Numbered from the stretch's first letter, positions 1 to 58,994 are shown. The stretch: 58,994 nt of DNA from Candidatus Komeilibacteria bacterium (GCA_030688315.1 JAUYIT010000017.1:68845-127838); one strand, 5' to 3'. Numbers and translations are program-made. The notes: generated from the sequence alone by a model not told the origin.

Positions 1-212
1 TTTATTTTGGCATTGGCTGGATTGGACCGTGGTTTTCCTCGGTTTATTATCCCGGCTTGGGACTGTTGATTTTGGCCATTAATTTGGTAATCTGCTCTTA
101 CTTGGGCGAGGATAAGGTCGTGCTGATCCGCTGGCTGCTGTGGACCGCATTTTTGGCTCAATTTTTTATTTTATTAACCGTGATCACTCTTATTATTAAT
201 TACTTTAGCTAA
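1..212 (+). CDS. 3' end of a membrane protein gene (partial; start lies upstream of the window)
   Basis: Frame 3 is open from the window edge to TAA at 210-212. Translation ...GIGWIGPWFSSVYYPGLGLLILAINLVICSYLGEDKVVLIRWLLWTAFLAQFFILLTVITLIINYFS is helix-like and hydrophobic. No family recognised. Confidence 0.4.
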   Translation, partial: YFGIGWIGPWFSSVYYPGLGLLILAINLVICSYLGEDKVVLIRWLLWTAFLAQFFILLTVITLIINYFS

Positions 213-217
213 TAATT

Positions 218-1285
218 ATGTCCGCCAATTTTGAAGTTATCAAGATATTTTTACTCACCACCTTTTCCTTTATTCTGGCCTTGTCCTTAACGCCGTTGTT
301 GACGAATTTTTTATACAAAAACAAGATCGGCAAGCAAATCCGCAATGGCGCCGATACGCCGATCTTTTCCGGTCTGCATCAAAAAAAAGCCGGCACTCCC
401 ACCATGGGCGGAATAATTATCTGGTTGAGCGTGTTGGTTTTGGCCGTCTTATTTTTTTATTTCAAAGAATTTTTTCCCAACAGCATTTTGGCAAAATTGA
501 ATTTTTTAACCAGAGCCGAAACTTTGCTACCCTTGGGCGCGCTGATTGCCTCGGCCTTGGTTGGTTTGCTGGATGACTGGTTGGGCGTTAAGGGTATTGG
601 CCCCAATGGCGGCGGCTTAAGAGTTAGTCAAAAAGTTTTAGTTTACCTGGTGATCGCGATTATTGGAGCGTTATGGTTTTATTTTAAACTGGATTGGGAT
701 GTTTTGCACATTCCGTTTTTTGGCGATTTTTCCATTGGTTGGTGGTATATTCCTATTTTTATCTTTATCATCGTGGCAACCTCTTTTGCCGTCAATCAAA
801 CCGACGGGTTGGATGGCCTAGCCGGCGGAGTGTTGCTGACTTCCTTTGGTTCGTTAGGAGCCATTGCTTTTATCCAGGGCCGCTTTGATTTAGCTGCCTT
901 TTGCGGCCTGATTGTGGGTGCCTTGCTGGCCTTTTTGTGGTTTAATATTAATCCGGCCAGGTTTTTTATGGGTGATACCGGGGCGATGTCATTGGGGATT
1001 ACTTTGGGCATTGTGGCTATGCTGACCAATACGGCTTTGTTTTTACCTATTATCAGCTTAATTTTAGTGATTGAGTCGCTATCAACTATAATTCAGCAAT
1101 TGTCCAAAAAGTTAAGAAAAGGCAAAAAAGTTTTCTTATCATCGCCAATTCACCATCATTTTGAAGCCCTTGGCTGGTCCGAGCCAAAAATTGTGATGAG
1201 GTTTTGGGTTATTTCCGGCGTTACGGCCGTGGTTGGTCTGGTCTTGTTTTTATTAGATAGGGGATTAGGTAAAATCATTAATTAA
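218..1285 (+). CDS. mraY: phospho-N-acetylmuramoyl-pentapeptide transferase MraY
   Basis: Polytopic membrane protein with NQTDGLDGLAGG and FMGDTGAMSLG motifs of the MraY/WecA family. First gene of a dcw-type cluster. Confidence 0.95.
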   Translation: MSANFEVIKIFLLTTFSFILALSLTPLLTNFLYKNKIGKQIRNGADTPIFSGLHQKKAGTPTMGGIIIWLSVLVLAVLFFYFKEFFPNSILAKLNFLTRAETLLPLGALIASALVGLLDDWLGVKGIGPNGGGLRVSQKVLVYLVIAIIGALWFYFKLDWDVLHIPFFGDFSIGWWYIPIFIFIIVATSFAVNQTDGLDGLAGGVLLTSFGSLGAIAFIQGRFDLAAFCGLIVGALLAFLWFNINPARFFMGDTGAMSLGITLGIVAMLTNTALFLPIISLILVIESLSTIIQQLSKKLRKGKKVFLSSPIHHHFEALGWSEPKIVMRFWVISGVTAVVGLVLFLLDRGLGKIIN

Positions 1286-1289
1286 ATTA

Positions 1290-2666
1290 ATGATGGATTT
1301 AGATAAATTAAAAAGGTCAGAAGTGCACGTGGTTGGGATTAGCGGAGCCGAAGGCAGCAGCTTAGCTCTGTTTTTATCGGGCATGGGCGTTACCAATCTA
1401 ATTGGCCATGATTTTAAGAGCCCTGCTGATTTTAAGAAGAGTTTTTTCGCGTATCACGATAACTTCAGTTTGGCGCAAAAAAATCGTTTGTTTAGCAAAT
1501 TACTACGGTCATTCAAAAAAATTCATTTTAGAAACACTTATTTATCAAACGTTGATCGCGCCGATTATATTTTCGCGCCGTCTTCGTGGTTTAGATATCC
1601 GGAAAATAAAGCGTTGGCGCCTTATAAATTACTGGGTTGGTATAATTTACTGCTGGAATTTTTTGCGGGCACCATGATCGGGGTTACCGGCACGGCTGGC
1701 AAAGGCACGGTCACCAATTTAATTTATCAAATTCTACGTCAGCAAAAAAAGAAAAAAGTTTTTTTAATAGGTGATAGCTGGCATTACAGTGATTTAACTA
1801 AAATAATCAAAGCGGGTAAGCAGGCAATCGCGGTGGCGGAAGTAAATAATCGGGTTCTGACTTTTGCGCGCCACAGCCAAAAATCGCCTAAAATTTGCGT
1901 GCTGACCAATATTTTAGGCCATCACCTGGACGATCACGGCAATTCTTTTAGCCGTTATAAAAAAGTTAAGCTGGAGCTGGCCCGCTATCAAAAGCCGGGC
2001 GATATTTTTTTGGTCAACGCCGATGATTTGGAACTGAAAAAAATCAACTGGCCAAAACGAACAAAATTTTATTCACTAAAAAATTCCGTCAAACTCAAGC
2101 TGACTAATCCTTATTTTAATAATGAACATTTGTTAAGCGACGCGGTTGTGGCGGCTAAAGTGGGTAAAATTTTTAAAATTACCGATTCAACCATTACTAA
2201 GGTTTTTAATAAATTCAAGCCGCGGATAGGGCGTTTTGAACCCATCAGAAAATATCGTGGCGTAACCTTTATTAACGATTCGGCGGCCTCTAGGCCCGAA
2301 GCGACTCTGTTCGCTCTTAAGGCCTGCGTGCCTGGCACAACCATTCTTATTTTACAGGGTTATAGAAAGGATCCTCAAAAAATAAAAAGTAAATATCTGC
2401 GTCTGGTTGAGGTTATTAAACAAACTAAGGTAAAGCAGATTTATATCAGCGGCCAGATTAGTGATTATCTTTTGCCTTTGATTAAAATGAGTTTTCCCAA
2501 CATCGCTCAAACTAAAAATCTGGCCGAATCGGTTAAGTTGGCCTGGAAAAAATCCGCCAGCGGCGACGTTATTTTATTATCGCCGGCCAATGAAAGTTTT
2601 GGTGAATTTAGCGATTACCGCGCTAGAGGCGACAAGTTCGTCAAACTAGTCAAAAAAATAACATGA
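1290..2666 (+). CDS. murD: UDP-N-acetylmuramoylalanine--D-glutamate ligase MurD (divergent)
   Basis: Mur ligase P-loop GVTGTAGKGT, INDSAAS and C-terminal LLSPANESFGEFSDYRARGDKF (MurD-like). Canonical position between mraY and ftsW. ATGA overlap with ftsW. Confidence 0.85.
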   Translation: MMDLDKLKRSEVHVVGISGAEGSSLALFLSGMGVTNLIGHDFKSPADFKKSFFAYHDNFSLAQKNRLFSKLLRSFKKIHFRNTYLSNVDRADYIFAPSSWFRYPENKALAPYKLLGWYNLLLEFFAGTMIGVTGTAGKGTVTNLIYQILRQQKKKKVFLIGDSWHYSDLTKIIKAGKQAIAVAEVNNRVLTFARHSQKSPKICVLTNILGHHLDDHGNSFSRYKKVKLELARYQKPGDIFLVNADDLELKKINWPKRTKFYSLKNSVKLKLTNPYFNNEHLLSDAVVAAKVGKIFKITDSTITKVFNKFKPRIGRFEPIRKYRGVTFINDSAASRPEATLFALKACVPGTTILILQGYRKDPQKIKSKYLRLVEVIKQTKVKQIYISGQISDYLLPLIKMSFPNIAQTKNLAESVKLAWKKSASGDVILLSPANESFGEFSDYRARGDKFVKLVKKIT

Positions 2667-3835
2667 GAAAAAAAATAAACATTTTGGGTTGGCTGAAAAA
2701 TATTGCCGTCAGTCCGTTTACCTACGCGCGCGAGCATCATCAGCCCGATTTTATTTTAATCGGCGCTTTGGGCATGATTATCGTGTTCGGCCTAATGATG
2801 TTATCTTCGGCCAGCTCGGTGGAGGCCTATCAAAAGTTCGGCGACAGCTACTATTTTTTTAAGCATCAGCTGACTAACGGTTTTTTGCCGGGTTTGGTGG
2901 CTTTTTTTATTGCCGCCCAGTTTGATTACCGTAATTACAGAAAACTGGCGTTTTGGGCCATGTTGGGCTCGGTCGGATTGCTGTTGCTGGTGTTGATTCC
3001 GGGCATTGGTTTTAGCTACGGCAAGGAAGCGCAATCCTGGATCAATCTGGGTTTGTTCAGTTTTCAGCCCACCGAAGTTGTTAAGCTGGCTTTTTTGATT
3101 TATCTGGCCGCTTGGCTGGAAAAAAAAGGCGAACACGCGGTTAAGGATTTTCAATACGGCTTTTTGCCCTTTATTTTTTCCCTGGGTTTGATTGTAATGC
3201 TGGTTATGGCTCAACCGGATTTGGGCACCTTGTTGATTATCGTAGCCATCAGTTTGATTGTTTATTTTGTGGCCGGCGGCGCGGGCAAGCATATCGCCAT
3301 GGTCATTTTGGGCGGCTTATTGCTGGTATTTATTGCCGTGCAAATCGCGCCTTACCGCATGGGCCGCTTAACCGCTTTTTTTAATCCGGGCATTGACCAG
3401 CAGGGCATTGGTTATCATATTAATCAAGCAAAAATCGCGGTCGGTTCCGGTGGTATTTTGGGCTTGGGCATTGGCAAATCGCGCCAAAAATTCAACTATT
3501 TGCCCGAAGTTTACGGCGATTCCATTTTTGCCATTATTGCCGAAGAAATGGGCTTTATTTTCTGCATCATTCTTTTATTGTTATATCTAACGGTGGGCAT
3601 TAGGGGTTTTAAAATTTCGCGCGCTTCCCCGGATGATTTTGGTAAATTTTTATCATTGGGCATTGCTTCATGGATTTGCGTGCAGGCGTTTATTAATATT
3701 TCCACCATGATCGGCTTATTTCCCTTAACCGGTATTCCTTTGCCGTTTATTTCTTACGGCGGCACTTCATTAGTGGTGTTGTTTTTCGCCGCCGGTATTT
3801 TAGTTAATATTTCTAAACAAACTAGAAAAATTTAA
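2663..3835 (+). CDS. ftsW: SEDS-family peptidoglycan polymerase / cell division protein FtsW
   Basis: About 10 TM helices. Motifs QPTEVVKLAFLIYLAAWL, QPDLGT and GLGIGKSRQKFNYLPEVYGDSIFAIIAEEMGF are typical of FtsW/RodA. dcw synteny. Confidence 0.9.
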   Translation: MRKKINILGWLKNIAVSPFTYAREHHQPDFILIGALGMIIVFGLMMLSSASSVEAYQKFGDSYYFFKHQLTNGFLPGLVAFFIAAQFDYRNYRKLAFWAMLGSVGLLLLVLIPGIGFSYGKEAQSWINLGLFSFQPTEVVKLAFLIYLAAWLEKKGEHAVKDFQYGFLPFIFSLGLIVMLVMAQPDLGTLLIIVAISLIVYFVAGGAGKHIAMVILGGLLLVFIAVQIAPYRMGRLTAFFNPGIDQQGIGYHINQAKIAVGSGGILGLGIGKSRQKFNYLPEVYGDSIFAIIAEEMGFIFCIILLLLYLTVGIRGFKISRASPDDFGKFLSLGIASWICVQAFINISTMIGLFPLTGIPLPFISYGGTSLVVLFFAAGILVNISKQTRKI

Positions 3836-4891
3836 ATGAATTCGCCTCTTAAAATAATTTTAACCGGCGGCGGTACGCTGGGTTCGGTTAGTCCGCTGAT
3901 TGCCGTCTGGCAGGAATTGGCCAGTCAAAACATCAGCGTAGAGGCCTTGTTGGTCGGTACTTCCTTTGGCCCGGAAAAAAAGTTTTTACAGCAATATCCG
4001 GCCATAAAATTCGCGGCTATTCCGCAAGCTAAGTTGCGCCGTTATTTTAGTTTGTTGAATTTACTCACGCCCTTACTTTTGGTGGCTGCGTTGATAAAAT
4101 CGTTTTTTATTTTGCATAATTTTAAGCCAGATTTAATTATTTCCGCCGGCGGTTTTACCGGCGTGCCCATAATCTGGCTAGGAAAGATGTTCGGCTATAA
4201 AATAATTATTCATCAGTTGGATCTTCAACCCACTTTAAGTAATAAGCTAACTCAAAGTCAGGCCGATTTAATTACCGTCACTTTTGATAAATCCTTAAAT
4301 GATTTTCCGAAAAAGAAAACCGTAGTCATTGGGCCTTTGTTAAGGCAAGAAGCGGTGCTGGAAAAACATCATATTGCGGACAGCAAAAAAACGCTTTTGG
4401 TTTTGGGCGGCGGAACGGGTGCTTTATCTTTAAATAAACTGATTGTTGAGGCCTTACCTTTGCTTAATAAGGATATTAACGTTTTTCAGGTGACCGGTCA
4501 GGGTAAAAAGGTGCTTGAGGGTGATTTACCCAATTATCGTCAGGTTGAGTTTTTGACTACGGATTATTATCAAAAAATCTCTCAAGCCGATCTAGTTTTA
4601 TCTCGAGCCGGCCTATCAACGCTGTTGGAACTGTCCTATTTTGCCAAACCGGTTATAATTGTGGCCTTGCCTAACAGCCATCAGGAAGTTAACGCCGGGT
4701 ATTATGAAGTAAACAAAGCGGCCATAAATTTAAAACAAACTGCTCTGACTCCGCCTATGTTAGCCGAAAAAATTAATGAACTGTTTAACAATCAAACGGC
4801 CTTGAAAGAATTAGCTAATAATATTAAGATGATAGCTCCGGCAAACGGCGCGGCTAAGATGGTCCGCGAGATTTTGAAGCTTACTGAATAA
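3836..4891 (+). CDS. murG: UDP-GlcNAc:lipid I N-acetylglucosaminyltransferase MurG
   Basis: N-terminal GGGTLGSVSPLIAV and second glycine loop LGGGTGALSLN (GT28 pattern). dcw synteny. Confidence 0.9.
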   Translation: MNSPLKIILTGGGTLGSVSPLIAVWQELASQNISVEALLVGTSFGPEKKFLQQYPAIKFAAIPQAKLRRYFSLLNLLTPLLLVAALIKSFFILHNFKPDLIISAGGFTGVPIIWLGKMFGYKIIIHQLDLQPTLSNKLTQSQADLITVTFDKSLNDFPKKKTVVIGPLLRQEAVLEKHHIADSKKTLLVLGGGTGALSLNKLIVEALPLLNKDINVFQVTGQGKKVLEGDLPNYRQVEFLTTDYYQKISQADLVLSRAGLSTLLELSYFAKPVIIVALPNSHQEVNAGYYEVNKAAINLKQTALTPPMLAEKINELFNNQTALKELANNIKMIAPANGAAKMVREILKLTE

Positions 4892-4896
4892 TTTGT

Positions 4897-6273
4897 ATGG
4901 ATTTTTCTAAGATCAATAAAGTTCACGTGATTGGCATTGGCGGCATCGGCGTTTCGGCCGTGGCTAAGATTTTTTTGGAACAAGGAAAAGCCGTGACCGG
5001 TTCTGATGTCAGTTCTAGCGAACTGACGCAAAATTTGGAAAAAAGGGGAGTCAAAATTTATTATAATCATGAAGCTTCAAATTTAGCCGAGGATGTGGAT
5101 TTGCTGGTTTATTCACCTGCAGTGCCGGAAAACAATCCAGAACGGCAAAAGGCGGCCGAATTAAATATTCAACAAAAAAGCTATCCGGAATTTTTAGGCG
5201 TTTATTCCCATGATAAAAAAACCATTGCCGTATCCGGTACTAACGGTAAATCTACCACCACAGCCATGCTGGGTAAAATTTTTATTGCCGCCGGACTGGA
5301 TCCTACTATTATTGTGGGCACTCAAGTGGCTGGGTTTGACGGTAATTTTAGGCACGGCAATTCTGATATTCTCATCGTGGAGGCGTGCGAGTGGAAAGGT
5401 CATATGCTAAATTTATTGCCACAGACCATTGTTTTAACCAATTTGGAACCGGATCATTTGGATTTTTATAAAAATCTAGATGAACTTAAGCATTATTTTC
5501 AAAAATACATCAATAATCTGCCGGTAGCGGAAGGTAAGTTGATTTATAATGCCGATGACACTAGCTTAAAATCATTAATCAAAAACAAGGGCTACGCGGT
5601 TAAAAGCTGGTCAGTTAATTTTGAAGACGGGGATTATCGGGCTACTGATATTGCTTTTAAAAAACAAAAAATCGATTTTAAGGTTAATGGGCATTTGTTG
5701 AGTTTAAAGGTTCCTGGTACTTTTAATATTTATAACGCCCTGGCCGCGGCCGCCTGCGCCCGGGAATTTAAAATTGACTGGAAAATAATTAAACAATCAT
5801 TGGCGGAATTTTCCGGATCATGGCGAAGGTTTGAAAAAATCGGACCGGTTAAAGGCAAAAAAAATACTCTGGTTATTTCCGATTACGCTCATCATCCCAC
5901 CGCCCTCAAAGGTACTCTTAAAGCGGCCAAGGATTTTTATCCCGATAAACGTTTGGTGGTGGCTTTTCAACCGCATCATTTTGATCGCACCGCCAAACTG
6001 TTTGACGATTTTGCCAAAAGTTTTGCTTGGGCCGATGTGTTGGTAATCTGTCAGGTTTATGATGTGGCCGGCCGCGAAGCCGACGGCCAACGCACCATTG
6101 GCAGTCAACAGTTGGTTAACGCTATTCAAAAACTGAATCCTTTAAAAGAAATTTATTACGCGCCCGATTTGGAGCAAACCGAAAAAATGCTGCGCGAAAA
6201 AATCCAACCCAATGATTTAATCCTCATTGTCGGGGCAGGGGATATTGATAACATTGCCAGAAATCTGGTTTAA
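4897..6273 (+). CDS. murC: UDP-N-acetylmuramate--L-alanine ligase MurC
   Basis: HVIGIGGIGVSAVAKIF N-terminus, P-loop SGTNGKSTTTAM, DYAHHPT motif. Confidence 0.92.
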   Translation: MDFSKINKVHVIGIGGIGVSAVAKIFLEQGKAVTGSDVSSSELTQNLEKRGVKIYYNHEASNLAEDVDLLVYSPAVPENNPERQKAAELNIQQKSYPEFLGVYSHDKKTIAVSGTNGKSTTTAMLGKIFIAAGLDPTIIVGTQVAGFDGNFRHGNSDILIVEACEWKGHMLNLLPQTIVLTNLEPDHLDFYKNLDELKHYFQKYINNLPVAEGKLIYNADDTSLKSLIKNKGYAVKSWSVNFEDGDYRATDIAFKKQKIDFKVNGHLLSLKVPGTFNIYNALAAAACAREFKIDWKIIKQSLAEFSGSWRRFEKIGPVKGKKNTLVISDYAHHPTALKGTLKAAKDFYPDKRLVVAFQPHHFDRTAKLFDDFAKSFAWADVLVICQVYDVAGREADGQRTIGSQQLVNAIQKLNPLKEIYYAPDLEQTEKMLREKIQPNDLILIVGAGDIDNIARNLV

Positions 6274-6298
6274 AAAAAGACACCTCTGATGAGATGTC
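6272..6298 (-). terminator. putative intrinsic terminator for the minus-strand lipoprotein gene
   Basis: Imperfect hairpin GACACCTC-TGAT-GAGATGTC (6279-6298). It is flanked on the plus strand by an A-run at 6272-6278, which is a U-run for the minus-strand transcript. Sits between convergent murC and the lipoprotein gene. Confidence 0.4.
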
Positions 6299-6303
6299 AT
6301 TGA

Positions 6304-7167
6304 TTATCGTTGGATGAGCGGTTGAAGGTTCAAACCATTACTAGCATCGTAAAGAGAAGATCTTACGCCAGCGTTAAGCGTAATCAGGTCTAATTCACGA
6401 TGGCCATTGCCAATAACTATTACACCATGGTGCAAGTTTTTGGTTTTAAGCATCGTGAACGTTTTAGCGAAAGCAAGTTCGCCTCGGACGCATTGAATAC
6501 TGATACAGAGATTAATCAGCGATCTATCTTGAGACACAGCAAGCAATGCCTGAGAATGCAGGGAATGCAGACTTGGATCTTCGAAGCCCATATTTAAACC
6601 AGGACTGTCTTTCAAATATATTGTCTTTGCTTCTATTCCTGTATCGTTAGACACTTCTATTTGATCGGTTGGAATACCCAAGGATCGAAGCGCGCTTATC
6701 CCAATGTCTGAAAGGCCAGTCCTTGAATAGGCTAGCGATGAATAGTCTGTAAGACCCTCTTCAACGCCTTCCCAAGAAACAAGTTCCGGTTTTAATCCTT
6801 GAAGGATTTTTACAACCAGAAGTTGAGCTTGATTTACCCATTCGATTTGTTCTTTTGTCGCTCCTTTAAATGAGTGGGTTTGATAGATGACATCCACTCG
6901 ATATCCCGAATTTGCCTGTGAGTAGGCTTTGCTTATTATTAAGCTGTATTCGGGTAATTTGTCGAACACTTCGCGAGCGATCGGGCCAAAACGTTCATCG
7001 GTGAAATATTTTGGCAAGTGGTGTTTTAGGGAATCAACAGCTATTGATTTTTCGCTCTTGATGAAGCCACGTTCCTCGGCCTGGACTTCCCAAAATTTGT
7101 AAGATGCTACTTTGCTGCAACCAGCAAGAAAGATGGTTGCGATGATGATGAGAATGTAAAGGTGCAT
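6304..7167 (-). CDS. hypothetical lipoprotein
   Basis: 287-aa ORF. N-terminus MHLYILIIIATIFLAGCSK has a lipobox-like LAGC. No catalytic family recognised. Confidence 0.6.
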   Translation of the reverse strand: MHLYILIIIATIFLAGCSKVASYKFWEVQAEERGFIKSEKSIAVDSLKHHLPKYFTDERFGPIAREVFDKLPEYSLIISKAYSQANSGYRVDVIYQTHSFKGATKEQIEWVNQAQLLVVKILQGLKPELVSWEGVEEGLTDYSSLAYSRTGLSDIGISALRSLGIPTDQIEVSNDTGIEAKTIYLKDSPGLNMGFEDPSLHSLHSQALLAVSQDRSLINLCISIQCVRGELAFAKTFTMLKTKNLHHGVIVIGNGHRELDLITLNAGVRSSLYDASNGLNLQPLIQR

Positions 7168-7238
7168 TACTGCTCCTATGGGTTTGTGTTTTTGTTTGAA
7201 TTAAGTTAAGATAACATAAATAATTAATTCTGTCAATC

Positions 7239-8198
7239 ATGTTGGAAGAACTAAAAAAATTAAGCCTGGTAGTTAGAGAAAATGAGCCATTAAAGAATCA
7301 TACTACTTTTCAAATTGGCGGACCGGCCAAGATTTATTTGGAAGTAAGTGAGCCGGCAAAACTGGTAGAATGCCTTAAAGTCATTAAAGCCGCGGATATG
7401 AACTATATGCTGTTGGGCGGCGGCAGTAATTTAGTGGTCAGCGATGCCGGTTTTAACGGCGCTGTAATAAAAATCAAACCCCGCGAACTGAAAATCAATG
7501 ACGAACAAGTCAAAGTTGACTCCGGTTATTCATTGGCCGGCTTGATTATGAAAACTTTGGACTCAAGTCTGACTGGTTTGGAATTTGAAGCCGGCGTACC
7601 CGGCACAGTGGGCGGCGCCATTAAAGGCAATGCCGGCACTTACGGCGAAGCCATGGATAAGATCGTTAAGTCTATAGAATATCTTGATGATGATTTGAAT
7701 ATTAAAACAATTGAAAATAATGATTGCCACTTTACCTATCGCCATAGTATTTTTAAAGAGCATGACACTTGGTTGATTCTGTCTTCAATTTTACAACTGG
7801 CCAAAGGGGATACTAAGTCCAGCCGTGATTTAATCGATCAACGTATTAAATACAGAATGGACAGCCAGCCCTATGGTTGCCCCAGCGCCGGTTGTACATT
7901 CAAAAACATAATCTATACCGATGAAATCGCTCAACAACTTAAAAAACTGGATTGGGAAATTTCGCCCAAATTCAAGGAATATAAAAAAATACCCGCGGCT
8001 TGGGTAATTGAAAACCTAGGGCTTAAGGGTAAAACCATCGGCAAAGCGCAGGTTTCAGAAAAACACGCGAACTATATCATCAATTTGGGCGGCGCTAAGG
8101 CCGATGAAGTGATTCAACTGGTCAGTTTAATCAAACAACAGGTGCGGGATAAAGTCGGAATTCAGCTGGAAGAAGAAATCAGGTACGTAGGCTTTTAA
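7239..8198 (+). CDS. murB: UDP-N-acetylenolpyruvoylglucosamine reductase MurB
   Basis: FAD-binding N-terminus (TTFQIGGPAK, LGGGSNLVV), PSAGCTFKN and C-terminal LEEEIRYVG are typical of MurB. Confidence 0.9.
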   Translation: MLEELKKLSLVVRENEPLKNHTTFQIGGPAKIYLEVSEPAKLVECLKVIKAADMNYMLLGGGSNLVVSDAGFNGAVIKIKPRELKINDEQVKVDSGYSLAGLIMKTLDSSLTGLEFEAGVPGTVGGAIKGNAGTYGEAMDKIVKSIEYLDDDLNIKTIENNDCHFTYRHSIFKEHDTWLILSSILQLAKGDTKSSRDLIDQRIKYRMDSQPYGCPSAGCTFKNIIYTDEIAQQLKKLDWEISPKFKEYKKIPAAWVIENLGLKGKTIGKAQVSEKHANYIINLGGAKADEVIQLVSLIKQQVRDKVGIQLEEEIRYVGF

Positions 8199-9199
8199 AT
8201 GTCGTCAAAGTAGGCAGAGGTGGATTCGCCGTGGGTGATGGATTTTATCACGTCCGAAACAAAAGGCGAAACATCCAAAACTTTGAATTTATCTGGACCA
8301 AAATCCAGATATTTTTGTTCTATGGCGTTGGAATTGGTGGTGGTAAAGCGAGTAAGTAAACCTTTGTCAAAAAGTTCTTTTAAGTTGGCGTAAGTTCCGG
8401 AAGTTGGGTCAAAATGAGGAGCGGCGGCGTAAACTTCCTTGGCGCCCTTTTCCTTGAGCGAAATAACCGCGCCTTTGATTGTATTTAGACTCAAAGCCAT
8501 ATCATCAAACAAACAAATCTTGTCGGCCAAAATTTCGCCGTACATTTGCTGGAAGTTGACCTTACTGTCTTGGGACTTATGGTCATGGTCTTTGGAAGCG
8601 ATAATATAGGGCTTGCCGGTTTGCAAAAACTGTTCCACTTTGCGGGCTCGCTTGGTTGAGCCATCGTCAGTCGCGGCAATCTGGCCGATGCCGGTTTTAC
8701 GGGCATCATCGATAAGCATCCGCAAAAAGTAAAACCTTCTTCTTCTGATAGGATAAAAAAATTCCACGTGGCTTGATTGGTGCAGGTCAAAAAAGTTGAC
8801 GGACTTGGGGTTCAATCTGGCCAAACGGTGAGCGATCCAGGTAATAGTAGGCACATGTCCGGGATTATGAGAAACGTCGTCTTTGGTGCAAAACCAGGTT
8901 AAAATAATATGAATTTCCGAGGCGCTGGCGCAGGCGTCGGCCATTAGTTCCAGTTCTTCAACCGGCGAACCAATGCCGTCGTACTTTAAGCTGGTGATGA
9001 TAAAAGCTTTTTTATGCAAAAAAGTGATGTCATCCGGCCTAACACAGCGCGGATAACCGTTGCCCCAGGGCTTGGTGTCTATAAAAATAGGCTCTTTGCC
9101 TAAATTGTTGGCGATTTTTGTAACCAGCTCGGGATTAACCCGTCCGGAAACAATTTCAAACCCATTGCCATTGGCTTCATTTTTTTCTTTCATGAACAT
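8195..9199 (-). CDS. ribose-phosphate pyrophosphokinase-like (PRTase-fold) protein, divergent
   Basis: By-eye similarity to Prs: FDLHQ (cf. DLHAxQ), ATDDGSTKRARK (cf. SPDxGGxxRA), LFDDMALSLNTIKGAVISLKEKGAKEVYAAAPH (cf. DDmiDTgGT...GA..V...TH). Its stop overlaps the murB stop (TTTAAA). Confidence 0.55.
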   Translation of the reverse strand: MFMKEKNEANGNGFEIVSGRVNPELVTKIANNLGKEPIFIDTKPWGNGYPRCVRPDDITFLHKKAFIITSLKYDGIGSPVEELELMADACASASEIHIILTWFCTKDDVSHNPGHVPTITWIAHRLARLNPKSVNFFDLHQSSHVEFFYPIRRRRFYFLRMLIDDARKTGIGQIAATDDGSTKRARKVEQFLQTGKPYIIASKDHDHKSQDSKVNFQQMYGEILADKICLFDDMALSLNTIKGAVISLKEKGAKEVYAAAPHFDPTSGTYANLKELFDKGLLTRFTTTNSNAIEQKYLDFGPDKFKVLDVSPFVSDVIKSITHGESTSAYFDDI

Positions 9200-9348
9200 A
9201 TTATCGGCGTTTTACGGTAAATTGTCAAAGTGGATAAAATCTGATAAGATTCAAGTGTAATCCGTTCTACATATATGAGTACATATAAACTCCTCGGCTC
9301 GGATATACAAAAGCAAGGCTTTTGTATATTCCTCGCTCTACGTCGTTT

Positions 9349-9684
9349 ATGAAATATCAAATCTACGCCAAAAACTTGGAAATAACTCCGGTTTTATCCA
9401 GCTATCTTGATAAAAAGTTAGTTAAACTGGATAAATTTTCAGGCAATGTGCTTAAGCTGGAAATTGAATTAAGCCGTGATAGCAGGCACCAGACCGGCCC
9501 GGTGTTTAGAGCGGAGTTCAATTTAAGCATTCCTAAAAAGCTGGTCAGGGTGGTGGAAAACGATTTTAGCATCAATTCCGCCATTGATAAAGCAATTGAA
9601 CAGTTAGCCAGACAACTTGATAAAATCAAGGATAAAAATTTAAATCGCAAAAAATCCGATAAATATAATGTCAATTTTAAGTAA
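9349..9684 (+). CDS. hpf: ribosome hibernation promoting factor / RaiA family
   Basis: MKYQIYAKNLEITPVLSSYLDKKLVKLDKF... is a typical HPF/YfiA N-terminus. I prefer ATG at 9349 over the track's TTG at 9322. hpf-secA adjacency is also known in Firmicutes. Confidence 0.8.
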   Translation: MKYQIYAKNLEITPVLSSYLDKKLVKLDKFSGNVLKLEIELSRDSRHQTGPVFRAEFNLSIPKKLVRVVENDFSINSAIDKAIEQLARQLDKIKDKNLNRKKSDKYNVNFK

Positions 9685-12358
9685 AATTTTAGGCGACGGC
9701 AACGCCAGGTATTTAAAAACGCTGGAGCCGATTATCGCTAAAATCAACTCTCTCGAGCAAGAATTCGAGAGTTTTTCTAATAGCCAATTTCCGGAAAAAA
9801 CTGAAGAATTTAAAGCCCGTTTGCAAAAAGGGGAATCTCTTGACGATTTATTGCCCGAGGCCTTTGCCTTAGCCCGAGAAGCCGGCCGGCGCACGCTTAA
9901 ACAACGGCATTATGATGTTCAATTGATCGGCGGCATTGTGTTACACAAAGGCCAAATTGCCGAAATGAAAACCGGCGAAGGCAAAACCTTGGTGGCCACT
10001 CTGCCCGTTTATTTAAACGCGCTCTCCGCTAAAGGCGTTCATTTAATCACGGTCAACGATTACTTGGCTCGCCGTGATAGCGTCTGGATGGGCCAGATTT
10101 ATTCCTTCCTTGGCTTATCGGTGGCTTGTATTCAACATGAAAGCGCGTTTATGTACGATGCGGCCTATGTGGCGCCGCCGGAAGTGGAGCAGGAGCGCGA
10201 TTTGGGCGTGGTGGTTAACGAGAATTTTTTGCGTCCCGTTTCCCGCCACGAGGCCTATTTGGCCGATATTACTTACGGCACCAACAACGAATTCGGCTTT
10301 GATTATTTGCGCGACAACATGGTGCCGGATTTGTCGCAAATGGTTCAGCGTGAACTTAATTTTGCCATTGTTGACGAAGTTGATTCCATTTTAATTGATG
10401 AAGCCCGCACGCCTTTGATTATTTCCGGCGCGGCCGAAGAATCAACCGAAAAATACCGCTTGTTTGCCAAACTGGTCAAAACTTTGACCGCGGTTGAGGA
10501 TTATAATATTGATGAAAAAATGCGGGCCGTGGCGTTGACTGAAAACGGCATTGAAAAAATCGAACACGCCCTAGGCGTCAAAAATATTTATGAAGCGGGC
10601 GGCGTGGCCACGGTTCATCATTTGGAATCGGCCTTAAAAGCGGAAACATTGTTTAAGCGCGACAAGGATTACGTGGTTAAAGATGATGAAGTGCTGATTG
10701 TGGATGAATTTACCGGCCGCTTAATGCACGGACGCCGCTATTCCGAGGGCTTGCATCAGGCCATTGAAGCCAAGGAAGGCGTTAAAGTTCAGCGCGAAAG
10801 CGTGACCATGGCCACCGTTACTTTTCAAAACTTTTTCCGTTTGTATAAAAAACTGGCCGGCATGACCGGCACGGCCGCCACCGAATCCGAAGAATTTTCC
10901 AAAATCTATAAATTGGACGTAACCGTTATTCCTACCAACAAACCCTTACTAAGAAAAGACGGCAACGATCTTATCTACAAAACCGAACAAGGCAAATTTA
11001 AGGCCGTGATTGAAGAAATTAAGACCCGTCAAAAGGCAGGCCAGCCAACCTTAGTTGGCTCCATTTCTATTGAAAAAAACGAATTACTCTCTGAACTTTT
11101 ATCTCGCGAAGGCGTTAAGCATGAAATTTTAAACGCCAAAAACCATGAGCGCGAAGCGCAAATTATTGCCCAGGCCGGTAAAAAGGGTTCGGTTACTTTG
11201 GCTACCAACATGGCGGGCAGGGGAGTTGATATTATTTTAGGCGGGCACCCCTACAATCAGGAACTAGCTGAAGAAGTCCGTTCTTTAGGCGGTTTGCACG
11301 TGATTGGCACCGAACGCCACGAATCACGGCGCATTGATAACCAGTTGCGCGGCCGATCTGGTCGGCAGGGCGACCCGGGTTCGTCAAGGTTTTTTGTTTC
11401 ATTAGATGATGATTTAATGAGAATTTTTGGTTCCGAACGCATTAAATCGGTGATGACCACCCTTAAAGTTCCGGACGATATGCCCATTGAAAATGGCCTC
11501 ATTTCCAAATCCTTGGAATCAGCGCAAAAAAAAGTGGAAGGCCATAATTTTGATACCCGCAAGCATTTGGTGGAATATGATGACGTGATTAACAAGCATA
11601 GGGAAGTGATTTACAAAAAACGGCGGGAGATTTTGGAACTTGCCCAAAATCAAAATGGCGAGGGCAAAAGTTCCAAAACCATCATTCAAACCTATCTTTC
11701 CAATGAACTTTCGGAAGTTTTAAATGTTCACGCCTTGGGTGATAATCCCGAGGCCTGGAATATTGAAGAAGTAGTTGAAACCGTGAATGCTATCAGTCCT
11801 TTAACTGATGATGAAAAACAGATCATCAAAGATCAAACTTCAGCCGAGGCCTTGCGTCAGTTTTTATTGGAGTGGTTTGATAAAAAATATGACAGCATGG
11901 CCACGGCCATTGCCAGTCAGGATCAGTTTACCGGGCAAGTTGACCCCATGCGGCGTTTAGAAAAATCCTTGCTGTTACAAACAATTGATACTTTATGGAT
12001 TGAACATTTGGAAGCCATTGATCATTTACGCACCGGCATCGGTTTGCGCGGTTATGGTCAGCGCGATCCGTTGGTGGAATACAAGGCCGAATCCTATAAA
12101 TTATTCAAAACACTCCTGTCCTTGATTCAAAATCAAGTCGTTTATACTATTTTTAAAATAGGTCAGGCCGCCGCCTTGGCGCAATCACCAATGGCCAAAG
12201 CCCAATTAAAGTTCCAGGGCGCTCAAAAAACCTTAGGCAACAGCGGATCAAACCCGGTTGCCAACGCCCCCAAGGTGGGTCGAAATGATCCTTGCCCCTG
12301 TGGCGCTAAAAAATCTGACAACGAACCAATAAAATTTAAACATTGCCACGGTCGGTAA
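9668..12358 (+). CDS. secA: preprotein translocase ATPase SecA
   Basis: MKTGEGKTLVATLP Walker A, VDEVDSILIDEARTPLIIS, TNMAGRGVDI and a C-terminal zinc motif CPCGAKK...CHGR. Confidence 0.97.
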   Translation: MSILSKILGDGNARYLKTLEPIIAKINSLEQEFESFSNSQFPEKTEEFKARLQKGESLDDLLPEAFALAREAGRRTLKQRHYDVQLIGGIVLHKGQIAEMKTGEGKTLVATLPVYLNALSAKGVHLITVNDYLARRDSVWMGQIYSFLGLSVACIQHESAFMYDAAYVAPPEVEQERDLGVVVNENFLRPVSRHEAYLADITYGTNNEFGFDYLRDNMVPDLSQMVQRELNFAIVDEVDSILIDEARTPLIISGAAEESTEKYRLFAKLVKTLTAVEDYNIDEKMRAVALTENGIEKIEHALGVKNIYEAGGVATVHHLESALKAETLFKRDKDYVVKDDEVLIVDEFTGRLMHGRRYSEGLHQAIEAKEGVKVQRESVTMATVTFQNFFRLYKKLAGMTGTAATESEEFSKIYKLDVTVIPTNKPLLRKDGNDLIYKTEQGKFKAVIEEIKTRQKAGQPTLVGSISIEKNELLSELLSREGVKHEILNAKNHEREAQIIAQAGKKGSVTLATNMAGRGVDIILGGHPYNQELAEEVRSLGGLHVIGTERHESRRIDNQLRGRSGRQGDPGSSRFFVSLDDDLMRIFGSERIKSVMTTLKVPDDMPIENGLISKSLESAQKKVEGHNFDTRKHLVEYDDVINKHREVIYKKRREILELAQNQNGEGKSSKTIIQTYLSNELSEVLNVHALGDNPEAWNIEEVVETVNAISPLTDDEKQIIKDQTSAEALRQFLLEWFDKKYDSMATAIASQDQFTGQVDPMRRLEKSLLLQTIDTLWIEHLEAIDHLRTGIGLRGYGQRDPLVEYKAESYKLFKTLLSLIQNQVVYTIFKIGQAAALAQSPMAKAQLKFQGAQKTLGNSGSNPVANAPKVGRNDPCPCGAKKSDNEPIKFKHCHGR

Positions 12359-12384
12359 TCAAAATGCCTGTTGATAGACAGGTC

Positions 12385-12412
12385 TTGTCAAATTTTTTTA
12401 TTGTGCTAAAAT
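12385..12412 (+). promoter_or_regulatory. putative sigma70-type promoter of secDF
   Basis: TTGTCA (12385-12390), 16-nt spacer, TAAAAT (12407-12412), about 28 nt upstream of the secD ATG. Confidence 0.4.
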
Positions 12413-12439
12413 ATCCGTAATTTACAAGCCAGTAAACAC

Positions 12440-14146
12440 ATGCGCAAAGCCATAACCATTGCTACCAGAAGAAAAGTTTGGACCTCCTTTGCCGCCATTA
12501 TGGCGGTGGCTTTGTTTTGCGCCCTGATAGTTTACCCTAATCTGCCCTCGGCTGTGCCCGGCAGTTCTTTTTTTAACAAGTTTTTTCCGCGTTTAGGCCT
12601 TGATTTGCAAGGCGGTTCGCACTTGGAATACCAGGCCGATTTATCATCCATACCGTCAGCTGACCAGGAATCGGCGTTGGGCGGCGTTAGGGACGTAATT
12701 GAAAGGCGGGTCAACGCTTTTGGAGTTTCCGAACCGTTGGTTCAAACCTCCGGACAAAATCGTTTAATTGTGGAACTGGCCGGCATTAAGGATGTTAATG
12801 AAGCCATTAAAAAAATCGGCGAAACCCCGTTATTGGAATTTAAGGAGCAGGAAATCACCGGACCAGTCGCCTTAACGCCCGAACAGCAGGCCGAGGCCAA
12901 ACAGTATAACCTTGACCAATACCAAAAAGCTAAGGAAATAACCGGCCGCTTAAACAATGGCGAAGATTTTGCCGTTTTAGCTAAGGAATTTTCTGATGAC
13001 CCGGGTAGCAAAGAGCTGGGTGGCGATTTGGGTTTTGCCAAGAGAGGCACTTTTGTGCCGGAATTTGAAAAAGCCATTTTTGACGACATGCAGGTGGGCC
13101 AAATTACCCAGGAGCCGATTAAATCCGATTTTGGCTACCATATCATTAAAAAAGAGGAAGTTAGGGGAGAAGGTGAAAATTTGGAAGTAAAATCATCGCA
13201 TATTCTGCGCCTGACCAAAGATGAAATTTACAACACCGACCCTAACAGCCAAAATCAAAACTGGATCAACACCAAGTTGTCGGGTAAAAATCTCAAGTCG
13301 GCCAGCGTTCAGTTTGATCCCACCACCGGCCAGCCCTCGGTTAATTTAGAATTTGACGATGAGGGCAGGGAATTGTTCGCCGAGATCACCAAGCGCAATT
13401 TGCAAAAACCGGTTGGTATCTTTTTGGACGGCGAGGCCATTAGCATCCCCACTGTTCAGGATGAAATTACTCAAGGCACGGCCATTATTAGTGGCAATTT
13501 TAATATCAACGAAGCCAAACTGCTGGCCCAGCGCTTAAATGCCGGCGCTTTGCCCGTGCCCATTGAACTGATCAGCCAGCAAACCGTGGGCCCATCCTTG
13601 GGCAAAATTTCTTTGCAAAAATCATTGTTAGCCGGCTTAATCGGGCTGATTGTGGTGTGCTTGTTTATGCTGGCCTACTACCGTTTATTCGGCTTGATCG
13701 CGATATTGGCCTTATTGATTTACGCGATGATTTCCTTTGCCATTTTTGAATTATGGCCGGTTACCTTAACCTTATCGGGCATTGCCGGTTTTATTTTATC
13801 CATCGGCATGGCTGTGGACGCCAACGTTTTAATTTTTGAACGCTCCCGCGAAGAACTGATGAACGGCAAGCCCTTGGCCACCAGCATTGAAGAGGGCTTT
13901 ACCCGGGCCTGGGCGTCTATTTTGGATTCCAACGTGTCCAGTTTAATTACCTGCGCCATTTTGGCCTGGTTCGGCTCCAGTTTGATTAAGGGTTTTGCCA
14001 TCAGCTTAGCCATTGGTATTTTGGTTTCCATGTTTACAGCCGTTACCGTTAGCCGCACGTTTTTGCGTTTAATCAACGGACGCTGGTTTTCCAAGCGATT
14101 ATGGCTGTTTACCTTTAAAGACCTGGTGCGCAAGGAGGATAAATAA
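12440..14146 (+). CDS. secD: protein translocase subunit SecD with an embedded parvulin-type PPIase domain
   Basis: N-terminal TM, LGLDLQGGSHLEYQ, P1 segments and a C-terminal 5-TM block (GIAGFILSIGMAVDANVLIFER) are typical of SecD. An internal GGDLGF...VPEFEKAIF...FGYHIIKK parvulin signature is also present. Confidence 0.9.
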   Translation: MRKAITIATRRKVWTSFAAIMAVALFCALIVYPNLPSAVPGSSFFNKFFPRLGLDLQGGSHLEYQADLSSIPSADQESALGGVRDVIERRVNAFGVSEPLVQTSGQNRLIVELAGIKDVNEAIKKIGETPLLEFKEQEITGPVALTPEQQAEAKQYNLDQYQKAKEITGRLNNGEDFAVLAKEFSDDPGSKELGGDLGFAKRGTFVPEFEKAIFDDMQVGQITQEPIKSDFGYHIIKKEEVRGEGENLEVKSSHILRLTKDEIYNTDPNSQNQNWINTKLSGKNLKSASVQFDPTTGQPSVNLEFDDEGRELFAEITKRNLQKPVGIFLDGEAISIPTVQDEITQGTAIISGNFNINEAKLLAQRLNAGALPVPIELISQQTVGPSLGKISLQKSLLAGLIGLIVVCLFMLAYYRLFGLIAILALLIYAMISFAIFELWPVTLTLSGIAGFILSIGMAVDANVLIFERSREELMNGKPLATSIEEGFTRAWASILDSNVSSLITCAILAWFGSSLIKGFAISLAIGILVSMFTAVTVSRTFLRLINGRWFSKRLWLFTFKDLVRKEDK

Positions 14147-14148
14147 AT

Positions 14149-15189
14149 ATGTATAACATTATTCAAAACAAGCATTGGTGGTATTCCATTTCGGGCGTGG
14201 TTTTGTTATTAAGCATTATTTCACTCTCCTTGTGGGGCCTTAATTTGGGCATTGATTTTACCGGCGGTTCGCTGACGGAATTAAGCTTTAATACCGACCG
14301 CCCTAGCAATGAAAAAGTTCAAACCGCGCTGGCTCCGTTAAATTTGCCTTTTATCAACCTCCAGCCGGTGGGCGATAAAGGCCTGTTAATCAGAAGCACT
14401 ACCTTAACCGAAGAACAGCACCAGGATCTATTGTTAAGCATTGAACAGATTGCTAATCCCGAAGTCAAAAAACAAGAGGGCGTACTGGTTAAGCCGGAGG
14501 CCCTGGGTTTGCAAGGCGAAGGATTGGAAGGGGTTAGTATTACCGCCAGCGGTGAAGGTTTGGATCAGATTCCTGAAAATTTAAAAATCTACCAAAGCGA
14601 CAGTTATAACTCTTTTACCGAACAAAGATTTGATTCCATTGGTCCGGTTTTAGGGCAAGAACTTAAAACCAAATCCGTTTACGCCATTATTTTTGTGTTG
14701 CTGGCAATTATCGCCTACATCGCTTACGCCTTTAGAAAAGTTTCCTATCCGGTTGAATCATGGAAGTACGGCGTTTCCGCTATTATCGCTTTGATTCACA
14801 ACACTATTATTCTGCTGGGCGTATTTTCGGTACTGGGGCATTTTGCCGGCGTGCAGATTGACGCTTATTTTGTTACCGCCCTGCTAACCTTGCTGGGTTT
14901 TTCGGTTCATGATACTATTGTCACCTTTGACCGCACCAGAGAAAATTTGCCCCGTCATCAGGATAAAACTTTTGAAAACGTGGTCAACATGAGCGTTAAT
15001 GAAACTTTAATCAGGTCAATCAACACTTCCTCCGCCATCTTTGTCCTGTTGGCTATTTTCCTATTTGGCGGCGAAACAATCAAATATTTTTCCCTGGCCT
15101 TGATTATCGGCGTTTTAGTGGGAACCTATTCTTCAATTTTTATTGCCAGCCCATTACTGCTGGTTTGGTATAAAATAAAAAAATACTAA
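14149..15189 (+). CDS. secF: protein translocase subunit SecF
   Basis: GIDFTGGS motif, C-terminal 5-TM block with HDTIVTFDRTRE, 2 nt after secD. Confidence 0.9.
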   Translation: MYNIIQNKHWWYSISGVVLLLSIISLSLWGLNLGIDFTGGSLTELSFNTDRPSNEKVQTALAPLNLPFINLQPVGDKGLLIRSTTLTEEQHQDLLLSIEQIANPEVKKQEGVLVKPEALGLQGEGLEGVSITASGEGLDQIPENLKIYQSDSYNSFTEQRFDSIGPVLGQELKTKSVYAIIFVLLAIIAYIAYAFRKVSYPVESWKYGVSAIIALIHNTIILLGVFSVLGHFAGVQIDAYFVTALLTLLGFSVHDTIVTFDRTRENLPRHQDKTFENVVNMSVNETLIRSINTSSAIFVLLAIFLFGGETIKYFSLALIIGVLVGTYSSIFIASPLLLVWYKIKKY

Positions 15190-15218
15190 TTGGCCATGAT
15201 AAGCAAAATTAGTCAAAC

Positions 15219-15245
15219 GCGGTTAATGGTTTAACCGCTTTTTTG
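15219..15245 (+). terminator. intrinsic terminator after secF
   Basis: GCGGTTAA-TGGT-TTAACCGC hairpin (15219-15238) followed by TTTTTT. Confidence 0.65.
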
Positions 15246-15261
15246 ATTATTTTGTCAACAC

Positions 15262-15290
15262 TTGACGAATATAATTATTTATGCTATATT
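15262..15290 (+). promoter_or_regulatory. putative sigma70-type promoter
   Basis: TTGACG (15262-15267), 17-nt spacer, TATATT (15285-15290), upstream of the 15339 ORF. Confidence 0.45.
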
Positions 15291-15338
15291 TTCAGTAATA
15301 TAATCAAAACTTGTTAAAATCCTATTAAAAACCACTAT

Positions 15339-16448
15339 ATGAGCGATTCAATTCTAGACAAAGTTATTGATAGTCAAAAGTCCGCCGTGGCCATGGAGTT
15401 CAACCCGGAGGAGATTTTAAACGTGCTGTTAAAAAATTTAAAAGAGCGTGAAATTGAAGTTTTAAGCTTAAGATACGGATTTAAGGACAACCAAAAACGG
15501 ACTCTGGAAGAAATTGGCGGTAAATTCAAGGTGACACGCGAAAGAATCAGACAGATTGAAAGCTCGGCTCTTAAAAAAATTAAGGCCACTCATAATTTGC
15601 AGGAAGTGATTAAGGTCGTGGAAGAAGTAGTTGGTCAAGTGCTGGAAAGCTACGGCGGCATTATGCACGAAAATTCACTGATTAAAAAAATCCTGGAACT
15701 GCCCGGTGAAACCCCGGCCAAATACGCCGCCACCCAGTTTATTTTATCCAAACTGCTTAACGAAAAATTATCGTATTTGGATAGCGACCAAGATCTGCAT
15801 AATTCCTGGATTTTGCCGACCGTTTCTTTAGAAGGCATTAGGGGCTCGTTAAATTCTCTAATCAGTATTATTGAAAAAAGAAACAAGCCCGTCAGCGCCG
15901 CCGAATTAACCGAACTGGTTAAGGCGGAAAATCTGCTGGCCGAGCTGGCTTTGGAACCGGAAGAAAGCATTATTCATTCCTTGCTTTCCACCAGCAAAAA
16001 AGTCGCTTTAAACCCCTTTAACGAATGGGGCATGGAGCACTGGCAGACCATTGCCTTAAAAAGAATGAGCGACAAGATTTACCTGGTTCTGCAAAAAGAA
16101 GGCCAGCCCATGCATTTTACCGAAATCGCCAAGCGCATCAACGAGATCGGCTTTGACAAAAAAATTGCCAACCCGGCTACTATTCATAACGAACTGATTT
16201 TAGACGAAAAATACGTGCTGGTCGGCCGTGGCATTTACGCTTTGTCCGAATGGGGTTACAAGCCCGGGGTGGTTTCGGATGTTATTGCCGAAGTGCTGGC
16301 TGAGGCCAAGCGGCCGCTTGGACGTGAAGAAATTATTGAACGCGTTATGGCCAAGCGGATGGTTAAGCGCTCCACCATTATCCTAGCCCTAATGGATAAG
16401 GTTAAATTTTCCAAAAACGAAGCCAACGAATACCTTTTAACTGCTTAA
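15339..16448 (+). CDS. sigma-70 region 4 domain + HARE-HTH domain protein (not a complete sigma factor)
   Basis: N-terminal EREIEVLSLRYGF...RTLEEIGGKFKVTRERIRQIESSALKKIK matches sigma70 region 4.2. The C-terminal half MSDKIYLVLQKEGQPMHFTEIAKRI...TIHNELILDEKYVLVGRGIYALSEWGY matches the HARE-HTH fold of RNAP delta. No region 2 is present. Confidence 0.7.
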   Translation: MSDSILDKVIDSQKSAVAMEFNPEEILNVLLKNLKEREIEVLSLRYGFKDNQKRTLEEIGGKFKVTRERIRQIESSALKKIKATHNLQEVIKVVEEVVGQVLESYGGIMHENSLIKKILELPGETPAKYAATQFILSKLLNEKLSYLDSDQDLHNSWILPTVSLEGIRGSLNSLISIIEKRNKPVSAAELTELVKAENLLAELALEPEESIIHSLLSTSKKVALNPFNEWGMEHWQTIALKRMSDKIYLVLQKEGQPMHFTEIAKRINEIGFDKKIANPATIHNELILDEKYVLVGRGIYALSEWGYKPGVVSDVIAEVLAEAKRPLGREEIIERVMAKRMVKRSTIILALMDKVKFSKNEANEYLLTA

Positions 16449-16483
16449 ATTTGGGTTAGCCCGCGGGATTTAACAAAAACAAA

Positions 16484-18085
16484 ATGCAGATCACTATTGA
16501 TCTTAGTCCTCTTTATGAAATCGCCGATTTAACCCCGCTGGGGTTAATTTGGTATTTTTTTTCCACCGTCGGCTGGATTTTTTTATTGGTAATATCTTTA
16601 TCCGTCTTTAGCTGGTGGTGGTTGTACGAGCGCCGCAAAAAGTACCTAGAGGGCATTGAACAAATTTTACTGGCCATTGATATTCCTAAGGATAATGAAC
16701 AAAGCTTAATCGCGGTCGAGCAAATTTTTGCCTCTTTGCACGCCATTAAATCCGGACCGACCCTGTGGGATAAATACTGGCACGGTAAAACCCAGCTTTC
16801 TTACAGTTTGGAAATAATTTCTTTGGAGGGTTACATCCAGTTTTTAATCAGAACTCCGGGTCAATTTAAGGATTTGGTGGAATCGGCAATTTACGCCCAA
16901 TACCCGGAAGCGGAAATTACCGAGGTCAATGATTACGTTGATTTGATACCCGATGGCATTCAAGAAATTGATAGTGATCATAAACTGTGGGGTACGGAAC
17001 TTACCCTGGCCAAATCCAGCGCTTATCCCATTAAAACCTACAAAAGCTTTGAGCACCAGCTGGCCCAGTTGTTTATTGACCCCATGGCTTCGCTTTTGGA
17101 GGTTATGAGCAAAATAGGGCCGGGCGAACAAATCGGCCTACAGCTGATAATCGCGCCTTCCAGCGATAGCTGGAAGCACAAAGGGGAGGCAATCGTAGCC
17201 GAGCTGATCGGTGCCAAGGCCAATGTTAAAAAACACGCCGGCGATAAGTTGGTGGACGCCGCCCTGTCTGGTTTGGAAAAATTTAGCGAAGCGATATACA
17301 GCATGTGGGGCGACATTAAAACTAAAGACGATAACGCCTCGCCCAGCCAGTATCAATTTTTAACTACCGGACAAAAACAGGATGTGGAGCAAATAGAAAA
17401 CAAACTGGCCCAGCTTTGCTTTGGCACGACTTTTAGAATTTACTATCTGGCCAAAAAAGAGATTTTTACCAAGGGCCGGGGCGTCAACGCCGTTTTGGGA
17501 GCCATTAACCAGTTTAACACCTATAACCTTAACGCTTTTAAAAAATTTAAGCGTTTAACCACCGATCGCGACTATTTTTTTGTACAGCAACGGGTTGCTC
17601 ATATTACCAAAAAACTGATAAAATTATACAAGAAGCGCTCGCGCAAGGGCTCGCACGAGTTTCAGTTATGCACGGAGGAGCTGGCTACGCTGTATCATTT
17701 CCCAACCATTAACGTTAAGGCGCCGCTCTTAAAGAAAGCGGAAATAAAAACGGCCGAACCGCCGGTTAGTTTGCCTACGGAATCGGACTTGGGTGAAAAT
17801 TTTTTTCAACCGGTTGCCAGCGAGCAGGCCTTGCCAACCACCGACCAAACAATTGAATCAGTTGAAGCGGAATCCATTTTTTCGCCTGCGATTGAGCCCG
17901 CCTTAAAAACACCCGCTAAACCCTTTGTGATCAATCAAAGCGTGGAAAACTATGATTTTGACAACGATTATTTTGAAAGGCATTTTGCCAAAAATAAGGA
18001 TCAGGTTATAGCCCCGCCCGAGCTTAAGCCGTTAGATAAGGTTGAAAAAGAAATTGAACCGCCAGCTAACCTACCGTTTGCATAA
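16484..18085 (+). CDS. membrane-anchored hypothetical protein (2 N-terminal TM helices, large cytoplasmic domain, disordered tail)
   Basis: 533-aa ORF. TM segments LGLIWYFFSTVGWIFLLVISLSVFSWWWLY. No enzymatic motif recognised. P/E/S-rich C-terminal tail. Confidence 0.7.
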   Translation: MQITIDLSPLYEIADLTPLGLIWYFFSTVGWIFLLVISLSVFSWWWLYERRKKYLEGIEQILLAIDIPKDNEQSLIAVEQIFASLHAIKSGPTLWDKYWHGKTQLSYSLEIISLEGYIQFLIRTPGQFKDLVESAIYAQYPEAEITEVNDYVDLIPDGIQEIDSDHKLWGTELTLAKSSAYPIKTYKSFEHQLAQLFIDPMASLLEVMSKIGPGEQIGLQLIIAPSSDSWKHKGEAIVAELIGAKANVKKHAGDKLVDAALSGLEKFSEAIYSMWGDIKTKDDNASPSQYQFLTTGQKQDVEQIENKLAQLCFGTTFRIYYLAKKEIFTKGRGVNAVLGAINQFNTYNLNAFKKFKRLTTDRDYFFVQQRVAHITKKLIKLYKKRSRKGSHEFQLCTEELATLYHFPTINVKAPLLKKAEIKTAEPPVSLPTESDLGENFFQPVASEQALPTTDQTIESVEAESIFSPAIEPALKTPAKPFVINQSVENYDFDNDYFERHFAKNKDQVIAPPELKPLDKVEKEIEPPANLPFA

Positions 18086-18090
18086 TATAT

Positions 18091-18172
18091 CATTGCGAGG
18101 AGTCGAGCGAAGCGAAGGCGACGAAGCAATCCCGATGAGATTGCTTCGCTCCCTGCGGTCGTTCGCAATAAC
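18091..18172. repeat. palindromic intergenic repeat, copy 1 (CATTGCGAGGAG... family)
   Basis: CATTGCGAGGAG-TCGAGCGAAGCGAAGGCGACGAAGCAATCCCGATG... with inner hairpin GAAGCAATC/GATTGCTTC and outer ATTGCGA/TCGCAAT arms. Shares its 5' core with the copy at 21382-21472. Confidence 0.75.
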
Positions 18173-18182
18173 GATAATAAAT

Positions 18183-19883
18183 ATGCCCGAAGAAGTAACA
18201 ATTTTTGCAGAAACCAACTTTAGGCGCCAGCAAAAGCGTTTTGGCATTAAAACCGACGACCGCCGCCGGCACATGTATTTGATTGGTAAAACCGGCATGG
18301 GCAAATCCGTGACTTTGGAAAATATGATTATCCAGGATATCCGCAACGGCAAAGGCGTGGCCGTGGTTGATCCGCACGGCGAACTAGTGGAAAAGGTCAT
18401 TAAATTCGTGCCGGCTGATAGAATTAACGACGTGGTTTACATTAATCCCGCCGATTTGGGCTATCCGGTGGCTTTTAACGTTTTGGAAAGCGTAAGCGAA
18501 GAACACCGCCATTTGGTGGCCTCCGGCCTGCTGGGTGTTTTTCAAAAATTATGGGCCGAATCCTGGGGTCCGCGTTTGGAATACGTGTTAAACAACGCCA
18601 TTATGGCCTTGCTGGAATATCCGGGCAGTACTTTGCTGGGGGTAATGCGCTTACTGATCGATAAATCATTCCGCAAAAAAGTGATTAATAAAATTTCCGA
18701 CCCGATGATTAAATCTTTTTGGGTGGAAGAATATTCAAAATATCCTGATAAATTCCAATCCGAAGCCATCGCGCCTATTCAAAACAAGGTCGGCCGGTTT
18801 TTGTCCTCGCCCATGATCCGCAACATTGTCGGTCAGGTAAAATCGTCCATTGATTTAAGGCAGATTATGGATGACCAGAAAATTTTGCTGTTGAATTTAT
18901 CCAAAGGCCGGATCGGTGAAGATAATTCCGCGCTTTTGGGCGCCATGATCATTACCAAAATCCAACTGGCCGCCATGAGCCGGGTGGAAATTCCGGAAAA
19001 AGATCGTAAGGATTTTTATTTGTACGTTGATGAATTTCAAAACTTTGCCACCGAATCGTTCGGCAATATTTTATCCGAAGCCCGCAAGTACCGCCTTAAT
19101 TTAATTATGGCGCACCAGTACATGGAACAGTTGAGTGAAACCACCCGTTCGGCCGTTTTTGGCAACGTGGGCACCATTATCTGCTTTAGAGTTGGCGGTG
19201 AAGACGCGGAATTTTTAGCCAAGGAATTTACGCCCCGCTTTGAAGAAGTGGACTTATTAAACCTCAATAAATACCACGTTTATCTTAAACTGATGATTGA
19301 CGGCGTGGCTTCGGAACCGTTTTCGGCCACCACTTTGCCGCCCGTGGCCGAACCGGAGGGAGCGGATGACAACATGGAAAAAATTATCCGGGTCTCGCGC
19401 GAACGCTACGCGGTCAAAAGGGAAGTGATTGAAGAAAAAATATTGCGCTGGAGTTCGCCCAGCGAATTTAGGGATGAAGATGAAGATGGCGAAGAAAAAC
19501 CACGGGTGCGCTTGCCGCAAACTACTCCAAAAATTGACCAGCCAAAACCGCAACCTTATTCTAATTACCGCACTTCCAAACCGGCGCCGGTTACAGATCG
19601 TGCTAAAATTTCTACCGGCGTTTTGTATCCGGCTGTTTGCGATGCCTGCGGACAAGCCACGGTTTTAAATTTTATACCCGATCCCAAAAAACCGATTTAC
19701 TGCAAAAATTGTTTAAAAACCGGCCGCCGGGTCAGCAACAAAAGCAATTCAACTAGTCGGCCTGAAACCAATCTGGAACAGGAAGCCCTCAAACAAAAAC
19801 CTCTCACTTTAAACGAAGCGCTGGCCAAAAGCCCGTCTAATTTTAAAAATAATTCCGGCAGCGTAACTTTGCATGAAAATTAA
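18183..19883 (+). CDS. TraD/VirD4-like (type IV coupling protein-like) P-loop ATPase, soluble, with C-terminal CxxC-x17-CxxC
   Basis: Walker A LIGKTGMGKS, Walker B FYLYVDEFQNF, LIMAHQY, overall T4CP/TraG-D_C-like layout. No TM helix. Disordered tail, then CDACGQATVLNFIPDPKKPIYCKNC. ATG at 18183 chosen, just downstream of the repeat. Confidence 0.8.
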   Translation: MPEEVTIFAETNFRRQQKRFGIKTDDRRRHMYLIGKTGMGKSVTLENMIIQDIRNGKGVAVVDPHGELVEKVIKFVPADRINDVVYINPADLGYPVAFNVLESVSEEHRHLVASGLLGVFQKLWAESWGPRLEYVLNNAIMALLEYPGSTLLGVMRLLIDKSFRKKVINKISDPMIKSFWVEEYSKYPDKFQSEAIAPIQNKVGRFLSSPMIRNIVGQVKSSIDLRQIMDDQKILLLNLSKGRIGEDNSALLGAMIITKIQLAAMSRVEIPEKDRKDFYLYVDEFQNFATESFGNILSEARKYRLNLIMAHQYMEQLSETTRSAVFGNVGTIICFRVGGEDAEFLAKEFTPRFEEVDLLNLNKYHVYLKLMIDGVASEPFSATTLPPVAEPEGADDNMEKIIRVSRERYAVKREVIEEKILRWSSPSEFRDEDEDGEEKPRVRLPQTTPKIDQPKPQPYSNYRTSKPAPVTDRAKISTGVLYPAVCDACGQATVLNFIPDPKKPIYCKNCLKTGRRVSNKSNSTSRPETNLEQEALKQKPLTLNEALAKSPSNFKNNSGSVTLHEN

Positions 19884-21363
19884 AAAGTTATTTTCACGAT
19901 GGTCGCAAATTTTGCCCGGTGCCCTTACCTGGGCGACTTTTATTTTTGCCGTGGTTTTTTCCCTGTGGTTGCCGATTTGGGCGATTTACTTTATCATTTT
20001 ATTCGACTTATTTTGGCTGATTAAGGTTTTTTATTTGGTTATCAACCAAATAACTTCTTGGACCATTTTTAGGCGCGAAGCAAAAGTTGACTGGTTAGGC
20101 AAACTGATGAATTTTAAGCAGAAAAACTGGCAAGAATATTACCAGTTGATTTTTTTACCGACCCACGGCGAACCCCTTAACGTAATCGATCGGACTTTCC
20201 AGTCCTTATCGGAATCGTTTTACGACCGGCAAAAAATAATTATAGTTTTGGCCGGCGAGGCCAGGGACGGCGATTTTTTTACAAAAATCGCCGAACAAAT
20301 TTCACAAAAATACAACGGTGTTTTTAACAGAATTTTAATTACCACGCATCCCGAAAATCTTCCAGGCGAAATCAAGGGCAAAGCATCAAATATCAATTAC
20401 GCCGGCCATCAGGCCAAACATTTGATTGATGAATTGGGTATTAGCTATGATAAAGTGATTGTATCTTCTTTTGACATTGATACCTGTCCGCATCCCCAGT
20501 ATTTTGCTAATCTTACCTTTAAATACCTTAATCACCCTAAACCTACTAGGGTCAGTTTTCAGCCCATTGCCGTTTATCATAACAACATCTGGCAATCGGA
20601 TCCGCTCACCAGAGTCGTGGCTAATTCCACCACTTTTTGGCTGATGACCGATTTGGCCAGATCCGATCGGTTGTTTACTTTTTCTTCGCATTCCATGAGC
20701 TTTAAAGCCCTGGTGGACGTGGGTTTTTGGGAAAAGGATATTGTGTCGGAAGATTCGCGAATTTTTTTACAATGTTTGCTAAAATACGATGGTGATTATA
20801 AAGTTGAACCTTTATATATTCCGGTTTCCATGAATACCGTATCCACGGGTAAATTTTGGAAAGCCATGGGCGATCAGTACCGCCAAATGCGGCGCTGGGC
20901 CTGGGGCGTGGAGCATATCCCTTATATGATCAAGCGCTTTAAGGATCACCCTAAAATGCCGTTTACGATAAAATTCAAACATCTATTCAATCAGTTTGAA
21001 GGCATGTGGAGTTGGGCGACCGCTCCCATTTTAATCACCTTAATGGGCCGTTTGCCTTTGTGGACGGCCTCGCGCGAGGTCCAGTCAACGGCCATTGCCC
21101 AAATGGCGCCCTTGATTTTGGAAAAAATCATGACTTTTGCTTTACTGGGCTTATTTATGAACGCCTTGTTAAGCACTATTTTAATGCCTCATCGGCCCAA
21201 AGGACCAAATAAATGGTTTAACTATCTGCAAATGTTTTTAGAATGGCTGTTATTCCCGGTTACCATGATTGTGTTTGGTTCCATCCCAGCCACCGAAGCC
21301 CAAACCCGCCTCATGCTGGGCGGTAAATACAAACTGGGTTTTTGGGTAACTTCCAAGAAATAA
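19873..21363 (+). CDS. membrane-embedded processive family-2 glycosyltransferase (cellulose/chitin-synthase-like)
   Basis: N- and C-terminal TM helices. Cytoplasmic GT-A core with SSFDIDT, VSEDSRIF (TED-like) and QYRQMRRWAWG (QxxRW) motifs. 11-nt overlap with the upstream ATPase gene. Confidence 0.75.
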   Translation: MKIKKLFSRWSQILPGALTWATFIFAVVFSLWLPIWAIYFIILFDLFWLIKVFYLVINQITSWTIFRREAKVDWLGKLMNFKQKNWQEYYQLIFLPTHGEPLNVIDRTFQSLSESFYDRQKIIIVLAGEARDGDFFTKIAEQISQKYNGVFNRILITTHPENLPGEIKGKASNINYAGHQAKHLIDELGISYDKVIVSSFDIDTCPHPQYFANLTFKYLNHPKPTRVSFQPIAVYHNNIWQSDPLTRVVANSTTFWLMTDLARSDRLFTFSSHSMSFKALVDVGFWEKDIVSEDSRIFLQCLLKYDGDYKVEPLYIPVSMNTVSTGKFWKAMGDQYRQMRRWAWGVEHIPYMIKRFKDHPKMPFTIKFKHLFNQFEGMWSWATAPILITLMGRLPLWTASREVQSTAIAQMAPLILEKIMTFALLGLFMNALLSTILMPHRPKGPNKWFNYLQMFLEWLLFPVTMIVFGSIPATEAQTRLMLGGKYKLGFWVTSKK

Positions 21364-21381
21364 AAAAGACCTTGCTACTAT

Positions 21382-21472
21382 TGTCATTGCGAGGAGCGTA
21401 GCGACGAAGCAATCCCGATGTTCATACCAAGTACAACGGGATTGCCACGCCCCTTCGGGGCTCGCAATGACA
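21382..21472. repeat. palindromic intergenic repeat, copy 2 (CATTGCGAGGAG... family)
   Basis: TGTCATTGCGAG...CTCGCAATGACA 12-bp terminal inverted repeats. Inner hairpins GCAATCCCG/CGGGATTGC and GCCCC-TTC-GGGGC. Lies between convergent genes. Confidence 0.8.
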
Positions 21473-21479
21473 GGTCATT

Positions 21480-22424
21480 TTATTTTAAATAACCATTGAT
21501 AAATGCCTGGGCGGGCATTTCTTTTTTTCCTTCGGGTTGAAGTTTTTCTATCAACAGCGCGCCGTGGCCGCATTGAACAACCAATTGGTTGTTTTTAATT
21601 ACAAATTTTCCCACCGGTGATTGATTATCATGAGGTAGAGACGCGCAATTGCGCGTCTCTACGGGGTCGCAAATAATCGCCGAAATGATTTTAATGTTGA
21701 TTTTTTTGTGATTAACGTCAAATTCTGAAAACGATCCCGGCCACGGCGCGTAAGCTCTGATTTGGCGTTCAATTTGATCGGCTGAATTGGTCCAGTCAAT
21801 CAATCCGTCTTCTTTGTTGATCATTTCACAGTAAGTGGCTTTAGAATCGTCCTGAGGCTCTAATTTGGCCTTACCAGCCACATAATCGGGCAGGGCCTTA
21901 ATCATCAGCTCTGCTCCTAAAACAGACAATTTATCAAACAGCGTCGGCGAGCTTTCATCTTTGGAAATTGGAACTTGTATCTGAGAAATTATAGGACCAT
22001 GATCCATCTGTTCATCCAATTTGATGATGCTAACGCCTGTTTCATCGTCGCCGTTTAAGATGGCTGACTGAATAGGGGATGGCCCGCGGTATTTGGGTAA
22101 TAATGACGGATGGATGTTTAGCAAACCAAGCGGAAATAAATCCAAAATCGCTTGAGGAATAATTTTGCCGTAAGCAACAACAACGCCCAGATCAGCGTTA
22201 TAATTTTTAATCTCCCATAAATTTTCTTTAACCGGTACATTCAATTTTAAGGCCTCTACTTTAATCGGAGTCGGCGTCAAAACCTGTTTACGGCCAACCG
22301 GTTCATCCGGCTGGGTAATAACCAAAACAACATGATAGCCCTCGGTAACAAGGGCTTGCAAGGTGGGCACGGCAAACTTTGGCGTACCAAAAAAAACTAT
22401 TTTAGTTGAGTTATCTTTCGTCAT
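21480..22424 (-). CDS. fmt: methionyl-tRNA formyltransferase
   Basis: KIVFFGTPKFAVPTLQAL, HPSLLPKYRGPSPIQ, C-terminal LQPEGKKEMPAQAFING. Start taken at ATG 22424 (MTKDN). 14-nt overlap with def. Confidence 0.9.
   Translation of the reverse strand: MTKDNSTKIVFFGTPKFAVPTLQALVTEGYHVVLVITQPDEPVGRKQVLTPTPIKVEALKLNVPVKENLWEIKNYNADLGVVVAYGKIIPQAILDLFPLGLLNIHPSLLPKYRGPSPIQSAILNGDDETGVSIIKLDEQMDHGPIISQIQVPISKDESSPTLFDKLSVLGAELMIKALPDYVAGKAKLEPQDDSKATYCEMINKEDGLIDWTNSADQIERQIRAYAPWPGSFSEFDVNHKKINIKIISAIICDPVETRNCASLPHDNQSPVGKFVIKNNQLVVQCGHGALLIEKLQPEGKKEMPAQAFINGYLK
21635..21662. repeat. 28-bp perfect palindrome inside fmt
   Basis: GTAGAGACGCGCAATTGCGCGTCTCTAC is its own reverse complement. It is translated in frame as VETRNCASL. 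Confidence 0.95.
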
Positions 22425-22911
22425 CCTTGGCCTGCTTAATCCATTCTTGGACCTGCTTTTCGCCTTTGGTGTATTTAAAAATCTTATCGGTAAACAGCAC
22501 CCCGCGGATATGGTCAATTTCATGCTGTAACACCCGAGCCAGCAAGCCGTCGGCCTTGATAAACCTTAAGCGGGCGTTTTCATCACGGTAAATAACCCAG
22601 GCCTTTTTAGAACGCCGTACCAGCCCAAATACTTGAGGGAAAGAAAGACAGCCCTCTTCCATGTTATTTTTCTTAAAAGACTTCCAACAAATAACGGGGT
22701 TGATAAAAACCTTAGGGCCATCTTTATGGCTGACCGTCAAAATCTGCCAATCTTTATTAACCTGATTGGCCGCCAAACCTAAACCGTCGGCCGCCAGCAT
22801 GGTTTCTTTAAGTTCTGCAATAAAGGACTGAACCTCGGCGGATTTGATATCGGTCACCCTAGTGGACCTTGTTCTTAATATTTTTGAAGGATATTTAACT
22901 ATTTCCAGCAT
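22411..22911 (-). CDS. def: peptide deformylase
   Basis: GLAANQV, EGCLSFP and HEIDH metal-binding motifs. def-fmt operon. Confidence 0.95.
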   Translation of the reverse strand: MLEIVKYPSKILRTRSTRVTDIKSAEVQSFIAELKETMLAADGLGLAANQVNKDWQILTVSHKDGPKVFINPVICWKSFKKNNMEEGCLSFPQVFGLVRRSKKAWVIYRDENARLRFIKADGLLARVLQHEIDHIRGVLFTDKIFKYTKGEKQVQEWIKQAKDDER

Positions 22912-23028
22912 AATGAATACACGGCTTATTTGATAATAATTAATTCAGTTGGTTATTATACCTAAAATTTGACATTAAATCAAGCATCGGGTTAAAATAA
23001 CCTTGTTCTATAAACTATTATACCACAA

Positions 23029-23349
23029 ATGTCTAACCACCCGAGTTTTCAAAAAATAGGGGAGCTGTTAAAACGTCCCGCTAAAACCAAAGCCCCTGCT
23101 TACCCCTGGCAAGATTTGGCGCTAAAAATCATCAAGGATCTTAACGTGCCGCCGTTTAAAAAAAGCGCGGTCTTTAAAGTGTGCCGTGATTTGCCTGAAC
23201 ACGGAGTGGTGCAATGCCTGATTGATACCAAGGAACTTTGCCAAACCGGCGAAAAATGGAAATACTTTTTTAAGCTGACTGGCGAAAAAAACAAGCCGCC
23301 AACTGAAGGCGGCGAGTTTTTAATAAAAAATCAGGATCAGACCGACTAG
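23029..23349 (+). CDS. hypothetical small protein
   Basis: 106-aa ORF preceded by TTGACA (22969-22974), 18-nt spacer, TAAAAT (22993-22998). No SD and no family recognised. Confidence 0.4.
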   Translation: MSNHPSFQKIGELLKRPAKTKAPAYPWQDLALKIIKDLNVPPFKKSAVFKVCRDLPEHGVVQCLIDTKELCQTGEKWKYFFKLTGEKNKPPTEGGEFLIKNQDQTD

Positions 23350-24728
23350 TAAGCGCACCAATCTGTCAGCTTGCTGATTTCGCCGTTCCATTCGCCTTCC
23401 CATCTTTCCAAGGCGTAAGCGGCGGGAGAAATGCCCCTGACCATGATAATTTCCTTCAGCGGTTGAAGATAGATAGATTCATCACGGCCGTCCACGTCCA
23501 AAACGGCTTGTTTTTTTAGGCCATCGGTGGCTATTTCCAAAACCTGCTTGGCCCAGTCAACAATTTTTTTGTCCCTAAACGGAGTTTGCAAAGCGGTTTT
23601 AACCACTTCTTGCTTTAACTTTTTTATATCCTTAAATTCCCAATCCTTAAATAGCTCTTCGGCCGCGGCTAACGACTGTTCATTATACAGCAACCCCTTG
23701 AGTAAAGCGGGTAGGGAAGGCACTAAATGCGGCGGCACACTATCGCAGGCGCGGTATTCCAAATAATTTTTTACGCGCACGTCCGTGTACATAAAACTGA
23801 TATGCATCAGCCAATCCTCCATGCCGGCCCGGTAACCCCTAAAGCCCGTTTTCATAAACTGCCGAAAAGTTAAACTTTTAATCGGTAGCCATTCTCCTTT
23901 TCTTAAAATAGTAATAATGGGTACGTCCAGGCAAAATTCCACCCATTTTTCAAAATTAAAACCCTTGGTAAAAAAATCGGGGAACGAGCCAAAACGATCA
24001 TTATCGGTATTAAGAGTGCAATAGCCACGGTAACTTAAATAATTGGATTTTTTACCAAGCATTAAAGGAGAGTTAGCGTACATTGCCATTAACGCCGGGG
24101 TCATTCGGTTTAACAACTGAAATTTTCTCATGGCGTCGGCTTCATCTTTATAATCTACTGCCGCCTGAACCGAAGCGGTCCGCTGCGACCATGATTCACC
24201 CTGTTTGCCCTTATGTTTTAAATAATCGGTAGAGATTCTAATGCGGGTTTTGGGAATCATTTCCAAATCCTTGTTGGAACTAAAAGGATGAAAACCAATG
24301 CCCAGCCAAGTCACGCCAAAAATTGAAGAAATCTCATTGATTTCGTTTTGGTGCAGACGAAACTCGCGCGCCAAGTCATGAATGTTTTTATGGGTCTTGC
24401 CGGAAAGCTCAATCCGGCCATCTGATTCCAAAGTAAGATGAGTGCCGTTGCGGGACATGGCAAAAATAGCGTCATTGCTTTTATCGTCAATGTTCCAACC
24501 TAATTCGTGATTAAGTTTTTCCAAAATTTTTAAAAAGCCCTTGTCGCCAAAATAGGGAACGGTTTCGCCGGTTTTACGGTAAACTCCGATTTTTTCCACT
24601 TCCATGCCAATTAAAAAATCCTCCGGCTTTTTACCCGAGGTGTAATAGTAGTCCAAAATAACCTTTTTGGTAAACTTTTTTCCAACTAAATCCTGTAATA
24701 AACCTTCTAAAACGGGTATAGAACCCAT
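23346..24728 (-). CDS. gshA: glutamate--cysteine ligase, plant/proteobacterial GCS2 type
   Basis: By-eye collinear match to plant-type GCL blocks: LTLESDGRIELSG (cf. SLEPGGQFELSG), WLGIGFHPF, TASVQAAVDY, YANSPL, SYRGYCTLNTDNDRFG. Confidence 0.75.
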   Translation of the reverse strand: MGSIPVLEGLLQDLVGKKFTKKVILDYYYTSGKKPEDFLIGMEVEKIGVYRKTGETVPYFGDKGFLKILEKLNHELGWNIDDKSNDAIFAMSRNGTHLTLESDGRIELSGKTHKNIHDLAREFRLHQNEINEISSIFGVTWLGIGFHPFSSNKDLEMIPKTRIRISTDYLKHKGKQGESWSQRTASVQAAVDYKDEADAMRKFQLLNRMTPALMAMYANSPLMLGKKSNYLSYRGYCTLNTDNDRFGSFPDFFTKGFNFEKWVEFCLDVPIITILRKGEWLPIKSLTFRQFMKTGFRGYRAGMEDWLMHISFMYTDVRVKNYLEYRACDSVPPHLVPSLPALLKGLLYNEQSLAAAEELFKDWEFKDIKKLKQEVVKTALQTPFRDKKIVDWAKQVLEIATDGLKKQAVLDVDGRDESIYLQPLKEIIMVRGISPAAYALERWEGEWNGEISKLTDWCAY

Positions 24729-24865
24729 GTATTGCTTATTTTAATTGTTAATTCGGCCAATTTTAGCTTATTTCAACCAATTACCAAATTGGCCTTGCCG
24801 GTTCGATTATTCACTAAATAATAGCATACGAGTAAAAAATGTAAACCCCTTTTTCCACAAAAAAT

Positions 24866-25654
24866 TTACTGTTCAAAATTCATTACCAGATAGCCCACGC
24901 CCAGGGAATTATCATAGCCAATAACTTTTGCCTGATAATTAATCTCATTTATGGCGCCAAGAAGCATTAATATTCCCTGATAACCGCATTGCCCGGCGTT
25001 CTTGATTAAATCCTCATTCAATTCAATAAATTCCTGATTTTTTTTGCGACCAAGCAGGTCAATCACCAGTTGGTCGTATTCCTTGCCCTGTGGCGCGTAG
25101 CCGTCGGGCGAATTTTTTTTAAGCCGGTGGGATAAGTCGGCGGAAGCGATAACAGCCACCCTTTTAGAACTTTTATCCGCGGTCTGGCGGATCGCGCGTC
25201 CCAAGGCCAAATGAGCCCCGCGATCCAAAATGGAATAGGTCAGGGGGATAACGCCGATATTTTTAAGGTGGGCAGTCAAATAATACAGCGGAATGGCAGT
25301 GCCGTAATCCAGCTTGTCTTCCGAACTTAAAATTACCGGTAAAGAAGATTCGGTTTTCTCCCGCAGTTGATAGCCCAGCGACAGATCGTTTTTAAATTCA
25401 CCGGTGGTTTCCAAATCTCCAAAATCGGAAAAATCCAACCTCAATACCGGCGCGTGATTAATCATAAAGGATTCTTCAACCGCGGCGCCATGAGGAGAAA
25501 TTATAATAATCGTGTCCGGTTTAGCCGAATACAGATCCTGCTCCAGCATTAAAACCGCCTTTTTAAGTTTGGTATTTTTGGTCAAATTCTGTTTGCTGAC
25601 GCCGGGGATAAAAATAGGCGGGTGCGGCATGATGCCGGCAAAAACCAAGGGCAT
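24866..25654 (-). CDS. LigB/Memo-superfamily protein (class III extradiol dioxygenase subunit B-like)
   Basis: GIMPHPPIFIP N-terminus, IIIISPHG and ASADLSHRL histidine-containing blocks are typical of the fold. Substrate unknown. Confidence 0.5.
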   Translation of the reverse strand: MPLVFAGIMPHPPIFIPGVSKQNLTKNTKLKKAVLMLEQDLYSAKPDTIIIISPHGAAVEESFMINHAPVLRLDFSDFGDLETTGEFKNDLSLGYQLREKTESSLPVILSSEDKLDYGTAIPLYYLTAHLKNIGVIPLTYSILDRGAHLALGRAIRQTADKSSKRVAVIASADLSHRLKKNSPDGYAPQGKEYDQLVIDLLGRKKNQEFIELNEDLIKNAGQCGYQGILMLLGAINEINYQAKVIGYDNSLGVGYLVMNFEQ

Positions 25655-25663
25655 AAAATTTAT

Positions 25664-27190
25664 TTAATTGAGGGTAGAAGTTGAAGTTGTAGCTGAATCG
25701 GGCAAAATATCCAAAACCGGCGCTGGCGCGGTTTGTTTAAGTCCGGATAAATCAATCGGCTCCAAGGCCGGGCCCGTTAACAGCATTTCTACGGCTACCT
25801 GATTTGTTTCTACAACATCGGACCAGCTATAACCGCGGGAAACAAAGGCCTGTTCGCTGGCAATCGGCAGTTTTTTGCCTCCGGAAACAAAGTAAACTAT
25901 TTCGCTGTCTCTGGATTTAATCAAAGTACCTTCTTTAAATTTAATTGCTTCGCCTTTAGGATATTTTTCCAGTTCCTCGGGCCGAGCCGATAAGATTTTC
26001 CTATCCGGATAATTGACTCTTAATATTTCCGGCGCCATGATGGGGAATTTTTCACCCGCTTGGACCCAGTAAACTCCGCCGGTAGAGCTGTCGGTAATTA
26101 GAGCGCCGGTGGGATAACTGGAACTTATGGTAATGGGCCGTCCGATTTTTAAACCGGCTAAATCGGCGGAGCTAACGGTTTCTACTTCTTCCGGATTAAA
26201 ACCCAAGGTTCTAAAAACTTCCATATCGGCAATTTGCCTTAAAGTATCGTCAACCAGTAGAAAAATTTTACCCTCGTCGTTAGCTAGCAGGGAATATTGC
26301 GAGAACTTAATTGGATCGCCTAATTGATACTGATCAAGTTCATTCTGGCCGACGATCATGATCTTTTTTGGATCATAGCGGGTAGCCAGGGCGCTAAAGT
26401 TGGCAAACGGTCTTTTTTTACCGTTCTGAATCAAATAGACCACGTCGCTGCCCGCGGTTTTAAGCAAAGTGCTGGTGGGCCGCAAAGTGAGCTGGTTAAA
26501 CCACCTGTCCCAAATTTTCCAAAAATTATAATTGGCGCCCACCCGTCCCTGCTTGGTAATGGTGCCGCCCTGATATGGATTATAAGTATACAATGCAGCC
26601 GTGATTTTATTTTCCGGAATAATCAACTGTTCGTCTTGTGTCATTTTAGCCACGCCCACGCACCACTTAGTAAAGGTGCAGTAAAAATTGGCCGTGTATT
26701 TGCCTTTGATTTTTAAATCGCTCAAATAGCTGTTAACAATTTTATTGGCCATGGCTTGAATCTGCTTGGCAAAGCCCTTGTAAACATCCAAACAAACACC
26801 TCCGTAACAGCTGTAACCAACGGCCCAGTTATACTGATTTTCGGTCGGCGAATCATCAGTGATCAATGATTGCTCCTTTTGCAGCATAATCATAATGAAC
26901 TTGGGATTGATCCGGTATTCCTGCGCCGTGTTCCAAATCAACCAAAAGGCCGGCTGTTGCGTAGAGGGATCAACATAACGGCCTAACGTTCCACCCTGAT
27001 CATCCAAAAACCGCTTGATTTCTTCCAAAGTGAGAGAGTTATAATCATTAATAAAAGTATCGTCAATAATGCGATTGGGGTTGAATTGCGGATTTAAAGT
27101 TTCATAATAAGTCACCTGGGCAAGTGACGCTGCAGGTGAAAATAAAATTGAAATTATGCTAATAAACGAGAGGATTTTTTTTATTTTCAT
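25664..27190 (-). CDS. secreted protein with four tandem ~55-aa repeats
   Basis: Signal peptide MKIKKILSFISIISILFSPAASLAQ. The C-terminal half has 4 repeats of the pattern VY.(I/V)..GKK.PI......F...GY......V....L...(P/L)G..I. Confidence 0.7.
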   Translation of the reverse strand: MKIKKILSFISIISILFSPAASLAQVTYYETLNPQFNPNRIIDDTFINDYNSLTLEEIKRFLDDQGGTLGRYVDPSTQQPAFWLIWNTAQEYRINPKFIMIMLQKEQSLITDDSPTENQYNWAVGYSCYGGVCLDVYKGFAKQIQAMANKIVNSYLSDLKIKGKYTANFYCTFTKWCVGVAKMTQDEQLIIPENKITAALYTYNPYQGGTITKQGRVGANYNFWKIWDRWFNQLTLRPTSTLLKTAGSDVVYLIQNGKKRPFANFSALATRYDPKKIMIVGQNELDQYQLGDPIKFSQYSLLANDEGKIFLLVDDTLRQIADMEVFRTLGFNPEEVETVSSADLAGLKIGRPITISSSYPTGALITDSSTGGVYWVQAGEKFPIMAPEILRVNYPDRKILSARPEELEKYPKGEAIKFKEGTLIKSRDSEIVYFVSGGKKLPIASEQAFVSRGYSWSDVVETNQVAVEMLLTGPALEPIDLSGLKQTAPAPVLDILPDSATTSTSTLN

Positions 27191-27237
27191 ATTAAAACAA
27201 TTATAACATTTTTGGTGATATCGCTCAAGGCAAAAGG

Positions 27238-27266
27238 TTGAAAAAAAATGCCGAAAATGCTAAGAT
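27238..27266 (+). promoter_or_regulatory. putative sigma70-type promoter
   Basis: TTGAAA (27238-27243), 17-nt spacer, TAAGAT (27261-27266), upstream of the 27293 ORF. Confidence 0.4.
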
Positions 27267-27292
27267 AACCTAAATAATTAACTGTTTAAAAC

Positions 27293-27682
27293 ATGGAAGA
27301 ATTTAATCAAATTCCCAACGCCCCCGCCTTAAACAGACCGGAGAGCCGGGAATCGGGGATTGACCGCTTTTTTAACGGCCATCTGGCAACAACTGAATTT
27401 AACAAAAGGAAACGCGATTCAGACCTGGCCTTTAGCAGTTTTATACAAATGGTTTCGCATATTCATAAATGGAATTTAACCGAGGCGGAAATGAATTCCA
27501 GTTTAGCGGAGCTAGCCCGGCAGCAAGCCGAATTTCATTTGGATTGCGCGCGACGGTTAAAAGGATGTAATGGACAATTGACAGAATTAAAAAGAGTAAA
27601 GCAATGCTTAAATGAAGGCGGACTGACGGCTGAAGATATTAATATGACAGTAGAAGAAATTAACAAGCTGGAAAAACTGTAG
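27293..27682 (+). CDS. hypothetical protein
   Basis: 129-aa ORF, 1 nt before the tagA-like start. No family recognised. Confidence 0.5.
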   Translation: MEEFNQIPNAPALNRPESRESGIDRFFNGHLATTEFNKRKRDSDLAFSSFIQMVSHIHKWNLTEAEMNSSLAELARQQAEFHLDCARRLKGCNGQLTELKRVKQCLNEGGLTAEDINMTVEEINKLEKL

Positions 27683-27683
27683 C

Positions 27684-28517
27684 ATGAATAAAGTTAACAT
27701 CCTTGGCGTAAAAATTGACAAAGTGACGCAAGTACGGGTTTTAGAAAAACTTGATTCTTTTTTAGGTCAACAAATTATTACGGCCAACCCGGAAATAGTT
27801 TTAGCGGCTTGGCAAAATCAAGAGTATCGGGATTTGATCAACAACTCCGAATTAGTCGTGGCTGACGGCATTGGTTTATTATGGGCCGCCAAATTTTTAT
27901 CTTTGCCAAGCGATCATTTGTTGACCTCATTAATTCAAACGATGGTCTCAGGCGCCAGTCTGGTTTTTGCGCCGGATTATTGCAAAGAGGTTTTGCCGGA
28001 ACGAATTTCCGGCGTAGACCTAATGGAAAAAATCTGCGAACTCGCTTCACAAAAAAATTGGAAAATATATCTATTGGGCGCACAAGAGGGAATCGCCGCC
28101 AAAACCGCCGAGGTTTTAAAAAATAAATATTTAAATTTAAATATCGTGGGCGCGGAAGCGGGTGGTGAAATTCCAAGCACCAATTTCCAAGATACAAATA
28201 ATTTCCAAATTACAATATCAAAAATAGAAGAAACACAACCGGATATCTTATTTGTGGCCATGGGTTCACCTAAGCAGGATTTTATGGCTAAAGAAATTTT
28301 GCGGCGCGCGCCGTGGCTTAAACTGGCCATGGGAGTTGGCGGTGCCTTTGATTTTATCAGCGGTAAAACCCGGCGCGCGCCGGTTATTTATCAGGATATC
28401 GGCATTGAATGGCTGTGGCGTTTATTTACCCAACCCTGGCGCTTTTTTAGAACCTTCAACGCCACTGTCAGATTCATCTGGAATGTGATAAAATTCAAGC
28501 AACTTTATATCAAATAA
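27684..28517 (+). CDS. tagA: WecB/TagA/CpsF-family glycosyltransferase (N-acetylmannosaminyltransferase-like)
   Basis: ILGVKIDKVT, ITANPEIV, VVADGIGLLWAAKF, FVAMGSPKQDFM, GVGGAFDFISGKTRRAP, GIEWLWRL are collinear with the GT26 family. Confidence 0.85.
   Translation: MNKVNILGVKIDKVTQVRVLEKLDSFLGQQIITANPEIVLAAWQNQEYRDLINNSELVVADGIGLLWAAKFLSLPSDHLLTSLIQTMVSGASLVFAPDYCKEVLPERISGVDLMEKICELASQKNWKIYLLGAQEGIAAKTAEVLKNKYLNLNIVGAEAGGEIPSTNFQDTNNFQITISKIEETQPDILFVAMGSPKQDFMAKEILRRAPWLKLAMGVGGAFDFISGKTRRAPVIYQDIGIEWLWRLFTQPWRFFRTFNATVRFIWNVIKFKQLYIK
28169..28217. repeat. AATTTCCAA-type short repeat cluster inside tagA
   Basis: AATTCCAAGCACCAATTTCCAAGATACAAATAATTTCCAAATTACAATA, translated EIPSTNFQDTNNFQITI. 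Shares a 12-mer with gltX and a 13-mer with the rpmJ-rpsM spacer. Confidence 0.6.
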
Positions 28518-28530
28518 AGCATAAAGATAT

Positions 28531-29511
28531 ATGTGTCCAAGAGAATTTATAAGCCATGATGGTAGTCCAATGCCTGAAAGCAAACGCCTCAAAACCGAGC
28601 AAACGTATATCGATTCTGGAGTAGAAGAGTATGCCGACCTTGAAACATCCGATGAAAAACGTGATCAATATTATTCATTAATAAAAAATGCGTTTAGCAA
28701 AATCGATTTAAATAAAGTTCGCTACATTTTTGAAAAAATCGGGGAACGCTGCGGAATTAAGGCAAAAGATCTTAATTTTTTAAAACTTGATCGGATAACT
28801 TTGACTCTCAATAATAAAACGCAGGAAGGGGGAGATCTTTTGGGTATTTACCATCCTTTATCAAATCGTATTGCCTTGAGTGCCAGGGGCATACTTAAGG
28901 ATGCCTGGGTTCTAACTGACCATCCCAAAGAAGAAAAAGGTATAGTCATTAATAGAGACGCGCTAGAAATATCAACTTTGGCTAAATTTATACATGAACA
29001 AATACACGCAATTTCGTATACTCGAATTGAGGAATCGAATGAAAATGCTTCTATTGAAAAAAATAATATCTTTATTCAAATTTTAAACTTTGTACGTGAA
29101 CAGCCCGCGAGTCTTTTTAAGAGTGTTAAAAGTGGATATGCTGAAAATAAATCTGAAAATAACGTACCAAAAGGCGAGGTTAAATATACAAAAAATTATG
29201 AAGTTTTTGATGAAGCAGTAACAGAAAAATTAAGCCTTGAAATACTGCGAGAATACTTACAACAAGTTAGTTTAGAAAATTTAAAACATAATCAAATTGA
29301 AAATTTTATTGACCGACTGGAAAAAGAATCTCATTACAGTGAATATATAAAATTATTAAACTACATTATTGAATCAATTAGTAGAACAACAAAAATTAGC
29401 GAACGTGATGTATGGCAGGCAATTGTTAGGGGAAAGTTAGAAGGTGTAAACATGGATGACCCGGAAATTAAAGAATTTTATTGGCAAATCTCGGATCAAA
29501 AAAATATATAA
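28531..29511 (+). CDS. hypothetical protein with HExxH motif (possible zinc metallopeptidase)
   Basis: 326-aa ORF in a visibly AT-richer stretch. Single FIHEQIHAIS HExxH motif. No SD. An alternative start exists at 28570. Confidence 0.5.
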   Translation: MCPREFISHDGSPMPESKRLKTEQTYIDSGVEEYADLETSDEKRDQYYSLIKNAFSKIDLNKVRYIFEKIGERCGIKAKDLNFLKLDRITLTLNNKTQEGGDLLGIYHPLSNRIALSARGILKDAWVLTDHPKEEKGIVINRDALEISTLAKFIHEQIHAISYTRIEESNENASIEKNNIFIQILNFVREQPASLFKSVKSGYAENKSENNVPKGEVKYTKNYEVFDEAVTEKLSLEILREYLQQVSLENLKHNQIENFIDRLEKESHYSEYIKLLNYIIESISRTTKISERDVWQAIVRGKLEGVNMDDPEIKEFYWQISDQKNI

Positions 29512-29535
29512 TCTCATTACTTAACAATATAACAA

Positions 29536-29560
29536 ATGATTAAAACTCGTTTTGCGCCAT
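29536..29560 (+). repeat. duplicated copy of the gltX 5' end (left direct repeat flanking the TA cassette)
   Basis: ATGATTAAAACTCGTTTTGCGCCAT versus the gltX start ATGATCAAAACACGTTTTGCGCCAT (30224-30248): 23 of 25 identical. The copy runs straight into TGA. Confidence 0.7.
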
Positions 29561-29575
29561 GATGAGTTGTTGCCA

Positions 29576-29619
29576 GAATCGTATCATTATGATACGATTC
29601 AACTATTAAAATGATACGA
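29576..29619. promoter_or_regulatory. candidate operator: three ATGATACGA half-sites
   Basis: Palindrome GAATCGTATCAT-T-ATGATACGATTC (29576-29600) plus a third ATGATACGA at 29611-29619, immediately upstream of the TA promoter. Confidence 0.45.
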
Positions 29620-29632
29620 AAATAATTACTGC

Positions 29633-29661
29633 TTGACAAACTTATTACTATTGTATATACT
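29633..29661 (+). promoter_or_regulatory. putative sigma70-type promoter of the TA cassette
   Basis: TTGACA (29633-29638), 17-nt spacer, TATACT (29656-29661), 28 nt upstream of ATG 29690. Confidence 0.55.
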
Positions 29662-29689
29662 TTAGTTATAAGTGTTAAATGTTAAAATT

Positions 29690-29956
29690 ATGAAAACTTT
29701 AATCAGCGTTAAAATAGACAAGGACATTAAAACCAAGGCGCAAACCCTGACCCAGGAATTAGGCATACCTTTAAGCACCTTGGTTAACGCTTACTTAAGG
29801 CAGTTTGTGCGGGAGAAGAAGGCGGTTTTTACCTCGGCTTGGCAAATGTCGCCGGAGCTGGAAAAAATGCTGGGACCGATTGAAAATGACATCAGACGCG
29901 GCCGCAACATCAGCCGGACAATTACATCGATTCATGAGTTGGATAGGGTATTATGA
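29690..29956 (+). CDS. type II antitoxin, RelB/DinJ-like (ribbon-helix-helix)
   Basis: MKTLISVKIDKDIKTKAQTLTQELGIPLSTLVNAYLRQF is a typical RHH antitoxin N-terminus. 4-nt ATGA overlap with the toxin gene. ATG 29690 preferred to the track's GTG 29672. Confidence 0.75.
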   Translation: MKTLISVKIDKDIKTKAQTLTQELGIPLSTLVNAYLRQFVREKKAVFTSAWQMSPELEKMLGPIENDIRRGRNISRTITSIHELDRVL

Positions 29957-30222
29957 AAATCTCTTTTCATAAAAACTTTATTAAACAATTAAAAAAACTG
30001 TCAGTTAAAGAACGGCAACAGACTAAGGAGCGACTGGCTTTGTTTTTGGAAAGCCCATTTCATGAACAATTAAATAATCATCCTCTTAAAGGAAAATATT
30101 TGGGCTTTAGAAGTATAAACATTAAAGGCGATTTAAGAGCTGTTTATAAAAGCATTAGCGAAAGCGATCAAGAATGTATTTTTGTTTTAATAGGAAATCA
30201 TAGCCAACTTTATAGCAACTAA
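29953..30222 (+). CDS. type II toxin, RelE/YafQ/ParE superfamily mRNA interferase
   Basis: 89 aa. LNNHPLKGKYLGFRSINIKGDLRAVY...LIGNHSQLY matches the RelE/YafQ pattern. Paired with the upstream antitoxin. Confidence 0.8.
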   Translation: MKISFHKNFIKQLKKLSVKERQQTKERLALFLESPFHEQLNNHPLKGKYLGFRSINIKGDLRAVYKSISESDQECIFVLIGNHSQLYSN

Positions 30223-30223
30223 A

Positions 30224-31675
30224 ATGATCAAAACACGTTTTGCGCCATCACCGACCGGTTACCTGCACATTGGAGGTTTGCGGACGGCCTTATACAATTA
30301 TCTTTACGCCAAACAAAATGGCGGGGTTTTTGCTTTAAGAATTGAAGATACCGATCAAAAAAGGGAAGTGGCCGGCGCGGTGGAATCCCTCATTTTAACC
30401 CTGCAAAAAATGGGTCTGGATTGGGATGAGGGTCCGATGATGGATAAAGACCTTAATTTGACCGAAAAGGGCCAAAATGGGCCATATTTGCAGTCAAAAC
30501 GACTCAAAATTTACCAGGAATACGCCCAAAAGCTAATAGATTCAAAAAACGCCTATTTTTGCGATTGTACGCCCGAAAGATTGGATAAATTACGACAAGA
30601 ACAGGAAGCCCAAAAACTGGCGCCAAGATATGATGGCCATTGCAGAGATAAAGCTCCAATTTCCAAGCTCCAATTTCCAGATAAACCATACGTCATCAGA
30701 CTTAGAGTTCCTGAGAATAGGGAAGTGGTGTTTAACGATTTAATCCGCGGTGAAGTCAAATTTAAAACTTCTGAAATTGACGATCAGGTGTTAATTAAGT
30801 CCGACGGTTTTCCCACCTATCATTTAGCCAACGTGGTGGATGATCATTTGATGGCAGTCACTCATGTGATTCGGGGAGAGGAATGGCTTTCGTCCACACC
30901 CAAACATATTTTGCTTTATGAAGCGTTTGGCTGGACGTTGCCGCAATTTTCACACTTGCCCTTGTTGTTAAACCCGGATAAATCAAAATTATCCAAACGC
31001 CAAGGCGACGTGGCGGTGGAAGATTATCTGGCCAAGGGCTATTTGCCCGAAGCGCTGATTAATTATGTGGCCTTGCTCGGCTGGCATCCTAGTGATGATC
31101 AGGAAATTTTTTCTTTAAACGAGTTGGTCAAAAGTTTTGATTTATGCAAGGTCCAAAAAGCCGGAGCGGTGTTTGATGTTAATAAACTCAACTGGTTTAA
31201 CTGCTATTACATCAAACAATTGCCGGAAGACGAGTTATTAAAAAGATGCGCGGAGTTTTTACCTAATGTTGATAAAGATAAATTGCTGAAAATTTTAAAA
31301 GTTGAAAAAGACCGTTTGAATAATCTATCCGAAATAGGGGAGAAGGTAAAAATGTTTTTGGAACTGCCGGATTATGACGGCAAGATTCTGATTTTTAAAA
31401 AATCAACCAAGGAAACAACCGTAACAGGTTTAAAGTTGGCATTAGCCGTTTTGGAAAATGTTCCCGAGAATGAATGGCAAAAAGAAAACTTGAATCAAAT
31501 TTTATCTAAGGTCGTAACCGAGAACAGTTTGACCAACGGCGATGTTTTTTGGCCAGTCCGCGTGGCCGTTTCCGGTGCCGAAAAAAGCCCTAGTCCGGAA
31601 GAGATTATGGATGTTTTGGGTAAGGAAGAAAGTTTGGCAAGAATCAAAACCGCGATTGACAGGCTGAATAAATAA
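30224..31675 (+). CDS. gltX: glutamate--tRNA ligase
   Basis: PSPTGYLHIGGLRTAL (HIGH) and KLSKRQG (KMSKS) class I motifs. Overall GluRS layout. Confidence 0.95.
   Translation: MIKTRFAPSPTGYLHIGGLRTALYNYLYAKQNGGVFALRIEDTDQKREVAGAVESLILTLQKMGLDWDEGPMMDKDLNLTEKGQNGPYLQSKRLKIYQEYAQKLIDSKNAYFCDCTPERLDKLRQEQEAQKLAPRYDGHCRDKAPISKLQFPDKPYVIRLRVPENREVVFNDLIRGEVKFKTSEIDDQVLIKSDGFPTYHLANVVDDHLMAVTHVIRGEEWLSSTPKHILLYEAFGWTLPQFSHLPLLLNPDKSKLSKRQGDVAVEDYLAKGYLPEALINYVALLGWHPSDDQEIFSLNELVKSFDLCKVQKAGAVFDVNKLNWFNCYYIKQLPEDELLKRCAEFLPNVDKDKLLKILKVEKDRLNNLSEIGEKVKMFLELPDYDGKILIFKKSTKETTVTGLKLALAVLENVPENEWQKENLNQILSKVVTENSLTNGDVFWPVRVAVSGAEKSPSPEEIMDVLGKEESLARIKTAIDRLNK
30651..30678 (+). repeat. perfect 14-nt tandem duplication inside gltX
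   Basis: AAGCTCCAATTTCC AAGCTCCAATTTCC, read in two different frames as (K)APIS-KLQFP. Confidence 0.9.
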
Positions 31676-31741
31676 ACCTACTATAAAGTAAATAGTTCAC
31701 AAAATTTACAAACAGAACTCATCTAAGATCCTGGAGGTAAA

Positions 31742-31810
31742 ATGGGTGCAGTCGTCTTGTTATTAATTGTTCTAGGCATACTTGCTTACTGCTTGTGTGA
31801 CACGGACTAA
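31742..31810 (+). CDS. candidate 22-aa hydrophobic peptide
   Basis: GGAGG (31733-31737) 4 nt before the ATG. Encodes MGAVVLLLIVLGILAYCLCDTD. TAA is followed 6 nt later by a strong terminator. Confidence 0.4.
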   Translation: MGAVVLLLIVLGILAYCLCDTD

Positions 31811-31816
31811 CCAAAC

Positions 31817-31846
31817 AAACTCATCCCGCGTGATGAGTTTTTTTTA
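31817..31846 (+). terminator. intrinsic terminator (gltX / small ORF transcript)
   Basis: AAACTCATC-CCGCGT-GATGAGTTT hairpin followed by a T-run. Confidence 0.7.
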
Positions 31847-31878
31847 TTGTTAAAAACATGCTATAATAAACAACGTAA

Positions 31879-33129
31879 ATGCATAAAATACTCAATAAAA
31901 AGAAAATTATTGTAATCCTAGCGATATTTGTCGTCGCTAATTTTTTATTGCCCAAAACGGCATTTTTGGCCTTGGATGGTAATTTAGCCGAGCAATTAGA
32001 CCCGGAAGTGGCCCGTTTAAAAGGGGAAATTGACCAATATCAAAAACAATTGAGCGAACTGGATAAACAACGGCAAACTTACGAAAATTCTATCAGAGCC
32101 AAACAACAGGAAATAACCAATTTAAAAAATCAAACCGAAATTTTGGATGATTCCATTGCTAAACTGGCCTTGGAAGTCCAACAAAGCGAGCTGGAAATCC
32201 AAAAAGCCCAGCTGGAGATTGAAAATAACCAATTGGAAATCAAGCATAAAGAAAATGAAATCAACGGTCAAAAAGATCAAATTGGCGAAGTTGTCAGATC
32301 CATTGACCAAAGCCAACGCGGTGAAAATTATCTTGAAATTCTGATTTTAAACGGCAATATCGGCAACTTTTTTAAGGAAGTCAATGAACTACAAGTTTTA
32401 CAGCAAGGACTGGTTAATAAATTAGATACCTTGAATGAACTAAAGTCGGATTTGGATCAAAAAAAGCAGTCGTTGGAAAACCGTAAAGGCCTGTTGGTTA
32501 AACTGCGCGATTCCTTAAACAATAAAAACGACCTACTGGAACAGGATAAAAACGTCAAAATAAATATTTTGAGCAAATCCAAAGGACAGGAAGCTGAATT
32601 TCAAAAACTATTGGCTGAAGTTAAAGCCGAACAGGCCGCTATTAATTCCGACATTCAGAATTTGGAACTGGAAGCGCGCAAAAAACTGCAGGCCAAAGGT
32701 CAGTTGCCGACCGATGAAACCGGTTTTATCTGGCCGGTGCCTTCCAGAGTGGTTACCGCCTACTTTCACGACCCGCGCTATCCATACCGTTTTGTTTTTG
32801 AACACCCGGCCATTGATATCGGCAAAACACCGCAAGGCACGCCTTTTAGGGCGATTAAGTCCGGGTATGTGGCTAGGTCCAAGTTAAATGGAACATCCTA
32901 CGGCTATATTCTATTAGTGCACGCCGGAGGCCTGTCATCGGTTTATGGCCACATGAGCAAATCATACGTCAATGAAGGCGACTACGTTATCCAGGGACAG
33001 GTCATCGGCTTAACCGGCGGCAGACCCGGATCCACCGGGGCGGGCAATTTAACCACCGGCCCTCATTTGCATTTGGAAATCCGCTTAAATGGTATTCCGG
33101 TTGATCCGTTGCAGTATTTACCCAACTAA
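31879..33129 (+). CDS. M23-family metallopeptidase with N-terminal coiled coil (EnvC-like)
   Basis: Signal/TM N-terminus, long Q/E/K/L-rich coiled coil, then a C-terminal LytM domain: FEHPAIDIG, LLVHAGGLSSVYGHMS, GPHLHLEIRLNG. Confidence 0.85.
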   Translation: MHKILNKKKIIVILAIFVVANFLLPKTAFLALDGNLAEQLDPEVARLKGEIDQYQKQLSELDKQRQTYENSIRAKQQEITNLKNQTEILDDSIAKLALEVQQSELEIQKAQLEIENNQLEIKHKENEINGQKDQIGEVVRSIDQSQRGENYLEILILNGNIGNFFKEVNELQVLQQGLVNKLDTLNELKSDLDQKKQSLENRKGLLVKLRDSLNNKNDLLEQDKNVKINILSKSKGQEAEFQKLLAEVKAEQAAINSDIQNLELEARKKLQAKGQLPTDETGFIWPVPSRVVTAYFHDPRYPYRFVFEHPAIDIGKTPQGTPFRAIKSGYVARSKLNGTSYGYILLVHAGGLSSVYGHMSKSYVNEGDYVIQGQVIGLTGGRPGSTGAGNLTTGPHLHLEIRLNGIPVDPLQYLPN

Positions 33130-33175
33130 ACAAAGGATGTCGCTAAATTTTGCGACACCAAAAATTCATCATAAA

Positions 33176-33205
33176 CAAAAAACAGGGGAGGATACCCTGT
33201 TTTTT
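33176..33205. terminator. bidirectional intrinsic terminator
   Basis: ACAGGG-GAGGATA-CCCTGT hairpin (33182-33200) with an A-run upstream and TTTTT downstream. Sits between convergent genes. Confidence 0.55.
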
Positions 33206-33341
33206 AGTCGGATTCAATAAAGTTGATAACCGCCAGGGTAATTACCAAAAAACCGATAAACCACCAAATACTGACTTGGTTTTGTAATAAAATCAGCAGC
33301 ACAATAAGAGAAATTATTAAAACAATAATTTTTGCGATCAT
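33204..33341 (-). CDS. candidate 45-aa two-helix membrane peptide
   Basis: ATG...TAA ORF below the track's size cutoff. Encodes MIAKIIVLIISLIVLLILLQNQVSIWWFIGFLVITLAVINFIESD. No SD. Ends at the bidirectional terminator. Confidence 0.3.
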   Translation of the reverse strand: MIAKIIVLIISLIVLLILLQNQVSIWWFIGFLVITLAVINFIESD

Positions 33342-33501
33342 AAAATACGTTGTAGAATTGGTTAGGGGAACGGGTTAGATGCTTTAATTTCAATAGCTTA
33401 GATGTGTCGCAGAATATACCTTTTATGACGCTTAAAACAAACCTTTAATTATATGGGTTATTTAAAGGTTTATATTTCTTGCTTATAATATTTAGCCATA
33501 T

Positions 33502-34359
33502 CTATTTGTAAATAACCTGATTTTCTATCCTTAAGTTGATATAGTTGATGTTATTCAAATCAATCTTGCCGGAGGCCAAAGATTTTTTCAGTTTATTAAT
33601 CTGCGAATCTAAACTGGCCAAATAATTAACATGGAGCTCAAAACCTTTTTTGGTCACGATTTTAACGTAGTTGGCCTGCAAACTATCCACTTTAAAGTAA
33701 TCCAGCTCAATTTGCGGCAGATCGTAATTTTTAAGGTTTAGCCAAACCTCCATAATCAAAGCGAGCTGTTTATCATTAACTCTTGTTTCACCGGTTGTTA
33801 CAAAGGTATTGGACAGGTCATAAATGACCGGCAAGGAGGCCTTAGCGGCCTCTTCAGGCGCGATTGAACCGGAGATCAAACCATCGGCCTCCAAAACAAA
33901 GGTTTGTTCGGAACTAACCCAAAGCAGTCGACCTAAACGTTCTTCAACAACAATCTCTAATGACCTGGGAAATTTCTTAGCCACTTTAAAACTGGCCAAG
34001 GCATTGGTTTGATTAAGTTCTTCCTCCAGCTGGCTGATTTTGATAGTAAAGTAATTTTGAGCGCTAAACGGCCAGGAACGATTGTTGGACATAATCTCAT
34101 AGGCCTTGGCCGTTGTCTCCTCGGTCTTAAAACCCTCAATTTGACCGTTAAAATTGATTTGGCTGATTTTAAAATAATCAGAATAAAAAAATAAATAAAA
34201 AATATAGCCGACGGCTAACAGCGCCAGAATTAAAAAAACTTTGCGCCTCATTTTTATGGCGTCTTCGCGGGTGTATTCGTGAATCTTTTTACTGCGCGGC
34301 CGCCCAAAATCACGCTGACGCCGTTGGCCTCTGGACGACCACCTGGAGTTTCTGATCAT
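33502..34359 (-). CDS. ftsQ: FtsQ/DivIB-like cell division protein
   Basis: Basic N-terminus, a single TM (VFLILALLAVGYIFYLFFY), then YFKISQINFNGQ..., the typical POTRA-domain opening. Confidence 0.6.
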   Translation of the reverse strand: MIRNSRWSSRGQRRQRDFGRPRSKKIHEYTREDAIKMRRKVFLILALLAVGYIFYLFFYSDYFKISQINFNGQIEGFKTEETTAKAYEIMSNNRSWPFSAQNYFTIKISQLEEELNQTNALASFKVAKKFPRSLEIVVEERLGRLLWVSSEQTFVLEADGLISGSIAPEEAAKASLPVIYDLSNTFVTTGETRVNDKQLALIMEVWLNLKNYDLPQIELDYFKVDSLQANYVKIVTKKGFELHVNYLASLDSQINKLKKSLASGKIDLNNINYINLRIENQVIYK

Positions 34360-34421
34360 ACAAGCTGTATTATTCCCTCTTCTACGGCAAGTTGACTATT
34401 TAAGTGTCGTAAAATATAAGG

Positions 34422-35474
34422 TTAGCTTTTTGGTTTAATGTAATAATAACCGCGTTTGATTCTTCTGAATGTTTCTACCAACCAATTTAAATAATATTTT
34501 TTGGTTAATGGATAATCATAGGCGTGCAGTAAATCCCTGACTTCTCCGCCAAAGCCCTGTTTAAACAAACTGACGCCGGCCAAAGGATGCTTTGGATTGC
34601 TATCAGGGCTGATACCCCAAAAATTATATGAAGTACAGTCCTTATTTTTGGCCTCAATTATGGACTGCCACTGCAGTAAGTAAGCCGGTGAAAACTTAGA
34701 ATGCTTGGTATCGGCCACGGCTAAATAATAGGCCGCGGTTTGGCCGTAATAAATAATTACTGAGGCGGCATCAATTTGATTTTCGTAAAGCGCGAATTTT
34801 AAGCTGATTTGATCGGCCGGAAATGATTTAAACAGCTGGGCAATAAACTTTTGACTAAAGGGTTCGTAGCCGGTTTTTTGTGAATGCCTTAAATGCAGCT
34901 GACAGAATTTTTGAATATCTTCTTGGCTTGAAGCTGATTGAATTAGCACACCTTCTTTTTCGGCCCGCTTAATAAGATAGCGGGTAGTTTTTCTCATTTG
35001 ACTAAACAACTCTTTCTCGGATCGGTTTAAATCCAACACCCAGGTGGTTTCGGTATGTTGGTGCATGGGCGCGAAAATAAAGCCCTGATCTTTAAGAAGT
35101 TTTACTGACTCTAAGGTGTTTGGTAAAACCGAAGCCAAGCGGATAAAATCAGCTGACTCTGTTTTTCCTAGATCCTTTAAGTATTTTGACCAGTTATTAA
35201 AGAGGGTTTCGGGTTTAATCCCCCGTTTAAATAATGGACCGTGCGGACACAGTAAATAAGTTCCCCGCCTCGCTTTTATTTTTATCAGTAAAGCGACTGA
35301 CTGCAATTGATCATTTTTAAACAAACCGACTCTGAATATTTTTTCGCCCAAACCATCTTGCAAGCTCCCCCATTCCCAACTGTGCAAAAAAGTAAAAAAT
35401 TCCGTGGCACAAACAAAATCCTGCCAGATTTTTTGATCTGTTATAAAAGAAAATTTTATTGAAGTTTCCGCCAT
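34422..35474 (-). CDS. FemAB-family peptidoglycan aminoacyltransferase (FemX-like)
   Basis: Size and N-terminus (W..F......FLHSWEWG) plus the C-terminal GISPD...G...FK.GFGG pattern are typical of FemABX tRNA-dependent transferases. Confidence 0.7.
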   Translation of the reverse strand: MAETSIKFSFITDQKIWQDFVCATEFFTFLHSWEWGSLQDGLGEKIFRVGLFKNDQLQSVALLIKIKARRGTYLLCPHGPLFKRGIKPETLFNNWSKYLKDLGKTESADFIRLASVLPNTLESVKLLKDQGFIFAPMHQHTETTWVLDLNRSEKELFSQMRKTTRYLIKRAEKEGVLIQSASSQEDIQKFCQLHLRHSQKTGYEPFSQKFIAQLFKSFPADQISLKFALYENQIDAASVIIYYGQTAAYYLAVADTKHSKFSPAYLLQWQSIIEAKNKDCTSYNFWGISPDSNPKHPLAGVSLFKQGFGGEVRDLLHAYDYPLTKKYYLNWLVETFRRIKRGYYYIKPKS

Positions 35475-36703
35475 TGTTGAATTAGTTTAATGACTTTGGC
35501 CGCGTCCGCCAAAGTTATATTTAAATGATTGGGCAAATTAAGAGTTTGGTCGGCCGCCAATTCCGAATTAGGACAACTGCCGTTAACGTATTGGCAGGCG
35601 CTTAAACTGGCTTTTTTAGGCGCGACAGTTTGATCATACCAATTGCCAAAAATAATGCCGTGCTTTTTTAAAAAGTCATCAAGTGATTTTTTGTTTGCCG
35701 TCAACGCTACGCAACGCAGATAAATATTTTCATTAACGTTATTATTTGACTGAATGACTTTAAAGCCGTCACTGTTTAATTTTTGCTGATACAATAACGC
35801 CAATTTCTGGCGATGCGCGTTAACTTTTTCCAGTTCAGGCAATTCCTTTAAAATTAACAACGCCAAACAGTTAGGCAAATTGTAATTAAGAATTGACGCA
35901 TCTAAACACTGATTTTCAGCGGAAGAAGTTATTTCGGGAATCAGTTTTAATTTTTTAGACAGCGCAATAAGGGCTTTACCAAGGGATAAAAAATAATAGG
36001 TATGAAAACTTTTGAGCGCGATTATAGGATAACGCAAATTTTGTAAAATAACCCAAAATTTGGGCAGAGGCAGGCCTTTGGGTAACTTATTAAAAACCTC
36101 GGGGCTATTTGTAACCAATAATCCCCCGTTAACACCGGAAATAACCTTATCGCGGCCAAAACTGAAAACCGAAAATTCGCCGAAAGTTCCGACCGGCTGG
36201 CCCTGATATTTGGCACCTAAACTATGAGCGCAGTCCTCTACCAGTTTTAGGCCATGCTGGTCGGCAATCGCCTTAATTGCCCTGATATCGGCTGGCAGGC
36301 CAAAATTATGCTGAACTATGATGGCCTTGGTTTTAGAGGTAATCAAAGATTCTAATTTAGACGGGTCAAGATTGAGGTCTGTTAAACTGATGTCTGCGTA
36401 AACCGGTTTGGCCTTGACCGCAATAATGGCGTTAGCCACCGAAACGCAAGTGTAGGCCTGAATAATCACTTCATCGTCGGAGGTAATGCCGATGGCTTTT
36501 AAACCATGGTATAAGGCGCCGCGGGCGTTATAAAAGGTCTGGGCGTATTTTACCCCGAGCATTTTTTTAAAAAAATTTTCCAGTTCTGCCACCGCGGCGC
36601 CGCGTTTGATTTTACCCCAATTCCAGGGCAACATAAAACCTAACGCCGCGCGCGCTTGCCTGCCGGAAATAGTGGTAAAAAATGAAGCGGATATTAACTT
36701 CAT
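35456..36703 (-). CDS. DegT/DnrJ/EryC1/StrS-family PLP-dependent aminotransferase
   Basis: ELENFF..MLGVKYA, VEDCAHSLGAKYQG.PVGTFGEFSVFSFGRDKVISG (Schiff-base Lys context). Confidence 0.8.
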   Translation of the reverse strand: MKLISASFFTTISGRQARAALGFMLPWNWGKIKRGAAVAELENFFKKMLGVKYAQTFYNARGALYHGLKAIGITSDDEVIIQAYTCVSVANAIIAVKAKPVYADISLTDLNLDPSKLESLITSKTKAIIVQHNFGLPADIRAIKAIADQHGLKLVEDCAHSLGAKYQGQPVGTFGEFSVFSFGRDKVISGVNGGLLVTNSPEVFNKLPKGLPLPKFWVILQNLRYPIIALKSFHTYYFLSLGKALIALSKKLKLIPEITSSAENQCLDASILNYNLPNCLALLILKELPELEKVNAHRQKLALLYQQKLNSDGFKVIQSNNNVNENIYLRCVALTANKKSLDDFLKKHGIIFGNWYDQTVAPKKASLSACQYVNGSCPNSELAADQTLNLPNHLNITLADAAKVIKLIQQWRKLQ

Positions 36704-38367
36704 GGTTTATAATTCAACAGTTGCTTTAAATATATTTCAGAACGGCGGCCTTCAAATAAGACAACCATTTCCCGGTCAATAACTTTTTTTAAATAATCAA
36801 TCGCCTCTCCCCCGCCCGTGCCGGTCAAAATAATTTTATCCGCCGGAATACGACTGGCAACTAATTTATTATTGACAAACTTGGAAAAATTCTTGCCGCA
36901 TAAAATCACTTTATCCAGATTATCAATCTGCGCTAATGCCTTAACGATTTTTAAATGGACCGCTTCCTGATCAACGCCTAGCTCCAGGATATCGTCCAAA
37001 ATAACGATTTTAGGCGCTTTAAATTGGTCTAAGGTTGCTAAGGCGGCCAGCACGCCGCTGGGATTGGCATTATAACTGTCATCAATCAAAGTCAGTTTGC
37101 CCCGCTCAATAACATTCATGGTCCGTTCAACCGGTTCCAGGTTTTGAATACCCCGAGCTAACTCCTCAAGTTTTAAACCGCAAGCCAAGCCGACGCCTAT
37201 TGCCGCCAAAATATTTAAAATATTGTGTTTGCCGATCAATTTAGTCCGGCAATTAACTTCTTGCCCTGCGTAAACAAGTTTAAAATTCTGCCAGCTGTTT
37301 TGTTGGACAATGCTTTTGGCCGACAAATCGGTTTGGCCATTGTTTATTCCGTAAGTCAGAACTTTTCTGTCTGCCGGTAATTTAATATTCCTGATCAGGT
37401 TATTATCATAATTTAAAATCAGCCAGGCGCCAGTGCGCGAAAAATTGATTATTTCCGATTTGGCCTTAACAATATTTTCCTGACTCCCGAATAAGGCGCT
37501 GTGCTGTTGATCCAATCCGGTCATTACCGCCACATCGGGTGGGCAAATTTGGCAGATTTTTTTTATTTCTCCGATTTTGTAAGCGGCCATTTCCGCGATA
37601 AATATTTCCTCCTTAGAAAAATCATGGTTTAAAATGGTTTGCGCCACGCCCATTTCACTGTTGTTATTTTTGGCTGTTTTGACCGTTTTTAGACTGGTCT
37701 TAATAAGCTGATAGGCAAACTCCTTCACGCTGGTTTTGCCATAACTGCCGGTAATGCCGACTATTTTTAAACCGGTCAATGATGCTATTTTACGCTTGGC
37801 GCTGGCAATCGCTTGGCGTTTTAAAAAATAAGACAAGGGGTAAATTATCAAAACAACTAGACCGATAATCAGCACTGACAGCATATTAATGGCCAGACCC
37901 GCCTTTAAGGAAGAATTAAGGATAGCAGCGGAAAAAACAAAGTAAAACACCAACGTTGAAATAGTCCAAGATAAGGCCAAAATCAAGGAAGCTTTTCCGG
38001 TAAAGTTTGGCTTAAAAAAAGAACGCCTGATTAATGAAACCAAAAACCAACTCAACTCCACGGCAAAAATAACACTGACGAATTTAAGAGCTGTCAATGA
38101 ACCTACGCTAAAAACGTACAATGAACCGAAGGCGTTAAACTGCCACTGCCAGGCCGCGGCGGCCAGCCAATCAAATAAAAACAAACTAGCCAGCGCCAGC
38201 GTTTCAAAAACAAAACTCCGGTTAAACAGCGCGGCGCGACCTTCCGGAGTTTTTATAAAATACCAAAAACGGTCCAACCGGTATTCCTTTAACTGCCACA
38301 AAGCGGTCCAAGACAACAGATTCTTAAAAATCACCGCGGCAAATAAAATAAAAAATAAAATTTCCAT
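36700..38367 (-). CDS. murF: UDP-MurNAc-tripeptide--D-Ala-D-Ala ligase MurF with an N-terminal polytopic membrane domain
   Basis: GITGSYGKTSVKEF P-loop, IAEMAAY, HNILNILAA and DDSYNANPSG (MurF signature), preceded by about 190 aa containing roughly 5 hydrophobic helices. Confidence 0.85.
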   Translation of the reverse strand: MEILFFILFAAVIFKNLLSWTALWQLKEYRLDRFWYFIKTPEGRAALFNRSFVFETLALASLFLFDWLAAAAWQWQFNAFGSLYVFSVGSLTALKFVSVIFAVELSWFLVSLIRRSFFKPNFTGKASLILALSWTISTLVFYFVFSAAILNSSLKAGLAINMLSVLIIGLVVLIIYPLSYFLKRQAIASAKRKIASLTGLKIVGITGSYGKTSVKEFAYQLIKTSLKTVKTAKNNNSEMGVAQTILNHDFSKEEIFIAEMAAYKIGEIKKICQICPPDVAVMTGLDQQHSALFGSQENIVKAKSEIINFSRTGAWLILNYDNNLIRNIKLPADRKVLTYGINNGQTDLSAKSIVQQNSWQNFKLVYAGQEVNCRTKLIGKHNILNILAAIGVGLACGLKLEELARGIQNLEPVERTMNVIERGKLTLIDDSYNANPSGVLAALATLDQFKAPKIVILDDILELGVDQEAVHLKIVKALAQIDNLDKVILCGKNFSKFVNNKLVASRIPADKIILTGTGGGEAIDYLKKVIDREMVVLFEGRRSEIYLKQLLNYKP

Positions 38368-38371
38368 GGCT

Positions 38372-39157
38372 TTACTTTAACTGATCCAAAATTATCTTTT
38401 TAAGCTCCAGTGGTTTTTGCCAGTGCAAACCGTGACGAGCATCTTCAAAAACAAAAGTTTGAGCTTGCGGCAGAATTTTTTTAATTTGTAAAAAGTTTTT
38501 GTACGGCGTGTATTTATCCTGTTTGCCCCAGATGATAAAAATCGGCAGTTTAAGGCCTAGTAATAAGCCCGTCAGGTCGTCGGCCAGTACGTTCTTCATG
38601 GTTTGCCTCATTGCCGGATCCGTTAAATTGCCGTAATCCGCGCCGCCAATCAGCCGGTAAACAAACCGCCGCAAGCGCGCGCCTTTGCCGAACATCAAAA
38701 TTCTGATAACTTTGGCAAATGCTCCGATAATAATTTTATAAAAACTTTTTTTGGGCCTGATAATTGCCGGGCCGGATAAAAATAGTTTAGCCACCCGTTT
38801 GGGGTGGTCATGGGTAAATCTGACGGCGATTTGGCCGCCAAAGGAATGGCCGAACAACCAGATTTTATCCAAGCCGAGTTGATCCAAAAAACCGCCGAGT
38901 AAATTGGAATAATCCTTGACTGTCCAGGCCGCCGGCGGTGTTTGGCTTTGGCCAAAGCCCGGTAAGTCAAAGGCCAGCACTCTAATATTTTCCTTCTCAA
39001 AACTGGTTAAAAAATCTTTCCAGGATTCCAAACTACCGCCCCAGCCGTGCAAAAAAATAATGGACCGCGTCGCGTCCTTGCTTGCCCCGCCGGATGGAGG
39101 GTTTATTTCCAAATAACGAATCAACAGGCCATTAATCAAAATTTTGTTGAACTCCAT
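38372..39157 (-). CDS. alpha/beta-fold hydrolase
   Basis: FLHGWGGS oxyanion region, GHSFGG nucleophile elbow, C-terminal ARHGLHW His. Confidence 0.8.
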   Translation of the reverse strand: MEFNKILINGLLIRYLEINPPSGGASKDATRSIIFLHGWGGSLESWKDFLTSFEKENIRVLAFDLPGFGQSQTPPAAWTVKDYSNLLGGFLDQLGLDKIWLFGHSFGGQIAVRFTHDHPKRVAKLFLSGPAIIRPKKSFYKIIIGAFAKVIRILMFGKGARLRRFVYRLIGGADYGNLTDPAMRQTMKNVLADDLTGLLLGLKLPIFIIWGKQDKYTPYKNFLQIKKILPQAQTFVFEDARHGLHWQKPLELKKIILDQLK

Positions 39158-39163
39158 GGTAGT

Positions 39164-40408
39164 TTAAGCAACTGAAATAACTTTTTTACCCAGATATTTT
39201 TGCAAAACCTTAGGCACTTTAACCGAGCCGTCGGCCTGCTGATTCTGCTCCAAAATAGCCGGCAGTAAACGACTGGTGGCCAAGCCGGAACCATTAAGAG
39301 TATGAACGAATTCATTTTTCCCGGCCTCGGTTTTATAGCGGATATTGCCACGCCGGGCCTGATAATCGGTGGCATTGGAAACACTGGAAACTTCCTTATA
39401 AATATTCATGCTCGGTAGCCAAACCTCAATATCTACCGTTTTAGCGGCGGAAGCGGACGCGTCCTGAGCCGCCAACTGCACCGTTTGGAAATTTAAATCA
39501 AGCCCTGCCATAAGCTTAACAGCGTTATCCAGTAACTCATCAAAGCAACGCCAGGAATCTTCCGGTTTGGAGAAATGAAACATTTCTATTTTGTTAAACT
39601 GATGACCGCGCACCATGCCTCTTTCTTCGGCGCGATACGAACCCGCTTCGCGCCTAAAACAACTGGAATAAGAATAATATTTTAAAGGCAAATCTTTATC
39701 TGACAAAATTTCATCGCTCTTAAAATTTAAAATACTCATTTCGGAAGTAGCGCTTAAACACAAACGATCCTGGTTCCAATACAAATCCTCTTTAAATTTT
39801 GGCAGGTGGCCTGAAGTATAGGCCGATTGTTCGGTTAACAAATAAGGCAAAAGCAGGAATTCGTATTTGTTCTGGCGATGGAAATCAATAAAATAATTTA
39901 ACAGCGCCCATTCCAGTAACGCTCCATCGCCGGTATAAGCCCAAAAACCCGAGCCGGACATTTTAACGGCTCGTTCATAATCGATTAACCCGAGTGACGT
40001 CGCTAATTCCACGTGGTCTTTGGTTTTAAATTTGAACTCGGGCTGTTTGCCAAAAACCTTAAGCACCTGATTGTTTTCCTTGTTGCCAGCAACCACGCCG
40101 TCCGCCGGCAAATTAGGCAAGGCGGAAAGTTTTTCCTGAAGTTCCAAGTTTATTTTATCCAGCTGTTCATCCAAATCCTTTATTTGCTGACCGACTTTTT
40201 TCATGCTGGCGATAATTTCGGGCGTAGGTTTGGTTTTAGAAACCTGATTTCGTTGCGACTTTAAATCATCACTGGTTTTAATCAATTCCCGCCTTTGTTC
40301 ATCCAAATCAACGATTTGGTCAAGATTAAAATCACCTTTATCCAAACGCTTTAACAAGGCCGTTTCAACTTCTTTTTTATTATCCCTGATTTTATTGATG
40401 TCCAGCAT
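39164..40408 (-). CDS. serS: serine--tRNA ligase
   Basis: N-terminal coiled-coil arm (MLDINKIRDN...). Class II motifs FRREAGS...RGMVRGHQFNKIEMF and TLNGSGLATSR. Confidence 0.95.
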   Translation of the reverse strand: MLDINKIRDNKKEVETALLKRLDKGDFNLDQIVDLDEQRRELIKTSDDLKSQRNQVSKTKPTPEIIASMKKVGQQIKDLDEQLDKINLELQEKLSALPNLPADGVVAGNKENNQVLKVFGKQPEFKFKTKDHVELATSLGLIDYERAVKMSGSGFWAYTGDGALLEWALLNYFIDFHRQNKYEFLLLPYLLTEQSAYTSGHLPKFKEDLYWNQDRLCLSATSEMSILNFKSDEILSDKDLPLKYYSYSSCFRREAGSYRAEERGMVRGHQFNKIEMFHFSKPEDSWRCFDELLDNAVKLMAGLDLNFQTVQLAAQDASASAAKTVDIEVWLPSMNIYKEVSSVSNATDYQARRGNIRYKTEAGKNEFVHTLNGSGLATSRLLPAILEQNQQADGSVKVPKVLQKYLGKKVISVA

Positions 40409-40409
40409 A

Positions 40410-40988
40410 TTATAAATACTTAATTAATTCCTGAATATTTTTTAAGCGATGCTGATTTTCTTGTTCCACTAATGTTAAATCATTAAAATCAGCCCCTAGC
40501 TTTGAAATAAAATGGGAACGATAAGGGAATCCGGCTGGATAATCTTTTCTCAATTTTTCCGTTAAATATCCCTCTTCAGCATTTCTGGTTAAGTATATTT
40601 CTGACTTTGATTTGACCAAGCAGCTAACGGCCACAAAACGAGCAGAGCGTTGATTCGGTGGAATTAAAGGGATGACCTTATTTAGATGTTGGACAATCTC
40701 TTCATCAGTACAAACATGGCCCAGCCAACGGCGTGACTTGACGCCTGGCTCACCTTTTAAATAATCAATTTCAAATCCGCCGTCATCAGCTAATGTGGGA
40801 ATTTTGGCAAAATGATAGTAAAACAGGGCTTTAGCTCTGGCATTTTCTTCAAAAGTCGTGCCAATCTCCTGATAGTCGTCATTAATTCCTAAATCGTCCA
40901 AACTGCAAACATCTATGCCATATGTTTTAAAAGCGCTAGTATAAACTTTAATCTTGCCCGGATTATGGGTGGCTAAAAGGACTCGCAT
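40410..40988 (-). CDS. rdgB: RdgB/HAM1-family non-canonical purine NTP pyrophosphatase
   Basis: LATHNPGKIKV..., TFEENARAKA, ADDGGFEIDYLKGEPGVKSRRW. Confidence 0.85.
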   Translation of the reverse strand: MRVLLATHNPGKIKVYTSAFKTYGIDVCSLDDLGINDDYQEIGTTFEENARAKALFYYHFAKIPTLADDGGFEIDYLKGEPGVKSRRWLGHVCTDEEIVQHLNKVIPLIPPNQRSARFVAVSCLVKSKSEIYLTRNAEEGYLTEKLRKDYPAGFPYRSHFISKLGADFNDLTLVEQENQHRLKNIQELIKYL

Positions 40989-40989
40989 T

Positions 40990-42498
40990 TTATTTATTAT
41001 CTTCCGGTTTCAGAATCGGGAATAAAATCACTTCTTTGATGTTGTGCGTGTTAGTTAAAACATTGCACAACCGGTCAATGCCCATACCCAAACCTGCCGT
41101 AGGCGGCATGCCATATTTTAGGGCGTTAACAAAATCATCGTCATTACCCATCGCTTCCTCATCCCCTCTTTCTGCCAATTCCGACTGGAATTTAAAGCGT
41201 TCTTCCTGATCAAGAGGATCGTTAAGTTCCGAAAAAGCGTTCATCAACTCAATCCGACCGCCGATAATCAGTTGAAATCTTTCCACGTAATTCGGTCGAT
41301 CGTCAATTTTTTTAGCCAGCGGCGAAAGCTCAATCGGATGATTGATAATATAAGTAGGGTTGATTAACTTTGGACGCACGAATTTTTTATACAATTCATC
41401 CGCCAACTTGCCTTTGCCCCAGGTTGATTCCACTTTAAGACCTTTCTTTTTAGCTTCTTTAGCTAAAGAGTCGGCGTCAAATTTATCCAGGTCAATACCG
41501 GCTTCCTCAAGCAGAGCCTCTCTAAAATCAACCCTAGGATAAGGTCCGGCAAAGTTTATTTTATTGCCGTCATAATCCACTGTCAGTTCGCCACAAACTT
41601 GTTTAACCAAAGCGGGTAAAAACTTTTCCATTTCCACCATTAAATCATTGTAATCCTTGTAGGCCCAGTAAAATTCAATTTGAGTAAACTCCGGATTGTG
41701 AGAATAATCAATGCCTTCATTTCTAAAACAGCGGGCGATTTCAAAAACTTTTTCAAAGCCGCCGACTACCAATTTTTTTAAATAAAGTTCCGGCGCCACG
41801 CGCAAAGACATTTCTGTATCCAAGGCGTTATGATGGGTTTTAAAGGGTTTGGCAATCGCGCCCGAAGCCAATAATTGTAAGATAGGCGTATCTACTTCGG
41901 TAAAACCAAGATTGATGAAGTAATTTCTGATAAATTGCACAATCTGACTGCGCTTGTTAAAAATTTGCCTCACTTCCGGATTAGCTAATAAATCCAAATA
42001 GCGCTGGCGGAATCTGGTTTCCACATCGGTTAAACCGTGCCATTTTTCGGGCAACGGCAATAATGATTTAGCCAGCATTTTATAGCCCGAAACCATTAAT
42101 GACTTTTCACCTCGTTTGGTGGTAAAAAGCGTACCGCTGACTTGGATAAAATCACCGATATCAAAGCTGTCGGTAAAAAACACATACTGCTCATCGCCCA
42201 ACACATCCTGCTTTAAATAGGCCTGAAGTTTGCCCGATTCATCCTCCACGTTGATAAAACAGGAACCGCCGTGCAAACGGATTGATCTGATCCGGCCGCA
42301 AATGTTAACAACCTTTTCCGAGGCCGCTAAAGCGTCAAAATCATCAAGTAATCCCTGAACCATATGAGAACGGTCGGACTCTTTGGGATAAGCTTCCACG
42401 CCGGACTGCTGGATTTTTTTCAATCTTAAAAGACGAATTTGATATTCGTCGTTGATCGCCTCTTTGGGCTGATTTTCTGATAAAACTTTTTGCGTCAT
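40990..42498 (-). CDS. lysS: lysine--tRNA ligase (class II)
   Basis: OB-fold N-domain, RQRYLDL, FRNEGID..HNPEFT and GMGIDRL motifs. Confidence 0.95.
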   Translation of the reverse strand: MTQKVLSENQPKEAINDEYQIRLLRLKKIQQSGVEAYPKESDRSHMVQGLLDDFDALAASEKVVNICGRIRSIRLHGGSCFINVEDESGKLQAYLKQDVLGDEQYVFFTDSFDIGDFIQVSGTLFTTKRGEKSLMVSGYKMLAKSLLPLPEKWHGLTDVETRFRQRYLDLLANPEVRQIFNKRSQIVQFIRNYFINLGFTEVDTPILQLLASGAIAKPFKTHHNALDTEMSLRVAPELYLKKLVVGGFEKVFEIARCFRNEGIDYSHNPEFTQIEFYWAYKDYNDLMVEMEKFLPALVKQVCGELTVDYDGNKINFAGPYPRVDFREALLEEAGIDLDKFDADSLAKEAKKKGLKVESTWGKGKLADELYKKFVRPKLINPTYIINHPIELSPLAKKIDDRPNYVERFQLIIGGRIELMNAFSELNDPLDQEERFKFQSELAERGDEEAMGNDDDFVNALKYGMPPTAGLGMGIDRLCNVLTNTHNIKEVILFPILKPEDNK

Positions 42499-42521
42499 AG
42501 TGTTGAAATTATACGATAAAT

Positions 42522-43349
42522 TTAAACCTTTGGCAAGGGTTTATTTTTAAATTTAAAATGATACTTTAGCCAGCTATGCAGATGGATTCTGGCCGGGCGA
42601 GAGGAAATAATATTCAAAAAACCGCTTTCGGCCGAAAGCCGCTGATGGAAATGAATGGCTGAAACGGTGGGCACATACCAAACTTCAAAATTATTTTCCC
42701 AAAACCGGCGGCACCAATCCAAATCTTCCAGATATAAAAAATAACGCTCGTCCAGTAAACCGACTTTAGCCAAGGCCGACTGCCGAACCATTAAACAGGC
42801 GCCGTACAGCCAGGGCGCCCGGCGCGGCTCACTAAGATTTTCATCCTGCATTTGGTAATGCCTAAGCCAAGCTTGACCCGATTTGGTTCTGCCCAAAAAA
42901 GTCCGCCTAAAAAATGGCAAACGCCAATCAGGAAAATTAAGGCAGGTATATTGCAAAGTGTTATCGGGATTTAAAACTTTTGGGCCGCTCAATCCGACTT
43001 GAGGGTTTTTTTCCATAAAATCCAGCAGGCCTAAAACCGCTTTTTGGGTCAGATAAACATCTGGATTTAAAATCAAAACGTATTTGCCTAGCGCCTGTTT
43101 AATGCCCAAATTATTGCCGGCCGCGTAACCGTGGTTAATGCTGGCCCGCACAAACTTAACCGTCATAAACTCATTTTTTAGCAGCGTTTCAATCCCGTCG
43201 CCCGAAGCGTTATCCACCACAATGATCTCGTGTGCGACGGGTAAATTTAACGACAGCAAATTTTTAAGGCAATATTTTACCAGCCCTTGTTGTTTGTAGT
43301 TTAAAATGATGATTGATAGATCCATAATAACAGTCTTTATTGATACCAC
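42522..43349 (-). CDS. family 2 glycosyltransferase
   Basis: LSIIILNYK, VVDNASGDG, NHGYAAGNN, LNPDV, LYLEDLDWCRR. An alternative ATG at 43325 would remove the overlap with the upstream gene. Confidence 0.85.
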   Translation of the reverse strand: MVSIKTVIMDLSIIILNYKQQGLVKYCLKNLLSLNLPVAHEIIVVDNASGDGIETLLKNEFMTVKFVRASINHGYAAGNNLGIKQALGKYVLILNPDVYLTQKAVLGLLDFMEKNPQVGLSGPKVLNPDNTLQYTCLNFPDWRLPFFRRTFLGRTKSGQAWLRHYQMQDENLSEPRRAPWLYGACLMVRQSALAKVGLLDERYFLYLEDLDWCRRFWENNFEVWYVPTVSAIHFHQRLSAESGFLNIISSRPARIHLHSWLKYHFKFKNKPLPKV

Positions 43350-44368
43350 TTGGCCAATTCGTCGGCGGAAATTTTTCTGATCTTTTTAATAATAAACTTC
43401 CGTTTGGCTAAGGCCTTTTTTTTCTGTTTGCGGTACATGGCCAAGCCGGCTAAAGTGGACTGTTCAAAAAAAATCAGCCAACCGAACTTTTTTAATTCAT
43501 AAAAAAAGATGGGGAAAAAGAATTTGATAAAATTGCCAAAAAATTCATTCTTTAACAGGGTCAGTAAATGATTTTTATAGGAATATACTTTAACCTGCCG
43601 ATCCTTGCCCCGCCTGGCTCGCTTAACGGCCCGATCGCTTAAATCAACTCCGCCTTTGGCGGTACGATCGTGGTAAGCAACGGCGCCGGGCAAATAAAAC
43701 GATTTAAACCCGGCTAGGCGCAAACGATAAGCCAAATCAACATCTTCCTTGTAGGAAAAAAAATCTTCGTCCAGATACTCGCTGACTTTTAATCCCTGAT
43801 CAAGGGTAACTTTAACCTCATCCAGCGCACTGCGGCGGTAAATGGGCACGGCGCCCGAGACCCCAAAAACTTCTTCATTTTGATCAAATTGACCCTGATC
43901 TTCCTCGCCTTGGCCGATTTCCACCACCCGGTGGTTTTTTAAAACCCGCAAACCCAAAGAATCAATCAATTTAGTTCTTTGATTCTTTTCAAAATCCCAA
44001 GCCAAAACTTTGCCCGAGACGGCAGCGGCTTCAGGGTGCTGATCCAAAAATTCCAACGCTCGCAACAAATAATTTTTATCCAGCAAAATATCCTGATTAA
44101 GCATCATCACGTAAACGCTGTCGCTCCAGCATATGGCCTGGTTATGCGCCTTGGCAAATCCTAGATTCTTAGGGTGCTCCACCAGGGATATTTGCGGATA
44201 ATTTTCCTTGATAAACCTGACCGTGTCGTCGTTTGAGCCGTTATCGATAATTAACAAACTAAAATCCTGGCTGGTCTGCTCAAAAACCGATTTTAAGCAA
44301 AACGACAAATACCTGGTGCCGTTGCTGGTTACCAAACTGATGGCTAATTTTGCCTTAACTTTTTCCAT
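43337..44368 (-). CDS. family 2 glycosyltransferase (rhamnosyltransferase-like)
   Basis: SLVTSNG, IIDNGSNDDT, NLGFAKAHN, LNQDI, YKEDVDLAYR. Confidence 0.85.
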   Translation of the reverse strand: MEKVKAKLAISLVTSNGTRYLSFCLKSVFEQTSQDFSLLIIDNGSNDDTVRFIKENYPQISLVEHPKNLGFAKAHNQAICWSDSVYVMMLNQDILLDKNYLLRALEFLDQHPEAAAVSGKVLAWDFEKNQRTKLIDSLGLRVLKNHRVVEIGQGEEDQGQFDQNEEVFGVSGAVPIYRRSALDEVKVTLDQGLKVSEYLDEDFFSYKEDVDLAYRLRLAGFKSFYLPGAVAYHDRTAKGGVDLSDRAVKRARRGKDRQVKVYSYKNHLLTLLKNEFFGNFIKFFFPIFFYELKKFGWLIFFEQSTLAGLAMYRKQKKKALAKRKFIIKKIRKISADELAKWYQ

Positions 44369-45815
44369 GATTTTCTGTCTTATTCTGTTCCAGATTGATT
44401 ATGGCGGTCATCATTATTATATAACCAATGCCCAAAGGATGATTCAAATAAGGGCTAAAAATGCTGGTTATGGCAATGGCCGCTAGCCCAACCGCCAGAC
44501 CAATCCCCAAAGGACCTGATTTTAGACCGGACAGCCCTATCTTAGCGATTAAAAGTAAATATGCCAATAGCCCCAACAAGCCCAGTTTAAGCCAAATATC
44601 CAAATAGCCCCATTCAAAGGCATAGGTACTGTACAAGCCGTCGGGCTGATCCCGTAACACCCGGGGGTCGCTGGAAACATAACTGACTTCCGCGCCAAAG
44701 CCGGAGCCCAAGATCATGGGCTGGTTGGCTATTTTATCAGCCAGCGGTTTAAGCTGTTGCAAACGGCTTTGTCCGGCTGGGTCGCCCGAGGCCTGACCCA
44801 AACGCGCGCCTAAGGCGGCCTGAACAAAATTGCCGGTTAGCGCCTGCAAAAAAACCACCATAACCGTTAGAATAATTATTAATGACGAAAACTTCTGAAA
44901 TAAAACTTGGGCTGGAATTTTAACTTTAATAAATAAATAACCGAGCAAAAAAATAGCGCCGCCAAACCAACCGACCCAATAACTTCTGGATAAACTGATC
45001 AGCAAAGCCAAACTGCTTAAAATAACCGCCGACCAGAGCAGATTTTTTTTAATATTCTGCCAGCGGTCAAAAAATAGCAGCGTTAGAGCAATAAAAAATC
45101 CGGCCAGCAAATAAACCTGCGACTGGCTAAAAATCCGGAACAGATTATCGGCAATAAAAGTGGGCTCGGCCAGCCGGCTGTATCTTAACCACTCATAAAC
45201 GCAGTCAACAAAGTTCGGCCAGCCATAGGCAAAAATTATCAGCAAATAAAGAGTTTTAACCGATAAAAATACCAGGGCGCTAAAAAAAACCGTCAAAACT
45301 TCTTTAACTCTTTGAAAGTTATTGATGGCCGCAAAAGCCGCAGGCGCCAACAGCCAAAACAGCCAGCCGTTAAAATCATGGAACCAGCTGACCGAGGAAT
45401 TATTGAGCAGGCCGCCGATAGCGGCCAAAATAATAAAAATGAACAACGGCAGATAATACGGTAAAAATTTTGATTGGAAAAATTCCCTGCCCTTCTTGAA
45501 TAATAATCCAATCAGCCAAACTAACAAAACCGTGATAAACAATCCTTTTCTTAAGGAAATTTGCTGGCCGGCTAGGGTTAAATCAAATAAATGCCCTTGC
45601 GAACCGATCATTAGTTCCGCCAGCACAACGTAAAAACCCCAGCGCAAATCTTTGATGGATAAAATTAAAACCGCCAAAATTATCAACAGATAAATAATGT
45701 TGGCCAGCGCCGTCCAGTTTGACGCCAGATATGAAATCAAATCTGCCAGAATTAACAGCGGCAAAAAAATCAGGAAGATTTTTAATAAATATTTATCTAA
45801 CATTTTTTGGAGCAA
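44355..45815 (-). CDS. O-antigen ligase/polymerase-like (Wzy_C-type) polytopic membrane protein
   Basis: At least 10 TM helices and a LISLSRSYWVGWFGG block resembling the Wzy_C motif. Located inside the glycosyltransferase cluster. Confidence 0.7.
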   Translation of the reverse strand: MLQKMLDKYLLKIFLIFLPLLILADLISYLASNWTALANIIYLLIILAVLILSIKDLRWGFYVVLAELMIGSQGHLFDLTLAGQQISLRKGLFITVLLVWLIGLLFKKGREFFQSKFLPYYLPLFIFIILAAIGGLLNNSSVSWFHDFNGWLFWLLAPAAFAAINNFQRVKEVLTVFFSALVFLSVKTLYLLIIFAYGWPNFVDCVYEWLRYSRLAEPTFIADNLFRIFSQSQVYLLAGFFIALTLLFFDRWQNIKKNLLWSAVILSSLALLISLSRSYWVGWFGGAIFLLGYLFIKVKIPAQVLFQKFSSLIIILTVMVVFLQALTGNFVQAALGARLGQASGDPAGQSRLQQLKPLADKIANQPMILGSGFGAEVSYVSSDPRVLRDQPDGLYSTYAFEWGYLDIWLKLGLLGLLAYLLLIAKIGLSGLKSGPLGIGLAVGLAAIAITSIFSPYLNHPLGIGYIIMMTAIINLEQNKTENHGKS

Positions 45816-46632
45816 ATACCGAAAACAGCAAACTAATCGGCGTTAATAATAAGATCAATAAATAGGCGTAAAGCCCTTGGTGTTTTTTAACGTAGCGGAG
45901 GCGGCTTTGGCTAAAAATCCATTGCTTTTTTAAATTAAACGCCTCGCGCTTAAAGCTTTGGCCGCCGTAATGCACCACCGCCGCCTCCGCGTAATAATAA
46001 ACCTTAAAACCCTGATTAATCATCCGCCGGCATAAATCCACTTCTTCAAATAATAAATAATAACCTTCGTCCCAATTGCCGGTTTTAACTAAAGCTGATC
46101 GGTTGACCATAAAAAACGCGCCCATTACCTGGTCAATCTGTTGGCTGTGCTGATAATTAAAATCCAGCGCAAAGTAATTTTTTAAGGGCAACAGATGATG
46201 CAGTTTAAAAATCATCAACAGATGATCTGCTACCGATGGGAACCGCCTAACTGATGGTTGAAGAGACAAATCATGATTTAAAAGCTTACAACCCAGTACG
46301 CCGATTTGGCCGTCATTTTCCATTTTCCGCACGCAATTTAAAAGGGCGTTATCCAAAAATTTGGTATCCGGATTTAAAAACAGCAAATAGCGGCCGCTGG
46401 CCTGTCTTAATCCCAAATTATTGGCTTTGGCAAAACCCAAATTAATTTGGCTGGCAATAATTTTAACTTGCGGAAAATTTTCTTGAATCATTTCCACGGT
46501 ACCGTCGCCGGAATCGTTGTCAATCACAATCACTTCAAAATCCAAGCCGTTGGCATGTTGATACAAGGACTTTAAACATTCAAACAAAAGTTCTTTAACC
46601 CTCCAGGAAACAATGATGACAGATAAATCCAT
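45793..46632 (-). CDS. family 2 glycosyltransferase
   Basis: LSVIIVSWR, VIDNDSGDGT, NLGFAKANN, LNPDT, LFEEVDLCRR. Confidence 0.85.
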   Translation of the reverse strand: MDLSVIIVSWRVKELLFECLKSLYQHANGLDFEVIVIDNDSGDGTVEMIQENFPQVKIIASQINLGFAKANNLGLRQASGRYLLFLNPDTKFLDNALLNCVRKMENDGQIGVLGCKLLNHDLSLQPSVRRFPSVADHLLMIFKLHHLLPLKNYFALDFNYQHSQQIDQVMGAFFMVNRSALVKTGNWDEGYYLLFEEVDLCRRMINQGFKVYYYAEAAVVHYGGQSFKREAFNLKKQWIFSQSRLRYVKKHQGLYAYLLILLLTPISLLFSVFAPKNVR

Positions 46633-46634
46633 AA

Positions 46635-47801
46635 CTAAAGTTTTTGCTGAATAATTTCCAGCATTCGTTCGGCGCGCTTAAGCCAAGTATGATCCTTGAC
46701 CAGATTTATTCTTTGCTGACGCAAAAAATCCGAATCGTCGCGCAAAGAATTATTGACCGCCAGATTAAACATTTGCCAGTCCGCTTCAACACAAACATGC
46801 TCCGAAAATTCGGGCAAACCAACGCCTTGCGTGGACACTACCGCCTTGCCGCAGGCCAGATAATCAAAAATTTTCATGGGGTTGGTGGACTTGAGAAAAT
46901 TATCAACCTTATGCGGAATAATACCCAAATCAAAATGCTGGATGTACATGGGCGACTCCTCATAGCTTTTGCGGCCCAAAAAATGAATATTGCGGTAAGC
47001 ACCCAAGGCATCGCTGATTTTTTTATGCCACACCGGGCCCACCAGTACAAAAGATTTTTCCGGATTGCTCTTGGCCAGGTAGGCCAGCAAATCCGTGTCC
47101 AGCCGGTCCTGAATAGTGCCAATGTAACCCAAAATGGGATGGCTGATGTGGCCGATATCACGGTTAATAATGGGATAATGCTTTTGAAAATGTTTTAAAT
47201 CCACGCCATTCGGAAGCCAGTGGATTATTTCTTTGCGGCTAAACAGTTTTTGCAGTTCTTCGGAAACCGTAAAAATAATATCGGCTTTTTGATCGATAAT
47301 CTTATAATTGTCGTTTAATCTTTTTTTGAATTTAGCTAAAGAAGGATGTTCCGCCCAATTATCCACGGCGTCAAAAATTTTAAGTTTCGCGGGTAAGCTG
47401 TCAAAATATCCGGTTGTTAAAGGATAAAAGGACCAGATAATATAATCATCGTCAAAATAACTTTCCGCCAGTTTTTTTAAATCCTGATAAAATTTACTTA
47501 AGGAAAAAACCGGCCAGATTGATGAGTGAATCATTAACTTGTCGCCGGTATAAATGGTTTTAGAAAAAAACGATTTTTTTAAAATCGGCAACTTACCCTT
47601 GGCTAAAATATCGTCTTTTAATATTCTTGTCGCTCTTTTGTAAGTGTGCGGCAAAAAATCCACGGCCAAAATTTTATTGACTTTTTCATTAACCAACAGC
47701 TGTTCAAAAATCTGGCGGTTGCGGTTGGAAACGCCCTTTTGCCAGTCCGAATAAGCGGACATGTTAAACATCAAAATATTCAGTTTTTTTTCATTGGGCA
47801 T
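46635..47801 (-). CDS. GT-B-fold glycosyltransferase (GT4/TuaH-like)
   Basis: The C-terminal half (ILGYIGTI...FVLVGP...HFLG...NPMKIFDYLACGKAVVST) resembles the nucleotide-sugar-binding half of group 1 glycosyltransferases. Confidence 0.65.
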   Translation of the reverse strand: MPNEKKLNILMFNMSAYSDWQKGVSNRNRQIFEQLLVNEKVNKILAVDFLPHTYKRATRILKDDILAKGKLPILKKSFFSKTIYTGDKLMIHSSIWPVFSLSKFYQDLKKLAESYFDDDYIIWSFYPLTTGYFDSLPAKLKIFDAVDNWAEHPSLAKFKKRLNDNYKIIDQKADIIFTVSEELQKLFSRKEIIHWLPNGVDLKHFQKHYPIINRDIGHISHPILGYIGTIQDRLDTDLLAYLAKSNPEKSFVLVGPVWHKKISDALGAYRNIHFLGRKSYEESPMYIQHFDLGIIPHKVDNFLKSTNPMKIFDYLACGKAVVSTQGVGLPEFSEHVCVEADWQMFNLAVNNSLRDDSDFLRQQRINLVKDHTWLKRAERMLEIIQQKL

Positions 47802-48870
47802 AAATTCTTTTGTTTAATTTTGCGGCCTGCTTGTTCCAAATAAAATCCCGTTCAACTCTAATTCTGCCGTTAACGGAAAATTGTTGACGCAATTCTTTAT
47901 CTGACAGTAAAAAACTGATTTTTTCCGCCAAATCATCCTGATTATTCGGATCAACCAATAAACCCGTTTGGCCGTCAATTACCGCCTCCATAACTCCCCC
48001 GCTTTTACCGGCCACCGAGGGCAAACCGAACATAGCCGCTTCCAAATAAACAATACCAAAGCCCTCCACATCTCCGGCCAAATTTTCGGCCGGCATCACA
48101 AACAGGTCAGCCAACTGATAATAAGCCGGCAATTCCTCATCGCTAATGTTAGCTAAAAATATCACTTTGTTTTTTAAACCCAGCTTTAAACTTTGCGCTT
48201 TTAGTTTTTCGCCTTCCGGACCGTCGCCGATTACCAAATAAACCATTTCCGGAAACTTTTTTACCAAAGCGGGCATGGCCTGAATGACTTTTTGTTGACC
48301 TTTCCTGTTAACCAAACGGCCGACGGTCAACAAAACTTTTTTATCTTCCAAACCCAGTTCCCGCTTAAGTTCCCGGATTTGTTCCAAACTGGAGGTTACA
48401 GCTTTAATATTAGGGCAGGGATAAATAACTTCTATCTTTTCTTCGGGTATTTCCAAATTTAACAATTGTTTTTTGGTAAATTTACTATTGGACGTAATAA
48501 ATTTTGACTCATTCAGAACTCGCCTCATGATCTTTTCTTTACGCAATGACTTTTGCGGCAACATAATATCCAACCCGTGGGTGGAAACAAAATAAGGTAT
48601 CTTAAAGAACTTCTTGATTAATAGAGCGACCGTACCTATAGGCAAAACCTGGCCAACCCAAATTAAATCAGGCCGATCTTTTTTGACTAATTTCCTAATT
48701 TGAAAAAACAACTTCAACCACTTAGGCCAAAAATATTTGTAAAATGACGTTGAGCCGACCTCAAGAACGGATACCTGATGGCCTGATAAATTTTGGACTA
48801 AATTAAAATAATAATTCCCTACCCCGCCTTTAAATGGCGGCCATTCCATGGTTATCAGTAACAATTTCAT
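47791..48870 (-). CDS. family 4 (group 1) glycosyltransferase
   Basis: PPFKGGVGNY N-terminus and EGFGIVYLEAAMFGLPSVAGKSGGVMEAV (E-x7-E motif). Confidence 0.85.
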   Translation of the reverse strand: MKLLLITMEWPPFKGGVGNYYFNLVQNLSGHQVSVLEVGSTSFYKYFWPKWLKLFFQIRKLVKKDRPDLIWVGQVLPIGTVALLIKKFFKIPYFVSTHGLDIMLPQKSLRKEKIMRRVLNESKFITSNSKFTKKQLLNLEIPEEKIEVIYPCPNIKAVTSSLEQIRELKRELGLEDKKVLLTVGRLVNRKGQQKVIQAMPALVKKFPEMVYLVIGDGPEGEKLKAQSLKLGLKNKVIFLANISDEELPAYYQLADLFVMPAENLAGDVEGFGIVYLEAAMFGLPSVAGKSGGVMEAVIDGQTGLLVDPNNQDDLAEKISFLLSDKELRQQFSVNGRIRVERDFIWNKQAAKLNKRIYAQ

Positions 48871-50312
48871 GAACTTTTTTTAAAACTGGCTTTGACCAGA
48901 AAAAAATCTTCTTTAGTCAGTCCTTTTAATAAATAAACCAAGATCAGATAAATCAGCACGCCAATCGGTATTAACAAAATAAAATTGATAAAATTAAGCA
49001 GATACGATAAGGATAAATACATGCTAAGGCCGGCAAATAAAATCGCGCCGAATTTGGCCAGCAAGTATTTAACGTCCAGCCCGATGATTTGCCTAGCCAC
49101 GTACAGTTGCAAGGCAAACATCAGCACGGTACTGATGCTGGAAGCCACAGCCGCGCCGTTATAGCTGTATTTGGGAATCAGCCATAAATTTAACAGCAGA
49201 TTAAAAACCATCACGATGGCGATATGAATAGTATTACGGTTTTGTCGGTTGCAGGCATTGAGCAATGAACCCAACGGAAAATTCAAAAATAAAAAAATCA
49301 AACTGACCAATAAAATTTGCAAAGGCAAAATTGACGGCTCATATTCGCCGGTATAAACCTTAAGCATTAACGGCCGGGCCAAAGCCGTTAAACCCAAACT
49401 GACCGGCACGCCGATTAGTCCCAAAAATACCAGAGATTTTTGAAAAGTTGACTTGAGCAATTCCTTACTTTGCACAAAGTAGGAAGAAAAAGCCGGATAT
49501 AAAGAAGCCACTAAAGCCATGGGAATAAACTGCAACGAAAAGGCAATTTTATAAGGAATACTGTAATAACCCACCGCTTGAGCGTCAATCATTTGGTTCA
49601 ATAACACCGTATCCAAATAGCCGTACACTCTGGTAAAAATGGCGGCTAAAGCAAAAGGCACCGTAAATAACAACAAAGCTTTAACTATACCTCTATCAAC
49701 TTTAGACAAAAACTTTAAACCCAACTTGATTTTTAATAAAATTCCCGAATAACAAAAATTGAAAAAACTGGCAAATAAAATGGCCAGAATTAAAAACCTT
49801 AAGTCATCGGTCAAATTGACAATAATAATGCCGGCCACAAAAACAATCAGCTGAAAGATGATGGTGCCTGCTGATTCTAATTTTAAATTCTGATGACCAC
49901 GTAAAAATGCGTAAAAAGTGAGAGTAAAGGAATCCAAAACCATAATGATGCCGGCCAGATAAACCAGCTGTTTGACCAAAACCGGATTATCCAGAAAATT
50001 AATGGTTAAAAAAACGGCCGCGTAAACTAGAATTGCCAAAGGTACTTTTACGGCCATTACCGCCGTCAAATACTGCTGGCTTTTTTCTTTAAACTTGGCC
50101 ACTTCCCTTACCAAAACATTAGAAAGTCCGACATCGATCAGCACGGCAAAAATGGTGGTAAAGTACAGGGCAAAAGTGTAACTACCCAAACTCCCCGCTC
50201 CGATTTTAACCGCGATATACGAAAAATAAACAAAAGAAATGATCTTTTGGATAACCAGCGCTGACGTAAAATAACTGGTGTTTTTAGCAATTTTGGAAGC
50301 TTGATATTCCAT
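48867..50312 (-). CDS. Wzx-like polysaccharide flippase (MOP superfamily)
   Basis: 481 aa with about 12-14 TM helices. N-terminal KNTSYFTSALVIQKIISFVYFSYIA pattern of polysaccharide biosynthesis (Wzx) proteins. First gene of the cluster. Confidence 0.8.
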   Translation of the reverse strand: MEYQASKIAKNTSYFTSALVIQKIISFVYFSYIAVKIGAGSLGSYTFALYFTTIFAVLIDVGLSNVLVREVAKFKEKSQQYLTAVMAVKVPLAILVYAAVFLTINFLDNPVLVKQLVYLAGIIMVLDSFTLTFYAFLRGHQNLKLESAGTIIFQLIVFVAGIIIVNLTDDLRFLILAILFASFFNFCYSGILLKIKLGLKFLSKVDRGIVKALLLFTVPFALAAIFTRVYGYLDTVLLNQMIDAQAVGYYSIPYKIAFSLQFIPMALVASLYPAFSSYFVQSKELLKSTFQKSLVFLGLIGVPVSLGLTALARPLMLKVYTGEYEPSILPLQILLVSLIFLFLNFPLGSLLNACNRQNRNTIHIAIVMVFNLLLNLWLIPKYSYNGAAVASSISTVLMFALQLYVARQIIGLDVKYLLAKFGAILFAGLSMYLSLSYLLNFINFILLIPIGVLIYLILVYLLKGLTKEDFFLVKASFKKSS

Positions 50313-50338
50313 ATTTTATTGCTAATTATAACAGAATC

Positions 50339-50367
50339 TTGACATTTTGGCAAAAAACATATAGGAT
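50339..50367 (+). promoter_or_regulatory. putative promoter of the cdd-like gene
   Basis: TTGACA (50339-50344), 17-nt spacer, TAGGAT (50362-50367). AGAGGA SD at 50388-50393, 6 nt before ATG 50400. Confidence 0.4.
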
Positions 50368-50399
50368 AAAACATTAACGTTCAATACAGAGGAAAAACA

Positions 50400-50975
50400 A
50401 TGTTTCAGGAAGAAATGCCCCCTGATCTATATAACCTCTATGTTCAGATTAGAGGTAATTTGCTTGATCGAGCCATTGCAGCCAGTCAACTGGGAATTTC
50501 TCACCGAGGATTCTAAGTTGGTTGCGCTTTGGCAGCGGTCAAACAAACTCCATGGCCTGAACCAATGCTCGAATCATTTAGTCCCGGGCAAATCCGATTT
50601 ATGCGGATTAATAATTGGCATCACTGGTCAATGGAGGTATTTGTTGGCTGGAATTTTAAACCGCTTGCTAAAGGCGGCTGGAAAACGTGCGCCGAAGAAA
50701 TGTCTCTGCTGGAAGCGCGGGAATGGGGCGCCGAGCAAATCATCGCCATCGCCATCGCCGGACCTGTCCAACCCGACGACCTTAGCGGTCACAAGGGTCT
50801 GGTTTTACACCCCTGCTATGGTTGCCGGCAAATGCTTTTAAGATCGGGTTTAGTTCAGTCCTATACCAAAATCCATGGTCTGGACACTTCAAGTGATGAT
50901 CCAAGAGGATTACCTCATGGATTCATGGACTTTAGTTACATTCTTCAGCTTCACCAATCCGCCAATTCTTATTGA
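50400..50975 (+). pseudogene. cdd: cytidine deaminase-like gene interrupted by one in-frame TAA (50514-50516)
   Basis: ATG 50400 with SD and promoter gives MFQEEMPPDLYNLYVQIRGNLLDRAIAASQLGISHRGF-TAA-VGCALAAVKQ... in one frame. Downstream zinc motifs TCAEEM and HPCYGCRQML are present. The stop falls in the variable position of the YS.F.VGAAL block. Confidence 0.6.
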
Positions 50976-50991
50976 AACGGCGGATTTTTTT
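50956..50991 (+). terminator. intrinsic terminator after the cdd-like gene
   Basis: AATCCGCC-(15 nt)-GGCGGATT followed by TTTTT. The hairpin spans the TGA stop. Confidence 0.5.
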
Positions 50992-51065
50992 ACTTGCATT
51001 TATTGGACAATTATACTAGGATTCAATTAACTACTTTCTTTCAAATTCTACCATCAGGAGGGGTT

Positions 51066-51371
51066 ATGCAAGCGGTTCAGTATCTTTGGACGCGTCCCGA
51101 TCTAATGATCGGCTATGCGACTATGTTATCATTTTTTGTTTGTACGTTTTTTTATTTCCGTGACTTGAATAAATCAGTCAAGGCGATGACCAAAACAAAG
51201 CTTTCTTTGGCGACAAAGTTATCTGGACTGATCACAATTTCGCTATTGGTCATAGAAGTAATTCTTTACTTAAACCTCATAGAGGTAATTGCGTTTATAC
51301 TCGTAGGGTTTATCGGCCTCAAGCTGGTTCAATTAATGCACTGGCTTGAAAAGAAGTATCCTTCATACTAA
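51066..51371 (+). CDS. small membrane protein (101 aa)
   Basis: AGGAGGGG SD directly upstream of ATG 51066. Encodes MQAVQYLWTRPDLMIGYATMLSFFVCTFFYF... with 3 predicted helices. The track's TTG 50994 start is rejected. Confidence 0.55.
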   Translation: MQAVQYLWTRPDLMIGYATMLSFFVCTFFYFRDLNKSVKAMTKTKLSLATKLSGLITISLLVIEVILYLNLIEVIAFILVGFIGLKLVQLMHWLEKKYPSY

Positions 51372-51380
51372 CCTTACGCA

Positions 51381-51416
51381 AGGGCTATTGAATTTATTCA
51401 ATGCCCTATTTTTTTT
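51381..51416 (+). terminator. intrinsic terminator
   Basis: AGGGC-T-ATTGAAT-TT-ATTCAAT-GCCCT hairpin followed by a T-run (51409-51416). Confidence 0.65.
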
Positions 51417-51453
51417 CAAAAATACTAAGGATTCTTGATTAATTTATCTTTAC

Positions 51454-52446
51454 GTGTTATACTCGCCTGATTATTATATGATTAATTTCTGGGAAAAATT
51501 GCCAAAACCGATTATTGCTCTCGCCCCCATGTGTGGTGTGACCGATTTGCCATTCCGCACTATTTGCCATCGTTACGGCGCTGATGTGGTTTATTCCGAA
51601 ATGACCATGGTTCAGGCCTTGGCTTACAAAGGCAAAAAAACCATGGACTTGGTTAAAATTTTGGAAGAAGAACGGCCGGTGGTTATTCAATTGGGCGGCA
51701 ACGATCCGGAATTGTTTTATAAAGCCGCCCAGGTGGTAGCGCAGGAAATCAGACCCGACGGGATTGATATCAACTTTGGTTGTCCGGCCAAAAAAGTGGC
51801 CGGCCACGGGAGTGGAGTTTCGTTGCTTAGGGATTTGGAAAAATCCTATCAAATTATTCAGGCCACTATTGAGGGGGCTCCGCGCCTGCCGGTTTCTTTT
51901 AAAACCAGAACGCAAATTAAATCCGTTGACAAGTGCTCCACTCATTGCAGTTTGGAATTGATTGAAAAAGTTAAGGACCTGCCCGTGGCCGCTTTAATGA
52001 TTCATGGCCGATCATTTGAAGCCCCCTGGATTGAAACAGTTGATTATGAATACATTAAGGAAGTCAGAAAAAACTTTAAAGGCATTTTACTCGCCAATGG
52101 CGGAATTTATGAACCTGAAAAAGTAAAGGAAGTTTTGGAACTGACTGGCGCTGATGGTGTGGGCATTGCCCATGGCGTTTACGGCCGTCCTTGGATTTTT
52201 AATCAAATCAAAGAATTGCTTAAAACCGGCCGGTTTGAAGATTTAACCTGGCCCCAAAAGCGTAAAATCGCCCTGGAGCACGCTCAATTGGCTTTTGAAG
52301 CTAAAGGGGCCCATGGCCTGGTGGAACTCCGCAAACAGCTGTTATGGTACGTTAAGGGCCTGCCCAACGCAACCGATTATCGGGAAAAACTCGTAACGTT
52401 GAGTAACTTAGAGGATATTAAAAAAACTCTGTTGGAAATTAAATAA
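51454..52446 (+). CDS. dus: tRNA-dihydrouridine synthase
   Basis: LAPMCGVTDLPFR, DINFGCPAKKV, HGRS, GVGIAHG motifs of the Dus family. Start uncertain: GTG 51454 or ATG 51478. Confidence 0.9.
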   Translation: MLYSPDYYMINFWEKLPKPIIALAPMCGVTDLPFRTICHRYGADVVYSEMTMVQALAYKGKKTMDLVKILEEERPVVIQLGGNDPELFYKAAQVVAQEIRPDGIDINFGCPAKKVAGHGSGVSLLRDLEKSYQIIQATIEGAPRLPVSFKTRTQIKSVDKCSTHCSLELIEKVKDLPVAALMIHGRSFEAPWIETVDYEYIKEVRKNFKGILLANGGIYEPEKVKEVLELTGADGVGIAHGVYGRPWIFNQIKELLKTGRFEDLTWPQKRKIALEHAQLAFEAKGAHGLVELRKQLLWYVKGLPNATDYREKLVTLSNLEDIKKTLLEIK

Positions 52447-52452
52447 AAAAAT

Positions 52453-52484
52453 GGGCTCGGTCCAGATGGATCGAGCCCTGTTTT
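52453..52484. terminator. bidirectional intrinsic terminator
   Basis: GGGCTCG-(12 nt)-CGAGCCC hairpin with an A-run upstream and TGTTTT downstream. Sits between convergent dus and the 52512 ORF. Confidence 0.5.
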
Positions 52485-52511
52485 CGCATGTTGCGATGAT
52501 ATTCGGGTTGT

Positions 52512-52886
52512 TCAGGCAGCATCTGCTTTGACTTCTGCCGCAACAAGAGCATGAAGAAAATGAGCTTCGATTCCGATTGTCGTATTGTCGGGAAACACCA
52601 CAACAGCAATTGCGGAATCATTCATTCTATCATGATTAACGATGAGAAGTTCCTTAACTATCGCATGGTTTGTAAGTTCTGTAAGCGGTTTTATTGACAC
52701 CGATTGCAGTATTTGACCAGGAAAAGCATTCGACAAACGTTCGTTTGGTTCAAGGCCCTCTCCAAAATCACGCTTATCAGAACACACCTTCTCAACCACG
52801 AACTCGATCGGCGTGTCATGGTCATAATTAATTATGACAAAGAATTGCTCACCGTTGATACCCGTAGTATGGTATGAATGGAGCAT
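52512..52886 (-). CDS. hypothetical protein (124 aa)
   Basis: Strong SD AAGGAGGTAAA immediately before ATG 52886 (MLHSYHTTG...). No family recognised. Confidence 0.55.
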   Translation of the reverse strand: MLHSYHTTGINGEQFFVIINYDHDTPIEFVVEKVCSDKRDFGEGLEPNERLSNAFPGQILQSVSIKPLTELTNHAIVKELLIVNHDRMNDSAIAVVVFPDNTTIGIEAHFLHALVAAEVKADAA

Positions 52887-53025
52887 TTTACCTCCTTGTA
52901 AAATACCTTTTCTCGAACCTTTGGCGAAGGCCAAAAATTGATTCGAGATATTACCTTAGCAAAAATATAATATTATGTCAATACAAAAATCCGCCGATTG
53001 ATTTCGACGGATTTTTAAATATAGA

Positions 53026-53577
53026 TTAACGCTTGGCAAACTGCGGCGCGCGTCTGGCGCGTTTGAGACCGGGCTTTTTACGTTCCTTTTTACGGGAATC
53101 TCTGGTTAACCAGCCCTCGCCGCGCAAAGTTTTCTTTAAAGTTTCATCCATCTTTAACAGCGCTCTGGAAATACCGTGCCGCACCGCTTCGGCCTGTGAT
53201 CTAATGCCGCCGCCAGCTACTTTAACGCTGATAAAATATTTGCCCAGTAAATTCAATTTTTTCAGGGGCTGTTCCACAATCTGATGATATTCCGGAAAAG
53301 GAAACCGCGCCAAGTAATCCTTGCCGTCAACCAGCAAATCGGTGCGGGCATCCTTAAGGTAAAGGCGGACTCTGGCCACGGCGGTTTTGCGCTTGCCAAC
53401 AGCAAAGATATAAGGCAATTTTTTATCGTGTTTAGCTGGCTTAACTTCCAAAACAGTTTCAGGTTCTTCAACCTGAACCGGTTTAGCAACTTTAACATCC
53501 TCTGTTTTTTCAGCAACCGGAACAGCTTTTTTTCTAGCCGGTTTAACGGGTTTAACGGCGGTAGCGGTAGTGGTCAT
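53026..53577 (-). CDS. rpsI: 30S ribosomal protein S9 with a ~55-aa K/P/V/E-rich N-terminal extension
   Basis: GKRKTAVARV..., GGGIRSQAEAVRHGISRAL and the C-terminal ...RRAPQFAKR are canonical S9. Confidence 0.92.
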   Translation of the reverse strand: MTTTATAVKPVKPARKKAVPVAEKTEDVKVAKPVQVEEPETVLEVKPAKHDKKLPYIFAVGKRKTAVARVRLYLKDARTDLLVDGKDYLARFPFPEYHQIVEQPLKKLNLLGKYFISVKVAGGGIRSQAEAVRHGISRALLKMDETLKKTLRGEGWLTRDSRKKERKKPGLKRARRAPQFAKR

Positions 53578-53583
53578 AATAAA

Positions 53584-53943
53584 TTATTTAATATTCAATC
53601 TTTTAATCATTTCGGGCCTAAGCTTATTTTTTGGCAGCATATTGTAAACGATTTTTTTAAAAACCTGACCCGGATTTTCTTTAAACAATTTGGCCAAAGG
53701 CGCGCTTTTTAAGCCGCCGGGATGCTGGGAATGGTGATACTTAACTTCAGTCAGCAATTTTTTGCCGGAAAACTTTAGTTTATCAATATTAGTAACATCC
53801 ACTTCGGCGCCGGCATCAATATTGGGCCGATAACCGACCACATTTTTGCCCATCAATAAATAAGCTATTTTGGAAGCCAAGCGTCCGGCTATCTCGCCCG
53901 CGGCGTCAAAGGAATGTTTTTCTCTGATAATCTTTTTAATCAT
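53584..53943 (-). CDS. rplM: 50S ribosomal protein L13
   Basis: FDAAGEIAGRLASKIAYLLMGKN, YHHSQHPGGLK, MLPKNKL. Start taken at ATG 53943 to avoid overlap with rplQ. Confidence 0.9.
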   Translation of the reverse strand: MIKKIIREKHSFDAAGEIAGRLASKIAYLLMGKNVVGYRPNIDAGAEVDVTNIDKLKFSGKKLLTEVKYHHSQHPGGLKSAPLAKLFKENPGQVFKKIVYNMLPKNKLRPEMIKRLNIK

Positions 53944-53947
53944 ATAT

Positions 53948-54298
53948 TTAAACCAGTTCAATCTGCACCATGGGGGCGCTATCGCCCAAACGGTTGCCTA
54001 ACTTGATAATTCTTAAATAACCACCGGATCTTTCCTTATATCTTGGTCCTAAAACTTCAAATATCTTTTTAACCGCGCTTTTAATGGGCAAGCGGGCTAG
54101 TAACACGCGGCGATTGGCCAAAGTATCGGTTTTACCGCGGGTAATCACTTTTTCCACCAACGGCTTAATGGCCTTAGCTTTGGCGGTAGTGGTTTTTATT
54201 TTTTCATATAAAACAACCTGGCAAATTAAATTTGACAGCAAGGCCTTCCGCGGGGCCTTTTTTCTATCCAAAGTGACTTTTTTCTTGCGATGATTCAT
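53948..54298 (-). CDS. rplQ: 50S ribosomal protein L17
   Basis: MNHRKKKVTLDRK...ALLSNL...TTTAKAKAIKPLVEKVIT...GGYLRIIKLGNRLGD is canonical L17. Confidence 0.92.
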   Translation of the reverse strand: MNHRKKKVTLDRKKAPRKALLSNLICQVVLYEKIKTTTAKAKAIKPLVEKVITRGKTDTLANRRVLLARLPIKSAVKKIFEVLGPRYKERSGGYLRIIKLGNRLGDSAPMVQIELV

Positions 54299-54326
54299 AT
54301 TCTTTATCTAAAACGTCAATCATTAA

Positions 54327-55142
54327 TTATTCGGCTTTTTTAGGTCGGCCGCGCTTTTTGCTTTTTTTATCGTCATCCTCGCTTTCAGCGTCAGCATCCT
54401 CCTCACCTTCCTCTTCCTTAACCTTACCGGCTTTGCTTGTTTTAACAGGGGCCTGCTCGGCGGAATTTTCGTAAACAAAGGAAAAATGCTTTAACAAAAT
54501 ATCGCTCGCCTCGGCCATGGCATCTTTGGGCGAAACAGTGCCGTCGGTTTCAATCTGCAACACCAGGCGTTCAAAATCAGTGCGCTCTCCCAAACGAATG
54601 TTATCAATGTCAAAACCGACTTTGGTAAGCGGGGTGTACAGCGCGTCAACCATGATGGTGCCCAAATCAACTTTTTCCTTAACCCGATCTTCTACCGTCA
54701 CATAGCCGTAGCCCTTTTGCGCGATAAATTCCATTTCCATATCGGCGGATTTATCGGTCAAAGTGGCGATAATTTGCGAGGGGTTGGCGATTTCCACCAA
54801 AGAATTTTTTTCAATATCCCCAGCCGTAACCGTTTTTTCACCTTTTACCTTAAGGGTTAAAACAACCGGCTCATCGCTAAAAACCTTGACCCTGATTTTT
54901 TTAATATTCAGCGCCAAACCCACTGCATCTTCTTTGACGTGTGGCAGGGAGGAAAATTCGTGCATCACGCCCTTCAGCTTAAACGAGGTGATGGCCGAAC
55001 CGCTGATTGAAGAAAGCAAAACGCGTCTTAAGGCGTTACCAATGGTTACGCCGTAGCCCGGATAGCACGGTTCCACCGTAACGGTGGCGCGATTGCCTTT
55101 GACTTCCTTAAACTCTAATTTTGACGGAAGTAATATACTCAT
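54327..55142 (-). CDS. rpoA: DNA-directed RNA polymerase alpha subunit: N-terminal domain only, plus an acidic/AT-hook tail
   Basis: GNALRRVLLSSI, ...ERLVLQIETDGTVSPKDA...ILLKHFSFV give a complete alpha-NTD. The protein ends 40 aa later (…EEEGEEDADAESEDDDKKSKKRGRPKKAE) with no helix-hairpin-helix CTD. Confidence 0.9.
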   Translation of the reverse strand: MSILLPSKLEFKEVKGNRATVTVEPCYPGYGVTIGNALRRVLLSSISGSAITSFKLKGVMHEFSSLPHVKEDAVGLALNIKKIRVKVFSDEPVVLTLKVKGEKTVTAGDIEKNSLVEIANPSQIIATLTDKSADMEMEFIAQKGYGYVTVEDRVKEKVDLGTIMVDALYTPLTKVGFDIDNIRLGERTDFERLVLQIETDGTVSPKDAMAEASDILLKHFSFVYENSAEQAPVKTSKAGKVKEEEGEEDADAESEDDDKKSKKRGRPKKAE

Positions 55143-55169
55143 ATTTAAATGCCCTCCTAATTAATAAAA

Positions 55170-55805
55170 TTAACGGGAATAAAATTCAATAATTAAAGTG
55201 GGGTCAAAGGTGGACACCAAATCATCCTTGGCCGGCAAGCTGACCATTTTACCGTTGAACTCGACGGCGTTTAAAGAAAGCCAACCCGGAGTTTCCACTT
55301 TGGCCAGTTTGGGCAAACGATCCTGCCAATACTTATTAACCATGGCCGAGGGTTTGATGCCGATGATATTGCCCACATTGACGTTGGCGCTAGGGATGCC
55401 TAAAACCTTGCTGTTAACGGTAATATGGCCGTGATTGACCAGCTGTCTGGCGCTATCGCGGCTATCGGCAAAACCGAGACGGTAGATAACGTTATCCAAC
55501 CGGGTTTCCAGCAATTTAATCAGATTTTCCGAAGTATTACCGGCCATTTTACCGGCTTTAACAAAGTAGCGATGGAATTCCCTTTCCAACAAACGGTAGG
55601 TTTTTTTGGCCTTCTGTTTTTCACGCAAACGTTCGCCGTAACCGGATTGGCGCTTGCCTTTTTTAAGGTTGGGGCCGTGCATGCCGGGCGGATAAGGCCT
55701 TTTGATCATCGGATTTTTGGGCGAAGTGTTTTTTTCGCCTTTCAAAAAAAGATTCACGCCTTCGCGCCGTTCCTGCTTGGATTTTGGTTCTAAATTCCTA
55801 CCCAT
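55170..55805 (-). CDS. rpsD: 30S ribosomal protein S4
   Basis: YGERLREKQKAKKTY, RLDNVIYRLGFA.SR..ARQLV.HGH are canonical S4. Confidence 0.95.
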   Translation of the reverse strand: MGRNLEPKSKQERREGVNLFLKGEKNTSPKNPMIKRPYPPGMHGPNLKKGKRQSGYGERLREKQKAKKTYRLLEREFHRYFVKAGKMAGNTSENLIKLLETRLDNVIYRLGFADSRDSARQLVNHGHITVNSKVLGIPSANVNVGNIIGIKPSAMVNKYWQDRLPKLAKVETPGWLSLNAVEFNGKMVSLPAKDDLVSTFDPTLIIEFYSR

Positions 55806-55840
55806 AGGATAATTTCTAAAATTAGCTGTTGAAAATTAAA

Positions 55841-56254
55841 TTAAACTCTTCTTGGCTTGGGCGCCCTACAGCCGTTGTGCGGGATCGGGGTTAAATCCTT
55901 GATGGAAATAACTTCCAAACCGTTGGCGTGCAAAGCTCTGACCGCGCCTTCGCGTCCGCTACCCACGCCTTTAACAAATACGTCCACCTGCTGTAACCCG
56001 GATTCCTTAAGCCTGTCCATTAAAGTCCTCACGATAATACCGGCGGCGTAAGGAGTGGATTTTTTAGGACCTTTAAAACCGCAGGCACCGGCCGAAGAGG
56101 CGGCCACCGCGTTGCCATTCTGGTCGGTAATAGTAATAATGGTGTTGTTATAAGTTGCCTGAATATGGGCCTGGCCCCTTTTAAGGGTCAACTTGGCTTT
56201 CTTTTTTCTTTTAGGAGCGGCTTTGACCGCTTCCTTTTTTGCTTCTTCAGCCAT
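55841..56254 (-). CDS. rpsK: 30S ribosomal protein S11
   Basis: AHIQATYNNTIITITD..GN....SAG..GFKG.KKSTPYAA... PHNGCR.PK.RRV. Confidence 0.95.
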   Translation of the reverse strand: MAEEAKKEAVKAAPKRKKKAKLTLKRGQAHIQATYNNTIITITDQNGNAVAASSAGACGFKGPKKSTPYAAGIIVRTLMDRLKESGLQQVDVFVKGVGSGREGAVRALHANGLEVISIKDLTPIPHNGCRAPKPRRV

Positions 56255-56275
56255 ATGATTTATTTATCGGTAAAA

Positions 56276-56668
56276 TTAAGTCTTCTGGTTAGCCGACTTA
56301 CGACCGGAACCCATGGTCCGGCGGACGTTGCCGCGCACGGTACGGGAATTATTCTTGGTTTTTTGGCCTCTCACCGGCAAACCGCGTTGATGCCTAATGC
56401 CTCTAAAACACTTGATTTCCTTAAGGCGCTTGATATTGGTTAAAACTTCCCGCTTCAATTCGCCTTCCACTTTAAAATTCTTTTCAATGTATTCTCTTAA
56501 GCGGTTGGCGTCGGCATCGCTGACGTTTTTAATTCTGGTATCGGGATTAATGCCCAGCTGAGCCAAAATCTTTTGGGCGCGCGCCAAACCGATGCCGTAA
56601 ATATACGGCAGACCGGCTTCGATTCTTTTTTCGTTGGGCAAAGTGTAGCCCGAAATTCTAATTGCCAT
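56276..56668 (-). CDS. rpsM: 30S ribosomal protein S13
   Basis: [27 protein letters not shown]... [16 protein letters not shown]. Start at ATG 56668, not the track's 56707. Confidence 0.95.
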
Positions 56669-56677
56669 ATTTTTATA

Positions 56678-56780
56678 AATTTCCAAGTTCCAAATTTCAA
56701 TTTCCAATTTTAACTATGAATTATTATTTGTTATTTGAATTTTGTAATTTATTTAGAAATTGGTGCTTGTAATTTGTAGT
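56678..56780. repeat. AATTTCCAA / CAAATTACAAGCACCAATTTC short-repeat cluster in the rpmJ-rpsM spacer
   Basis: Plus strand AAATTTCCAAGTTCCAAATTTCAATTTCCAATTTT...GAAATTGGTGCTTGTAATTTG. The reverse complement AAGCACCAATTTC is identical to a 13-mer in tagA. Confidence 0.6.
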
Positions 56781-56784
56781 TTAG

Positions 56785-56898
56785 CTATCCTTGTCTTTGC
56801 TTGTGCTTGGGATTTTTGCAGATGCAAACCACCCGGCCTTTGCGCCTGGTGATTTTACAATCCTTGCAAATTTTTTTAACTGATGTTCTAACTTTCAT
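56785..56898 (-). CDS. rpmJ: 50S ribosomal protein L36
   Basis: 37-aa ORF below the track's cutoff: [37 protein letters not shown], canonical L36 with CxxC...CxxxH zinc ligands. Confidence 0.9.
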
Positions 56899-56939
56899 AA
56901 TAGTATTGTCATTGTAAAGTGAAACGATAGCATCTCCAA

Positions 56940-57176
56940 TTACATTCTAAACACAATTCTGCCCTTGGTTAAATCGTACGGCGTCATTTCCACTTTAACC
57001 TTGTCGCCGGGCACCAAACGGATGTTGAACATCCGCATTTTGCCGGAAAGATGGGCTAAAATTTCATGGCCGTTATCCAATTTTACCCTAAAAGCGGCCG
57101 CGGGCAGTAATTCTTCAATCTCGCCGATCACCTCGATAAAGCCCTTTTTATTGGTCGTTGGTTGATTGTCAGTCAT
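56940..57176 (-). CDS. infA: translation initiation factor IF-1
   Basis: ...[49 protein letters not shown] is canonical IF-1 (S1-like OB fold). Confidence 0.95.
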
Positions 57177-57320
57177 TTATTGGTAACAAAAAAGGAATTC
57201 TCCACCCTTCATTGCCGCGTTTTTAACCGGAACTCATGAAAAATAGGGAAATTTCCGCTAAAATATGGCTTTTTTGCCTCTATGTTAATATCTATTTACT
57301 TAATGGCTATATTTTACACT

Positions 57321-57356
57321 AAATAAAAAATGTGTCAACCCGCCGAATCGGCGGGT
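57321..57356 (-). terminator. possible intrinsic terminator after alaS
   Basis: ACCCGCCG-AAT-CGGCGGGT hairpin (57338-57356) abutting the TGA stop. The U-run (plus-strand A-run 57321-57330) lies 7 nt beyond the stem, which is not ideal. Confidence 0.4.
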
Positions 57357-58994
57357 CAAGACAAGATCGCCTTAATCCGCCTAACGCCGGCGGAAACAGC
57401 TTCTTCTTTGGAGATTTTAAAGATGCCCATGGTGCCGGTCTGCTCCACATGAGGCCCGCCGCAGATTTCTTTGGAATAATCGCCGATAAAGTAAACTTTG
57501 ACCTTATCGCCGTATTTTTCGCCGAACAAACCGACTGCTCCCCTGTTTTTAGCTTGATCAACTGACATTTCTTCAAAATGGACGGTCAGATCGTCGTTAA
57601 TCTTTTGATTGACAATCTCTTCAACCTGCTTGATTTGTTCCGCTGTCATTTTTTCGGGATGAGTAAAGTCAAAGCGTAATCTTTCTGAAGTAATGTTTGA
57701 ACCTTTTTGATTAGCATGAGTACCAAGTACGTCTTTTAAGGCCTGATGCAGTAAATGAGTTGCAGTGTGATATTTAACCACGATTTCCGAATGATCGGCC
57801 AAACCGCCCTTAAACATACCGGCTGAAGCGGTACGCGACAAATCCTGATGCTTGGTCATTTCTTCTTCAAATTCATTTAAATCAACTTCGACGTTAATTT
57901 CTTTAGCCAGCTCTTGGGTCATTTCCAAAGGAAAACCATAGGTAGCGTATAAATCAAACGCTTCAGCACCGGAAATTTTTTTATTGGCCGACATTTTATT
58001 AAATTCCCTTAACCCGTTGGCTAGAGTTTTTTCAAAACCTTCTTCTTCTTTATCCAGTTCGGATAAAACGCGTTGTTTGTTTTTTGCCAATTCAGGGTAA
58101 GCATCGGCCAGACCGGTAATAACCAACTCCCCGACTTTGTCGCTAAGATTGATGGCTTCAGGGATATTCATTTTTTTGGCGTAGCGGATAGCGCGGCGGA
58201 TCAACTTGCGGACAACGTAACCCTGTTTAAGGTTTGACGGCAGTATTCCTAAATCATCGGCCATAATCATTATAGCGGACCTTAAGTGGTCAGCGATGAT
58301 GCGGGCTGAACGTTCGTCATAATTTTGCGCGACTGACTTGAGGTAGTCCATGATGGGCGCGAAGAGTTCAATTTGGTAAACCGATTTTTTACCTTGCATA
58401 ACGGCGGCAGTCCGTTCCACACCCATACCAGTATCCACGTTTTTTTGCTCTAAGGGTTCATATTTTCCGTCGGCCGTCCGGTTGTATTGCATAAACACAT
58501 CGTTCCAGATTTCCACCCAGTTGGAATCTTTGGGGTCAAAATGGGCCGGGGCGGAGGTGGTGCCTGTCCAGTAAAACATTTCGGTATCGGGGCCTTGCGG
58601 GCCCGGATTTTTACCGCCAGCCGGCCACCAGTTATCTTCTTTACCTAAGCGGGCGATTCTTTTTTCCGGAATGCCTAATGAGATCCAGATGTCATACGAC
58701 TCTTGGTCAAACGGGCAATCCGCATCTCCGCCAAACACGCTAATGGCCAATTTATTTTTATCCAAACCAAGCCACTTGGGATCAGTCAAAAATTCATACG
58801 ACCAGCCGATCGCTTCCTGCTTCCAATAATCCCCAAGCGACCAGTTGCCCAGCATTTCAAAAAAAGTCAGGTGGACCGTATCCCCCACTTCGTCTATATC
58901 GCCGGTCCGAATGCATTTTTGGACATCGACTAAGCGCGTGCCGCCAGGGTGTTTTTGCCCGGTTAAGTATGGTACCAGCGGATGCATGCCGGCG
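57356..58994 (-). CDS. alaS: alanine--tRNA ligase (5' end beyond the window; ends right after the editing domain)
   Basis: FFEMLGNWSLGDYWK, class II core, editing-domain HxxxH (TATHLLHQAL) and CGGPHV motifs. The ORF stays open to the window edge. Confidence 0.93.
   Translation of the reverse strand, partial: AGMHPLVPYLTGQKHPGGTRLVDVQKCIRTGDIDEVGDTVHLTFFEMLGNWSLGDYWKQEAIGWSYEFLTDPKWLGLDKNKLAISVFGGDADCPFDQESYDIWISLGIPEKRIARLGKEDNWWPAGGKNPGPQGPDTEMFYWTGTTSAPAHFDPKDSNWVEIWNDVFMQYNRTADGKYEPLEQKNVDTGMGVERTAAVMQGKKSVYQIELFAPIMDYLKSVAQNYDERSARIIADHLRSAIMIMADDLGILPSNLKQGYVVRKLIRRAIRYAKKMNIPEAINLSDKVGELVITGLADAYPELAKNKQRVLSELDKEEEGFEKTLANGLREFNKMSANKKISGAEAFDLYATYGFPLEMTQELAKEINVEVDLNEFEEEMTKHQDLSRTASAGMFKGGLADHSEIVVKYHTATHLLHQALKDVLGTHANQKGSNITSERLRFDFTHPEKMTAEQIKQVEEIVNQKINDDLTVHFEEMSVDQAKNRGAVGLFGEKYGDKVKVYFIGDYSKEICGGPHVEQTGTMGIFKISKEEAVSAGVRRIKAILS

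Follow-up and report, generated by a model that had tools for sequence, protein, structure and literature searches.

The RNA polymerase alpha subunit (RpoA) of a Candidatus Komeilibacteria bacterium consists of the full assembly domain and a tail of about 40 residues predicted to be disordered; the alpha-CTD is missing. The AT-hook-like peptide at the end of the tail hints at a mode of promoter-DNA holding not yet described for a bacterial polymerase. In bacterial transcription, the alpha-CTD is treated as near-universal, as the domain that reads UP elements and docks many activators. Here, a large and widespread lineage does without it altogether, and one branch of that lineage keeps a minor-groove-associated peptide at the same position, under strong selection. 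The gene lies in a stretch of 58,994 nucleotides (GCA_030688315.1, JAUYIT010000017.1:68845-127838), which is called the window below.

An RpoA reduced to its assembly domain and a tail

In the window, Pfam matches place rpoA in the conserved operon order rpsD, rpoA, rplQ. The features of the locus, counted from the first letter of the window, are as follows.

53948..54298, minus strand: rplQ (ribosomal protein L17; Ribosomal_L17, PF01196, 1.9e-32), the usual downstream neighbour
54299..54326, no strand: 28-nt spacer between rpoA and rplQ, from the sequence; too short for a CTD
54327..55142, minus strand: rpoA CDS, 271 aa plus TAA stop, from the ORF list
54330..54449, minus strand: tail, residues 232-271, predicted disordered (AlphaFold2; no Pfam domain), in place of the linker and alpha-CTD
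54336..54368, minus strand: basic tip KKSKKRGRPKK, residues 259-269, containing the AT-hook core RGRP
54369..54416, minus strand: acidic run EEEGEEDADAESEDDD, residues 243-258, from the translation
54450..55142, minus strand: alpha N-terminal domain (NTD), residues 1-231, with dimerisation and insert domains, complete (AlphaFold2 and alignment)
55170..55805, minus strand: rpsD (ribosomal protein S4; PF00163 and PF01479), the usual upstream neighbour

The product matched PF01000 (insert domain, 3.4e-28) and PF01193 (dimerisation domain, 1.1e-20) in the Pfam scan, with no match to PF03118 (RNA_pol_A_CTD, helix-hairpin-helix), and reached 250.2 bits against the NCBIfam model TIGR02027 (cut-off 227.8). 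Coverage by the NCBIfam rpoA models, which have 298-344 positions, stops at model positions 232-249, and solved alpha subunits align over query residues 4-237 only (residues 9-246 in the E. coli chain, which has 329). In an AlphaFold2 model built from 60 homologues, block-mean pLDDT was 80-95 over residues 1-230, the last helix spanning residues 205-228. The genome contains a single rpoA copy; as the product is the sole alpha orthologue, we consider it an RpoA of reduced architecture despite the missing PF03118. A preliminary description of this DNA had proposed a complete alpha-NTD (here represented by PF01000 and PF01193 only) without a CTD, an ORF ending after the tail, and rplQ following after 28 nt (the Ribosomal_L17 match and spacer listed above); all of these proposals held.

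In public sources, close homologues are named Komeilibacteria, Kerfeldbacteria, Veblenbacteria and Uhrbacteria, the first of which is placed by NCBI in the Parcubacteria group, and the proteins are annotated plainly as "DNA-directed RNA polymerase subunit alpha". Two further observations concern the locus and its counterparts. An ORF two genes downstream of rplQ (53026-53577, minus strand), judged ribosomal protein S9-like by its C-terminal sequence alone, carries some 55 additional residues at its N-terminus, enriched in Lys, Pro, Val, Ala and Glu; this is a further charged, low-complexity extension of a protein central to information processing. In genome G407, contig C37 carries two inverted rpoA matches with identical scores, at 4756-5103 (+) and 37834-38181 (-); the pair stems either from an inverted duplication or from an error in assembly.

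A six-frame search of the genome's own assembly (1.02 Mb, 41 contigs, 93.55% complete) retrieved no alpha-CTD match at E<=10, while the same search retrieved matches in 14 out of 14 control genomes, above the cut-off in 10 of them. Database relatives at 90, 84 and 79% identity share the end position of the protein and the hook. Among 41 genomes of the order, only one PF03118 match exceeded the cut-off; the frame that holds it, of 1228 aa, is distinct from rpoA. For the class, an even sample of 141 genomes yielded 138 RpoAs, none of which matched PF03118 at E<=0.1. An even sample of 301 genomes of the phylum contained the domain in 264: it was found in 261 out of 282 genomes outside the window's class and was absent from 16 out of 19 within it, the other three having the domain outside rpoA. 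The loss of the CTD is thus a feature of the clade and not an assembly error. Beyond the class, the RpoAs of two lineages (f45 and f55) are also CTD-less, with Lys-rich tails.

These data bear directly on whether the short rpoA is artefactual, through a frameshift, through mis-assembly or through a split of the gene that leaves its CTD elsewhere. The draft state of the genome and the occurrence of alpha-CTD-like domains in other ORFs of 11 out of 141 class genomes would leave room for such an explanation. It is countered by the same gene end in 138 out of 138 class genomes, single-contig ones included, by the position of rplQ only 28 nt downstream and by the empty six-frame search, and we give it next to no chance: it is refuted for practical purposes. 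The circumstances that the preliminary description had named as fatal to its reading, a hidden CTD continuation or a separate alpha-CTD ORF, are contradicted by the shared end and hook of relatives at 79-90% identity and by the six-frame result, respectively. The comparison across Patescibacteria that it had proposed likewise gave the contrast between class and phylum reported above.

PF03118 also appeared in contexts of separate interest. In family f24 of the same phylum (L170-L172), those RpoAs with a weak or no PF03118 score nevertheless retain a divergent helix-hairpin-helix-like segment at the end; the alpha-CTD of these proteins has diverged rather than been lost. The 11 class genomes with an alpha-CTD-like domain outside rpoA do not include the genome studied here. 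Four ORFs of 195-467 aa join sigma-70 region 4 (PF04545) to a C-terminal alpha-CTD; other ORFs, of 158-241 aa, contain an alpha-CTD alone, and in one of them the genome search gave an additional PF03118 match of lower score within the frame. At these ORFs, local GC content lies between 0.39 and 0.62, and part of them may therefore be foreign or mobile. Stand-alone or sigma-fused, they could provide an alpha-CTD in trans. The loci are the following.

L007, 263-1663, minus strand: ORF with PF03118 outside rpoA
L159, 433-1734, plus strand: ORF with PF03118 outside rpoA
L160, 1402-2604, minus strand: ORF with PF03118 outside rpoA
L163, 1465-2049, minus strand: ORF with PF03118 outside rpoA
L016, L018, L161, L162, L164 and L165: further loci with PF03118 outside rpoA

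Composition, conservation and distribution of the tail

In the AlphaFold2 model, the tail lacks predicted secondary structure and has pLDDT below 50 nearly throughout (residues 232-260 and 262-265); the motif is thus placed by prediction in a disordered, non-globular segment (residues 232-271), as is typical of AT-hooks. The acidic run is followed by KKSKKRGRPKKAE; the protein has the C-terminus ...DILLKHFSFVYENSAEQAPVKTSKAGKVKEEEGEEDADAESEDDDKKSKKRGRPKKAE, followed by TAA, and the translated 271-aa ORF ends ...HFSFVYENSAEQAPVKTSKAGKVKEEEGEEDADAESEDDDKKSKKRGRPKKAE. The tether before the basic run comprises 33 residues with a net charge of -7, close to the median of -6 among the 22 hook-bearing RpoAs of the class, and its sequence is not conserved among relatives. 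The RGRP core corresponds to residues 264-267 (54342-54353) within KKRGRPKK (residues 262-269), and the translation agrees with the earlier placement of a Lys/Arg-flanked RGRP at these nucleotides.

An R-G-R-P core with Lys/Arg flanks is the sequence signature of an AT-hook. The Pfam profile AT_hook (PF02178) scored 13.1 bits on residues 262-270, under its gathering cut-off of 17.4, and the four class RpoAs with noted AT_hook rows scored 13.1 to 17.1 bits; since a single motif of 13 positions seldom passes a whole-protein cut-off, this score weighs little against membership. In the own genome, [RK]GRP[RK] turned up in 5 out of the 4283 stop-to-stop frames that reach 60 aa or more, and only the RpoA occurrence is Lys/Arg-flanked; the motif, which is found again in relatives, is no chance match. 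HMGA-like domains combine several hooks with an acidic region. The RpoA tail has the acidic region and one hook per chain, although two hooks are present in a relative of 330 aa (P0100). It would work like a minimal HMGA module, and it is not a member of the HMGA family.

We assessed conservation on 92 distinct hook-bearing sequences, obtained by pooling the 120 best database homologues (own protein included) with the class sample. Along K-K-R-G-R-P-K-K, conservation was 0.90, 0.97, 1.00, 1.00, 1.00, 1.00, 0.92 and 0.99, while positions -10 to -6 before the hook were variable and mostly acidic; the hook pentamer lay a median of 3 residues from the C-terminus. In a 60-sequence alignment, R264, G265, R266, P267 and K269 were invariant, and the conservation of the motif extends to about 50% NTD identity. 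Across 21 hooks of the class sample, all 6 Arg, 3 Gly and 4 Pro codons are used, and this saturation of synonymous codons places the constraint on the peptide, not on the DNA. On this comparative evidence, KKRGRPKK is under strong selection as a peptide. The tail might alternatively be a functionless, neutral low-complexity remnant of the former inter-domain linker, as the unconserved linker sequence, the range of tail lengths (0-79 aa) and the RpoAs without a tail would allow. An eight-residue motif kept at 90-100% despite saturated synonymous change, down to about 50% NTD identity, makes this very improbable; the neutral reading is strongly disfavoured.

The canonical hook ([RK]GRP[RK] in the last 60 residues) was present in 71 of the 120 best database homologues, own protein included; of the other 49, nine have degenerate GR forms and most of the remaining 40 are Lys-rich. 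Tail type tracks families within the order, as listed here.

Family f1 (the window's): 9 out of 11 with a canonical hook; one same-genus member (G001) with KKKGRTKK, lacking the Pro, and one Lys-rich
Family f2: 0 out of 8 canonical; short Lys patch
Family f3: KKRGRKTK, in one genome
Family f4: 1 out of 1 canonical
Family f5: 0 out of 7 canonical; Lys-rich or purely acidic
Family f6: 4 out of 6 canonical; 2 with PGRPKK
Family f7: 0 out of 7 canonical; Lys-rich tails, some with histone-H1-like repeats of the KKAKPAKK type

In three f7 RpoAs (L209, L210 and L211), tails of histone-H1-like Lys/Ala/Pro repeats stand in the hook's place. Across the class, the 137 complete RpoAs comprise 22 with a canonical hook, nine with degenerate GR forms, 64 with another Lys/Arg cluster and 42 without a basic tip, some of the last ending directly after the NTD. 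The median tail has 37 aa. Among the 118 tails with 20 aa or more, 74% have a net negative proximal part and 71% a charge of +3 or more over the final 12 residues, which makes an acidic tether with a basic tip the common design of the class. In an NTD tree of 144 rows, from which L124 (cut at a contig end) and L081 (N-terminally cut) were omitted, the hook was scattered, requiring 16 parsimony changes, at least four of them forced by well-supported branches on a weak backbone; an old hook with frequent losses and a hook gained repeatedly fit this pattern alike. The hook is, to judge by sequence, dispensable over evolutionary time. The expectation that RGRP would be conserved among relatives was therefore borne out in the family (9/11) and in the best homologues (71/120), but not class-wide, where only 22 out of 137 RpoAs have it.

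Promoter signals and the proposed role of the tail

The preliminary description had suggested that the tail might be a minimal peptide standing in for the alpha-CTD in UP-element-like contacts in an AT-rich genome. That the motif exists, is conserved and has no second copy of its kind in the genome was confirmed; the AT-rich premise fails, as the genome has 43.45% GC, and across the class the hook is one of several interchangeable basic tips. With crude gene calling, which gave 891 genes and 447 upstream gaps of 70 bp or more (intergenic A/T 0.628), we found more -35/-10 matches on the forward than on the reverse strand (236 vs 147, and 166 vs 71 at a stricter threshold), an excess indicating that sigma-70-type promoters exist. 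No A/T enrichment was detected at -36 to -60 of the predicted promoters (0.63-0.66, vs 0.628 for the background and 0.65-0.67 for the reverse-strand control). The occupancy of A/T runs showed a small bump from -65 to -46 of these promoters (0.38 vs 0.29 at -55 to -46).

Outside the window, on contig C10 of the own genome (G000), phased A5-6 and T5 tracts with a spacing of about 10-11 bp (L158, 3312-3352) lie 326-366 nt upstream of the 16S rRNA 5' end and about 30-70 nt upstream of a candidate promoter, TTGGAA-N16-GATAAT. Among 25 relatives in which the 16S 5' end is present, the median number of A5/T5 tracts upstream of 16S was 6 with a GRP hook (n=9) and 8 without (n=16); being as common without the hook, the tracts do not discriminate by tail type. 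The presence of the hook showed no association with local GC content (p=0.31). As far as predicted promoters and small samples of related genomes can tell, these tests together speak for an anchor of loose specificity rather than for a strict reader of UP elements. As a separate observation on these loci, the 16S matches of two genomes (L228 in G002 and L229 in G004) span 1755 and 1839 nt, compared to 1533 positions in the model, which suggests 16S genes with insertions.

The own genome encodes three sigma-70-family genes. Within it, no OmpR-type effector domain was found, nor any CRP-type domain above the cut-off, the sole match being sub-threshold; in the part of a 2025 survey that concerns them (PMC12531629), full-length CRP/FNR proteins are described as notably absent from the candidate phyla radiation. 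Given the absence from this genome of OmpR-type domains and of CRP-type domains above the cut-off, a loss of classical alpha-CTD-dependent activation is plausible.

By analogy with WhiB7 and CarD, we propose that the tail may serve as a tethered DNA anchor and so take over part of the role of the alpha-CTD, a reading to which we assign a probability of about 0.55. Each polymerase would carry two hooks, one on each alpha subunit, acting as small tethered anchors that occupy the narrow minor groove where DNA is A/T-rich, either upstream of the promoter or next to it. Against this reading stand the weak DNA binding of single AT-hooks by themselves, the dispensability and scattered distribution of the hook, the Pfam score under the cut-off, and the promoter, 16S and GC comparisons above. 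The hook contact would add DNA affinity in place of the alpha-CTD/UP-element contact, while the acidic tether would keep the tip extended and damp non-specific sticking. With no alpha-CTD, there would be no docking site for class I-type activators, and regulation would consequently act through sigma factors or other surfaces. The Lys-rich or histone-H1-like tips of sister families probably do the same job. If they are equivalent, the anchor is likely to be A/T-preferring or largely electrostatic, with no strict sequence reading.

Two other roles have to be weighed against a minor-groove anchor. The tip could be a generic polyanion-binding sticky end that holds on to any DNA, for example in nucleoid retention or sliding, RGRP being one workable form. 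The replacement of canonical (22), degenerate GR (9) and Lys-rich (64/137) tips by one another in the class fits this view, as do the H1-like KKAKPAKK repeats of f7, the failure to find UP-like A/T enrichment at predicted promoters or 16S, and the lack of a link between hook and GC content. Such indifference to sequence is hard to reconcile with an R-G-R-P that is invariant in 92 sequences while neighbouring linker positions drift, or with a motif that is the exact minor-groove-binding core of WhiB7 and CarD, and we consider it rather unlikely. The target might also not be DNA: the tip could bind RNA (the nascent transcript or the ribosome) or an acidic protein partner, or fold back on the acidic run as a switch. 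RNA binding has been reported for AT-hook-like peptides, rpoA lies within a ribosomal protein operon, and the acidic and basic segments of the tail would permit an intramolecular contact. The best-studied bacterial RGRP tails on polymerase, in turn, bind DNA, no partner is known and nothing in the data points to RNA, which makes this option improbable.

The tethered anchor can be extended to the whole class, in a scenario that we offer tentatively and regard as doubtful in its full form. The class would have discarded the folded alpha-CTD at or before its origin and gained a eukaryote-style tether, acidic and disordered, that bears an HMGA-type AT-hook, some families later swapping to histone-H1-like Lys-rich tips, and the core enzyme would read A-tract or narrow-minor-groove DNA with two hooks. 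If so, upstream promoter DNA would be contacted in a third manner, in addition to alpha-CTD/UP elements and to hooks borne by factors; these organisms would be incapable of class I activation, and the sigma-70 region 4/alpha-CTD fusions might supply an alpha-CTD in trans in a few lineages. Should the hook work as proposed here, promoter strength would be set differently in these organisms, and other rules would be needed to predict promoters and regulons in candidate-phyla genomes. It would also be a natural minimal replacement of the alpha-CTD, and a bacterial case of HMGA-like/H1-like tails built into the core transcription enzyme.

Comparison with known alpha subunits and polymerase-bound AT-hooks

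A search of open-access PMC and bioRxiv retrieved no report of an AT-hook in RpoA, or of AT-hooks in connection with Patescibacteria or the candidate phyla radiation. A 2026 review of alpha-like subunits contains neither "AT-hook" nor "CPR", and its relevant passages describe no CTD-less bacterial alpha.

Alpha subunits without a CTD are described in a paper on endosymbiont polymerases (PMC8321222) for Hodgkinia, Tremblaya and microalgal chloroplasts, where they are presented as erosion that accompanies extreme genome reduction. One sentence of the same paper, which cites Nelson and Stegen 2015, adds that the loss "is also present in Parcubacteria". The main text of Nelson and Stegen 2015 contains neither "polymerase" nor "alpha", and two supplementary files only list rpoA as a core gene. 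Like the protein described here, these alphas have lost the CTD and kept the NTD; unlike it, they have no reported replacement element.

The role of the alpha-CTD with UP elements and activators is outlined in the corresponding parts of PMC8321222 and PMC12641261. The present RpoA shares with E. coli-type alpha an alignable NTD, the same position relative to rpsD and rplQ, and a flexible tether ending in an element associated with the A/T minor groove. It differs in that an eight-residue peptide stands in the place of the folded helix-hairpin-helix CTD; with the contacting part cut to this size, there is no surface for class I activators.

Closer parallels are found among factors held on the polymerase. 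As described in the passages on DNA binding in PMC10245118, the C-terminal RGRP hook of mycobacterial WhiB7 binds the A-tract minor groove just upstream of the -35 box and helps promoter use, while the protein itself binds sigma region 4. The likeness lies in a C-terminal RGRP hook on a protein held on the RNA polymerase holoenzyme. WhiB7, however, is a separate inducible Fe-S factor, whereas the RpoA hook belongs constitutively to the core enzyme and, with one on each alpha subunit, would occur twice per polymerase.

In Myxococcus xanthus, CarD attaches to the RNAP beta subunit; according to the parts of PMC4374960 on its domains, an acidic segment that is unfolded precedes its RGRP hooks. 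Like the alpha subunit with its tail, it is thus an RNAP-bound module with a disordered acidic segment and a basic RGRP tip. In CarD, HMGA-like and H1-like domains are reportedly functionally equivalent, as the title of work by Garcia-Heras from 2009 puts it. This replacement, known to us from the title only, is paralleled by the RpoA families f7 and f1. In contrast to RpoA, CarD (with a CarD_CdnL_TRCF N-domain) is an accessory factor with four hooks in a tail of about 140 residues, as opposed to one hook in about 40, and outside the motif the two share no homology. Polymerase-tethered AT-hooks are therefore known; here, the hook is built into the core enzyme itself, in the place of a canonical domain.
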